Source: a candidate division FCPU426 bacterium
GTDB lineage: Bacteria; Oederibacteriota; JAAXVQ01; JAUVAV01
Direction of reading: 5' to 3'
DNA length: 50,020 nt
Assembly: GCA_030637655.1 (NCBI GenBank)
Contig: DAOWGI010000040.1
Span: 1 to 50,020, forward strand
A model generated the notes under the pieces. It was not told the origin of the DNA. It saw only the letters and a program-made list of their open reading frames with translations, and did not search any database. The position numbers and the translations under genes are program-made. Each line of letters starts with the position of its first letter. Position 1 is the first letter of the stretch. Shown in pieces: positions 1-50,020 of this stretch.

Positions 1-56
1 ATACTTAGAATACCAGGATGAAGTCTATTCATTATGTTATTTGAAGTATTTGACAT
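1..56 (-). CDS. 5' fragment of a gene running off the window; probable Lhr-like/DEAD-box helicase
   Basis: ATG at 56 lies 4 nt after the stop of the ATPase gene and reads MSNTSNNIMNRLHPGILS. An early RLHP is typical of the Lhr-like helicases that follow DUF2791 ATPases. Only 18 codons are visible. Confidence 0.45.
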   Translation of the reverse strand, partial: MSNTSNNIMNRLHPGILS

Positions 57-60
57 GTTA

Positions 61-2943
61 TTAATTTGAGAGAATATCAGACACTCGTTGAGCGACTTGC
101 TCATCTGTAATTTGAGGTCTAATATCAATTCTGCTTAATTTTGGATTTTCCTCCAAAATATCTAGTATTTGGACTAGTTCCCGCAAAACAGGCCGAGGTA
201 CCCGGGTTATTGTTTCGCTGCGCGCGGTTGTGCATTGTCCGAGTTGCTCGTCTATCTCTGCATCCGGCATTCTGGCTTTTGCATCCCACTTATAGGCAAC
301 GCCGTGAATATCACGAACACGAGATACTACGTTCTTTAGTTTATCCTTATTTAATCCTTCTAATTCCACGACTGGTTGTTTAAACGATTTAACTGATATA
401 TTATCCATTGGCGATAATACTCTATTTGCCAAAGCCTCATAGCTAGGCAATCCTGCTCTTTCGTCCTCAAAAAATGAATCTGTGCCAGTAAATATTATTA
501 AACAACTGGGGAGTTCATTTTTCCCTACTTCATCAATAAGTAGTCGTAATGTCTCATATGCCTGTTCTCTGGATTTTTGATGAGGATAACGTCTAATAAG
601 TTCTACTTCATCCACTAACAAAACAAACCCACGATATCTTGCACCGGCAATAACTTTCAACAAAGCCCGGAGCCTGGAAAACACAGTGTTTGGTTCCAAC
701 ACCCCCTTAACTCCAATTGATTTTAGGGCATTACTAGATAGTGAATGACTACCACTTAGCCAAGAAATAGCATTTACTGCCGTTGATAAATCCCCCGCCA
801 AGCGAGCCCGATAAAATGCCCTTACCGCTGGTGCAAAACTCGGATCAAGACTTGCTATGGTTTCTAATTCTTCCTCAACTCTTTGTTCAACTAATTCACC
901 TAATTCATCAACCTTACAACTATTACCGATTTCGACCCCTTCTATCTTTGCTGTTTTCCGGTGTATTCCCAGCAACCAGCTTTCTAAAATATCCGCCAAA
1001 GCATTTCCATCGCGTTTTTCCGGTGTTCTAATACCTTGCACTAATCCGGCAAAAAACACTGGTAAGTCCGACAATGGTTGATTTGGTCCAATCACAATAT
1101 TTGATACTATTAAATCTTTTTCAAGTGTCTGTTCCTTCAACCAGGAACAGACAAAACTTTTACCTGCCCCATAAGGTCCTCGAATAAATTTAAAAAAGCA
1201 TTTCCCTCGGGCCGTCTCCTCAATCAATTCGCTAAAATGTTTTCTAATTGTTGTCTGTCCAACCGCCAAGTATTCTAAATTTTTACCGGGAACAACACCT
1301 TGTCTGATTGCATCGACAATATTTCTGGCAATTTTGCGAGATAAGCCATCTGAGTTAAACCCTTGAGAACCTAACCATTCATAAATATTAATGCTATGAA
1401 GACTTTTAATCCCCAATGGGTTTCTACCTGACTTATTAAGTTTTGCTATCATGTCAGTCATATGGGCTTTTGTTAGAAACCATCCAAGTTTATGTCTCTT
1501 ACTGGCCCTTTCAACATCTCTTTCTGTTAATGATTTGGCATCTTTTAGTAAAGCAAGTATTATTAATTCGTCTTTATCTAAAAATGGATATTCTTTTTCT
1601 AAATCATCAATTCCCAAAGGCATCTTCGCGACATTTTCCGACACCAAATCTTCCACTTTCGGAAGTGATATTTTCTCATCAGCCTTGTCACTATACGTTT
1701 CTTCTTCTTCTATTTCTGCTCTTGCAAGAACTTCCTGAGACGCAACTTTCACCTCTTCTATGATCCGATCTATTTTTTCTGTTTTTAACCCTGATACTTT
1801 CACATCCAGCTTGCTACATAATTGATATAAGTCACTTCCGCGAAGGCGACCAAGTATATTTCTATCTGACCAGTTAGAAACTAATAACCTTTTTATTTTC
1901 TCCTCTTTTGAACCACTTGTTTTCAAATAACATCCTGATAAAATGTCCTGAAGCTGATTATTTGACAGATGCTCAAGTACATGCTTAAAATCCTCGCAGC
2001 TCATTTCCCTTTCTTCTTGCGCTTCCGGCTGTACAGTCTCATTTTCTTCTGTCACTTTTTCTAAATCTCTTTTCTGATCAAAATAATCAACAATATTTCC
2101 AATTCTTTCGAATTTATTTCCGCTCACTTTTATCTCATTTTTCGAGCAAAAACTGCTTAATTCATCAATTGTCATTAAATCCAATAATTCTTTTGGCGGA
2201 ACAAGCCCTTTTATAATTCGAACCAACTTATCATCTTTACTCCCTGATACAACTAGCCCTAGGCTTTGGCAATATCTATACAATTGATCATTTGTTAATG
2301 CGTCTAAAATTCGACGGTAATCTATATCATCTATATCCATATCCCAAGCACGGCGAATTTGCCAAACTACTTCTTCACCAATCAAAAAATTATTATCTAT
2401 CGACAATACTAACCCAGATGACAGAAGTCGATTTCTTGCTTCAACATAACCTTTATCACTTCCCAATATGGATCTCACTTCAGTATGATACTCAAGCAAA
2501 AGATGTTCTCGCGTCCAAATACCTAATTGTTCCCGCAACACCTGAAGAATCCTTCCTTCGCTTTCATCTATCTTACTGTCATTCTTCCAAGCAGATACAA
2601 GCATTTTAAGATAAAGTTCGTAGTTTTTATTCCCCGATAGACCTTTCCCACTATCTGCCATTGCAACTAGTTCGTGAACAAGCTGAAAAACATGATCCCG
2701 AAAACCTTCCACCGGATGGCAATACCCCTCTGAATCTAACAAAACCTTCAAAATTGCGTACGTAGGAGGTTTTGATGTATTTAGCTTTGATCCAATATAA
2801 CTTAACGACGATAGAGCTGATATTACCTCCTGCTGGACAATATTTCTCGGCAGCCTTAGCGAAGCTGACTCATCCATTTTGTCGCCGGCAATTTGATCGA
2901 TTACCGAATCGGAGTGTTTATTTAGAATTTCAAACAATTTCAT
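61..2943 (-). CDS. Fusion protein: TerB-like segment, four SAP-like repeats and a C-terminal BrxD/DUF2791-family P-loop ATPase (putative anti-phage)
   Basis: Walker A GPYGAGKS, Walker B FVLLVDEVE, DAIRQGVVP..LAVG and GLPSYEALANR motifs. Repeats of type LTNDQLYRYCQSLGLVVSGSKDDKLVRII. TerB-like AWKNDSKIDESEGRILQVLREQLGI. Start moved to ATG 2943 (GGAG RBS). Confidence 0.75.
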   Translation of the reverse strand: MKLFEILNKHSDSVIDQIAGDKMDESASLRLPRNIVQQEVISALSSLSYIGSKLNTSKPPTYAILKVLLDSEGYCHPVEGFRDHVFQLVHELVAMADSGKGLSGNKNYELYLKMLVSAWKNDSKIDESEGRILQVLREQLGIWTREHLLLEYHTEVRSILGSDKGYVEARNRLLSSGLVLSIDNNFLIGEEVVWQIRRAWDMDIDDIDYRRILDALTNDQLYRYCQSLGLVVSGSKDDKLVRIIKGLVPPKELLDLMTIDELSSFCSKNEIKVSGNKFERIGNIVDYFDQKRDLEKVTEENETVQPEAQEEREMSCEDFKHVLEHLSNNQLQDILSGCYLKTSGSKEEKIKRLLVSNWSDRNILGRLRGSDLYQLCSKLDVKVSGLKTEKIDRIIEEVKVASQEVLARAEIEEEETYSDKADEKISLPKVEDLVSENVAKMPLGIDDLEKEYPFLDKDELIILALLKDAKSLTERDVERASKRHKLGWFLTKAHMTDMIAKLNKSGRNPLGIKSLHSINIYEWLGSQGFNSDGLSRKIARNIVDAIRQGVVPGKNLEYLAVGQTTIRKHFSELIEETARGKCFFKFIRGPYGAGKSFVCSWLKEQTLEKDLIVSNIVIGPNQPLSDLPVFFAGLVQGIRTPEKRDGNALADILESWLLGIHRKTAKIEGVEIGNSCKVDELGELVEQRVEEELETIASLDPSFAPAVRAFYRARLAGDLSTAVNAISWLSGSHSLSSNALKSIGVKGVLEPNTVFSRLRALLKVIAGARYRGFVLLVDEVELIRRYPHQKSREQAYETLRLLIDEVGKNELPSCLIIFTGTDSFFEDERAGLPSYEALANRVLSPMDNISVKSFKQPVVELEGLNKDKLKNVVSRVRDIHGVAYKWDAKARMPDAEIDEQLGQCTTARSETITRVPRPVLRELVQILDILEENPKLSRIDIRPQITDEQVAQRVSDILSN

Positions 2944-3283
2944 AGTTAACTCCTTTGCTGTTTTTAGTATTGCCAAAAATTTTCGACCTTAATTCTTATA
3001 AAATTTTTTCTACATTTCGGAATACGGGATACGTCATTAGAATATGATAGGAACGCCCCCATTTTCACTGAATCTCATTTCAGCACCCCCAAAAAAAGTC
3101 CGAATAGTATCAACTTATCCAGTATCGGAAGTCAAATTTTAAAATTAACTGAATAATAGGGCATACAAACATTTTATAATTTATCTTGAATAGCAAATTT
3201 GGATAAAATTATGTAAAAAAAGGAGTTTTTAGGAATACTTCAGGACATTTACAGCCTATGAATATGGGCAGATTATGTTTTCT

Positions 3284-4219
3284 CTAATTAATATAACGAT
3301 CCGCCAGGACTGCTGCCCTGGCGCCTTCACCGGCTGCGACCACGATCTGTTTGACCTCATTGGCCCGGCAATCACCCACAGCAAAAATACCAGGTTGTTT
3401 GGTTTGCAGGTTGGGCTGGGTTTGAATATAGCCGTCTTTATCCAAATCCAGCACACTTTTGACAAAATCGGTTTGAGGAATTAATCCGACAAATATAAAA
3501 ATCCCTTTTATATCAAGGTGCTGAGTAGCTTTCTCATTTTTCGGACCAATGGTTACCCGGGTTACTCCTGTGTCTTTGCCCTCAATGGCATATGGCACAA
3601 AAGGCGTGACCGCCTCAATTTTAGGATTTTTCAGAACATGCTCTTGTATTATTTTATCTGCTCGGAATTCAATACGTCGATGAATTAAATAGACTTTGGA
3701 GGCAAAACGCGTCAGAAACTCAGCCTCTTCCAAAGCCGTATTGCCGCCACCCACTACCGCTACCGGCACATCACGAAAAAAGGCGCCATCACAAGTGGCA
3801 CAATAGGATACACCGCGTCCGCGATAGTTATCTTCACCAGGTATCCCTATTTTTTTGGGGATCGCACCGGTTGCAATAATTACACTTTTACCTTGATATT
3901 TCCGGGCCGCACACTCCACTGTAGGCATTTTGCCCGGCACGAGTCCTGTCACTTGGTCATTCACAATCTGCAAACCAAGTTCCCGGGCTTGCGCGTCCAT
4001 TTTAAGCATGAGCTCAGCGCCATTGACATGCGGAATTCCCGGATAATTATCCACTTGCCAGGTAGTAGCAGCTTGTCCGCCCGGCGAAAATTGTTCAATC
4101 AGAACTACTGAACGCCCTGCTCTTACTGCATACATACCGGCCGTCAAGCCGGCCGGTCCGGCGCCAAGGATGATTACATCGTAAATTTGCGTTTGAGTAT
4201 CAGATACATTTCCCGACAT
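3284..4219 (-). CDS. trxB: Thioredoxin-disulfide reductase
   Basis: GAGPAGLTA FAD motif, CATCDG redox motif, GGGNTA NADPH motif, GIFAVGD. Confidence 0.96.
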   Translation of the reverse strand: MSGNVSDTQTQIYDVIILGAGPAGLTAGMYAVRAGRSVVLIEQFSPGGQAATTWQVDNYPGIPHVNGAELMLKMDAQARELGLQIVNDQVTGLVPGKMPTVECAARKYQGKSVIIATGAIPKKIGIPGEDNYRGRGVSYCATCDGAFFRDVPVAVVGGGNTALEEAEFLTRFASKVYLIHRRIEFRADKIIQEHVLKNPKIEAVTPFVPYAIEGKDTGVTRVTIGPKNEKATQHLDIKGIFIFVGLIPQTDFVKSVLDLDKDGYIQTQPNLQTKQPGIFAVGDCRANEVKQIVVAAGEGARAAVLADRYIN

Positions 4220-4536
4220 TACTTCTTTATCACCTCTTCGGCCATAGCAACTAATTTGGACTTGGTACAGGTTCCAATGATTTGATTAACCAAACGTCCA
4301 TTTTTAAAAAACAGGAGTGAAGGAATCGAGTGAATGGCAAACCGTTCGGTGGTAGCCGGATTTTCATCCACATCCAAGCGACAGACTTTTACCAGCCCGG
4401 TAAATTCTTGACTAAATTCTTCTACCACCGGCATCAACATTCGACACGACACACACCAGGAAGCCCAAAAATCGACCAAAACCGGTGTTTCGGATTTAAG
4501 TATCTCTGATTCAAATGTCTGATCTATTATATCCAT
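4219..4536 (-). CDS. trxA: Thioredoxin (WCVSC active site)
   Basis: PVLVDFWASWCVSC...SIPSLLFFKNG; TAATG overlap with trxB. Confidence 0.92.
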   Translation of the reverse strand: MDIIDQTFESEILKSETPVLVDFWASWCVSCRMLMPVVEEFSQEFTGLVKVCRLDVDENPATTERFAIHSIPSLLFFKNGRLVNQIIGTCTKSKLVAMAEEVIKK

Positions 4537-4746
4537 GTGCTACCCGCCTTTCTTTTATGGCATCCTTGATCCCAGCAGCAACCAGGCACATCCGGTTTCA
4601 GGCTCAGATAAAAATGCATAATAAAACGTATCCCATGGTTAGCGTCCCATAAATAATGGCCAATACTTTAATATGCCAGATTTTTGTGAACACCACTTCT
4701 GCTTGCGGTTCAGGTATACTTTTGCTACTCGTTTTCATAAGCGGTC

Positions 4747-5235
4747 TTAAGTACTCTCTTTTTCTGCTAATTCAAACTTATCATGAATGGCACGCACAGC
4801 ATCATCCACACGATCTTCCGACACAATGACAGTGATTTTTATCTCTGATGTCGAAATCATCTCAATATTGATTTTCTGTTCCGCTAAAGCGGCAAACATT
4901 TTCCCGGCCACACCGGTGTGGGAACGCATCCCAACTCCGACTACGCTCACTTTCCCGATATGTTCATCTGTCTCTACACCTTTGGCTCCCATTTCCCCGG
5001 CCATTTTTTCAAGAATGTCTTTAGCACGCGGCAACTCACTCCGGGGAACTGTAAAAGACATATTAGTAGTGCCTTCTTCAGAAATATCCTGCACAATAAC
5101 ATCAATATTAATTTCAGCGTTTGCCAGCGCTCCGCATATTTTCGCAGCTATACCCGGTTGATCCGGGACCCACAAAATGGTTAATTTGGCTTCTTTCTTG
5201 CTGTAGGTTACACCTGATACTACATACCCTTCCAT
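4747..5235 (-). CDS. Probable aspartate kinase beta subunit from an in-frame internal start (Met249)
   Basis: Strong internal SD GAGGAGG 8 nt upstream of the in-frame ATG at 5235 (MEGYVVSGV), at the start of the ACT region. Confidence 0.65.
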   Translation of the reverse strand: MEGYVVSGVTYSKKEAKLTILWVPDQPGIAAKICGALANAEINIDVIVQDISEEGTTNMSFTVPRSELPRAKDILEKMAGEMGAKGVETDEHIGKVSVVGVGMRSHTGVAGKMFAALAEQKINIEMISTSEIKITVIVSEDRVDDAVRAIHDKFELAEKEST

Positions 5236-5979
5236 TTGGTCAACCTCCTCGGTGATCAAAGTTCCAGGACTCGATTTGGTGCTGGAACGAACATGCAAAA
5301 TAATATTATTTTTTTTAGCAAATTCCACAGAGCGATTGTACAGCACCTGTGCGCCCAAGCTGGCCATTTCCAGCATTTCATCATAAGCAAGGCGTTCTAC
5401 TTTTTTAGCGTTTGCAACCAGACGCGGATCTGCCGTAAAAACACCATCCACATCTTTATAAAACTCACACATGTCCGATTTCAAGGCCGCTGCCAGCGCA
5501 ACAGCCGTTAAATCAGAACCACCTCTGCCCAACGTCGTGATTTCTTCTTCTTCGGTTTCACCTTGAAAACCAGCCACAATAACCACTTTTCCCAGACGGA
5601 GCGCTTTGAAAATTTTATCTCCACCCATTTTAACAATACGGGCTTTACTATGAGAATCGTCAGTAACAATTCCCACTTGCGGACCGGTAAAGGAAATCGC
5701 ATCACAGCCCAAGGCTTTTAAGGCTATGGCCATCAATGCAATGGACTGTTGTTCACCGGTAGCCAGCAACATATCCATTTCACGTTCATCCGGAGTAGCG
5801 GTAATGGCTTTGGCCTTGGCAATCAAATCATCGGTCATGTCCCCGGGCGCTGACAATACTACGACCACATCACGCCCTTCTTTTTTATTAGCTTCGATTC
5901 TTTCCGCCACTCCCCGCATCAGCTCCGGTGTGGCCAGGGTAGCGCCCCCAAATTTCATTACCGTAATCTTATTTTCCAA
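4747..5979 (-). CDS. lysC: Aspartate kinase (alpha/beta type, two ACT domains)
   Basis: VMKFGG, TTLGRGGSD, DVDGVFTADPR, MISTSEIKI; TTG start with AGGAGG RBS. Confidence 0.96.
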   Translation of the reverse strand: MENKITVMKFGGATLATPELMRGVAERIEANKKEGRDVVVVLSAPGDMTDDLIAKAKAITATPDEREMDMLLATGEQQSIALMAIALKALGCDAISFTGPQVGIVTDDSHSKARIVKMGGDKIFKALRLGKVVIVAGFQGETEEEEITTLGRGGSDLTAVALAAALKSDMCEFYKDVDGVFTADPRLVANAKKVERLAYDEMLEMASLGAQVLYNRSVEFAKKNNIILHVRSSTKSSPGTLITEEVDQMEGYVVSGVTYSKKEAKLTILWVPDQPGIAAKICGALANAEINIDVIVQDISEEGTTNMSFTVPRSELPRAKDILEKMAGEMGAKGVETDEHIGKVSVVGVGMRSHTGVAGKMFAALAEQKINIEMISTSEIKITVIVSEDRVDDAVRAIHDKFELAEKEST

Positions 5980-5991
5980 CGCACCTGCCTC

Positions 5992-7287
5992 CTAACCATC
6001 ACTTTGCCGCTCTGACGATTCAATATCAGACGTCGGCGTATCTACGTGTTGTTCAGTTTCTACAGCAACCGGTGTTTCCGCGGTTGCTGCGGCATCCGGC
6101 CATTGACCGGTGATGAAAATATCCATTAATTTCCAAGCTTCCGGAATATGCACTCCGGTCTCACGGGCAGCGGTTTCATGATAACCAGTAGCACGGGAAG
6201 GCTCTCCGCCAGGTTGATAGATAATAAACGGGACTGCTTCTTTGGTATGGGTACGAACATCCAATGGTGTCGGATGGTCCGGCAGAATCATAATCTTGAA
6301 ATCGGTTCTGCCTTCCACTCCTTGTAAAATGGTCCCAACCACTTTTTCATCAAAATCCTCAATGGCTTTCACTTTCCCGGCCACATCACCATTATGGCCG
6401 CATTCATCCGGAGCTTCCACATGCACAAACACAAAATCATGTTTCTTCAATACTTTAAGCGCCGCTTCAGCCTTACCAAGATAATTGGTATCCAAATAGC
6501 CCGTTACTCCCGGTACTTTGATCACTTCCAGGCCGGCATAGAGCCCGATCCCTTTGATGAGATCCACCGCGGATATCACACCTCCGGTCAGGTGGTATTT
6601 TTCAGTCAAGGTTGGCATCTGAGGTTTGCTTCCTTGACCCCAGAGCCATATCATGTTGGCGGTAAGATGTCCTTCACGGCGCCGATCACGATTTACTTCA
6701 TGTCCTTCCAGCAAAAAACGAGAATCTTCCATCAACTGGATCAACTCTTTATGTCCCGCGCCTTTGGGCATATGCTCTGCGATCGGTTTGCCGGTAATGT
6801 CATGCGGAGGAATGCAGCAAGCCTTGATAGGTCCTCCCCGCCATACTAATAAATGGCGATAACTGGTGCCTAAGTAAAACTTGATTTTATCCGTCCCCAG
6901 TTTTTGACCTAACATTTTAATCAATGGTTTGGCATCTTCAGTGGAAATATGCCCGGAAGAAAAATCCACCATGGTTTCATTTTTAATATTCACCAGATTA
7001 CAGCGAAACGCAATATCCTTAGGACCTAAGTCCACACCAATATTGGCTGCTTCCAAAGGCGCGCGTCCGGAGTAATATTTATGCGGATCGTAGCCCATAA
7101 CAGTCAAATTTGCCACATCCGAACCTAAAGGATAACCATCCACCAAGGTATCGGCTGTACCCAATTGTCCCAGGGTAGCCAGTTTATCCATATTGGGAGT
7201 TTTGCCAATTTGTAAGGGTGTTTGATTGTTGAGTTTTGGATGCGGATGGTCAGCCATCCCATCCCCGACAAGTACTATATATTTCAT
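5992..7287 (-). CDS. apgM: Cofactor-independent phosphoglycerate mutase family (ApgM-like; proposed homoserine kinase subgroup)
   Basis: [19 protein letters not shown] catalytic Ser, [25 protein letters not shown]; lies inside the thr operon. Confidence 0.88.
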
Positions 7288-8390
7288 TTGTTTTTCTTCC
7301 CGGTTTTATTGGTTGTTTTTAAACCCATGCGTTTTAAGACTGTTGTCACCTTAGCTTCACAAGTCTGATATTTGGAAGATTCCGATATGGCACGATCCGG
7401 ATCTTTTAAGCCATGACCAGTCAGCACGCAAACAGCCACAGACTCACGAGTGGTTTGCTGTTTAAAATAATTCGCAGCTGCCATTTTCATGAAACCCGCT
7501 ACCGAGGCAGCTGAGGCCGGCTCACAAAACACACCCTCAACCTGCGCCAAATGTCGATAGGCCGCTAAAATTTCTTTATCCGTAACTATCCCGATCATTC
7601 CTTGGGATTCGTCACGCGCTTGCACAGCACTTTTCCAGGAAGCGGGATTTCCTATTTTAATGGCAGTGGCAATGGTTTTTGGATTCTTAATTGGTTTGCC
7701 TTTAACTATGGGAGCAGATAATGCAGCTTGCCAACCCAGCATACGCGGCAAACGCGAAATTCTTCTTAAACGTTTAAATTCTTTATAGCCTTTCCAATAA
7801 GCTGTAATATTTCCTGCATTACCCACTGGAATAAAGTGAAAATCAGGACAGCGTCCGCCAAGTTGATCAACAATCTCAAAAGCGCCTGTTTTTTGTCCTT
7901 CTATCCTGTAAGGATTTATTGAATTTACAAGAGTTACGTTATATTTTTCAGATATTTCTTTAACTATGTCCAAAGCCATATCGAAATTACCTTCAATGGC
8001 AATCACCTTCGCACCATGCATCATGGCTTGGGCTAATTTACCTAAAGCGATAGCTCCTTTGGGGAGTATGACAAAGCATTTGAGGCCTGCGCGTGAGGAA
8101 TAGGCAGCAGCAGATGCTGAGGTATTGCCGGTAGAAGCACAGATTACCGCTTTGCTCCCTTCTTCTTTGGCTTTGGAAATAGCCAGGGTCATACCACGGT
8201 CTTTAAAAGATCCGGTTGGATTAAGTCCCTCATACTTCAAATATACGGACAGGCCGCGATTCCCGGACAATTTGGCCAAGGTCGGTGCAGGTATTAAGGG
8301 AGTATCACCCTCATGCAGTGTAACCACAGGGGTTTTATCAGTTACCGGCAAGAATCGTCTGTAATTTGCGATAATTCCTCGTTTAATCAA
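7284..8390 (-). CDS. thrC: Threonine synthase
   Basis: [16 protein letters not shown]-lysine motif, [26 protein letters not shown]. Confidence 0.96.
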
Positions 8391-9699
8391 GATTCTCCAC
8401 CCTCATTTTCAAGGTTGGCTGCATGGAAAAGGACATCTTGTCAATTGTGTCCAGAGCAGCAGCTATGTCTTTTTCTTTTGCCGTATGTGTCATAAAAACA
8501 ATCGGCACTACATTTTCTTTATGCGCGTCCTTCTGAATAACAGACTCTATCGATATGCCTTTCTCGCTTAATATACCGGCTATTTTTGCGATTACACCAA
8601 TTTCCTCTTTTACTGTAAATCGCAAATAATATTGAGATTCCAATTCAGCGATGGATTCAATATCCAGGGTATCATTGTTGACTTGAGGACAATAATACAC
8701 TGCCGGTACTTTTTCCGCCACACCCATATGAATATTCCTGGCAATAAAAATAACATCTGAGACCACAGCTGATGCGGTCGGCATTTCACCAGCGCCTTGT
8801 CCATAAAACATCGTCGGTCCCACAGCATCACCGATAATATAAATACCATTGTTCACGCCATGTACAGACGCCATTAAATGTTCCTGCGGAATCAGCGTGG
8901 GATGTACTCGTACCTGTATTTTTCCTTTTGGAGTCTGCTTGGCAATGCCCAGCAGCTTAATCTCTTTTTCCAACTCTTCTCTTGCGTAGGTAATGTCTTG
9001 TGCGGTAATACGGGTAATCCCTTCCACATAGACGCTCTTGGGGGCTACCCTTTTTCCAAATGCCAATGAGGCCAGGATCACTAATTTGTGCATGGTATCG
9101 CCGCCCTCAACATCAAGAGCCGGATCTGCCTCCGCAAAACCCTTTTCCTGCGCTTCTTTTAACACTTCTGCGTAGTTCTTGCCTTTACCCATCTCCGTCA
9201 GAATATAATTCGCAGTTCCATTAATAATTCCGTAGATACCTTGGAACTTATTGGGTGCCAGACCATCATTCAGACCCTGGACAATGGGTATTCCTCCACC
9301 AACGGCAGCCTCAAAATATATGGCAGAGCCATATTCCTGAGCGGTTCTTTGGATCTCATCCCAGTGTTCCGACAACAAGGCTTTATTTGCTGTCACCACA
9401 TGTTTGCCGGCTTTTAAAGCCTTTAAAATAAAGGTTTTCGCCGGTTCAATTCCACCTATAAGCTCTACCACAATATGGATATCCGGATCTTGAATTACTT
9501 CCTCAGCTTTGATGGTCAATAACTTTTTATCAATCTGAATACCGCGATCACGGGTTATATCCAAGTCCGCAATCTTCTTTATTTCCAAGGTAATCCCGGT
9601 TCTCAAAGTCAATAAATCAGGATTATTTTTGAATATTTTAGTTACCCCAGTGCCAACCGTGCCCCAACCCAAAATACCTATGTTTATTTTTTGTGTCAT
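8383..9699 (-). CDS. hom: Homoserine dehydrogenase with C-terminal ACT domain
   Basis: [42 protein letters not shown]. Confidence 0.96.
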
Positions 9700-9744
9700 T
9701 GAGTCCCTTGACCCCTTTCTCTACTCGCAATTATTAATCCCGGC

Positions 9745-9773
9745 ATTATATGAGGTGCCAAAGAACCTGTCAA
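9745..9773 (-). promoter_or_regulatory. sigma70 promoter of the hom-thrC-apgM-lysC operon
   Basis: Perfect TTGACA-17 nt-TATAAT on the minus strand, 45 nt upstream of the hom ATG. Confidence 0.85.
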
Positions 9774-9792
9774 GTCCCAAGTCGATCAAGTC

Positions 9793-9930
9793 GTAGCATG
9801 TCAGTGAACTGCGGTTAAACAAAGGTTGTCATTCCCGAATGCTTGTATCGGGAATCCGGTTTTTTAAACCATATCCCCGATACAAGCATTCGGGGATGAC
9901 AGGGTGAGGGCTTCATTCGGGGATGACAAC
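9793..9930 (+). mobile_element. MITE family A, copy 1 (left TIR plus GTCATTCCCG REP doublet; right TIR absent)
   Basis: Starts GTAGCATGTCAGTGAACTGCGGTTAAACAAAGGTTGTCATTCCCG, near-identical to the copies at 18.3 kb and 37.2 kb; contains an internal inverted pair. Confidence 0.8.
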
Positions 9931-10070
9931 TTAAAAAATACCCTTTCCGCCACAGAAACTATCTTTCCATTCCGGTTGGGGGACCGTTCCCTACATGTGC
10001 CGGGCGTACTAATAATAAACCAGGTAATCACAAAGATCACCTGGTTTATATATCTACTCTATTATATTTT

Positions 10071-11915
10071 TTATTTGGACAAGCCCATGGCTTTAAACAA
10101 ACCGGCAATTGAGGTGTAATAATCAGCCAAGGCCTGCACATAATTCACGCGTTCTTCACCTAATTGCAATTCCGAGGTCAAGACCTGCGAGAGCGGAATT
10201 TCATCCATCATTTGCTTGGCACTATTGATTTCCAGATCTTTTTCCCGGAATTTAATTTTCGACAAGGAAGCGGTTACCATGGTCATTGCCTTCTGATAAT
10301 TAAAATAGTTCTCTTCAACCTCATTGGCCACACTCCCGCGCAATTCAATCAAATCCGCTTCAGAAGTGGCTTTGTCCACCTTGCTTTTGGCCAGGTTGGA
10401 AAAATTCTCAAATTTGTCGAATAAAGAAACAGTCAAAGACTGTTTCTTTGAATCCGTAGTATTGTCCTGTTGGCCGTATTTGGTGGGCACGCTTTTTTTG
10501 TTTTCCCAGGAGTATTCTGTAGAATTGGCGCCCAGAATCCAGGAAGCCTGTAGTTTGACGGACCATTCATCACTTAGCTCCAACCCTTTTTCTTTGTCAC
10601 TCTGTCCGTTTTTACCAACCTGACCGACAAATTCAATCTGCGGCAAATCCTCAGCCATGGACATTTTAATGCCATACAAATCAGCCAAGGTGGTAAATTC
10701 ATTCATAGCCAAATCAGGACGATTTTTGAATCCCAGACCCAGACATTCATCCAGGGAATAATTAAAATCAAAGTCAGTAAAGGTCAAAACGGCATTGATT
10801 TGTATTCCCACCGCCGCATCCACATTACAGGCTTGACGTAGTTCCAATTCCGCCAGAGCAATATCTTGCTGCGAGGAAAGTAATTGATAGTAAGTTTGAT
10901 CGGTCTGTGATTGCACATTCAAAAATTCCTGATATGAATTCAGCCCTTGACGATACGCTTCACGTGCAAACGAGAGCGCAGCTTCTGCTGCTTTCGAAAG
11001 ATCCGCTTGGATTTCAAAAGCCATTTGGGTCTTTACCAATTCATAATATGCTCTTTCCACATTGTATATGGCTTCCTGTCGCGCCTGTTCGAATTTTTTC
11101 TTGGCCACCAGTAATTTGGTTTTGGCTTGTTTTAAGTTATAAACATTCCTGCCGCTGGTAAATATCTTCTGATTGGTTTCCAAACCATATTTCAAGCTGG
11201 ACGATACACTGTCCTCATTGCTTTCCTCGTCGAATTTACCGTCATTTCTTTCCCAACTGCCTTTGAGTTGCGGTAAAAACTCTCTTTCCGCTTCCAGTAC
11301 TTTGTATCGCTCGTACTTCACTTCACGCAAAGCCACCTGAACTCTGGGATTGTTCAACAATGCCACACGTTTACAATCTTCCAAATTGGTCAAAATGGTC
11401 GGGATTTGTTTCGATTCTTCCAGCGCCTCTTCGATTTCAGCAAATTCTTCCCCTTCTTCTTCTTCCCAATACTCATCCTCGTATTCTTCGTCGTAATAAT
11501 ACTCTTCTTCTCCCTCTTCCTCCTCACCCTCAACTTCTTTCTCTACTTCCATTTCCGGTTCTTCTTCGAGTTCACCCACATCTTCTTCAGTGATCTCGAA
11601 ATCTTCCTCTTCAACAACTGCAGGCAACAAATCTTCTTTTGAAATTTCTTCATCGGTAATTTCTTTTTCTGCTGCAATCTCTTCTTTAAATTCAGGCTCT
11701 GGAAAATATTCTTTTTCAACTTCAACCTCCGCTTCATCTGCGGATGCTGAGTCACCTTCATCAAATTCTTCCCAACCTTCTTCATCCTCATAGACAACTT
11801 CGTATTCTCCCCGGTCCTCAGTTTCCTGAGCATACGTTGAGAAAGAAGCGTATATTGACAATCCGAGCATGAGTGTGAGGTTGACGAAAAACAACCAATT
11901 AAATCTCTGCCACAT
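10071..11915 (-). CDS. TolC-family outer membrane efflux protein with a long Glu-rich N-terminal extension
   Basis: Signal peptide, ~140 aa acidic tract, then OEP repeats (LEDCKRVALLNNP; LGFKNRPDL; YVQALADYYTSIAGLFKAMG). Start moved to ATG 11915 (AGGAG RBS). Confidence 0.85.
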   Translation of the reverse strand: MWQRFNWLFFVNLTLMLGLSIYASFSTYAQETEDRGEYEVVYEDEEGWEEFDEGDSASADEAEVEVEKEYFPEPEFKEEIAAEKEITDEEISKEDLLPAVVEEEDFEITEEDVGELEEEPEMEVEKEVEGEEEEGEEEYYYDEEYEDEYWEEEEGEEFAEIEEALEESKQIPTILTNLEDCKRVALLNNPRVQVALREVKYERYKVLEAEREFLPQLKGSWERNDGKFDEESNEDSVSSSLKYGLETNQKIFTSGRNVYNLKQAKTKLLVAKKKFEQARQEAIYNVERAYYELVKTQMAFEIQADLSKAAEAALSFAREAYRQGLNSYQEFLNVQSQTDQTYYQLLSSQQDIALAELELRQACNVDAAVGIQINAVLTFTDFDFNYSLDECLGLGFKNRPDLAMNEFTTLADLYGIKMSMAEDLPQIEFVGQVGKNGQSDKEKGLELSDEWSVKLQASWILGANSTEYSWENKKSVPTKYGQQDNTTDSKKQSLTVSLFDKFENFSNLAKSKVDKATSEADLIELRGSVANEVEENYFNYQKAMTMVTASLSKIKFREKDLEINSAKQMMDEIPLSQVLTSELQLGEERVNYVQALADYYTSIAGLFKAMGLSK

Positions 11916-11937
11916 ATTCCCTCTCCTATCTGGCTTT

Positions 11938-14900
11938 TTATCCCTGTGGTGCTGTAGGCACAGGGGATGTACTGCCAAATAACTTTTTCTTTATCCACCC
12001 AAATATTTTATTGGAGAAATCAATACTATCGTTAAAAATCAAATATACACACGGCAAAAATATAAGTGTCAGTACTGTACTGGTAATCAATCCACCAACC
12101 ACTGTAATGGCCAAAGGCGACCACAAATTGGATCCTTCACTCTGATCCATAGCCATAGGCAGTAAACCAAATACTGCGGTTGAGACGGTCATAAAAATAG
12201 GACGTAAACGTCTTTGGGAGGCGGCAAGAATTGCCTTATACCGTTTCACGCCTTGAGAGGTTAGTGAATTTATGGTATCCACCAATATAATTGCCGGATT
12301 GACTACCATCCCGGCCAGCATCAACATCCCGATAAAAACACCCACACTCTTGGGTTTTCCTGTAAGGTAGAGCGCACCCACCACACCAATCACAGCCATG
12401 GCCACTGAAAGCATGATAATAAAAGGCTGGTAATACGATTCAAAGAATGCCGCCAAAACCATATATACCAGAATCACGGTTAAAACCACTGCCATACTGA
12501 GTTGGCGTGAACTTTCAATCATTTTTTCATAATTTCCACCAAAGCGATAATAGTAACCTTTGGGAAAATCAATGGCTGTCAGTGCTTCACGCGTTTTTTT
12601 AACCGCAGATCCCAGATCCGTTGAGACCGTGGCCGAAGTTTGGATCATTCGGGATTTGTTTTTCCGCCAAATTTCCGAAGGACCCAAACCCGGCGAAAAA
12701 GTGCCGATCTGAGAAAGATAAATTTGATCTCCAGTGGCAGTAGATACCGTAAGCTTGTTCACATCATCCAGTGTTTTGCGAAACTTCTCTTCCAGACGGA
12801 CAATGGTTTCGATTTCATTTCCTACTTGGCGGAAGTTGGTGCCAATAACACCACGCATCTGGGTATTGACTTCTTCCGCCATGGTTTTAACATTAATATC
12901 AAATTGAGCGGCTCTGATCTTGTCCACATGGAACCGCATTTCCGGACGTCCTTCTTTCATACGAATACGCACGTCGGTCATGCCAGGCAAGGTCTCCAGG
13001 CGATTGGCAATAGAAATCGCCAATTGTTTCAGAATTACATAATCATATCCAAAGAGATCCAGAACCAGAGTTTTAGTCCCCACCTCTTGCTTTTCTTCAA
13101 AATAGACATAAGCCGGTCTAAATTGCGCCAATTGCGGACGCAGCTCATCCAGTATTTCTTTGATTGAGCGTTTCCTTTGATATGCTGGTTTGAATTCCAC
13201 ATGTATTTCCGAACGGTTTTGTTCAACCAGGGAAGAAAGATTTCTGACTTCCGGTACCTTGGCCAGGAAACGTTCCACCCGTTTTACAATATCATTGGAA
13301 ATATCCAATTTGGTGCCCGCAGGCAGGGTTAAATTGACGGTTATTTTATTTTGCTCCACACTCCCCATAAATTCCGAACCTAGTTTGGTATTTAACCAAA
13401 CAGCGAGACCTAATAACACTACTACAATCCCGAGGAAAATATAGCGGTAACGGATCGCCAGAGTCAAGAACTTGCGATATACGGTCATGAAAATCCGGCG
13501 AAATTTCACCGGCGCGCCGGCAACCCATTTTTTCTCCACCACTTTAACATCTTTAAGGATATGGCCGGCCATGACCGGCAATAAAGTCTGGGCCACAAAC
13601 AATGAAGCCATCAGGGAAAAAATAACTGTCATGGCTAAACCTTCGTACAACATACGAATTTCTTTATTCACAAATATAATCGGAACAAATACTACTACGG
13701 TGGTAATGGTGGAGGCAATAATTGCAAATCCAACCTCTTCGCTGCCCACTACAGCTGCTTCCCGAATGGGCATACCGTCCTGGTTCTTCTTAAAAATATT
13801 ATCCAAAACCACAATACTGGCATCCACCAAACTCCCACTCGCCAGAGCCAAACCGGACAGAGTCATGGTGTTCAAGGTGATTTTCATAAAAAACATAGCC
13901 ACAAAGGTTGCCATAATGGCTAGCGGAATAGAAAGAGCTATAATCACTGGACTGCGCAGATTACGTAAGGTAATGACCAGAACCAACGCTGCCAGAATTC
14001 CTCCGGTGATAAGCGCGCTTTTTACCGTCGAAATAGCAGTAATGATACTGGCGGATTGATCCAAGACCGCGACCATACGAATGCCTTTGCGAATTTTTGG
14101 TTTTAATTCCTTGATTGCTTCCTTAATTCCCCGGCACACCTCAATAGTATTGGCCTGGCGTTCTTTATGAATATAAATAGATACCGTCGGAGCAGTATCA
14201 TAGCGGGCATATCCGGCTGCTTCCAAAAAAGAGTCCCGCACCCGGGCAACATCACCAACCCGGATAATCATTCCTTCCTTGGTGGCGGCCAAACCGATCT
14301 TTTTAATTCCTGCCACGGTTTTAAACTGGCCAATCGTACGGACCAAATAGCGGTAATCACCCTTTTCAAAATTACCGGCTAATAAGTTTACATTGTTGTC
14401 ATGCAGCACTTTTACAACATGTTCAATGGAAAGGTTATACGATTGCAAACGACTCTGATCGACCTCAACTAATATTTTACGTTCGCGTCCACCTGACACT
14501 TCGACATTGGAAACACCGGAAATACGATTCAAAGGTTCTTTCAGTTCTTTGTCCGCAATCTCACGCATATATTCGGTTGAAATCGTCTCCGAAAGCATGG
14601 CCAAAATCATAATCGGCGCGTCCGCCACATCGTATTTGCCCAGAATAGGTTTCCGAATTCCCTGGGGCAGCTTATTACGTATTTTGGAAAATTTTTCCCT
14701 AACTTCCAAAGCGGCAAAATTCATATCAATGCCAGGTTCAAATTCGAGAATGGTTTCTGATTTTCCATCCTCAGATGAGGACTCGATGTTTTTTAAGTAA
14801 GATACAGTAGAAACCGATTCCTCCACTTTTATAGTCACCATACTTTCCACTTCAGTCGGAGGAACGCCGGGATAACTGATATTAATCGTAACGACCGGAT

Positions 14901-15024
14901 AGCTGGTATTTGGCATCAACTCCACCGGCAATTGTGACAGGGAAACCACGCCCATAATGATTACCCCGAGAAAAATCATCATAATGGTAACCGGACGTTT
15001 GCTAAAATACGCTGGTAGGCCCAC
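11938..15024 (-). CDS. RND efflux permease (AcrB/AcrD/AcrF family), subunit 2
   Basis: KRPVTIMM, LPVELMP, FESYYQPFIIM, RLRPIFMT; GTG start at 15024 overlaps the upstream TAG, with GAGGAGG RBS. Confidence 0.93.
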   Translation of the reverse strand: MGLPAYFSKRPVTIMMIFLGVIIMGVVSLSQLPVELMPNTSYPVVTINISYPGVPPTEVESMVTIKVEESVSTVSYLKNIESSSEDGKSETILEFEPGIDMNFAALEVREKFSKIRNKLPQGIRKPILGKYDVADAPIMILAMLSETISTEYMREIADKELKEPLNRISGVSNVEVSGGRERKILVEVDQSRLQSYNLSIEHVVKVLHDNNVNLLAGNFEKGDYRYLVRTIGQFKTVAGIKKIGLAATKEGMIIRVGDVARVRDSFLEAAGYARYDTAPTVSIYIHKERQANTIEVCRGIKEAIKELKPKIRKGIRMVAVLDQSASIITAISTVKSALITGGILAALVLVITLRNLRSPVIIALSIPLAIMATFVAMFFMKITLNTMTLSGLALASGSLVDASIVVLDNIFKKNQDGMPIREAAVVGSEEVGFAIIASTITTVVVFVPIIFVNKEIRMLYEGLAMTVIFSLMASLFVAQTLLPVMAGHILKDVKVVEKKWVAGAPVKFRRIFMTVYRKFLTLAIRYRYIFLGIVVVLLGLAVWLNTKLGSEFMGSVEQNKITVNLTLPAGTKLDISNDIVKRVERFLAKVPEVRNLSSLVEQNRSEIHVEFKPAYQRKRSIKEILDELRPQLAQFRPAYVYFEEKQEVGTKTLVLDLFGYDYVILKQLAISIANRLETLPGMTDVRIRMKEGRPEMRFHVDKIRAAQFDINVKTMAEEVNTQMRGVIGTNFRQVGNEIETIVRLEEKFRKTLDDVNKLTVSTATGDQIYLSQIGTFSPGLGPSEIWRKNKSRMIQTSATVSTDLGSAVKKTREALTAIDFPKGYYYRFGGNYEKMIESSRQLSMAVVLTVILVYMVLAAFFESYYQPFIIMLSVAMAVIGVVGALYLTGKPKSVGVFIGMLMLAGMVVNPAIILVDTINSLTSQGVKRYKAILAASQRRLRPIFMTVSTAVFGLLPMAMDQSEGSNLWSPLAITVVGGLITSTVLTLIFLPCVYLIFNDSIDFSNKIFGWIKKKLFGSTSPVPTAPQG

Positions 15025-18000
15025 TAGCAAACCTCCTCGCCCGGTCTACGGAACAATATGAGCAAACGCTGCCACGCATTTTCAACCAGCAAATAAATAA
15101 CTGGAATAACCACAATGGTCAGAAAGGTGGAAGAGGCTAAACCACCGATAACCGTCACAGCCAAGGGCGACATTAATTCCGCACCCTCACCCAAAGACAG
15201 GGCCAAAGGACCCAGGGCAATAATGGTCGAAAAAGCTGTCATCAAAATCGGACGCATACGCACGCGACTGGCTCGTACAATAGCATCTTCGGCCTGAATC
15301 CCCTGCTCTCGCAAGAGATTGGTATAATCAATAAGAATAATACCATTGGACACAACAATACCAATGAGCATAATCATTCCAATAATTACAACCACGGAAA
15401 TCGGTGTTCCTGATAAGTAAAGAATAATCATCACACCGATCAATGACAGCGGTACCGTAAACATAATAATGAACGGCTGAATTAAGGACTCAAACTGAGA
15501 AGCCATAATCATATATACCAGTATTACAGCCAATATCAGAGCAAACACCAGACTTTGGAAAGACTCGGCCATTTGCTCACTTTCACCCCCGATATAGACA
15601 TAATACTCATTCGGCACAGGATACTTATCCAATCTGGCGTCGAGCTCGGAAATCACCTCATTAAGACTGCGTTTGTATATGTTGGCAGTCACCATAATAT
15701 AGCGCTGCCGGTCTTGTCGTTTGATCTCGGACGGACCTACACCCACTCCAATGTAAGCCACCTCGTTGAGCGGCACTTGCACTTCCAAGGGTGAATGTAT
15801 AAATAAATTACGTAAATCCGTCACATTCTTCCGATCCTCATGACGCAAGCGCAGGCGAATATCCACTTCATCTTTGCCCGGCTCCTTAAACTTAGTCTCA
15901 GCCGTGCCTTTAATGGCAATTTTAGCAGTTCGGGCAATATCATCGACTGAAAGATTGTACAGCGCTGCTTTATCACGCTGGATATATATTTTGGTTTCAG
16001 GCGCTTCTTCCACAATAGTATTTTTAACACCATAGATTCCGGGTATGGTCAAAAATAATTCTTCAATATCTTTGGTAATCTTTTCCATCAAATTAAGATC
16101 ATTACCTTTTATAATAACCGCCACCGGCGCTCCACCGGTCAAAGCCGATACTTGCAAAGCGCTATCCTGCACCAAATATTCAAACCGGGCCGGGCCGGTA
16201 TCCAATTTTTCAACTTTGTCTTTCACCTCTTGCACCACATCGCTGGTCGAGCGACCACGTTTCTTTTTCAAGTTGATCATCAGGGTCGCTTGATGCGAAC
16301 CCATGGCTTCCGCTGCCTGCCCCACGTCCTCATCTCTGGAAGATCCGATATTCAGGGTTACATTATATATTTCCGGAATAGCCAACAAAATATCCTCAAC
16401 CTTTTTCGCCACCCGGTCGGTGATGGCAATCAAAGCTCCGGTCGGCAAATTAATTTTAATCACAAACTGACCCTGATCCACTTTGGGCATAAATTCTTTT
16501 TTTATGGGAATCACCAGAAACATTGAAGCGATAAACACCAACAAAACCAAACCCATGCTGAAGGCTTTGTTTTTCAAGAACCATTGCAGAGTCTTCATAA
16601 AAAATGCTTCCATGACATTTAAAAGCTTCTCAACTTTTCGCAATGCTTTAATTTCATTCAATTGTTTCTCCCCGCTCTGTGAAACCAGCATGGGAATCAA
16701 TAGCATAGCGCCAAAAGTAGAAGCAATCAGCGAAAAGGTAACAGTCAGGGCTAAATGCGAAAAGAGCTGTCCAGCCACACCCTTAACAAAAACCATGGGC
16801 AGGAATACGACAATAGTGGTCAAGGTCGAGGCAATGACTGCTGTTGATACTTCACTGGTGCCAATAACCGAAGCTTCTTTTGGTTTTAAACCCAGTTGAC
16901 AATGCCGAAAAATATTTTCAATAACCACAATCGCATCATCAACCAAGCGCCCCAGGCCAAGTGCCAACCCTCCCAAAGACATCATATTCAAGGTGATTCC
17001 GGAAAAATACATGAGTGAAAAAGTTGCTAATATGGAAATCGGAATAGAGGTGACAACAATAGTAGAACTCCTTATATTTCTCAAGAAAATGAGAATCACG
17101 ATAAATGCCAGAACACCACCAATAGCAGCATCGCGAAAGACACCATTAATGGATTGCCGGACAAAAACGGATTGATCATATACGGTAATAATCCGGATGT
17201 TTCTGCCTTTGGGCAGATCGGCTTGTAATTTTTTCAGCGCCTTTTTCACATTGGAAACAACCTCCAAAGTGTTGGCACCGGCTTGTTTTTGGATGGTAAC
17301 CGATATATTCTCCCGGCCGTTGTAACGGGAAATTGAAGTCTTTTCTTTAAACGTATCCTGAATTTTAGCGATGTCCGATACCAAGACCACCCGGTTATCA
17401 GAAAAGCGCTTCATGGGATCCGGCGGCTGCGTGAGTGGTTTTTGCACCAAATTGAGCAATTGCTCTTCTTGCGCTTCATATTCTCTGCTTTTATCCAATC
17501 CCACCGGAGAGCCGGCTATGTCTTCCAAGGTGGTAAATTCACCCATGGTACGAATCAAGTAATCGTAAAAATGCCCATGAATAGTACCGGCTGGATAATT
17601 CACATTAGAATTTTTAATTGCTTCCAACACTGACAGCGAAGATAGCTGAGCAGCATTTAAACGGCCCAAATCCAGGTCAATAAGGATTTCACGGTCCAAG
17701 CCACCGGTAATTTGAACCGCAGCCACACCGACTGCTTTTTCCACCTGATTCTTAATAATTTTTTTCGCTATTTCGCGAACTTCGTGCAGCGGCAGGTCCG
17801 CTGAAACCGAAAGAGTGAGGGCCGGAAGTTCAAAAGGATTGAACTTCATAACAATTGGATCTTCACACTCGCGCGGAAGTTTTTCTTTGACTAAATCAAT
17901 TTTCTCACGCACATTCAGTGCCGCAAAATCCATCGAGGTTCCCCAGCCGAACTCCAGCATAACCAGCGAAACACCTTCACGGGAAGTGCTGACAATATTT

Positions 18001-18239
18001 TTTACATTGTTTACGGAACTACAGGCATCTTCAATAGGTTTGGTGATTAGTATTTCGATTTCTTCCGGAGCGGCATTTTCATAATTGGTTAACACTGTGA
18101 GTTGCGGAAAGGTAATAGGCGGGAACAACTCCCGTGGCAACCGCGCGTATGAAATAACACCCAAGAGAATAACCGCCACAAAAATCATGGCCACGAATAC
18201 CGGTCTGCGAACTGCAAATTTAGGCGCGTTAGAAATCAC
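15024..18239 (-). CDS. RND efflux permease (AcrB/AcrD/AcrF family), subunit 1
   Basis: RRPVFVAM, LVDDAIVVIEN, QFESLIQPFIIM, RMRPILMT. Start moved to GTG 18239 because the ORF-track extension lies in a repeat. Confidence 0.93.
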   Translation of the reverse strand: MISNAPKFAVRRPVFVAMIFVAVILLGVISYARLPRELFPPITFPQLTVLTNYENAAPEEIEILITKPIEDACSSVNNVKNIVSTSREGVSLVMLEFGWGTSMDFAALNVREKIDLVKEKLPRECEDPIVMKFNPFELPALTLSVSADLPLHEVREIAKKIIKNQVEKAVGVAAVQITGGLDREILIDLDLGRLNAAQLSSLSVLEAIKNSNVNYPAGTIHGHFYDYLIRTMGEFTTLEDIAGSPVGLDKSREYEAQEEQLLNLVQKPLTQPPDPMKRFSDNRVVLVSDIAKIQDTFKEKTSISRYNGRENISVTIQKQAGANTLEVVSNVKKALKKLQADLPKGRNIRIITVYDQSVFVRQSINGVFRDAAIGGVLAFIVILIFLRNIRSSTIVVTSIPISILATFSLMYFSGITLNMMSLGGLALGLGRLVDDAIVVIENIFRHCQLGLKPKEASVIGTSEVSTAVIASTLTTIVVFLPMVFVKGVAGQLFSHLALTVTFSLIASTFGAMLLIPMLVSQSGEKQLNEIKALRKVEKLLNVMEAFFMKTLQWFLKNKAFSMGLVLLVFIASMFLVIPIKKEFMPKVDQGQFVIKINLPTGALIAITDRVAKKVEDILLAIPEIYNVTLNIGSSRDEDVGQAAEAMGSHQATLMINLKKKRGRSTSDVVQEVKDKVEKLDTGPARFEYLVQDSALQVSALTGGAPVAVIIKGNDLNLMEKITKDIEELFLTIPGIYGVKNTIVEEAPETKIYIQRDKAALYNLSVDDIARTAKIAIKGTAETKFKEPGKDEVDIRLRLRHEDRKNVTDLRNLFIHSPLEVQVPLNEVAYIGVGVGPSEIKRQDRQRYIMVTANIYKRSLNEVISELDARLDKYPVPNEYYVYIGGESEQMAESFQSLVFALILAVILVYMIMASQFESLIQPFIIMFTVPLSLIGVMIILYLSGTPISVVVIIGMIMLIGIVVSNGIILIDYTNLLREQGIQAEDAIVRASRVRMRPILMTAFSTIIALGPLALSLGEGAELMSPLAVTVIGGLASSTFLTIVVIPVIYLLVENAWQRLLILFRRPGEEVC

Positions 18240-18274
18240 TTTCCATCCCCCAGAGCAATTGAAAATTGAACAAT

Positions 18275-18421
18275 CGTTTTTTTGTTTGTCATTCCTGAAG
18301 GCAGCCCCCACCCTGTCATCCCCGAATGCTTGTATCGGGGATACGGTTTAAAAAACCAGATTCCCGATTAAACCCTCGGGAATGACAACCTTTGTTTAAT
18401 CGCAGTTCACTGACATGTTAC
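18275..18421 (-). mobile_element. MITE family A, copy 2 (one TIR plus REP doublet), between MFP and RND genes
   Basis: Reverse complement reads GTAACATGTCAGTGAACTGCGATTAAACAAAGGTTGTCATTCCCGAGGGTTTAATCGGGAATCTGG... Confidence 0.82.
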
Positions 18422-18422
18422 A

Positions 18423-19805
18423 TTAAAACGCGGCGCTCTGATATTCCATAATTTGGACCTTGGCACCGTCTTTCAATTCTTCCATACCGTTGACTACTAC
18501 TAATTCACCTTCATTAATACCCTCGATAATCTGCACATTATCTGTAGTGACATAACCCAATTTCACCGTTTTAAACTCGGCTTTGTTGTTCTGATTTACT
18601 GTAAACACATGATAGGCGCCTTTGACCTTTTTCAAAGCCGGACGCGGAATAATAATGGCATTTTTGGTCTCAAAAATCTTAATTCTCACCCGGACAAACA
18701 TACCTGGCAGCAATAAACGGTACGGATTCGCTATCTGAACCTTAACGTTTAGGGTTTTACTCTTACCCTTGACCATCGGCGCGACATTGGTTACTGTTCC
18801 ACCAAAATCCAGATCAGGATACGCATCCACGTTGATTTTAACCGATTGTCCCAATACCACTTTGTTGATCTCACGTTCCATAATGCCAACTTCGGCAAAA
18901 ACGTCATCAATATCCAAAAACACTCCAATTTTCATATTCGGTGTAATCGCGCTGCCCACTTCCACATCGCGACTTCCCAAAATACCGTCAGCCGGCGCGA
19001 TAATGGCTGTTTTGCCCAAATCAGTTTCCGCCAGTTCTATATTGATACGCGCTTCTTCCAATTTGGCAGGAATAATGGCACCCAGATCGTAGAGTGATTG
19101 CGCGTTATCATAATTGACTTTGGTTTTCTCATACTTCAGCAACTGTTCCTGAGGATCCAACTGGGCAATAATTTGACCGCCTTTCACTTCATCACCTTCA
19201 CGGAAATAAAAAGCTGAAACAGTTCCAGCCACTTGGAAGCCAAGGTTGACTTGAGCAAACCCTTTGATGGTTCCCATGGCGAGGATGGAATCGGAAAAAT
19301 CGGTTTTGCTGATTTTCAGAACATTTACGCGTGTTCCCACATCAACCACAGCCACACCACCGGTCTTGTCGGCTTTTTTCTTTTCCTTGAATAGTAATTG
19401 TGACAATCCCCACACCAGGAGCATACCAATTACCACAATACCAATGATTCCGGCCAGCTTGTGTTCACGAAACCAGGCAACCACCTTAGCAATGTTGCCT
19501 TCCTGTTGCTCCTTCACGGTTTCCACCGTCTGTTTCACGTCCACTTTTTTAAATTGAGTAGCCAATCGCGAAAAACGCCCCACAGATTTCTTTTTTCCAT
19601 CTGCTGCTTTGTCCTGGGCGGAAGTTTCATCTCCTGCCGGTGCTTTTTTCTTTTCTTCGCTTTCTCCCATCTCCTGCTTCTTAATTTGCTCGTAGGTTAA
19701 ATTATAGGAAGAAACCAGTTTTGATTCTTTGTGTTCTTCTTCGGAAGAGGACTTATCCGATTCTTCCTCTTCCTCATTTTTTCCTTTACCGAATATCGGG
19801 CTCAT
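18423..19805 (-). CDS. RND periplasmic adaptor (MFP) with a long charged N-terminal extension
   Basis: TM at about aa 117-137, lipoyl-like halves (VAGTVSAFYFREGDEVKGGQ; IIAPADGILG), LLPGMFVRV, GINEGELVVVNG. Confidence 0.92.
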   Translation of the reverse strand: MSPIFGKGKNEEEEESDKSSSEEEHKESKLVSSYNLTYEQIKKQEMGESEEKKKAPAGDETSAQDKAADGKKKSVGRFSRLATQFKKVDVKQTVETVKEQQEGNIAKVVAWFREHKLAGIIGIVVIGMLLVWGLSQLLFKEKKKADKTGGVAVVDVGTRVNVLKISKTDFSDSILAMGTIKGFAQVNLGFQVAGTVSAFYFREGDEVKGGQIIAQLDPQEQLLKYEKTKVNYDNAQSLYDLGAIIPAKLEEARINIELAETDLGKTAIIAPADGILGSRDVEVGSAITPNMKIGVFLDIDDVFAEVGIMEREINKVVLGQSVKINVDAYPDLDFGGTVTNVAPMVKGKSKTLNVKVQIANPYRLLLPGMFVRVRIKIFETKNAIIIPRPALKKVKGAYHVFTVNQNNKAEFKTVKLGYVTTDNVQIIEGINEGELVVVNGMEELKDGAKVQIMEYQSAAF

Positions 19806-19853
19806 TACACCCTCCTAAAATAAGTATTTTCATTGAGCATGGTTTAACATTTG

Positions 19854-19903
19854 TGATTCCGGCATTTCGTCACCCCGGTATGTAGTTAACCGGGGCGGAA
19901 TCC
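19854..19903. repeat. Nested hairpin, REP-like or possible terminator
   Basis: GATTCCG...CGGAATC outer stem enclosing a CCCCGG...CCGGGG inner stem. Confidence 0.45.
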
Positions 19904-19913
19904 AAGACTTACG

Positions 19914-19941
19914 GTAGGGGCGTTTAATTAAACGCCCCTAC
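19914..19941. repeat. GTAG-type REP, perfect 28-bp palindrome
   Basis: GTAGGGGCGTTTAATTAAACGCCCCTAC, 9 nt past the stop of the PorV-OmpA gene. Confidence 0.75.
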
Positions 19942-19950
19942 TACTGGATA

Positions 19951-21831
19951 CTAATTTCCAGATTTGATTAAACGTACCCGCACCCGACGGTTGCCGGCCC
20001 GTTTTTTCGCGTTCTTGTTGTCTACCACAGGATTTTTATCCCCAAAACCTTTGATGGAAATTTTATTGCTCGGAATACTCTTGATTTGAACCATATATTG
20101 TTTAACTGCTTTAGCACGTTTCAAAGACAAGGCCTTGGCATTCTTTTCATTCAACGAGGTATAGCCGTGAACTAAAATTGTTCGTTGTGGATAACGATCA
20201 AAGGATACCGCAATCTTATCCAAGGCAAACAGATACCGGTCATTAAGCTTGCTGCTATTTTTGCTGAAGTAAATTGTGGTTTTCGTAACCAACTTGCCTT
20301 TGCCTTTGACAATTTCTTGCTTAGCCGCTGCTTCAATATCATCCATGGCCCTGTTCTTCATTTCCGTCTCGCGACGTGCCGCTCGAATTACATCTTCTTT
20401 GGAGCGACGAATATATTTAGTACGTGTACGTTTCGAAGCTTTTACCTGTTTCCCGCGCGCAATCTTATTAATCAGAGAACTATCGATCTTTTTAGGTCCG
20501 CCCTTTACGCCGGCACTCACCTTGACATCGGTTTTAGCTGTCGGAGCATCAATACTAGCTCCCAAGCCTCGGGTCTCTTTGGCCACGGCCCGATCTTTCG
20601 GTTTTTTCGCTTCTACCGTCGTCATGGAGCGCTTGGCTTCAGTTCTCTTTTTAATTACAACTTTACCTTCCATTGACCGTTTGGATTTCATCATTTTCTT
20701 GGCACGTTCTTGTAAAGCGCGTTCGGAAGCAGTTAACTTACGTTTCACGATACGTTTCCGTTTGGCCGGCACTTTGTCTTTAAGTATATCACCCCAGGAA
20801 AATTTCAATGAAATACGATGTGTTGACCCCAGATCGCCAAAGGGCATAAAAACATAATCCAGCCCCAATAAAGAATACACCACCCCCGCACCAAAAGAAA
20901 AACCGGGAGCTGTGGTAGAATCATATCCTGTACGATAACCTGCGCGCAAAGCAACATCCAGAGTCTGATCGGGACCGGTCTTAACACCGGTATGAATCCA
21001 ATACTCAGCGCCCATATGAATCGTCATTAGACCTTCCACAGTCTGATAGTTAAAATCTAAGGCCGCGGTTAAATCATCATCCAGGAATTTATACGCCATT
21101 CCCAGACCCGCGGTGAGAGGAAGCGGATCATTTTGGCTGAAAAATTTTACCGGTGTTCCGACATTTTTAACTGAAATACCGACCGTACTCGGAATGATAT
21201 TAACAATCCCGCTGGTCTTGTCCAAATTCCGATACCAGCGAGTTTTGGAAATTAACCATTGGTTACCCAGATCAATACCAAAATTAAAAGAAGAATTATC
21301 ATCTATACTTTCTTGAATAATCTTCACTCCCACACCAACCTTATGCTCGCGCCAGCCGACATTGCCGGCCCAGGCAAAGTTGATCAGCAGGTCCGAGGCG
21401 CCAAAGGTGCCGCCACTATTATATACGTCATAATCGCCGGTGGCTGTTTCCAGGGTTTTGGGGATATTACCGAGATAGAGGAAGCCTAAACTTAGACCGA
21501 CAGCGCCGACGTAATCGTACTTATCCGCATAGGAAATGTATTCATAACGGATGTCTTCAAACCATTCCAAGTGCGTAAGCCCAATGCTGCTGCGCTTTAA
21601 CTGCATCAATCCGGCTGGATTCCAGAAGGTTGAATCCACATCATTAACCACAGCTGTATACGCACTTCCCATGGCTTCGGCTCGGGCGGATGTCCCGATT
21701 TTCAGAAAAGGCGCCCCTGCGGTTCCCTCTCCGTCTGCCCGGACATGGGTCACACAGAATAATAATACAAACACCAGACTCCAGCACAATATCATTCCTT
21801 TGCTTAATAAAACCTTATTCAAGTTTTTCAT
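19951..21831 (-). CDS. PorV/PorQ-family beta-barrel, Lys/Arg-rich linker and C-terminal OmpA-like domain
   Basis: GTAGAPFLKIGTSARAEAMG..WNPAGL, barrel end DYVFMPFGDLGSTHRISL, then basic linker and IYFSKNSSKL..LSLKRAKAV..NRRV. Confidence 0.85.
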   Translation of the reverse strand: MKNLNKVLLSKGMILCWSLVFVLLFCVTHVRADGEGTAGAPFLKIGTSARAEAMGSAYTAVVNDVDSTFWNPAGLMQLKRSSIGLTHLEWFEDIRYEYISYADKYDYVGAVGLSLGFLYLGNIPKTLETATGDYDVYNSGGTFGASDLLINFAWAGNVGWREHKVGVGVKIIQESIDDNSSFNFGIDLGNQWLISKTRWYRNLDKTSGIVNIIPSTVGISVKNVGTPVKFFSQNDPLPLTAGLGMAYKFLDDDLTAALDFNYQTVEGLMTIHMGAEYWIHTGVKTGPDQTLDVALRAGYRTGYDSTTAPGFSFGAGVVYSLLGLDYVFMPFGDLGSTHRISLKFSWGDILKDKVPAKRKRIVKRKLTASERALQERAKKMMKSKRSMEGKVVIKKRTEAKRSMTTVEAKKPKDRAVAKETRGLGASIDAPTAKTDVKVSAGVKGGPKKIDSSLINKIARGKQVKASKRTRTKYIRRSKEDVIRAARRETEMKNRAMDDIEAAAKQEIVKGKGKLVTKTTIYFSKNSSKLNDRYLFALDKIAVSFDRYPQRTILVHGYTSLNEKNAKALSLKRAKAVKQYMVQIKSIPSNKISIKGFGDKNPVVDNKNAKKRAGNRRVRVRLIKSGN

Positions 21832-21864
21832 AATAATACCCTCCCTCTCGGAGTTTGCAAATGG

Positions 21865-22914
21865 TTAGCGTAATATTGCAATTTTTCCTGTTATTCGTTC
21901 CCCATCATTATTGGTTATTATATATATATATACACCGGAAGCCAAGCGATCACCTGACGTATTTCTCATTCCCCGCCAGATTAAACGATCGGAGCCGTCA
22001 TTCTTGGCGCTCTCCCAGACCAATTCTCCGTTAATGGTATACACTTTTATAGCAGCGTTGTAAGTCAACTTAATAAAATTGATCTGTTTATAAATGGCTT
22101 CCCGTTCCACATAGGGATTCGGAAACACAATCACATTATCCAGGTTCTTCTCAGGTTCTGCTGTGGTCGTAGGTGTATGCGTAGGGGTAATAGTCGGCGT
22201 TGACGTTACTGTCGGCGAAGACGTATTGGTCGGCGATATTGTATTGGTTAAGGTAATGGTCAGTGTGGCAGTGTAGGTTGGAGTCGGTGTTGCGGTCAAG
22301 GTAATGGTCGGTGTAACAGTATAGGTCGGTGTTGTGGTGGATGATAAAGTCGCGGTCGGTGTAGCTGTATACGTCGGTGTAACCGTATAGGTCGGTGTCG
22401 CGGTCGGTGTCGCTGTATACGTCGGTGTAGCCGTATAGGTAGATGTCATGGTTGGTGTAGCTGTATACGTCGGTGTAGCCGTATAGGTCGGTGTACTTGT
22501 AGGTGTGGCCGTATAGGTAGGTGTATTAGTATAGGTTGGCGAGGACGTAGGTGTATCGGTTACTGTTGGTGAATGTGTGCGCGTCGGTGACGCTGTACTG
22601 GTTACAGTTCCAGTCCCGGTTCCGGTAGGAGTAGGAGAATTGGTCGACGAGGGGGTAATGGTCGGCGTAGCGGTCACTGTAGGAGTGGCGGTTGGTGTAA
22701 AAGTCGGCGTAGCAGTACTGGTATAGGTGACAGATATTGTAAGTGTCGGTGTCGCAGTCGGTGTGGCGGTATCAGTCGGAGTACCGGTTGATGTGTCTGT
22801 GGAGGTAGGCGTAGGAGTAGTGGCTTCCAACACATTTCCTGTCAACAAGAGTATTCCTGCACACATAAAAAATAGTATGTTTATAATTAACCGACTACTT
22901 GTGCCAACCATCAT
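21865..22914 (-). CDS. Secreted Thr/Pro-rich mucin-like protein with a T9SS type-A/FlgD-Ig-like C-terminal domain
   Basis: Signal peptide, ~220 aa of TPT/TYTATP repeats, [34 protein letters not shown]. Confidence 0.85.
22160..22825 (-). repeat. Coding tandem repeats (mostly 18-nt units encoding TYTATP and variants)
   Basis: Recurrent GTCGGTGTAGCYGTATA units on the plus strand, densest at about 22320-22540. Confidence 0.85.
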
Positions 22915-22938
22915 TTCGCCTCAAATCCATATACAAAA

Positions 22939-23886
22939 TTAAAACTTATCCATTTCATCCGAAAGCGGGCCGTAATGTAGCTTTAACATTACCCGGTGAG
23001 TTCCACCCAGATCCGCGTACGGAACAAAAGCGTAATCCAATTGCAAATCAGCCCAACGAATACTGGCTCCGGCGGTCAGACGATGTATTATATTATCTGA
23101 TTGTAAATCATTACCGCCTAATTGCTGGCGATAGCCAATACGGGCGGCAACAACCTGATAATACCAATATTCAAAACCAACTTGTAAATTCAGTTTATTG
23201 TCCAAAGGTTGATTGATTTCCAAACAGGTATTGATGGCATGTTCTTTGTTTTCCCCATACTGATCCCTGTAGGCAAAACCACCACGAATATTTAACGGTA
23301 AGGAATCGGTTTTAATATCCGGGCCCAAATTCTGGATGACCAGACCGGTGGAAAACTTTTCTTCCATAAAGCGTACCAACATCCCTAAATCGGCAGCAAA
23401 CCCAAATACCGATTCATTCCCAAAATAGCTGTCAATTACTTTAAAATTGAGACCAACAGAAAAATTTGTGACCTGGAAGCCAAAGCCCAGAACGCCCGCA
23501 AAATCAAAAACTTTGAGCGGCGCCTCATCGCTTAAATCATTGTCAATATCAGGCATGTGACGGTACAGTAATTGAATACCCATTCCATAGGTTTCATCCA
23601 GGTATTGTCCATACGTAAGTATCTCGTATTCCACATCCCCAAACCAAAACACATGCTGAAAAGCAGCATCAAAATAATCCGGCTGCAGTCCGGAGAGTCC
23701 CGCAGGATTCCATTCAATGGCATTAATGTCATCTGCCACAGCTACAAAAGCTCCGCCCATACCGGCAGGGCGTGCTCCCTGACCGGTTTTTAAGAAGTTC
23801 GCCGCCGAGGTGCCAACGCCGCGGGCAAAAACTTGCGATGTTGAAACCGCCAGCATGAGTATAACCAGAATGAGAATCTTACGCAT
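22939..23886 (-). CDS. PorV/PorQ-family outer membrane beta-barrel
   Basis: GTSAANFLKTGQGARPAGMGGAFVAVADDINAIEWNPAGL; DYAFVPYADLGGTHRV; start ATG 23886 with AAGGAG RBS. Confidence 0.87.
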   Translation of the reverse strand: MRKILILVILMLAVSTSQVFARGVGTSAANFLKTGQGARPAGMGGAFVAVADDINAIEWNPAGLSGLQPDYFDAAFQHVFWFGDVEYEILTYGQYLDETYGMGIQLLYRHMPDIDNDLSDEAPLKVFDFAGVLGFGFQVTNFSVGLNFKVIDSYFGNESVFGFAADLGMLVRFMEEKFSTGLVIQNLGPDIKTDSLPLNIRGGFAYRDQYGENKEHAINTCLEINQPLDNKLNLQVGFEYWYYQVVAARIGYRQQLGGNDLQSDNIIHRLTAGASIRWADLQLDYAFVPYADLGGTHRVMLKLHYGPLSDEMDKF

Positions 23887-23929
23887 AATTATCTCCTTCA
23901 TTTTCGTTTGGTCACTGTTCCAGGTAAAA

Positions 23930-26900
23930 TCACCGTTTAAAGACCAGAACTTTTCTTAATTTATGGGTGTTTCCTGAATTGTACTGAATGAGGTACACTC
24001 CATTGGCAACCAATTCATTGTTGTAATTAGTTCCGTCCCATGTCCAGGACCCGGTATACGGCAGCAATACTCCAGCCGGAATCTGAAAATCGTAGCGACG
24101 AATCAGTTCTCCTTCTAAATTATATACCCGCAAAATAATATCTGCTACCGAGTGATCGCGTGTTTTAAAAGTAATAAGCAATTGCTCAATTTGCGGATCA
24201 AACTTGTTGTGATTGATCTGGAAGCTGTCAGTATCAATTCTTTTAGATTCCGCGTAATTCACATACACCCGGTTAATCATGGGCGTACGGTAGACATTTC
24301 CATGTTCATTAGTGTGTGTTTCAAAACCCATTTTATAATGCACATAGCGGGCAAATCGCCGAACCACAAACGGACCAACAGCTTGTTCCAGCGTCCAGGG
24401 TGACCATTCGTGGTTATCCATGGCATAACGGACTTTAACCCGGATGGTTTCCAAATTGGCATTGCCATCCCAATTCACGCTCTCGATCGGCTGATCCCGG
24501 TTAAAATCAATATAGCGTTCAAAAGTTCCTTCCCAAGCATATACAATATCCTGAATCTGCTCGATCTCAATGACACTCGTCATATAAGCGCTGGAAGTAT
24601 GCGGATCGGTCGGAAGGTAGCGGCCGCCCACAACATACAAGAAACCATTGTTAGCCAAGGCTTCGTGACCACAAACGGGATATTCCAATCTGGTCTGGGA
24701 AAGGGCCCAGGATCCTGGACCTGATACGGGAATATGTCCAGTTGTAGGATCTAAAGTACAGTAATACACTGTGTTGCGTATGAGGCTCAGATTGTTGATG
24801 CCGCCAATCAGGAAGAATTTACCGTTCATAAACACGACCTGATGTTCTGCCAGAGCTTCGTCCATAGTAGCAGCCAAGGCGGTCCATCCTGCCAAAGAGC
24901 CGTCATTATTAATATCCGTATAATATATTATATTTTGTGCAGCGCCGGCTGCATTGCGGCCGCCAAAAACATAGATACGGCCATATGCCACACAGGCAGC
25001 TAAGTCATACAAAGGCGTAGGTGAACCATCGATCAAAGGTGCGGTCATTTTCCAACCACCGGCCGAAGAACTGTAATTAATTGATCCACCCGGATTGGGC
25101 CGACAGAACCATACGCGGTTCTCAAAATGACATTTACTGTCGAGCGGTTGGTCAGCAGGCGCAGTGCCACCACCCCAGTTGGTATTTTCTCTGGAAATAC
25201 CACCAATAACATAAACATTTCCATTGTGCGATACCACGGCATGCCTAATCAGAGGCTGATAAATCGGCAGCGCTGTATTTCCAACATATGCTGCGGAAGG
25301 GTCCGGTCCGGCAGAAGAGAGGCCGAACATTGTTCCATAAACATCATATTCGTAGGCCGGATCATAAATTGGTATTGGTGCTGTATAGTTAAAAGTACCG
25401 GTTCCGCCGGAGGATCCGGCTTGATCAACCTCTTCATAAACTACTACTGTCTTACCCACTGCACAAGGAAGTTTTGGAACCTGATGATCCAGCTGACCGT
25501 CGGCACAGGTAGAGCGCGAAGCGCCATCAGCCCAAATCCAGGCGTTCATGGAATTTGCTCCACCCACAACATAGATAGCTCCATTGGCAACAGTACTGTC
25601 ATGCATGATGGCTGCCGTTGTAATCGATCCTCCGGTATCCGGAGCAGCCCAATTTTTCAATGATCCATCGCTATCTACCTCAGAATTGTATACTGTTGAA
25701 TAAGCGGATGGGGTACTCCCCATATCCGCGATACCAAAAGCATAGGCAGAATAAGTATTCGGTCCACCGCCTATCACAAAAACCGAGGGATTACCAGAAG
25801 TAATCCCAGTTGAATCGCCAGGCAGCGGGACCCTGAGTTCGGCGGAGTGACCGGTCCAGATATTGTAGACACTGCCACCATAAACGGATAAAAATAAAGG
25901 TGTGGTTGGTACCCAACGCCTGATATTGTTTTTAGGTGTGGCCAAATTGGCAGTATATACCTGATTTTGAATACCTGTGCTGTTACGTCCTCCAATTAAT
26001 AACATATGGCCATTAAATGCAATAAAATTATGTTCATATACTGTAATCGGCAGATCCGTGGCACGTGACCAGGTATCACGCACACCTGGACCTGGAATGG
26101 TTCCGGTTGTCGGATTAATCCCGGCATAGAATACATCTGATTTGGCTGTACCGGAATTCAAACCTCCGGCTACCCATATCTTTCCGGCAGTGATAGTAGC
26201 ATCCGCAGTATAGCGTCCTTCGGGCAAAGAAGTGGTTTGGGTCCAACTGGTAATATCACCGGACAACGGGTCAATAACGCCAATGTAGACATCTGCCACA
26301 GTATTTAACTGTTCTCCGGTAGTTGATCCTCCAATCACATAGATTCTACCATTTGAGATCGCTACTGAGTGCCCAGCCACATTGATTGGCAGCAAAGCAG
26401 AGGTCCTTGACCAACCGTAAATATTTCCATTTGGCTGTACCATGGCGTAATAAACCGTATTTTGCGCTATATCGGCGGAATTTTGTCCGCCCACAACATA
26501 TATAAAACCTTCAAAACTTACGGCTTTGGCCCGAAACAGAGGCTCCGGCAAGGAAGCGACAGCAGTCCAGGTATTGGTTTGGTATTGGGCTTTGATCGTA
26601 CCATCATGTCCGATAATCTGTGCCCAATACACAGTACCCAAGGTCAGATCTGTGGAACTGCGCCCGCCGATGATATAAAGACGACCATTCACGGCCAATG
26701 AAGAGTGCCCATAGGTGGGTTGCGGCAAGCGCGAAGTATCATCCACCTCTTTCCATTCATCAATTGAGCCGTCAGTGAGAATAGTCCCGTACCATATTTT
26801 ATTGGTAGCATTGGCTACGGAAGGTCCTCCCATGGATTGCGAATCCGCGCTTCCTTTACCGCCGCTCAAATATGCTTTTCCATTATAAATGGCAACTGAG

Positions 26901-27187
26901 CTTGAATACAGCGAGGTATTAGACGGACCATTGGTAGTGGTCCAGTTCCCCAGCAGAGCATAAGGGGCCAACTGTAAATCACCATCCAAATTCTGACCGA
27001 TGATTATATTATCCTCTTTACCGCCATAGAAGTCTGTGGTTAGGTTATCAATAAATTGTTTAGCCAGACCCGTTGTTGGACTCAGCAAAATACCGAATCC
27101 AACCAATAGCAGTACCATTCGGATACGAGATCCCCCCAGATGGATAAATTTTCTCCATTTTTCGAGCTTTGTAAAAATATTTTTCAT
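23930..27187 (-). CDS. Secreted Kelch-like beta-propeller protein with a FlgD-Ig/T9SS-like C-terminal domain
   Basis: About a dozen repeats of WxxTxxLP...NGxIYVxGG...VYxAxIxxDG; CTD VYNLEGELIR..WDGTNYNNELVANGVYL..KVLVFKR. Confidence 0.82.
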   Translation of the reverse strand: MKNIFTKLEKWRKFIHLGGSRIRMVLLLVGFGILLSPTTGLAKQFIDNLTTDFYGGKEDNIIIGQNLDGDLQLAPYALLGNWTTTNGPSNTSLYSSSVAIYNGKAYLSGGKGSADSQSMGGPSVANATNKIWYGTILTDGSIDEWKEVDDTSRLPQPTYGHSSLAVNGRLYIIGGRSSTDLTLGTVYWAQIIGHDGTIKAQYQTNTWTAVASLPEPLFRAKAVSFEGFIYVVGGQNSADIAQNTVYYAMVQPNGNIYGWSRTSALLPINVAGHSVAISNGRIYVIGGSTTGEQLNTVADVYIGVIDPLSGDITSWTQTTSLPEGRYTADATITAGKIWVAGGLNSGTAKSDVFYAGINPTTGTIPGPGVRDTWSRATDLPITVYEHNFIAFNGHMLLIGGRNSTGIQNQVYTANLATPKNNIRRWVPTTPLFLSVYGGSVYNIWTGHSAELRVPLPGDSTGITSGNPSVFVIGGGPNTYSAYAFGIADMGSTPSAYSTVYNSEVDSDGSLKNWAAPDTGGSITTAAIMHDSTVANGAIYVVGGANSMNAWIWADGASRSTCADGQLDHQVPKLPCAVGKTVVVYEEVDQAGSSGGTGTFNYTAPIPIYDPAYEYDVYGTMFGLSSAGPDPSAAYVGNTALPIYQPLIRHAVVSHNGNVYVIGGISRENTNWGGGTAPADQPLDSKCHFENRVWFCRPNPGGSINYSSSAGGWKMTAPLIDGSPTPLYDLAACVAYGRIYVFGGRNAAGAAQNIIYYTDINNDGSLAGWTALAATMDEALAEHQVVFMNGKFFLIGGINNLSLIRNTVYYCTLDPTTGHIPVSGPGSWALSQTRLEYPVCGHEALANNGFLYVVGGRYLPTDPHTSSAYMTSVIEIEQIQDIVYAWEGTFERYIDFNRDQPIESVNWDGNANLETIRVKVRYAMDNHEWSPWTLEQAVGPFVVRRFARYVHYKMGFETHTNEHGNVYRTPMINRVYVNYAESKRIDTDSFQINHNKFDPQIEQLLITFKTRDHSVADIILRVYNLEGELIRRYDFQIPAGVLLPYTGSWTWDGTNYNNELVANGVYLIQYNSGNTHKLRKVLVFKR

Positions 27188-27224
27188 GGGATAAAACCCC
27201 TCCTATAGATAAATGTGTTCAACC

Positions 27225-27503
27225 TCAATGAATCTCCCGTTTCGGTGTTTGAATTGAGCTCTCGATTTTTTGCAAACGATCATCTATAGAAATAAACAAG
27301 CGAACAATCTCGGCGCATATAAATAAAATCAGAAAATACAAGCCTCCTATAAATAAAACACCCAGGCTCGCCAATTTGTCTGAACCCGGGGTCTTGCCAA
27401 AAAGGATGATCAGCGCCCCCAAAACACCGAGACCGCCAAGGATGTAAGAAATAATTTTTAGTAGAGTTACAGAAATGCGCAGAAAGGAATGTTGAGTTTC
27501 CAA
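27225..27503 (-). CDS. Small two-TM membrane protein
   Basis: Two hydrophobic helices, then AEIVRLFISID; TTG start with AGGAG RBS. Confidence 0.7.
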   Translation of the reverse strand: METQHSFLRISVTLLKIISYILGGLGVLGALIILFGKTPGSDKLASLGVLFIGGLYFLILFICAEIVRLFISIDDRLQKIESSIQTPKREIH

Positions 27504-27565
27504 GTTTTTCTCCTAAGATTCAGAATTTTGAATTTGACCACACAGATTACTCAAAAACATATATA

Positions 27566-27594
27566 AATATACCATTTTCTTCGAAAAGTGTCAA
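27566..27594 (-). promoter_or_regulatory. sigma70 promoter heading the envelope cluster
   Basis: TTGACA-17 nt-TATATT with an extended TGn on the minus strand. Confidence 0.7.
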
Positions 27595-27625
27595 GTTTTC
27601 TGCATTTTTCCAGATTAAAATTTTA

Positions 27626-28234
27626 TCAAAATTTTATTAAAAGTTGCATGCTGAATAATAAGACAACACCACTGCAAATAATTATCAGAGACTTTAAAAA
27701 TAATCTAAAAACAGCATTTTTAGCCCATTTCATATTCAGTAGCATCGGCAAACTTAGTATTGCATTACCAAAAAATAAATAAGTAAAAAATAATCCGCCT
27801 GAAAAACCTTGGTATTCTACCAGAACCAAGCAAAACCCTATCAAAGTTGGAGCAATAATAATACCAGTCGAGATCAAGCCTTTACTAAAAATGGGTAAAC
27901 TGGTGTGTGCCGGATCGCTCCAAAGGCCCAAGACACACTCAGGAGAATTGATTACTACCACAAATAGCAACATGAATATTGAAAATAAACCGGCAGACGA
28001 AATTGCCAAACGATCTAAAACAGGATGAACAACCAAAATCCCCAGCCAACCGAATAAAATCCCCAACAAACCGTATCCTAGCCAGCGTCCTAACAGATAG
28101 ATCAGAACGCGGCCAAAAGTCGGTCGAACAGCGAGTTCTCCGCTAATATTCGGGAAGGAGAATCCAAGTGCTTTTGGATGCAAATACATATATGCGGCAA
28201 TTGCTGCACCTAACAGCATTCCCAACAACATCAT
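27626..28234 (-). CDS. Polytopic membrane protein (DsbD_2/TauE-like)
   Basis: About six TM helices; YLLGRWLGYGLLGILFGWLG resembles the DsbD_2 signature. Confidence 0.55.
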   Translation of the reverse strand: MMLLGMLLGAAIAAYMYLHPKALGFSFPNISGELAVRPTFGRVLIYLLGRWLGYGLLGILFGWLGILVVHPVLDRLAISSAGLFSIFMLLFVVVINSPECVLGLWSDPAHTSLPIFSKGLISTGIIIAPTLIGFCLVLVEYQGFSGGLFFTYLFFGNAILSLPMLLNMKWAKNAVFRLFLKSLIIICSGVVLLFSMQLLIKF

Positions 28235-28279
28235 CTCATACTCCTGTGACAGATCAAGGTGTGATGAAAAGGCCTGGAT

Positions 28280-29470
28280 TTAACCATTTAACACGCTTGC
28301 GATTAATTGCTTACCAATACTCCCCCAAATGGCTATCCCCAGCATACCATGCACTATAACTGCGCAAAGCACAAAAACAATCGATGTCCAAGCAGTATTG
28401 GGCGACACTTCTGTTTCCTGGTGTTTCCATACCAGTTGCATGGCCTGTTGCGGACAGATCTCAAGACAGCGGCCACAGCGATTACAGTATTCCGAGATTT
28501 TAACAGCCTCGGTTTGCGAAACGGATATCGCATGCATTGGACAAGCGGTTTGACATTGCCCGCATCGATTACATAAAGTATGTCGGCATTTTACGCTAAT
28601 TGGTGAAATACGACCAACAATACTTTGCCAGGCTCCGAAAGGACACAGATAGGAACAAAACATGCGCTTCCCGGTTAACCAGGACAACACGAATACAAAT
28701 CCGATTCCCGCCAACAGCATGACCAGTATTTGCAGCCAGCGATAGATACCAGTTGCATCCCAAAACTGCGTGGTCAGCTTAAAAGGACATATCCAGCGGC
28801 AAAAGAACGCTTCCCGGGATATAAACGCCAGGACAATCACAGCCAGCAAAACACCCAATCCGATGTGGCGCCATTTACCGGGTGACTTCGATAATCTCCA
28901 CCAAGGTTTTTTCCCGGCCAGACGTGCCGCGCTTTCATCCCAGGCGCCATAAAAACAGGCCCACGAACACCAGGCGGTACCCAGCAAGAGTGTAAACAAC
29001 AGATACAGCAAGCCCGGCAGATAATAAACCCCCCAATGTGACCAGGGGCCGTGTACCAACGAAGAAAATAAATTCTCCAGTGTATTCCCAAGTATGCTGA
29101 CAATTGAAATATGACAAAACGCAATTTGCGAATCCAGGTCCGGCCCGGTTTTATCCGACCATTCCACTATTTGCGAAAGCGGGGTAAGATGAAAGGCTAT
29201 AAGCGCCCCCACTGCCAGTAAGAAAAACAAAAGAAAACGATAATTATAAAATTTCCCGGAACAAAGCATACCAAAGGTCATGCCACCGCACAGTAGTGAC
29301 CAACCTAATTTCGCAACTCCTTCACCCCAATTCCCAATCCCGCTCACTAAAGCAATACTGACTAATATTATGAATACAAATCCTGTCAGTACCCAAGCTA
29401 GGGTAGGAGTGCAAGCCCACGAGGACGAGACAAAAGATTTCACTTTGGCTATTGAAGCAGTCTTTTTCAT
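28280..29470 (-). CDS. Membrane 4Fe-4S binding protein (NapH/NosR/YccM-like)
   Basis: WCSWAC, FCRWICP and FCSYLCPFG motifs plus two CxxCxxCxxxCP ferredoxin motifs and several TMs. Confidence 0.88.
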   Translation of the reverse strand: MKKTASIAKVKSFVSSSWACTPTLAWVLTGFVFIILVSIALVSGIGNWGEGVAKLGWSLLCGGMTFGMLCSGKFYNYRFLLFFLLAVGALIAFHLTPLSQIVEWSDKTGPDLDSQIAFCHISIVSILGNTLENLFSSLVHGPWSHWGVYYLPGLLYLLFTLLLGTAWCSWACFYGAWDESAARLAGKKPWWRLSKSPGKWRHIGLGVLLAVIVLAFISREAFFCRWICPFKLTTQFWDATGIYRWLQILVMLLAGIGFVFVLSWLTGKRMFCSYLCPFGAWQSIVGRISPISVKCRHTLCNRCGQCQTACPMHAISVSQTEAVKISEYCNRCGRCLEICPQQAMQLVWKHQETEVSPNTAWTSIVFVLCAVIVHGMLGIAIWGSIGKQLIASVLNG

Positions 29471-29556
29471 AGGTTGGTATTATACCAATCCATTGCCCGG
29501 AGAAACAAGCAAATCCAATCCAAAAAAACAACATAACCGGCAGGTTACGCAATTAC

Positions 29557-29735
29557 GTAACATGTCAGTGAAGCGGGAAAAACCTAATCCGGATAAACCG
29601 GAACCAAAATTAACCGCCGATGAACGCAGATAGACGCAGATATTTATAGCTTAAGAGATAATAAAAATTCTAATCTGTATTTATCGGCGTTCATCGGCGG
29701 TTAATTTTCTTTCCATTAGTTCACTGACATATTAC
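29557..29735. mobile_element. MITE family A, copy 3: complete, 179 bp, different internal cargo
   Basis: TIRs GTAACATGTCAGTGAA / TTCACTGACATATTAC (15/16). Perfect 8-bp TSD GCAATTAC at 29549-29556 and 29736-29743. Internal 36-bp inverted repeat at 29606-29641 / 29673-29708. Confidence 0.9.
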
Positions 29736-29809
29736 GCAATTACTATAATGCACATTGACTTCAGACCTATGATTATGAAATGATAGTAACATCCCAGCGG
29801 AGGTTTAGT

Positions 29810-31999
29810 ATGGTCTATGCTTCCTGGATATTCCAGATTACCGCCTTTCTCATCGGGTGTACCACCTTACTTACCCAATTAAGTCTCATTCGAGAACTAG
29901 CCCTGATTTTTACGGGCAACGAATTATTCCTGGGTATCACCTTAGCTTACTGGGTTGGCGGAGTGGGATTCGGAGCCGGCTGGTTCCCGAAAAATATTTT
30001 CCCAACATTATGGTATGCCCAAACGAAAACATTAATCCTTCTCACGTGCGGATCTGCTGTTCTCTTCCCTGTATGTCTGTTGCTTACACGTGCCGGCTTT
30101 CAGGTATTGGGCGCGCAAGGACTGGAACCGGGTTTTGACATGCTCTTTTTCATCCCCGCTCTGGTTATCTTTCCGCCCAGTATACTCAACGGACTTTGGT
30201 ACAAGGTTTTATTAACCACTGCGGAGAAAACATATTCTCAGTCTGCTGAGAAACATATTTTTTCTGCCGGTCGTTTTTTTGCTTCTGAAGCGTTCGGTGC
30301 CTGCTTGGCCGGTGTTGGGTATACTTTTTTTCTCTCTTACTTCTGGAATGCCTTCCAAGTAGCAGGAATAGTATTGCTGGTGTTAAGCGCGCACGCTCTC
30401 TTGGCATTACCGCGTTTATATAAACACCATACTAAAAACATATGGCACTTTACAGGCAAAGTACTATTAGGCTGCCTTCCGGCGCTATTACTGATCACCG
30501 GTTTTTGGAAATCCGCCGATGATTTTTCCAAATCCTGGTACCCTTTCCCCCACCTGCAGCTCCTCAACCAACATACGGCACGCGGGCACATCGCTTTGGT
30601 TAAACAAAACAAAACCTATTCATATTATGCTTCCGGAAAATTACTCTACTCATTCCCGAACGCCCGGAACAACGAAATCAATGTACTGCTCCCACTCCTA
30701 CTGGTCCCGCAAGCTAAAACCATTGCCTTAGTCAGCAACAATCCGGAAATGCTCCGGATTTTTTCGAATATTGATCAAATCAAAAAGATAGACGTTTTTC
30801 TCGAGGATCAAAAAGCCCACGAGCAGTTTATAGCAGTGTTACCTCCGCTCTGGAACAAAATCTTCCAGAACCATAAAATCAACATTGTGTATGGCGATCT
30901 CCGCCAACACCTGCCCAAGCAATCTACTCGCTATGATATTATTTTACTCACATTGGCACCGCCGGATACATTGGCCGGCAACCGGCATTACACGCTCGAA
31001 TGTATGCGCATTTTAAAATCAACATTATCTTACTCCGGTGTCTTGCTGTATAACCTGGATTTCTCCCACAACCGTCTCAACCAAGCTGAGCTCAATCTGC
31101 TCCGCAGCTTGAAAAATACCTGCGATAGCATCTTCCCCTACACACGATTAATCCCCCTGCAGCGTCTCTATCTCTGTGCTTCTTCCCACACCAATCTCTC
31201 CGAAATAACCGGCCAAAGAATGCAGCGCCATTTTTCCCAATGGCACACAGACCAACTCCACTATCGCAGTGAACAATTCCCCACGCTCTTTGATCAAGCA
31301 CGGGAAGAAACCCTCCGGCAACAATTGTTTTCATCACACACCGCCCCCCTCAATACGGACCAACATCCTGTGAGCAGCGGATTGCAGGCACTTCATTGGT
31401 TATTTAAAAACAGCAGTCTGTTTTCTTTTATTATTTTTATTGCTTTGGGATATGCGCTCTTTCTTTCCTGGCGTTTCTTAACACGGACGAGCTTCTCCGC
31501 TGCCGCACTATTCTTCGCTTGTTTGGGCGCTGTAATAATGACATTGCAGGTCAGCATCATCACCGCATTCCAAGCAGCCCAGGGAACGCTTTGGCAGTCT
31601 ATCGGGATATTGTTTGCTTGCATGATGGCAGGTCTGGCAATGGGTGGAATGCTCGGAACTTTTATAAAAAATTCTTTTTCTTTTCGCATCATTCTGGTTG
31701 TCACACTTGCTCTCAGCTGTATTCTGGGTGCCGGCATTGTACTTGCCTGGCCTAGGTTCCTGGCCGGTGCCGGAATATTACTTTTATCAGGAGGTCTGCT
31801 GGGCGGATTGCTTTATGCGCTCATCACCCAACAGTTGTCAGCTAAGTTCGCGGCGCAAGGTTGGGCCGCGGACTTAATCGGCAGCTGCTGGGGAGCTTTA
31901 TTCACAGGAACCGTACTCATTCCTGCTCTGGGTCCCCTGGCCGGGATAGTGGCGGCAGTTGCTCTGATCGTTGCTGTTATTTTTTTCCGCTCGACTTAG
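29810..31999 (+). CDS. Fused membrane / spermidine-synthase-like protein (degenerate methyltransferase fold)
   Basis: QLSLIRELALIFTGNEL N-terminal TM block, soluble core with GDLR..RYDIILL..P..NRHYTLE, C-terminal TM block ending AADLIGSCWGAL; start ATG 29810 (GGAGG RBS). Confidence 0.75.
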   Translation: MVYASWIFQITAFLIGCTTLLTQLSLIRELALIFTGNELFLGITLAYWVGGVGFGAGWFPKNIFPTLWYAQTKTLILLTCGSAVLFPVCLLLTRAGFQVLGAQGLEPGFDMLFFIPALVIFPPSILNGLWYKVLLTTAEKTYSQSAEKHIFSAGRFFASEAFGACLAGVGYTFFLSYFWNAFQVAGIVLLVLSAHALLALPRLYKHHTKNIWHFTGKVLLGCLPALLLITGFWKSADDFSKSWYPFPHLQLLNQHTARGHIALVKQNKTYSYYASGKLLYSFPNARNNEINVLLPLLLVPQAKTIALVSNNPEMLRIFSNIDQIKKIDVFLEDQKAHEQFIAVLPPLWNKIFQNHKINIVYGDLRQHLPKQSTRYDIILLTLAPPDTLAGNRHYTLECMRILKSTLSYSGVLLYNLDFSHNRLNQAELNLLRSLKNTCDSIFPYTRLIPLQRLYLCASSHTNLSEITGQRMQRHFSQWHTDQLHYRSEQFPTLFDQAREETLRQQLFSSHTAPLNTDQHPVSSGLQALHWLFKNSSLFSFIIFIALGYALFLSWRFLTRTSFSAAALFFACLGAVIMTLQVSIITAFQAAQGTLWQSIGILFACMMAGLAMGGMLGTFIKNSFSFRIILVVTLALSCILGAGIVLAWPRFLAGAGILLLSGGLLGGLLYALITQQLSAKFAAQGWAADLIGSCWGALFTGTVLIPALGPLAGIVAAVALIVAVIFFRST

Positions 32000-33554
32000 G
32001 CGCCGGATCTTCAAATGAGAGTACCCGGAAAACGAATAGTTCGGTCCGCTTATCACGCCATATGTCTTTTGGCAGACGCGCTTTTTGCACGCATAAGTTA
32101 TTCAAGAACTCTTCTTTGCTCCAACCGGTCTCCGTAGCCACCTGAGGAAGAAACAATCCCGTACGAGCTCCGCGTTTTACCATCACACCATGAATGCCAA
32201 GAATAATTTCTTTAGGATTTCGTATCATTTTCAAAGGAGACAACACTGATATTTCAATGTCCGTATAGGGTAATTCCTCAGCTTTCAGCGCTTTAAATCT
32301 CGGATCTTCAAAGGCGGCTGCACAGGCCATCTGGGCTACGGCTTGATATAAAGGCAAGCGGGCATCAGTCATACCAATGCACCCTTGGAGCATACCATTG
32401 CGTTTCAAGGTGACAAATACCGAATAACGCTTCAGCAGCGGTTTGTATGAAGTGGTAGGCATCATTTGCGTGCCGGTTGCCAACCCTTCGGTGATAGCCG
32501 CCCGGGCAATGCGTGCCAATTCATTTTTTTGCTCAATTGTCAATTGAATTTCCAATTGATCTTTTGGTTTGGCAATCACCTTTTTCGGTTTCTTTTTATT
32601 TTGCACAAACGCCAGCGAAGCATACCCCACCACCCGTTTTTTATCCTGGGTAACATCTCCGGAATTGGCATAGTGCAATAACTGTCCCTGGTTGGCTCCC
32701 ATCAAGGCGGCTGCAATCATCGTGGTTTTAACAGCAGACATACCGCATACTGTGCATACCAGATCCGGTATGCCACGCGAACTAATCTCGCGATCATAGG
32801 TATCCAGCTGATACGGATCCATTTTTTGTATAGCTTCCAGAATTTTTTTATCAATCACCTTGGCATCAGCCCACGTTGGATAATGCGATAGATCAGTCGA
32901 AGCAATAACAATAGCTTTGCGCGTGCGTGCCTGGTCGGCAATCGCTTCTGCCACAGACCAGCATTCCTCCCAAGTGGATGTTCCCATAAGCAAAGGGACA
33001 AATTTAGCCTGGGGCGCTACTTTTTGCAGAAACGGTATTTGTACTTCCACCGAATGTTCTTTAATCCAAGCACGGGGCAGCAAGTGCACGTTAGGGTGGT
33101 TTTTCAACAAACTCCGGACTGCTTGCACATCCACCGGATAATTGCCCAGCGGAGTCCGAAATGCCTTGCCCTGCCACACCAGCGCGCCGCCCACGTCCGC
33201 ATAGTGCGAAGTGCCGATAATGTAAATGGTTTCAATTTCTTTATTCGCCAAGGTTTTCATACCAATGGCCGTAATAATGCCGGAATATACATATCCGGCA
33301 TGCGGCAACATCAGGCCTTTCAACTCTCCTGCCAGTTTGGGCGGCGGCGCGTTATAAAAGGCTTTTTTTAATAATTTGTTCAGATCTTTGGCTGAACTGG
33401 GATAAAAACTCCCGGCTACTGCCGGTTGACGAATCTTTGTTTTTGTATTGCCGGCAGAACCGCAACCCATTCCCCACAGCAGCATACTGCTCAGTATAAG
33501 CATACCAACCAAGAACTGATACTGTGTATATGTGGTTTTCCGTCTCTGCTTCAC
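31977..33554 (-). CDS. amrB: AmmeMemoRadiSam protein B (MEMO1) fused to protein A (AMMECR1), with a lipoprotein-like signal
   Basis: IRQPAVAGSFYP, PHAGYVYSG, EHSVEVQIPFLQ, STDLSHY, VGYAS; then VFVTL..LQGCIG, AAFEDPRF, GLFLPQVA; N-terminal LLWGMG-C. Confidence 0.92.
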   Translation of the reverse strand: MKQRRKTTYTQYQFLVGMLILSSMLLWGMGCGSAGNTKTKIRQPAVAGSFYPSSAKDLNKLLKKAFYNAPPPKLAGELKGLMLPHAGYVYSGIITAIGMKTLANKEIETIYIIGTSHYADVGGALVWQGKAFRTPLGNYPVDVQAVRSLLKNHPNVHLLPRAWIKEHSVEVQIPFLQKVAPQAKFVPLLMGTSTWEECWSVAEAIADQARTRKAIVIASTDLSHYPTWADAKVIDKKILEAIQKMDPYQLDTYDREISSRGIPDLVCTVCGMSAVKTTMIAAALMGANQGQLLHYANSGDVTQDKKRVVGYASLAFVQNKKKPKKVIAKPKDQLEIQLTIEQKNELARIARAAITEGLATGTQMMPTTSYKPLLKRYSVFVTLKRNGMLQGCIGMTDARLPLYQAVAQMACAAAFEDPRFKALKAEELPYTDIEISVLSPLKMIRNPKEIILGIHGVMVKRGARTGLFLPQVATETGWSKEEFLNNLCVQKARLPKDIWRDKRTELFVFRVLSFEDPAPKSSGKK

Positions 33555-33630
33555 GATGATTTTACCCCCTTGGTTTCATATACCAGATATATATCATATA
33601 ACATAGCACCAGGTTATTCCAGTTGAGATT

Positions 33631-34809
33631 TCACAACCCCAAACGTTTATCTTGCCAAATACCCGGAATCCTTTCCCCACAACGCGGACAGGTATTACGC
33701 CGGACTAAGCGATTTTCCAATATCGCGTACCCGTGCCTATCCACCAATACTAAATCACAGTTCGGACAGATAGTATTTTCTCCTTCCGGATCCATTACAT
33801 TGCCCAAATAGATATACTGCAAACCGGCATCACGAGCGATGACACGTGCCCGATGCAAGGTTTCCTGTGGAGTGACCGGCAGGTTTTGCATACGGTACTG
33901 CGGTGTGAAACGGGAGAAAAAGAGAGGTGTAGCTTTTCCCAAGTCATGGGCCACCCATTCACACAAGGCACGAATACTTGCTTCCGAATCATTTTGGGTT
34001 GGAATCAAGAGATTCACCACTTCCAATTGCGTTCCAACCTCTGCAATAATTTTAAGCGTTCTTTTCACATAATGTAACTCCCCCTTCACCAAGTGCCGGT
34101 AAAAAGAGGGTTCAAAACCTTTCAAATCCACCTTGATCACATCCAGCAAGGGCAATAATTCCCGCAACGGTTTTTCGGCAATGTACCCGCCGGTAATCAT
34201 AACATTGTATAAACCAGCCCTGTGCGCAAGCTCGGCAATTTCCCGCATGTACTCATAAAAAACCACAGGCTCAGAGTAGGTATACGCAATAGAGCGCGAG
34301 CCGGTGCGCAAGGCCATCGCTACGATTTTATGCGGAGATAAAAACTCAGCCGGCAGTGTTTCCGGATTCGAAGTGGCCAAGGTCCAGTTTTGACAAAATT
34401 GACAATTCAGATTACAACCCGCGGTTGCAATGGAAAAAGCCCGACTGCCGGGCAACAGATGAAAGACAGGTTTTTTTTCTATCGGATCAACATGGACTGC
34501 TGCCGGCAAACCATACACCTGAGTATACAACTTCTGCATCGCATTCACGCGCACCCGGCACCAGCCACGACCACCTTCGGGTATAAAGCATCGGCGCGGA
34601 CACAGCATACACAAGACACCATGATCCGCACGTTTCCAATATGCAGCTGCCCGCACACTTTCTTCTCTGTAAATATAATTTTTTTGAATGTGTTTTTCCA
34701 GCCAACCGCCGGCCCAAAAAATAGTAAACGCAGCCACTAAGAGCAGCCACAGAACGGATTTGCCGGATTGAAATGAAAATGTGTTCGGATCTATTGTTAA
34801 AGCAACCAC
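33631..34809 (-). CDS. amrS: AmmeMemoRadiSam radical SAM enzyme
   Basis: CMLCPRRC..GWCRVR, DPIEKKP, GCNLNCQFCQNW, AYTYSEP, C-terminal CPNC/CPRCG. Confidence 0.93.
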   Translation of the reverse strand: MVALTIDPNTFSFQSGKSVLWLLLVAAFTIFWAGGWLEKHIQKNYIYREESVRAAAYWKRADHGVLCMLCPRRCFIPEGGRGWCRVRVNAMQKLYTQVYGLPAAVHVDPIEKKPVFHLLPGSRAFSIATAGCNLNCQFCQNWTLATSNPETLPAEFLSPHKIVAMALRTGSRSIAYTYSEPVVFYEYMREIAELAHRAGLYNVMITGGYIAEKPLRELLPLLDVIKVDLKGFEPSFYRHLVKGELHYVKRTLKIIAEVGTQLEVVNLLIPTQNDSEASIRALCEWVAHDLGKATPLFFSRFTPQYRMQNLPVTPQETLHRARVIARDAGLQYIYLGNVMDPEGENTICPNCDLVLVDRHGYAILENRLVRRNTCPRCGERIPGIWQDKRLGL

Positions 34810-34811
34810 TA

Positions 34812-35213
34812 TTACCCCGAAATAGGTTTGCCGTTTTTCAAAAGTTTGTACACTACCCGCAGACGCCCTTCCCGGTCCTGGCAGATAGTGATAAATCGTT
34901 CCAAAATCTGTTCCAGGATTTTTCCTTCAGGCGTTTGGGCAAGCAAAAACCGATAAGACAATGTTTTCCCTTTCTTTTCCTGTTGCAGAAAACCTAAATC
35001 ATGCAACTCCTGCATTTCTTTTTTTAAAATTTTTACCGGTCGATTCAGCGTAGCGGCCAAAGCATCCAGCTCGAACCATTTGTTTGGATGATCATAATAA
35101 AATTGTACGACTTCCCATTTGACAAACGAATTCACATACGTTTCAATAAACGCCTCAATATCCCCGTTCATCTTCATCAAATTTATGATATTTTCATCCA
35201 GCACGCTTAACAC
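34812..35213 (-). CDS. Small winged-helix-like hypothetical protein
   Basis: ELDALAATLNRPVKILKKEMQELHDLGFL..GKTLSYRF HTH-wing pattern; stop 2 nt before amrS. Confidence 0.65.
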   Translation of the reverse strand: MLSVLDENIINLMKMNGDIEAFIETYVNSFVKWEVVQFYYDHPNKWFELDALAATLNRPVKILKKEMQELHDLGFLQQEKKGKTLSYRFLLAQTPEGKILEQILERFITICQDREGRLRVVYKLLKNGKPISG

Positions 35214-35253
35214 TACCCCCTGAATTTCTTTAGTTAGTCATGAATATACAGAT

Positions 35254-35282
35254 ATTATTGACCTTCACCCTTGAAATGTCAA
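35254..35282 (-). promoter_or_regulatory. Putative sigma70 promoter for the wHTH-amrS-amrBA operon
   Basis: TTGACA-17 nt-AATAAT on the minus strand within the divergent intergenic region. Confidence 0.45.
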
Positions 35283-35441
35283 GTATCCTTAAAAAATTAA
35301 ATATTAGGCGCTCGTATAAAGGGCCAATAATTATATTTGAAAAGCAAAAGTAATTGTTGACTTTCGTGTGCACTTGCGATTATTGTACCTAGAACCATTG
35401 GCTATCAGCAACAAGCATAGATTTATCGTACAGGAGTTTTC

Positions 35442-36752
35442 ATGCCGCAACCCTTGGGTCGTCTTAGTACTGTGATTAATGAGATTCACACTTCTTTATC
35501 CACTCGTCATATTTTGGACTCCACGCTGAAATGGATCGCGGAATTGTTATTGGCGGAAACAGGTGTGATTCTGCTTCCACAACCGCACAGCTCTGTACTC
35601 AAAGCCTATATACGCAAACATCAGGGAAAAAATTCCCAGCTGGTCACCTTAAAATTAAGTAAAGCACAAGGACTGGAAGCCTGGGTGTTGTCTTCCGGCA
35701 AAGGTGCAATTGCCAATACTTCGCAAGGCAAAGATTCCATTTTTCAAAATACAGACCTCCCTTTTGCTTCCTCGATACGTAATTGTATGGCAGTCCCTCT
35801 GAAGAACAAATCCAAAACCATCGGTGTTTTAGAAGTGATCAATCGTCATGATTATAAATCTTTTACAACCAAACAACTGCATTTTCTCGAAATGCTGGCA
35901 CTGCATACAGCTACCGCCTTAACCAATGCGCATACCTATGCCACCCAACATACCTTTTTAAACGAACAAAAAAAACATCTCCTGGCCACCACCGAGCAAC
36001 TACGCGGCGCCAATATTAAACTGCGGGAAGCTGACCAGACTAAATCCGAGAGTATTTCCATGGTCGCCCACGAACTCCGCAGCCCAATTACCTCAATTTC
36101 CGGATTCGCTAAGATACTTTGGCATAATAAAATCGGACCCCTCAATAAAGAACAGAGTGAATTTTGCGAAATCATTTTAAAAAATTCGGATCACATCCAA
36201 TGTCTGATCAGTGATTTGATGGATTTAACTAAATTGGAATTAGGCCGTTTGGAAATGCATTTCAAACCGGTTTCTTGCCGGGAATTGATAAAAGAAGCAG
36301 TGCTCTCCGTGCAAGGCAGCGCCGCCAAAGACAAGCAAAGAATACACACCGAATTCATTAATGAAGAATTATTTGTGACAGGCGACCGTTTGCGCTTGGT
36401 CCAGGTCTTGATCAACCTCTTGTCAAACGCATTAAAATATTCACCTGTCCAGAGTCCGGTTTATTTACGCTATAGGGCGGACAATAAATACATCGCCTTC
36501 ATGGTAGAAGATCGTGGAACCACGTTGACGCCGGAGCAGCAGAAAAAAGTATTCGAGAAATTCTATCGTATCAAAAAGACCAAACCCACCAAACAGAGCA
36601 AAACCCCCGGCAGTGGCCTGGGACTCGCGATTTGTCAGATCATCATCAACAATCACGATGGAACCATCTGGGCCGAAGCTGCGCCGGAGCACGGAAACAT
36701 TTTCGGATTTCGGGTAAAACGCACGCTCAAACCGTCTGCCCCGCCATTGTAA
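35442..36752 (+). CDS. Soluble GAF-domain sensor histidine kinase
   Basis: GAF (CMAVPL..IGVLEVIN), H-box VAHELRSP, N-box NLLSNALKYS, FEKFYR, GSGLGLAI. Confidence 0.92.
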   Translation: MPQPLGRLSTVINEIHTSLSTRHILDSTLKWIAELLLAETGVILLPQPHSSVLKAYIRKHQGKNSQLVTLKLSKAQGLEAWVLSSGKGAIANTSQGKDSIFQNTDLPFASSIRNCMAVPLKNKSKTIGVLEVINRHDYKSFTTKQLHFLEMLALHTATALTNAHTYATQHTFLNEQKKHLLATTEQLRGANIKLREADQTKSESISMVAHELRSPITSISGFAKILWHNKIGPLNKEQSEFCEIILKNSDHIQCLISDLMDLTKLELGRLEMHFKPVSCRELIKEAVLSVQGSAAKDKQRIHTEFINEELFVTGDRLRLVQVLINLLSNALKYSPVQSPVYLRYRADNKYIAFMVEDRGTTLTPEQQKKVFEKFYRIKKTKPTKQSKTPGSGLGLAICQIIINNHDGTIWAEAAPEHGNIFGFRVKRTLKPSAPPL

Positions 36753-36848
36753 AATCCAAAACACACCGCAGAGAATGCAGAAAAATCCAGCCAGAAACAC
36801 ATCTATGCCTCCTGGCCTACTTAAGAATATGTTGTCTATCTTTTTATT

Positions 36849-37133
36849 TTATCGCACCAAGGGCCAGGTCACAGCAAATATGACCACATATAATATAGCA
36901 GCCAGGCTGCCGCCCAAGCCCATGACCGAATGACGGGTAAAGATCAGCACAATAGAGGCTAAAACACCTAAAGAAAAAGAGAACAAAGCATATTTCCCGG
37001 CAGCTGTGGCCGGAATCGGAGTGATGAACAAGACCCAAACATAGGATAAAAGATATACCGCGAAAAAGATTCCCAAACCTAAAAAGAATTGTTTCCGTTC
37101 ACCAGTGGATTTGATATGAATTTTTCTTGCCAT
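36849..37133 (-). CDS. Small three-TM membrane protein
   Basis: Three hydrophobic helices; AGGAG RBS and its own promoter. Confidence 0.7.
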   Translation of the reverse strand: MARKIHIKSTGERKQFFLGLGIFFAVYLLSYVWVLFITPIPATAAGKYALFSFSLGVLASIVLIFTRHSVMGLGGSLAAILYVVIFAVTWPLVR

Positions 37134-37172
37134 GGTATAAGCACTCCTCTTTTTAATATTTATATAAATAAC

Positions 37173-37201
37173 ATTATACTCGTTTGTCCGATCAAAGTCA
37201 A
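37173..37201 (-). promoter_or_regulatory. sigma70 promoter
   Basis: TTGACT-17 nt-TATAAT on the minus strand, 39 nt upstream of ATG 37133. Confidence 0.75.
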
Positions 37202-37215
37202 AAGCCTATCCGTAC

Positions 37216-37469
37216 ATAACATGTCAGTGAACTGCGGTTAAACAAAGGTTGTCATTCCCCGACCGGAAAAATATCGAAAAGGGACGCTAACGCAGCCCCG
37301 ACCGGTAAAGATATATAGGGACGTCTTTCGACAGCCCGAGGGTTTAATCGGCCCCGACCGGAAAAGATATATAGGGACGCATTCAGCAGGAATCTGGTTT
37401 TTTAAACCGTATCCCCGATAAGATCATTCGGGGATGACAAACAAAAAAAACGCATGACTGACATGTTAC
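37216..37469 (+). mobile_element. MITE family A, copy 4: complete, 254 bp, with three nested 38-39 bp inserts
   Basis: Ends ATAACATGTCAGT / ACTGACATGTTAC; 8-bp TSD ATCCGTAC (37208-37215) / ATCCGTAT (37470-37477); backbone matches the 18.3 kb copy. Confidence 0.9.
37257..37389 (+). repeat. Three direct-repeat units CCCCGACCGG-N-AGGGACG-N-CAG (37257-37295, 37296-37334, 37352-37389)
   Basis: Read directly from the sequence; absent from the other MITE copies in the window. Confidence 0.88.
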
Positions 37470-37497
37470 ATCCGTATCCCTTAGGGGCATAAGCATA

Positions 37498-37863
37498 TTA
37501 GGAATAATAAACAGCCAAGACTTCTTTGACTTTATCCCCCAAGGCTTGCAAACTATATGTTTTATGTAATCGTCCGACTTCCTGATATAATTTTTTATTG
37601 GTTTCCACCGCCGTAGTCACCAGAATGGGTATTTTAATATCCTCGTCCTGCAGCACCTGGCTTATTTGTTTGCCGTCAATAAAGGGCATTTTAATATCCA
37701 GCACAATCAAATCATACGATTTCACCCGAATCTGATTCAAGGCCTCAATCCCATTTTCCGCGGAATCCACCCGGTACCCTAAATGTTTGAGAAAAATAAT
37801 AACCGGTTCACGAATGGCTGTCTCATCCTCTGCCAGCAGCAAGCGATAAGGTTTCTCAGACAT
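37498..37863 (-). CDS. Single-domain response regulator (receiver only)
   Basis: LLAEDE, LIVLDIKMPFIDG phosphoacceptor, ILVTT; start ATG 37863 overlaps the kinase stop. Confidence 0.88.
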   Translation of the reverse strand: MSEKPYRLLLAEDETAIREPVIIFLKHLGYRVDSAENGIEALNQIRVKSYDLIVLDIKMPFIDGKQISQVLQDEDIKIPILVTTAVETNKKLYQEVGRLHKTYSLQALGDKVKEVLAVYYS

Positions 37864-39565
37864 AATCTTTAATTTCCCCGCCGGCTTCCACGGGTAAACG
37901 GATAGTAAAGGTGCTCCCAATACCCTCCCGGCTCTCCACCTCAATTACACCTCCATGTTCATGGATGATGCCATAGCTGGTGGAAAGACCTAAACCGGTA
38001 CCGTATCCGCGCTCTTTGGTAGTGAAAAACGGAGAAAATATATTGGATAAATCTTCTTGTTTAATTCCGATACCGTCATCTTGATAGGTAATCAATATGT
38101 AGCCATCCTTTTGAGTCGTGCTGATCCGCAGCACACCGCCTTTTTCGGACATGGCATCACAGGCATTGTTGAGAAGATTCACAAACACTTGTTCCAAGCG
38201 GTACCGGTCTGATAAAATTTCCGGCAATCCCTCAGCATATTCAGTTTTAATCGAAACCCGGTGAAATTGTTTAAAATTAACAGCCATAGCCAGAGTTCCC
38301 TGCAAGACTTCTTGAATATTGGTCTTTGTCTTTCTCGGTTTTTCCTGACGCGCAAACGAGAGAAAACTTTTAACAATGCGATCAATGCGCTCCACACCCT
38401 CGGCCAGGGCATGAAAGACCTGCTTACGCTTTTTCTCATCAGCCAGTCCCAGTTCAAGCAATTCCAAATTCAAGCGAATTCCAGCCAAAGGATTGTTTAT
38501 CTCATGCACCAAACTGGCAGCCATTTTTCCCATACCAGCCAAATGATTGGTATGGATCATTTTCTCCCGGATGGCTTCTTCATTGGTTATGTCTTCGGTT
38601 ACCAATACCAGCCGATCCTCTCCTTCCTCTTCTCCGGATAATTTCACAAACACGCAGGAATACCGGATTACTTTTTTAATACCGGCAGGGGTCGAAAACT
38701 CCAGACGCCGGCCGATTAAATCCTCTTCACTTTCCAAGACTTCAATGGCTTCGCTTTGCAGAAAGTTTTCTTTTAAAATAGCCAACGGCAGAAAGGCGCC
38801 ACCGGCCGATTGGGGTTCCAAGGCATCCTCTGATTCCATTTTAAAATGCACTCCATTGGAATAAAGCACCTCCAATTTTTTATCAAAAATAACCACTCCC
38901 ACCGGAATACTGCGCAATATATGCACCAGTTGTTCCTGTGATTGCCGAGCTACCCGGTCAGCATGTTTCCATTCTTCGACTTTCTGCTCTACCCGGATAT
39001 TCAAAGTCCGGTTGAGTTCCCGCAAATGCGCTTCTTGTCGTCGCTTCACCTGTACCACGCCGGTACCTAAAATAATGATCAGCAAGTAATAAACAACAAC
39101 CACTGTAATTACAAACGGCACGTCAATGCCAATATTTTTGACGGCAGCTAAAAATCCGGTCCCGGGAATAAATATAAATGCCATAGCGCAGCATAAAATA
39201 ATCGTATCCACCACCACCACAGTTGGCCAGGGCATGAGAATTATGTTGAAAATTATGATAAACGTGTAGACCATCAAAACAGTGATTACGAGATATTGCT
39301 GGGAATGCAAATACGCGGCAATGTTATTAAAAACCAAATGGCAGGCAACAAAGAGATTGACACCAAATTTATAATTCTTTTCAGAAATAGCTATAAACAG
39401 CCCTGCTGAATATATCAAAGAAATTCCAATAATACCATACATCCACCACAACTTACCCGCAGAAACAAAATTATGCTCAAGAGGCAAAAATGCCAAAGGG
39501 GCCACAAAAGTCAACACTAAGCAAATCCGGAACAATCTGAATTCTTGCGACGATATTTCACTCAC
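37856..39565 (-). CDS. Membrane sensor histidine kinase (about 6 TM, PAS-like, NtrB-type core)
   Basis: LVHEINNPL, VNLLNNACDAM, DDGIGI, FSPFFTTK, GTGLGL; GTG start at 39565 in a GTGA overlap with the upstream gene. Confidence 0.92.
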   Translation of the reverse strand: MSEISSQEFRLFRICLVLTFVAPLAFLPLEHNFVSAGKLWWMYGIIGISLIYSAGLFIAISEKNYKFGVNLFVACHLVFNNIAAYLHSQQYLVITVLMVYTFIIIFNIILMPWPTVVVVDTIILCCAMAFIFIPGTGFLAAVKNIGIDVPFVITVVVVYYLLIIILGTGVVQVKRRQEAHLRELNRTLNIRVEQKVEEWKHADRVARQSQEQLVHILRSIPVGVVIFDKKLEVLYSNGVHFKMESEDALEPQSAGGAFLPLAILKENFLQSEAIEVLESEEDLIGRRLEFSTPAGIKKVIRYSCVFVKLSGEEEGEDRLVLVTEDITNEEAIREKMIHTNHLAGMGKMAASLVHEINNPLAGIRLNLELLELGLADEKKRKQVFHALAEGVERIDRIVKSFLSFARQEKPRKTKTNIQEVLQGTLAMAVNFKQFHRVSIKTEYAEGLPEILSDRYRLEQVFVNLLNNACDAMSEKGGVLRISTTQKDGYILITYQDDGIGIKQEDLSNIFSPFFTTKERGYGTGLGLSTSYGIIHEHGGVIEVESREGIGSTFTIRLPVEAGGEIKDYV

Positions 39566-40101
39566 AATCTTCCAACCCTTTTCCAAAACCGAACTGTATT
39601 TAACACCGCCAACACAAAAACAACCGCACAAATTAAGCCTTCAAGAGGGTATTGAATAATTGGAATAATCGTGTCCCAACCTAGTATTGAATTGTACTTC
39701 CAAACCTTTAATATATGCAATCCTAAAAGCTCATTACCGACCACAATCGGAACCCCCACTAAAAAATCTGTTGCCAGCAAACGCAAATAGCGAACTTGTT
39801 TTCCGTTCGGATCCTCGTGAAACAATTTATAGTAAACAATATCCGACAGCGTAATAATCCAAGCAAATACTATTCCCCAGCCCATAGCCACAACCAGGGA
39901 AACATCTCTCCAAATATACCATTGCAGAGCATAGGTCCATTCAGGCTCAGTAATTAATTCATTCGCCAAGCCTAAAACAGCTCCAGGTATCCATAAAAGC
40001 CAAAATGGTTTTTTTAGTTTGTATTGAAACGCCCACCAAGTAATAATCATGGTTAAACAGCCGGAAATTTCTCCGCGCCACGCAGCAATAATATCCCACA
40101 T
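39562..40101 (-). CDS. Membrane protein with two divergent lycopene-cyclase-like repeats
   Basis: ANELITEPEWTY..RDVSL and GNELLGLHILKVWKY..QYPLEG; all hydrophobic helices. Confidence 0.6.
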   Translation of the reverse strand: MWDIIAAWRGEISGCLTMIITWWAFQYKLKKPFWLLWIPGAVLGLANELITEPEWTYALQWYIWRDVSLVVAMGWGIVFAWIITLSDIVYYKLFHEDPNGKQVRYLRLLATDFLVGVPIVVGNELLGLHILKVWKYNSILGWDTIIPIIQYPLEGLICAVVFVLAVLNTVRFWKRVGRL

Positions 40102-40111
40102 ATATTTATTT

Positions 40112-40483
40112 TCACCCTTTCATACTATCCATAAAATTCTGAATCACACATTGAAATGCCACTAACGAGGGCACAACCAAAAAGTACAGCAAGAATTCTT
40201 CCAAAGGAATCAGGCCCACCTTGGGTCCCCAGAGTTGATTTTCGTTCCAGACCCACCAACCCCAATACAGAGCAATAGTTTCCGAAATATACATAATAAC
40301 AATAAAAACGAGCGAGGTCAAACTCAGCGCTTTCCAATGGATGCGTTTTATAATAAAAGGCAGGCTGATGAACACTTGGAGAAAAACACCCAATAGCCAC
40401 CACGCCAAATACAGTTGTTTTTTACCGTAGCGATAAAAAAAAGAACCGGGTTTACCGCTGCTTCCGTTCTCACTCAAAACCAT
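40112..40483 (-). CDS. Lycopene cyclase domain (CrtYc/CrtYd-like) membrane protein
   Basis: ETIALYWGWWVWNENQLWGPKVGLIPLEEFLLYF, the WxF/W...GxPxEE signature. Confidence 0.75.
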   Translation of the reverse strand: MVLSENGSSGKPGSFFYRYGKKQLYLAWWLLGVFLQVFISLPFIIKRIHWKALSLTSLVFIVIMYISETIALYWGWWVWNENQLWGPKVGLIPLEEFLLYFLVVPSLVAFQCVIQNFMDSMKG

Positions 40484-40491
40484 CCGCCCCT

Positions 40492-40830
40492 TTACTGTGC
40501 TGCCGCCTTCTTTTGAAAGGTCGCAATCAAACCGGAATATAAAAGCGGGATCATCCCAGCGTATGCAAACCAGAACAAGTACTCTTCAATGGGCACTCCC
40601 CAGATATCCAGACCCAGCAGACTGCCGTATTCCTCGGAAAATCCCCATGCCTTGAAAATATGCAAACTCACCAATTCATTGGCCACTTGTAATATCATCA
40701 CTAAAATGATTGTGATGATAGCGCTGGTTTTCCAATAGCAATCCAAACGCATCCATGCCCAACACACAATGACTATCGTGATGGCCCAAAGCCCAATATC
40801 CATAATGAAATACCACGGCCAATGGGTCAT
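40492..40830 (-). CDS. Lycopene cyclase domain (CrtYc/CrtYd-like) membrane protein
   Basis: NELVSLHIFKAWGFS..LLGLDIWGVPIEEYLFWF. Confidence 0.75.
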   Translation of the reverse strand: MTHWPWYFIMDIGLWAITIVIVCWAWMRLDCYWKTSAIITIILVMILQVANELVSLHIFKAWGFSEEYGSLLGLDIWGVPIEEYLFWFAYAGMIPLLYSGLIATFQKKAAAQ

Positions 40831-41561
40831 GCATTTTTTTCTTTGCGATAATTTTCATACAACGACACAGCTGCTAAAGAAGCGAAAATAAAAAAGTTCC
40901 AATCGTCCACCGGCACCTGCGGCGGAAAATGCCATCCCAAAACAGCATGATAAGACCACCAGTTTTGAGTAAAAGCAATCCAATTCCAAAAGAAACCAAT
41001 AATGGTCATCCCGAAAATGGCAAGCAGGGCCGGATTAGCGGCAAGGCGGTGTGTTTTTCTGAACCACAAACCAATACTCAAACCATTGAATAAAATCACC
41101 TGACTGATAATATACCAAGGCGCTTTTCCTAAGGTTAGGATCGAATAAACCACACAGGCCAGTATAATTCCAGTAATACCAACCAGAATCCATATATACT
41201 TTTTCCCAACCGGATTGGCAGCTATGTCCCGCTCGTGTATGGCAATATATATTAAAATGCTCAACGCGCCTCCCAGGGGATAAAACAGAATCTCTTCCAA
41301 AGGCAGATGTGGCAGGATTTCGATACCCAGCATGGTATTGGGATTAAATACCCACCAGCCACAGGAAGACACTGTATAACTCCAGAGATAGCCCAAGGCC
41401 ATTATGGTCAAAGTGGCTTTTATAAAAGCCGGTTTATCAATAATTTTTGATTTTTTCAACAAATAGGCAACCGGCAGGATAAAGAAGGTAATAATAGTAA
41501 TAAAATACCAGGGTGTTTTTCCAGCTTGTGTATTTACATTCTCAACTGGAGAATCCGCCAT
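40827..41561 (-). CDS. Tandem double lycopene cyclase domain membrane protein
   Basis: GWWVFNPNTMLGIEILPHLPLEEILFYP and NWWSYHAVLGWHFPPQVPVDDWNFF; ATGA overlap with the next gene. Confidence 0.75.
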   Translation of the reverse strand: MADSPVENVNTQAGKTPWYFITIITFFILPVAYLLKKSKIIDKPAFIKATLTIMALGYLWSYTVSSCGWWVFNPNTMLGIEILPHLPLEEILFYPLGGALSILIYIAIHERDIAANPVGKKYIWILVGITGIILACVVYSILTLGKAPWYIISQVILFNGLSIGLWFRKTHRLAANPALLAIFGMTIIGFFWNWIAFTQNWWSYHAVLGWHFPPQVPVDDWNFFIFASLAAVSLYENYRKEKNA

Positions 41562-41628
41562 AGAAACACCCCATTTCCATTTCAGTTACCGTTTATCGAA
41601 CTCCCCCCACTTTATAGACGCAAATACA

Positions 41629-41795
41629 TAGTAACTTACGTCTTAAATTCTTGCTTTTTTGGCAAGAAAATTACTCGCCGTAAAGAGCGCAAAGAATTTC
41701 TTTTGACAGGATAACAGGATTGACAAAATTTATTTAAAATCCCGTATATCTTGTTGATCCTGTCAAAGATCTTTGGTTCCGGCTTGTCCGGGTTA
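41629..41795 (-). repeat. Dispersed repeat family B, copy 1
   Basis: Reverse complement aligns along its length with 45303-45469 (TAACCCGGACAAGCCGGAACCAAA...GAATTTAAGA..TAAG.TACTA); internal TTTGACAGGAT / ATCCTGTCAAA inverted repeat. Confidence 0.85.
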
Positions 41796-41868
41796 TGTAT
41801 TTATAACATGTTTTTTCTAATTAATTATTATTATCGGCGATTACTTCTCTTATCTGAACCGAATCCAC

Positions 41869-43236
41869 TCATTCCGCTAAAGACTCCGGTTCGGGACGAA
41901 GGTCCGGTTTTTTTCTGGCCGCTTCCCGTTTGCTGCGACGTTCCTCAATCTCAGTTGCTCTTCTTCCTTCCCACCCGTGCTCTGTGGGTTGATAAAAATG
42001 CCGGGCACGGATTTTTTCCGGCAAATAATCTTCTTCGATCCAATTGCCGGCATAATCATGCGCATAGCGGTAACCTTTCCCGTATCCAAGATTCTTCATA
42101 AGTTTGGTCGGCGCATTCCTAAGATACGTCGGGACATCCAACTCTCCATACTCACGAATAGCCTCTTGCACCTTGAAATACCCTGTCTCCAGGGCATTAC
42201 TCTTGGGTGCCAGACTCAGATACACCGCCAATTCCAAAAGTGCCAGTTTTCCTTCCGGCAATCCGATAAAATCAAAGGCTTGCTGTGCTGTAACCGCCAT
42301 ACGCAAAGCATTGGGATCGGCCAGACCAATATCCTCACTGGCCATTCGCGCCAGGCGCCGAAGCAAATACCGGGGATTTTCTCCAGCTTCCAGCATACGT
42401 CCCAACCAATAGGCCGCGGCGTCCGGATCCGATCCCCGCACACTTTTGTGCAAGGCGGAAATTAAATTGTAATGCTCTTCACCGTCTTTGTCATAACGCA
42501 GCGCTTTTTGTTGCATGGCCTCTTCAGCCAGAGCCAAAGTAATGGTCTTATTCTTATTTTCTTTTGCCATGCCGGCAGCTAATTCCAAACCATTTAAAAC
42601 CGAACGCGCGTCTCCATGTGCCTTGGTAGCCATATGTTCCAAAGCAGCTTTGTGTATTGTGAGCTGCAATTCATCCAAACCCCGTTCTGGTGTTCCTAAA
42701 GCATTTTTTAATAAGCCAACCAGTTGTTCTTGATTCAAGGCGTATAATACATAAACCTGACAACGTGAAAGTAAGGCGGCGTTCACTTCAAAAGAAGGAT
42801 TTTCCGTAGTCGCGCCCACCAGAACAATATCTCCACGCTCCACATACGGTAAAAAAGCATCCTGTTGTGCTTTGTTAAAACGATGAATTTCGTCAATAAA
42901 AAGAATGGTCTTTCGATTATGATATTTAAAGAGATCTTGGGCGCCGCGCAGCACTTCTTTTAATTCTTTAATTCCGGAAGTGACTGCCGAGTACGACCGA
43001 AAATCAGCTCCGGTGTATTTTGCCACCAGCATAGCCAAAGTAGTTTTACCTGAACCAGGAGGTCCCCATAAAAGAAGTGAGGGTATTTTATCCCGCTCTA
43101 TGGCTTGGCGTAGAATCTTATTGGCACCCAGAATGTGCTCCTGACCAACCACTTCCTCCAGGGATCGGGGCCGCATCCGATCTGCCAACGGAATTCCTTT
43201 TCTATCCCGGTGATGCGCATGATCAAACAAATCCAT
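41869..43236 (-). CDS. rarA: Replication-associated recombination protein A (MgsA/RarA)
   Basis: [51 protein letters not shown]. Confidence 0.96.
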
Positions 43237-43435
43237 ATCTTTTACTCCTTACATAATTCATTATCCCGGCAAGGTTATGCGTCAAATATCATTCCGTTCG
43301 TATTCTCTCAAGAACAACTATACAGGTTGTAGGCATGTGGAAAAACGGGACAATTCCGAATAGCCGGCCGGCACGATCACGCATAGACCAGCTTAAGTTG
43401 TTGTATGCTGCGATCAACACAGCCAAGCAGCAAAC

Positions 43436-44755
43436 TTAGCTTGCATCCAATTCCGTATTCATTTGATTCATAACTAATCCGGTAATCAACTTAGGCAAAA
43501 AATAGGTCGATTTTTGCGGCATGGTCTCTCCTTGTTTGGCCAGATCCCAAATAGCATCCACATTCGGCAATCCCGGCAGGAAAGCAGCTTGTGCCATACC
43601 GCGTTCTACTGTCTGTTGCGCTTCTTTCAGATTTTTAGTATACCACACCCGGCCTTTATCTTCACCCGGACGAATGTCCAAAAGTTGATGCAAAATCAGT
43701 TGATTTAAGATCACCACATCCAAACGGTGATAGATCCGCGAGTGACGAGTCTCACTCGGATTATAAAAGGCTTCCAAATACCCCTGTTTTACTCGCATAA
43801 GATAGGCGTTTTTACCACCCTTTTCGATATAACCAATTACCGCGCAACGATTTTTCTTTACAGCCAGAGTTTGCGCCTCCCGCAACTGCTTGACTTCCGG
43901 TACTTTCTCAATCTCAAAATAATCACCGCATTTTTTCTTAAAAACCGTCCACTGGTTTCGAGATATCCCTTTCACCAGGCGGTAGACCGGAAGGATGGAC
44001 AAACCAGGATCATGAATTTCCGCCACACACATCATCACCCAATCCGCATCCGGACCAATCTGGTCGCGAAATTCCTTCTGATAGCGAATGGCCGTGAGAT
44101 AACGATGATGCCCATCGGCAATCAATAATTTTTTTCCTTGAAAAGCGTTTTGAATAGCCGCGATCTGGGTTGGGTGGGTAATCACCCATAGCTGATGTTG
44201 AGAACCGGACCAATCTTTCAGTTTGAGTGTTGGTGGTTTTGTCATCTGTTTATTAAACAACATGCGAATTCGCTGGGAGGGATCCCGGTACAATGAAAAA
44301 ACCGGAGAGAAACTCACTCCCGTCTCTTTCAAAAGGTTGAAACGGTCGGTTTTTGGGCCCTCATAGGTTTTTTCATGAGGCAATATTTTTCCTTCACCAA
44401 AGCGTTCCAACTTGACACGGGTAAAGATTCCGGTGAATTTTTTCTTGGCGCCTTCCGGATCAACATACTCGGTCTGCAAAAGATAAAACGCCGGTTTAGC
44501 TTCCGGCGCCAGTATCTTGGCATCCAACCATTTCTGCAAGATCTTTTTGGCACGTGTATAGCGGTTATTTTTCGCAGTATCCGTGGCTTTGGTTATCCCA
44601 TATTCCAAGCGGATAATATTCCGTTGGTGCGCGCGATAAAACGCCTTCTGTTCTTGCTCGGAAATAATATCATACGGAGGAGTAACCAAACGATTGATGG
44701 CCGTTTTCAATGCTTTCGTGTATCTGAGTCCGGTAAAGGGTAGGATTTTAGCCAT
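43436..44755 (-). CDS. DUF1015 family protein
   Basis: ILPFTGLRY, TPPYDII, ILPHEKT, IADGHHRY, MPQKSTYFLPKLITGLV. Confidence 0.9.
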   Translation of the reverse strand: MAKILPFTGLRYTKALKTAINRLVTPPYDIISEQEQKAFYRAHQRNIIRLEYGITKATDTAKNNRYTRAKKILQKWLDAKILAPEAKPAFYLLQTEYVDPEGAKKKFTGIFTRVKLERFGEGKILPHEKTYEGPKTDRFNLLKETGVSFSPVFSLYRDPSQRIRMLFNKQMTKPPTLKLKDWSGSQHQLWVITHPTQIAAIQNAFQGKKLLIADGHHRYLTAIRYQKEFRDQIGPDADWVMMCVAEIHDPGLSILPVYRLVKGISRNQWTVFKKKCGDYFEIEKVPEVKQLREAQTLAVKKNRCAVIGYIEKGGKNAYLMRVKQGYLEAFYNPSETRHSRIYHRLDVVILNQLILHQLLDIRPGEDKGRVWYTKNLKEAQQTVERGMAQAAFLPGLPNVDAIWDLAKQGETMPQKSTYFLPKLITGLVMNQMNTELDAS

Positions 44756-45243
44756 TAGGCATTCTTATCTTGTTTCTGTTTAATCCGATCTTTCCAGCTG
44801 GTAATCGCGACCAATTCTTCATTGGTGTTCCGGAGGCGCTGCGAAAGAATAGTAATAATCTGGGTTAAAATTTTGTGCGCTAATTTCAAATCCTGTTGCA
44901 GCATTTTATCAAATGGTTCTTTGGGAACCACCAGGCAGCGTGTTTCTTCCGTAGCGATAATGTTGGCGGAATACGGCAGATTATCAAACAAGGACATCTC
45001 ACCAAAAATGGCTTGCGGTCCAAAGGCGGTAATTAGTTTGTCTTTGGGTGAGCCTTCCATCTTCTTGGTTACTTTCACTTTACCTTTGATAATTACATGC
45101 AAAGCCCCCCCCAAGCGGCCCTCTTCCAGGATCAGGTTATCTTTGGCATAGAGCTTGATACGCGCGAGCTTAAATATTTTTTCCAGTTCTTCATCAGTAA
45201 GTCCTTCAAAAATATTGATTGTTCTGAGTAAGCTAACTTCCAT
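44755..45243 (-). CDS. Stand-alone cyclic-nucleotide-binding domain protein
   Basis: IFEGL, IIKGKVKV, IFGEMSLFD, no C-terminal HTH; start ATG 45243 (GGAGG RBS); TAATG overlap with DUF1015. Confidence 0.88.
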   Translation of the reverse strand: MEVSLLRTINIFEGLTDEELEKIFKLARIKLYAKDNLILEEGRLGGALHVIIKGKVKVTKKMEGSPKDKLITAFGPQAIFGEMSLFDNLPYSANIIATEETRCLVVPKEPFDKMLQQDLKLAHKILTQIITILSQRLRNTNEELVAITSWKDRIKQKQDKNA

Positions 45244-45302
45244 AGAGCGCCTCCAGCAAAAATACATTGCGCGGTTCTGCGTGACCGCCATCCCATCAAA
45301 CC

Positions 45303-45469
45303 TAACCTGGACAAGCCGGAACTAAAAACATTTGACAAGATTAACAGGATATACGGGATTTTAAATAAATCCTATCAATCCTGTTATCCTGTCAAAAGAA
45401 ATTCTTTTCGCTTTTTACGGCGAATAATTTTTTGCCATAAAAAGCACGAATTTAAGAACTAAGATACTA
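45303..45469 (+). repeat. Dispersed repeat family B, copy 2
   Basis: Inverted copy of 41629-41795; its right end coincides with the TAG stop of the 45467-45988 gene. Confidence 0.85.
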
Positions 45470-45988
45470 ATATATTATTTGCACCAACTCGAATTTCGTA
45501 AGCGGTACTTGTTTTGCTGCTTCCGGTGATTCCTGTAAATTTACTTGCGATTCCATTTGATAACTGGATTGATCCGGAACCCGATCAATACTCCCCAGTG
45601 CAACCGCAAGCGAACTTCCCACGGCCGCCCCGATAATCATCCAGGTGTCCGCCTGATGGAAATCCGGCGGAAATTTGCCTTGCACCATGGCATCTAAGGA
45701 CATCACAGACAGATAACTATACAAAGCAGTAAAAGGCAGCGAAATAAAAAAATGCACTTCAAAATCCTGAAACCAACTGTTTTCCTTATATTGAGCCATG
45801 TCCCGTTGTACTGTTTGGGCCGTGGGTGTAGTTCCATTATAAAAATCATCGCTCTGCTGCTCAATATCCTTCAGTTCCGTTATATCCGAAATCTCGGCAG
45901 CATAGATCGGCATATAAGGTATGGCGCCCAGTATACCTAACAACAAAACCATAAATAAACATTTAAAAAACAAATTATTTGATCTCAC
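45467..45988 (-). CDS. Hypothetical exported/membrane protein
   Basis: Signal-like N-terminus and two hydrophobic segments; starts 2 nt after the hisG stop. Confidence 0.7.
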   Translation of the reverse strand: MRSNNLFFKCLFMVLLLGILGAIPYMPIYAAEISDITELKDIEQQSDDFYNGTTPTAQTVQRDMAQYKENSWFQDFEVHFFISLPFTALYSYLSVMSLDAMVQGKFPPDFHQADTWMIIGAAVGSSLAVALGSIDRVPDQSSYQMESQVNLQESPEAAKQVPLTKFELVQIIY

Positions 45989-45990
45989 TT

Positions 45991-46860
45991 TTAAAACACA
46001 ACTTTATTTAGTGGATATTCAATAATCCCTTGTGCTCCTGCTGATTTCAATTTGGGAATAATATCACGCACTACTTTTTCATCTACAATAGTTTCTACAT
46101 CCAACCAACCCTTATCTGTCAACGGCGCCACAGTTGGTTGTTTCAAAGCCGGGAGCAGAGCCAGGACTTTTTTTAGATTAGTTTCCCGAACATTCATTTT
46201 CAAACCCACTTTCACCTCAGCTTGCAAGGCACCTTGCAACAGCATATTCAAATCATTAATTTTTTGCCTTTTGGCCGGATTTTTCCAGGCATTGTGATTG
46301 GCAATCAAGAGAGTCGCTGAGGATAAAATCGTGTCCACAATGCGAAGATTGTTGGCCCGCAAGGATCTTCCGGTCTCTGTCAATTCCACAATCGCATCAG
46401 CCAAACGCGGCGGTTTGGCTTCCGTGGCTCCCCAGGAGAACTCCACCTTGGCTGTTACTTTATGCTTGCGCAAATAAGTTTTTACCACATTTATCAATTC
46501 AGTGGCCACGCGTTTGCCTTCGAGATCTTTGACCGAGCGAATTTTTGATTTTTCCGGAACTGCCAAAACCCAACGCACAGGACGCAATCCTTGCTTGGCA
46601 TATATCAGTTCAGCTACTTTGTGAACTTTGGCTTTATTTTCCTCGGTCCAATCAGCGCCGGTCAGACCGACGTCCAATGCCCCGGATTCAACATAGCGTG
46701 GAATTTCCTGCGCGCGCACAAGCATTAATTCAATTTCCGGATCATCAATACGCGGATAATACGAGCGAGAGGTTCCACTGATTACAAACCCCGCCTTTTT
46801 CATTAAGGCAAAGGTTGATTCTTTCAAGCTACCTGCCGGCAAAGCTAATTTCAAAGTCAC
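45991..46860 (-). CDS. hisG: ATP phosphoribosyltransferase, long form
   Basis: [39 protein letters not shown]-terminal regulatory domain. Confidence 0.96.
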
Positions 46861-46981
46861 TTCAAACCCACCCTTTCGTAATATACCTTAAAATATAAGT
46901 ATCTTATATATCATTCTCAACACGTAAATACAAGATTTTTATTTAATTTTTGCTTTATAAGAGTTATAATTTTTGATATTT

Positions 46982-47019
46982 TTCAAGTAGGGGCATGGCG
47001 TGCCGTGCCCCTACTTGAA
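46982..47019. repeat. GTAG-type REP hairpin in the divergent hisG/rlmN spacer
   Basis: TTCAAGTAGGGGCATGGC-GT-GCCGTGCCCCTACTTGAA. Confidence 0.75.
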
Positions 47020-47088
47020 CACCGATAAAATGTCTAAATTAGTGCCATTCTAAGGTATCCCCGAATTTCGACAGGAGCATGAATCACA

Positions 47089-48129
47089 GTGAAAAAAAAG
47101 AATGTTTTTAATCTTTCACCCACTGCTTGGCAGGCATTCATGCGGGAATGGCAAGAACCTGCCTATCGATCTAATCAGATCATCGCCGCTGCTTGGAACC
47201 CTAAAATTGCCGACTTTTCTTTGGCCACCAGCTTGCCCAAAAATTTGCGCGAAAAATTGAACGTAACCTTTTTTATCCCCCGGCCTTTAGTACCTGTTAA
47301 AAAGCAAATCTCTGAAGATAAAACCGTAAAAGCACTATTTATTTTAGAAGACAAATCCAGCATTGAGAGTGTTGCCATCCCCAAAGATAACCGTCTGACC
47401 TTTTGTTTATCAACACAGGTGGGCTGCGCTATGGGTTGTAGTTTTTGCGCCACTGCGCAATTGGGCTTGAAACGACATTTATCCAGCGCTGAAATCATTG
47501 CCCAAATCCGCAGCCTGATTGCGCTTTTGGGCCAACAACCTACAAACCTGGTTTTTATGGGCATGGGCGAACCACTGCAGAATCTAAATGCTGTGAGAAG
47601 CTGTTTGGAAATCATCACGCACCCCAAAGCCATGAACTGGTCCCCGCACAAAAGTATTATTTCCACCTGCGGTTGGGTTCCCGGTATTGAAGCCATTACC
47701 ACAGCGCCACTCAAAGCCAAGTTGGCATTATCTTTAAATGCCGTGAACAACACTTTGCGAAATAAATTAATGCCCATCAACCGGCGCTTCCCTTTGGAAA
47801 AAGTGTTGCCGGCCATACAAAAGTACAGTCAAGCGACTGGAGAGCAAGTCAGCATCGAATATTTATTGCTGCACGGTGTGAACGACCGTTTGGAAGACGC
47901 TGCCTGCCTGGGACGATTATTAAAAAACTATAATGTAAAAATTAACATTATCCCGTATAATCCTGTTGCGGGTCTTGCTTTCAAACCACCCACAGAAAAG
48001 TCGCTGGCCGCCTTTTTACACGAATTGCGTAAAAGCCGGATCTTAATTACTCTGCGGACTTCCCGCGGCAAAACCATTGGTGCTGCTTGCGGACAATTGG
48101 CAGGACAAAAAATAAGGAAAACAGTATGA
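47089..48129 (+). CDS. rlmN: 23S rRNA m2A2503 methyltransferase (radical SAM)
   Basis: CLSTQVGCAMGCSFCAT, MGMGEP, C-terminal AACGQL. Confidence 0.95.
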   Translation: MKKKNVFNLSPTAWQAFMREWQEPAYRSNQIIAAAWNPKIADFSLATSLPKNLREKLNVTFFIPRPLVPVKKQISEDKTVKALFILEDKSSIESVAIPKDNRLTFCLSTQVGCAMGCSFCATAQLGLKRHLSSAEIIAQIRSLIALLGQQPTNLVFMGMGEPLQNLNAVRSCLEIITHPKAMNWSPHKSIISTCGWVPGIEAITTAPLKAKLALSLNAVNNTLRNKLMPINRRFPLEKVLPAIQKYSQATGEQVSIEYLLLHGVNDRLEDAACLGRLLKNYNVKINIIPYNPVAGLAFKPPTEKSLAAFLHELRKSRILITLRTSRGKTIGAACGQLAGQKIRKTV

Positions 48130-49100
48130 TTACTTTTTTTCGCAAAAATGCTCCCGAACAGGGGCTCTTCATCGCTGTGGTCTGTATCGCCTCACTAGTG
48201 GCCTTTACAACCGGCACCATCGCTACCCTGCTGTTAATGCAACGTATTACCATAGCTATTGTACCTGACCTTTCCAACAAAAGCGTTGAATCAGCACGCA
48301 GTGTATTACGCGTCAAACGTTTACGTATGGATATTGCGGAATACCGTTTTGATCAGCGTATTGCCGGCAATCATATTCTGGAACAAGAACCGCTATCCGG
48401 TCAAACAGTCGAGAGCGGTCAGGTTGTAAAAGTTGTTGTCTCACGCGGAGCTCGCACCTTGACCATCCCCACCCTTTCCGGACTTACACTCTCGGCTGCC
48501 GAAAAAAAACTCAAAGCTGAAGGATTTCATATTGGTCGTGTCACCCGCTACTACACAACCGAAGCAGAAAAAGAGATCATATTGGATCAATTTCCCACAC
48601 CCGGTTCGAATGCTGCCCGTGGCACCAACATTTACATTTTAGTGTCCCAAGGTCCGCGTCCTTTCTGGCTCCTCATGCCCAGTTTTAAAGACTGGTCCGT
48701 AGACGATGCCATGCTGGTATTGAACACTCTCGGCATGAAATTAAAAGAAATCAAACGCCAAGTCGATTCCATGCAACCCAATGGCATAGTTCTGAAACAG
48801 ACGCCCCTGACCGGAACCAGGATCAAAGCCGGAGATCCTGCCGGCTTGGTAGTTTCCATTCAATCTTCTTCTGAGGTGAGCCAGAGCACACGCTTTGTCA
48901 CGATTGATTATGTGGTACCGCACTTAACCAGAAGCGTACGAGTCAAGTTTATGGTACGGGATGAACAAGGTTTACACGAAATCTACAATGCAATGGAAAA
49001 GCCCAACACACCACTCTCCATCCAGCGCCGCATCAACGGTCTGGACGCACAGTTGTATATTTATCTTAATGGAGAATTATACGAGGAAAGATTAATATAA
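48126..49100 (+). CDS. Membrane-anchored protein with three PASTA domains and no kinase domain
   Basis: N-terminal TM, repeats VPDLSNKS / IPTLSGLT / MPSFKDWS with Q.P..G motifs; ATGA overlap with rlmN. Confidence 0.9.
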   Translation: MITFFRKNAPEQGLFIAVVCIASLVAFTTGTIATLLLMQRITIAIVPDLSNKSVESARSVLRVKRLRMDIAEYRFDQRIAGNHILEQEPLSGQTVESGQVVKVVVSRGARTLTIPTLSGLTLSAAEKKLKAEGFHIGRVTRYYTTEAEKEIILDQFPTPGSNAARGTNIYILVSQGPRPFWLLMPSFKDWSVDDAMLVLNTLGMKLKEIKRQVDSMQPNGIVLKQTPLTGTRIKAGDPAGLVVSIQSSSEVSQSTRFVTIDYVVPHLTRSVRVKFMVRDEQGLHEIYNAMEKPNTPLSIQRRINGLDAQLYIYLNGELYEERLI

Positions 49101-49127
49101 ACAGAATTCATGTATTGGAGAACTGTT

Positions 49128-49787
49128 ATGACCATCAAAATCGCCCCTTCTCTACTCGCCGCGGACTTTACCCGCTTAAAAGAAGAGATTCAAATGATCG
49201 AATCCGCGGGAGCTGATTTGCTCCACTTGGATATCATGGACGGTCATTTTGTTCCCAACATCACCTTCGGTCCACCGTTGGTCTCTGCCATTCGGCCAAT
49301 CACCAAACTATTGCTGGAAACTCATTTGATGATTTCAAATCCGGGAAACTTCATAGAATCCTTTGCCAAAGCCGGATCAGGCAGTATCATTATTCACTCA
49401 GAAGCCACATCGGATTGTGCGCAATTGCTTGGAAAAATTCGCGAATTCGGCCTGTTGGCGGGTATTTCCATCAAACCTAAAACACCTCTGGAAGCTATTA
49501 TTCCATTCTTTCCTGCTTTGGACTTAATTCTCTTCATGAGTGTTGAACCGGGATTCGGCGGACAATTTTTTATGCCGGAAATTCTGCCGAAAATTTCACA
49601 AGCGCGAGAGATCATTCAAAAAGAAGGATACCAAATCGCTTTGGAAATCGATGGCGGCATTGGCCCGGACACTGCGCCTCAAGCTGTAGCCGCGGGAGTT
49701 AATGTGCTGATTGCGGGTTCTGCTATTTTTGGCAAACCCAATCCGGCTGAGATCATCCGAAAAATGAAAGCCATACCGGTTGTATAA
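49128..49787 (+). CDS. rpe: Ribulose-phosphate 3-epimerase
   Basis: IAPSLLAADF, HLDIMDGHFVPN, MSVEPGFGGQ, EIDGGI, AGSAIF. Confidence 0.97.
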   Translation: MTIKIAPSLLAADFTRLKEEIQMIESAGADLLHLDIMDGHFVPNITFGPPLVSAIRPITKLLLETHLMISNPGNFIESFAKAGSGSIIIHSEATSDCAQLLGKIREFGLLAGISIKPKTPLEAIIPFFPALDLILFMSVEPGFGGQFFMPEILPKISQAREIIQKEGYQIALEIDGGIGPDTAPQAVAAGVNVLIAGSAIFGKPNPAEIIRKMKAIPVV

Positions 49788-49808
49788 TCTATTTTCAACA
49801 ATGACATT

Positions 49809-49895
49809 GTAGGGGCGACCCTTGCGGTCGCCCTGACCCGTCCCAGTCGCCTTGATGGTTTTTAATTCCAGGGCACCCGCAAGGGGTGCCCCTAC
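49809..49895. repeat. GTAG-type REP doublet (REPIN-like)
   Basis: GTAGGGGCGACCCTTGCGGTCGCCCTG and inverted CAGGGCACCCGCAAGGGGTGCCCCTAC, 33 nt apart, downstream of rpe. Confidence 0.8.
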
Positions 49896-50020
49896 GATTT
49901 TTTAATCAATCCCACATTTTTTTTGTGTGCATCTGTGGTCATTTTTATTTTTTGCCTTCCTCTGCGTTCTCTGCGTCTCCGCGGTGAATGCTCCTAAAGA
50001 AAAAGGGACACCCTAAAAAT

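Follow-up and report, generated by a model that had tools for sequence, protein, structure and literature searches.

Within the window, by which is meant the whole stretch of 50,020 nucleotides analysed here from a candidate division FCPU426 bacterium, the segment 37251-37397 raises the question of what the three units of 38 or 39 bases that interrupt a hairpin repeat are, and by what means they came to be inserted there. The genome of the window (G000) is a MAG of 3.28 Mb in 120 contigs, and the features on which the answer draws are the following.

37217-37468, forward strand: MITE-like shell of 252 bases, host of both hairpins, 116 bases of which are U1 to U3
37251-37256, forward strand: left foot of an NTS/SRM-type hairpin, GTCATT, with the left insertion site after its last T
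37257-37295, forward strand: U1, 39 bases, CCCCGACCGGAAAAATATCGAAAAGGGACGCTAACGCAG, of the left-site subtype, with spacer AAAAATATCGAAAA and tail CTAACGCAG
37296-37334, forward strand: U2, 39 bases, CCCCGACCGGTAAAGATATATAGGGACGTCTTTCGACAG, head-to-tail with U1 (CAG|CCCC), with tail TCTTTCGACAG
37335-37351, forward strand: inner stem-loop CCCGAGGGTTTAATCGG, intact, of the most frequent inner variant (empty in 35 copies, right-filled in 16)
37352-37389, forward strand: U3, 38 bases, CCCCGACCGGAAAAGATATATAGGGACGCATTCAGCAG, of the right-site subtype, with spacer AAAAGATATATA and tail CATTCAGCAG
37390-37397, forward strand: right foot of the hairpin, GAATCTGG, assigned from its sequence and the NTS pattern
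37410-37438, forward strand: second shell hairpin, uninterrupted, ATCCCCGA..TCGGGGATGAC, assigned from its sequence
18359-18386, reverse strand: the same hairpin in empty form, GTCATTCCCGAGGGTTTAATCGGGAATC, with no units
9828-9856, forward strand: another empty NTS-type hairpin with a different loop, GTCATTCCCGAATGCTTGTATCGGGAATC, assigned from its sequence

The shell is bounded by a 12-base terminal inverted repeat (TAACATGTCAGT at 37217-37228 and ACTGACATGTTA at 37457-37468). Removal of U1 to U3 leaves tGTCATTCCCGAGGGTTTAATCGGGAATCTGG, an exact match to the empty copy at 18.3 kb, where the reverse complement of 18359-18389 reads as the uninterrupted GTCATTCCCGAGGGTTTAATCGGGAATCTGG, and this confirms the three precise insertions, alike in orientation and free of target duplication, that a preliminary description of the locus had proposed, with U1 and U2 in the left arm (ATT|CCCGA) and U3 in the right arm (TCGG|GAAT). 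The junctions may be shifted by three bases at the left site (CCC) and by one at the right (G), and since boundaries running from CCCC to CAG are the only ones that fit both sites, a target duplication of more than one base is incompatible with the two sites together. The restored hairpin fits the NTS/SRM definition, CGTCATTCCCG-loop-CGGGAATCYRG, as set out in the Ssn paper (PMC11893778), and such hairpins are described within the CGTC-tagged REP superfamily (PMC3733652). The target had been called a REP hairpin; it is indeed a hairpin repeat, but of the NTS/SRM kind (CGTC-tagged and Ssn-related) within a MITE-like shell, and not a plain REP. The units themselves fail the classical MITE test, having no inverted ends and, at both sites, no duplication of more than one base. 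The subtype of U1 recurs at the left site on six contigs of G000 (C8, C43, C40, C72, C11 and C1), and an identical U1+U2 pair is present at C8:41386-41463.

Searches of G000 bear out the earlier reading in so far as the units prove to be a family of their own, dispersed over the genome and constant at their ends. The pattern CCCCGACCGG N8-16 AGGGACG matches 47 times against none for the reversed control, a strict regular expression recovers 46 units, and an nhmmer profile gives 72 hits at E<1e-3 among 104 at E up to 10. The 5' end reads CCCC[G/A]A[C/T]CGG and the 3' end CAG or, in a sister class, TTCGGTY, and the body consists of a variable spacer, rich in A and T, together with the core GGGAC, giving non-coding units of 36-50 bases.

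Empty alleles, tabulated for the 98 NTS-type hairpins of G000, are abundant: 56 hairpins are empty and 42 filled, the latter including 32 with a unit at the right site only, four at the left only, three at both and three without the inner stem-loop, so that the right site is filled in 35 of the 98. Once its units are removed, the sequence of an existing empty copy is restored in 33 of the 42 filled hairpins and a variant without an identical empty copy in six, while the three that lack the inner stem-loop have lost it precisely at the same two borders. Insertion junctions in these hairpins are always GTCATT|... or ...CGG|GAATC, and across all 98 the order of modules (left units, inner stem-loop, right unit) is invariant and the orientation of the units single. 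Outside this arrangement, units occur in head-to-tail pairs, at several stand-alone sites, and in six copies (five after GTCATT, one after ATCATT) that are followed by CCGGCAT...; in all, units are found in at least six unrelated kinds of context.

The segment before CAG, previously noted as variable, does vary, but it tracks the insertion site: the first units at the left site bear the tail CT[AG][AG]YGCAG in 8 of 10 cases, and right-site units the tail C[CAT]TTC[GAT]GCAG in 35 of 35. The further suggestion that this segment might match the targets met with no convincing complementarity. By eye, the tail of U1 shows partial complementarity with CTGCGGTTAA, which lies further upstream within the shell, and this was considered as a target guide; copies with other upstream sequence keep the same tail, and the complementarity is accordingly ascribed to chance. 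U1 to U3 fold no better than their shuffled counterparts (z +0.8, +1.6 and +1.1, respectively), and a hairpin across the unit junction (GGGAC-stem-AGCCCC) was dropped as an idea because the folds of arrays and of the U1/U2 junction are at best equal to those of shuffles and otherwise poorer (z +0.2 to +2.5). A scan of the window against Rfam 15 identified no family, the best match on a unit being cow-rumen-1 at 15.1 bits (gathering threshold 53.4; E 2.2). The orientation of class A units is biased neither with respect to GC skew (50:41) nor to proxy genes (54:62).

A structured sister class is comprised of 20 units in G000, with the head CCCC[G/A]A[C/T]CGG and the tail GGGAYTYCCTTCGGTY, and its members sit within GTAG...CTAC double-foot REP hairpins at one fixed central point. 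The REP GTAGGGAACGGTCGCGACCGTTCCCTAC is found in its empty form at 46 loci (92 matches, both strands counted) and, in eight copies, with an intact unit placed precisely at GGTC|..|GCGACC, and eight further composites carry a second REP inside the AT-rich spacer of the unit, giving the nested order REP > unit > REP. These composites in REPs form much more stable folds than shuffles do (z -3.2 to -4.1), and Rfam returned nothing at eight sister-class loci. Sister-class units are co-oriented with flanking proxy genes in a ratio of 27:13 (p=0.04) and lie on the G-rich strand in a ratio of 15:4 (p=0.02); since strand bias is thus weak in the sister class and absent in class A, a mechanism acting at the replication fork is unsupported.

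Nor is the motif confined to this genome, and the refuting possibility that it occurs nowhere else is set aside by its abundance in G000, by its presence in relatives and by two metagenome contigs with other flanks, each bearing an NTS hairpin with a right-site unit. Among the 11 genomes of the family, the looser pattern CCCCRAYCGG N8-24 RGGGAY counts 66 matches in G000, 89 in G005, 49 in G008 and 0-5 in the eight others, against 0-4 for the controls, with the boxes CCCCGACCGG and GGGAC conserved across genera and the spacer variable. Among the matches listed from a scan of one genome per species with the regular expression of the preliminary description, the hits are chance-like, nearly all come from GC-rich genomes, and none has a unit-like AT-rich spacer.

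In G005 and G008, which represent a sister genus, most units lie in homogeneous tandem arrays without spacers, comprised of 12-21 units with a period of 42-45 bases (12 x 42, 12 x 45, 21 x 44-45 bases, and others). The arrays are intergenic and located between unrelated housekeeping genes, the flanking proteins being judged by eye, and the 11 examined show no linkage to a conserved neighbour gene. Two orthologous sites compared within this genus, one lying upstream of rsmG and the other downstream of a sigma-54 activator, hold an array in one species and no unit in its sister species. Arrays fold worse than shuffles, and Rfam returned nothing at eight loci of relatives, arrays included. A type III toxin-antitoxin repeat array or a CRISPR was also considered for these structures and rejected, there being no spacers and the neighbours, as read by eye, being unrelated housekeeping genes. 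NTS hairpins number 89 in G001, 20 in G003, 10 in G007, six in G010 and five in G002, and none were found in G005, G008, G004 or G009; only G000, among the 11 genomes, is rich in both NTS hairpins and units, and only there is the one nested in the other.

Right-filled hairpins of G000 fall into four clusters of unrelated flanks with eight inner variants, and one identical 38-mer is present in three of the four clusters. The clusters have only the feet in common, of 6+8 bases, which do not suffice for gene conversion, and the same 38-mer in hairpins with unrelated flanks requires several independent, site-specific insertions. A tree of 81 hosts from which the units had been removed implies 17 changes of occupancy at the right site and nine at the left, of which at least six and at least four, respectively, are forced by well-supported branches, the tree being built on 121 columns with 51 of its 77 branches unresolved; one pair of identical hosts differs solely by the left unit. 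It is concluded that several independent site-specific insertion events occurred, and some kind of mobile insertion family, present or past, is probably what the units represent. Part of the copy patterns is surely owed to amplification of the hosts and to recombination between the unit heads, which are 10 bases long. Such recombination could, in principle, also produce the forms without the inner stem-loop, although the four Cs at their junction are better accounted for by a cut at the border of a unit than by microhomology.

A rather unlikely alternative, but the best of those that compete, would reduce this history to a few old insertions with no current mobility, the present copies being the work of amplification of the MITE/NTS hosts, gene conversion, slippage and deletion between unit heads, and the arrays a minisatellite expansion. 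The invariant order of modules, with the window copy as the fullest form, sits well with such a history, as does the dependence of unit subtype on site; the forms without the inner hairpin (A'-A, and A alone) can be derived by recombination between CCCCGACCGG heads, the arrays are as homogeneous internally as local expansion predicts, nesting in NTS hairpins is restricted to one lineage of the 11 genomes, and the host tree is weakly resolved. It must nevertheless accommodate the identical 38-mer in unrelated flanks and around different inner sequences, where nothing but feet of 6+8 bases is shared, along with unit contexts of at least six unrelated kinds. Slippage cannot make or remove the right-site unit, since a single base of microhomology is available there, and the original site-specific insertions are required even so.

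If the units are instead taken as a mobile family, they would depend on an enzyme supplied in trans, since they carry no gene. A credible but tentative proposal, falling somewhat short of probable, is that these small non-coding units are cut and joined in trans by a Y1 HUH enzyme of the TIRYT type at sites that resemble unit ends. The agent would cut and rejoin single-stranded DNA and is most likely a transposase of that type (Y1 HUH, TnpA-REP subclass 2.1); it would cut at the unit ends, CAG|CCCC, and join the freed unit into sites that mimic the end of a unit. The inner stem-loop may be such a mimic, as it starts with CCCGA and ends with TCGG, where a unit starts with CCCCGA and the right-site end reads ...TTCGGCAG. 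Because the ends of the stem-loop resemble those of a unit, a new unit could be placed just before or just after it, as it would be beside another unit, and the loss of the stem-loop at the same borders in three copies would be expected if the enzyme treats it as a unit. The copies would later be shaped by slippage or rolling-circle amplification, by spread of the host repeats and by recombination between unit heads.

Candidates for such an enzyme are present in G000. An intact TIRYT of 339 aa, encoded at C82:7650-8666, bears a Y1_Tnp domain and a DnaA-C-like HTH and is located 4.4 kb from the nearest unit. It is of the TnpA-REP subclass 2.1 type, near which Quentin et al. (2018; PMC6006769) found no REP-like sequences, and no cognate small repeat is known to have been reported for this subclass. 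Decayed TIRYT copies are also present, one of which starts 150 bases downstream of a unit and a partial unit. A RAYT flanked by the motif, as had been envisaged, was not encountered: the RAYT of 214 aa at C87 is preceded, at a distance of about 340 bases, by a single diverged sequence resembling a unit, and has no flanking inverted copies. TIRYT homologues of the relatives are flanked by inverted repeats that start GGGGACG..TTCGG, dispersed repeats in the relatives (GGGACGTWGTTCGGTAATACGG) match the left end of the TIRtron of G000 itself, and the core of the units, GGGACG-NN(N)-TTCGG, is similar to the ends of TIRtrons. In 35 tested pairs of unit and end, the score of U2 against the end of the C100/G007 type was reached by 0 of 2000 shuffles; against the same end type, likeness is weak for the common right-site unit (reached by about 0.01-0.02 of shuffles) and for one sister-class unit (about 0.03), and most of the other pairs are matched by 0.05-0.4 of shuffles. 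The Y1 matches of G005, which has more arrays than the other genomes, are almost exclusively frames of TIRYT length, and a short frame of the RAYT type was not found there. The HUH enzyme in trans of the preliminary description is therefore retained as plausible in its Y1 form (TIRYT or RAYT), on the strength of a weak motif likeness and one adjacency.

Several observations weigh against the Y1 HUH enzyme. The likeness to TIRtron ends is short and mostly no better than that of shuffles, there is no REPtron-like arrangement, and none of 17 TIRYT matches in G005 and G008 lies near a listed unit when listed positions are compared. All 10 relatives in the family possess TIRYT genes, whereas units abound in only two of them. 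The left flanks of the units (ATT, CGG, GTC, CAG) are without a common tetranucleotide, unlike the targets of IS200/IS605, and the window units are without a hairpin, whereas hairpins are what known Y1 transposases recognise. Poor resolution of the host tree also counts against it, and the contig data yielded neither presence/absence polymorphism at the level of reads nor a circular junction. A fuller version, in which the family is an ends-only single-strand DNA transposon of about 38 bases, devoid of hairpins, moved by TIRYT, guided by end mimicry and amplified into arrays by a rolling circle, is doubtful.

Some other machine is an unlikely source, whether a guide-RNA recombinase of the IS110 type, a tyrosine recombinase with a small circle as its substrate, or the process that spreads NTS/CGTC hairpins (linked to the GIY-YIG nuclease Ssn) combined with repair that copies a unit into the break. 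Elements of the IS110 family target REPs, and G000 encodes one IS110-family gene, three reverse transcriptase matches and four small GIY-YIG frames, Ssn-like and 71-103 aa long, with no match to TnpB. The unit targets are, besides, exactly CGTC/NTS hairpins, repeats for which the discussion in Di Nocera (2013; PMC3733652) gives no known transposase. An IS110-type event should nonetheless leave a repeated core of two bases, and such a core does not fit, as TCGG|CCCC and GCAG|GAAT at the right site share one base only. The SsnA of Neisseria meningitidis is described as cutting upstream of the hairpin, outside the stem (PMC11893778), and the position at which Ssn is known to cut is therefore not that of the unit sites. 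In the three regions inspected, the Ssn-like genes have no unit next to them, the junctions have no integron-type conserved triplet, and a reverse transcriptase acting in trans, which had been offered as an option alongside the HUH enzyme, gained no support.

That the units are functional cis-elements held by selection and spread only secondarily, either as a protein site (for instance, for the DnaA-like domain of TIRYT) or as an unstructured RNA motif of operons, is improbable. Conservation of the CCCCGACCGG and GGGAC boxes across genera beside a spacer that varies would suit such a role, as would the gene orientations: all 11 arrays examined in G005 and G008 have a co-oriented adjacent gene, eight of the 11 lie between genes on the same strand, and the sister class shows the biases given above for both proxy genes and the G-rich strand. 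Class A units in G000 are unbiased with respect to proxy genes, however, arrays and units fold worse than shuffles, no Rfam match was obtained, and the arrays are absent at orthologous sites of sister species and flanked by unrelated housekeeping genes. A function would also leave exact insertion inside other selfish repeats unexplained.

Evidence from independent assemblies comes from Logan contigs, in which the junctions GTCATT|U1 and U3|GAATC occur in four of four runs from three studies, the junctions listed being those of other copies. Contigs with the unique flanks of the locus end at 37246 and restart at 37440, with a depth more than tenfold higher in between, and since none spans from unique flank to unique flank, the presence of U1+U2 with U3 on one molecule here is taken from the MAG assembly alone. 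An assembly artefact or contamination, by adapters or otherwise, is effectively refuted for the family by those junctions, by the spread of 72 units over many contigs and by the related units in other genomes and metagenome contigs, with the sole exception of the exact 2+1 arrangement at the locus, where the repeat is unbridged by any single Logan contig.

REPs and REPINs are thought to be mobilised in trans by a RAYT (TnpA-REP), a Y1 HUH enzyme (PMC3116915; PMC6006769), and the units resemble them in being very short, gene-less, high in copy number, without target duplication and arranged in ordered tandem clusters, while sister-class units lie inside double-foot GTAG REPs. They differ in that the window units are non-palindromic (z +0.8 to +1.6), carry no GTAG or CGTC tag but end in CCCC... 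and ...CAG, do not form inverted doublets, flank no RAYT (that is, form no REPtron) and enter other repeats at fixed internal positions. With TIRtrons, they have in common a TIRYT gene with a DnaA-C-like domain in the genome, terminal repeats in the relatives (GGGGACG..TTCGG) that are like the unit core, and the existence there of small TIR-derived repeats; a unit, however, holds at most about 14-16 TIR-like bases in one orientation, has its own ends (CCCC...CAG) and lacks an inverted pair. The motif GGGGWSAS of TIR repeats (Di Nocera et al. 2013; PMC3733652) is matched only as far as GGGAC, the units having AGGGACGC and the sister class GGGAYTYC.

The absence of target duplication, the orientation specificity and the involvement of single-strand hairpin DNA are also features of IS200/IS605 elements. 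These elements and their miniature derivatives (PATEs) bear subterminal hairpins at both ends and insert 3' of a tetra- or pentanucleotide, whereas the units have no end hairpins and follow varied left flanks (...CATT, ...TCGG, ...GGTC, ...GCAG and others). A further likeness is to the SDRs of Nostocales, reportedly described by Elhai et al. in 2008 as 'very small mobile repeated elements' of 21-27 bases, which are said to be insertion-like, nested in other repeats, without target duplication and of unknown enzyme. The units, well under 100 bases, resemble SDRs in their nesting and lack of target duplication, and differ in phylum and sequence and in that SDRs are shorter; neither tandem arrays with 12-21 units nor a pair of fixed sites within an NTS hairpin is known to have been described for SDRs. 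In Neisseria, hairpins of the NTS kind are interleaved with other short repeats in the mosaic elements flanked by dRS3 (NIMEs); here, the units lie inside the hairpin and part its feet from its stem, rather than lying between hairpins. The NTS/Ssn system, as presented by Chenal et al. (2025; PMC11893778), has its likeness here in a host hairpin that fits NTS and in the Ssn-like GIY-YIG genes of the genome. A search of full-text literature for the motif strings returned only primers and unrelated matches. By defining tests, the units fail as REPs (on palindrome, GTAG tag and REPtron), as TIR repeats (on inverted pair and full motif), as IS200/IS605 derivatives (on fixed left flank and end hairpins), as MITEs and as IS110 insertions, and the family is classed as very small non-autonomous repeats, previously undescribed in the literature searched.

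The spread of very short bacterial repeats, such as REPs, CGTC/NTS hairpins and TIR repeats, is still largely inferred, and in this family three distinct targets are available with exact sites, filled as well as empty. The cut and join points are defined (CAG|CCCC, ATT|CCCG, CGG|GAAT and GGTC|GCGA) and are usable in cleavage and strand-transfer assays, and the genomes offer a natural contrast between arrays only, hairpins only, and both. The family may reveal the missing substrates of TIRYT enzymes; were it truly an ends-only transposon, it would rank among the smallest mobile DNAs known and would supply exact substrates for tests of REP-like spread. The NTS sites of G000 may also come to be read differently, because the units split the palindrome that Ssn nucleases need. 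A hairpin of the same type as the second one of the shell, uninterrupted in the window, carries a sister-class unit in its loop at C37:6920.

The repeat unit studied here, a non-coding sequence of 36-50 bases, is found in more elaborate arrangements elsewhere. On the reverse strand of a metagenome locus (L126, about 700-830), a 36-base unit occupies the right site, the CGG/GAATC insertion point, of an NTS hairpin, and between this unit and the GAATC foot lies another insert, which contains a CACCCCGG..CCGGGG hairpin of its own. The junction of unit and CCGGCAT seen at this locus is also present six times in the source genome (G000). Nesting of another kind is displayed by the structured sister class of units in G000, in three levels: a unit of this class interrupts a double-foot GTAG REP and is itself interrupted, within its AT-rich spacer, by a second complete REP. 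The entry point of the inner REP within this spacer is approximately constant.

Three-level nests in G000, all outside the window (contig:position)
C44:446
C47:18365
C55:19623
C64:43762
C66:21168
C96:14474
C98:40719
C98:61392

The same genome bears a run of five REP left halves (GTAGGGAACGGTCGCG) at C63:45425-45516, with one complete REP at its end.

Relatives in the same bacterial family contain homogeneous tandem arrays of 4-21 units with a period of 42-45 and no spacers (G005 L156 and L186-L190; G008 L164), each array having its own variant of the unit and a terminal unit that ends in GCTG in place of GCAG. In G005, four sequences resembling the unit (L191; C13:427309-427846), set at intervals of 126 or 252 bases, fall within a 741-codon open frame; either these form an in-frame repeat within a protein, or the frame is spurious.

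The gene for TIRYT, the Y1 HUH transposase regarded as the candidate enzyme for the units, also occurs in G000 as decayed copies.

Decayed TIRYT genes in G000
C100:48200-48600, left end retained
C14:868-1245, HUH region lost

The relative G007 has an intact TIRtron (L021) whose left end is almost the same as that of the C100 copy. Upstream of the intact TIRYT gene of G000, at C82:7400-7650 (L010 1330-1400), are two direct copies of TTCCGGGACGTTGA and a third, degenerate one, and CGCGTCCCG lies inverted downstream of the gene.

Within the window, the Rfam family cow-rumen-1 gives a weak match at 37231-37282, across the unit head and spacer, with 15.1 bits where the gathering score is 53.4. The part of the consensus involved, CCGCCGGACACGAUCGAAGAGG, bears a loose resemblance to CCGACCGGAAAAAUAUCGAAAAGG, and the match is probably due to chance. 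The A-run 3' of the second hairpin, at 37443, differs by one base in many contigs (4/4 runs), a variation in length that most likely reflects differences between repeat copies.
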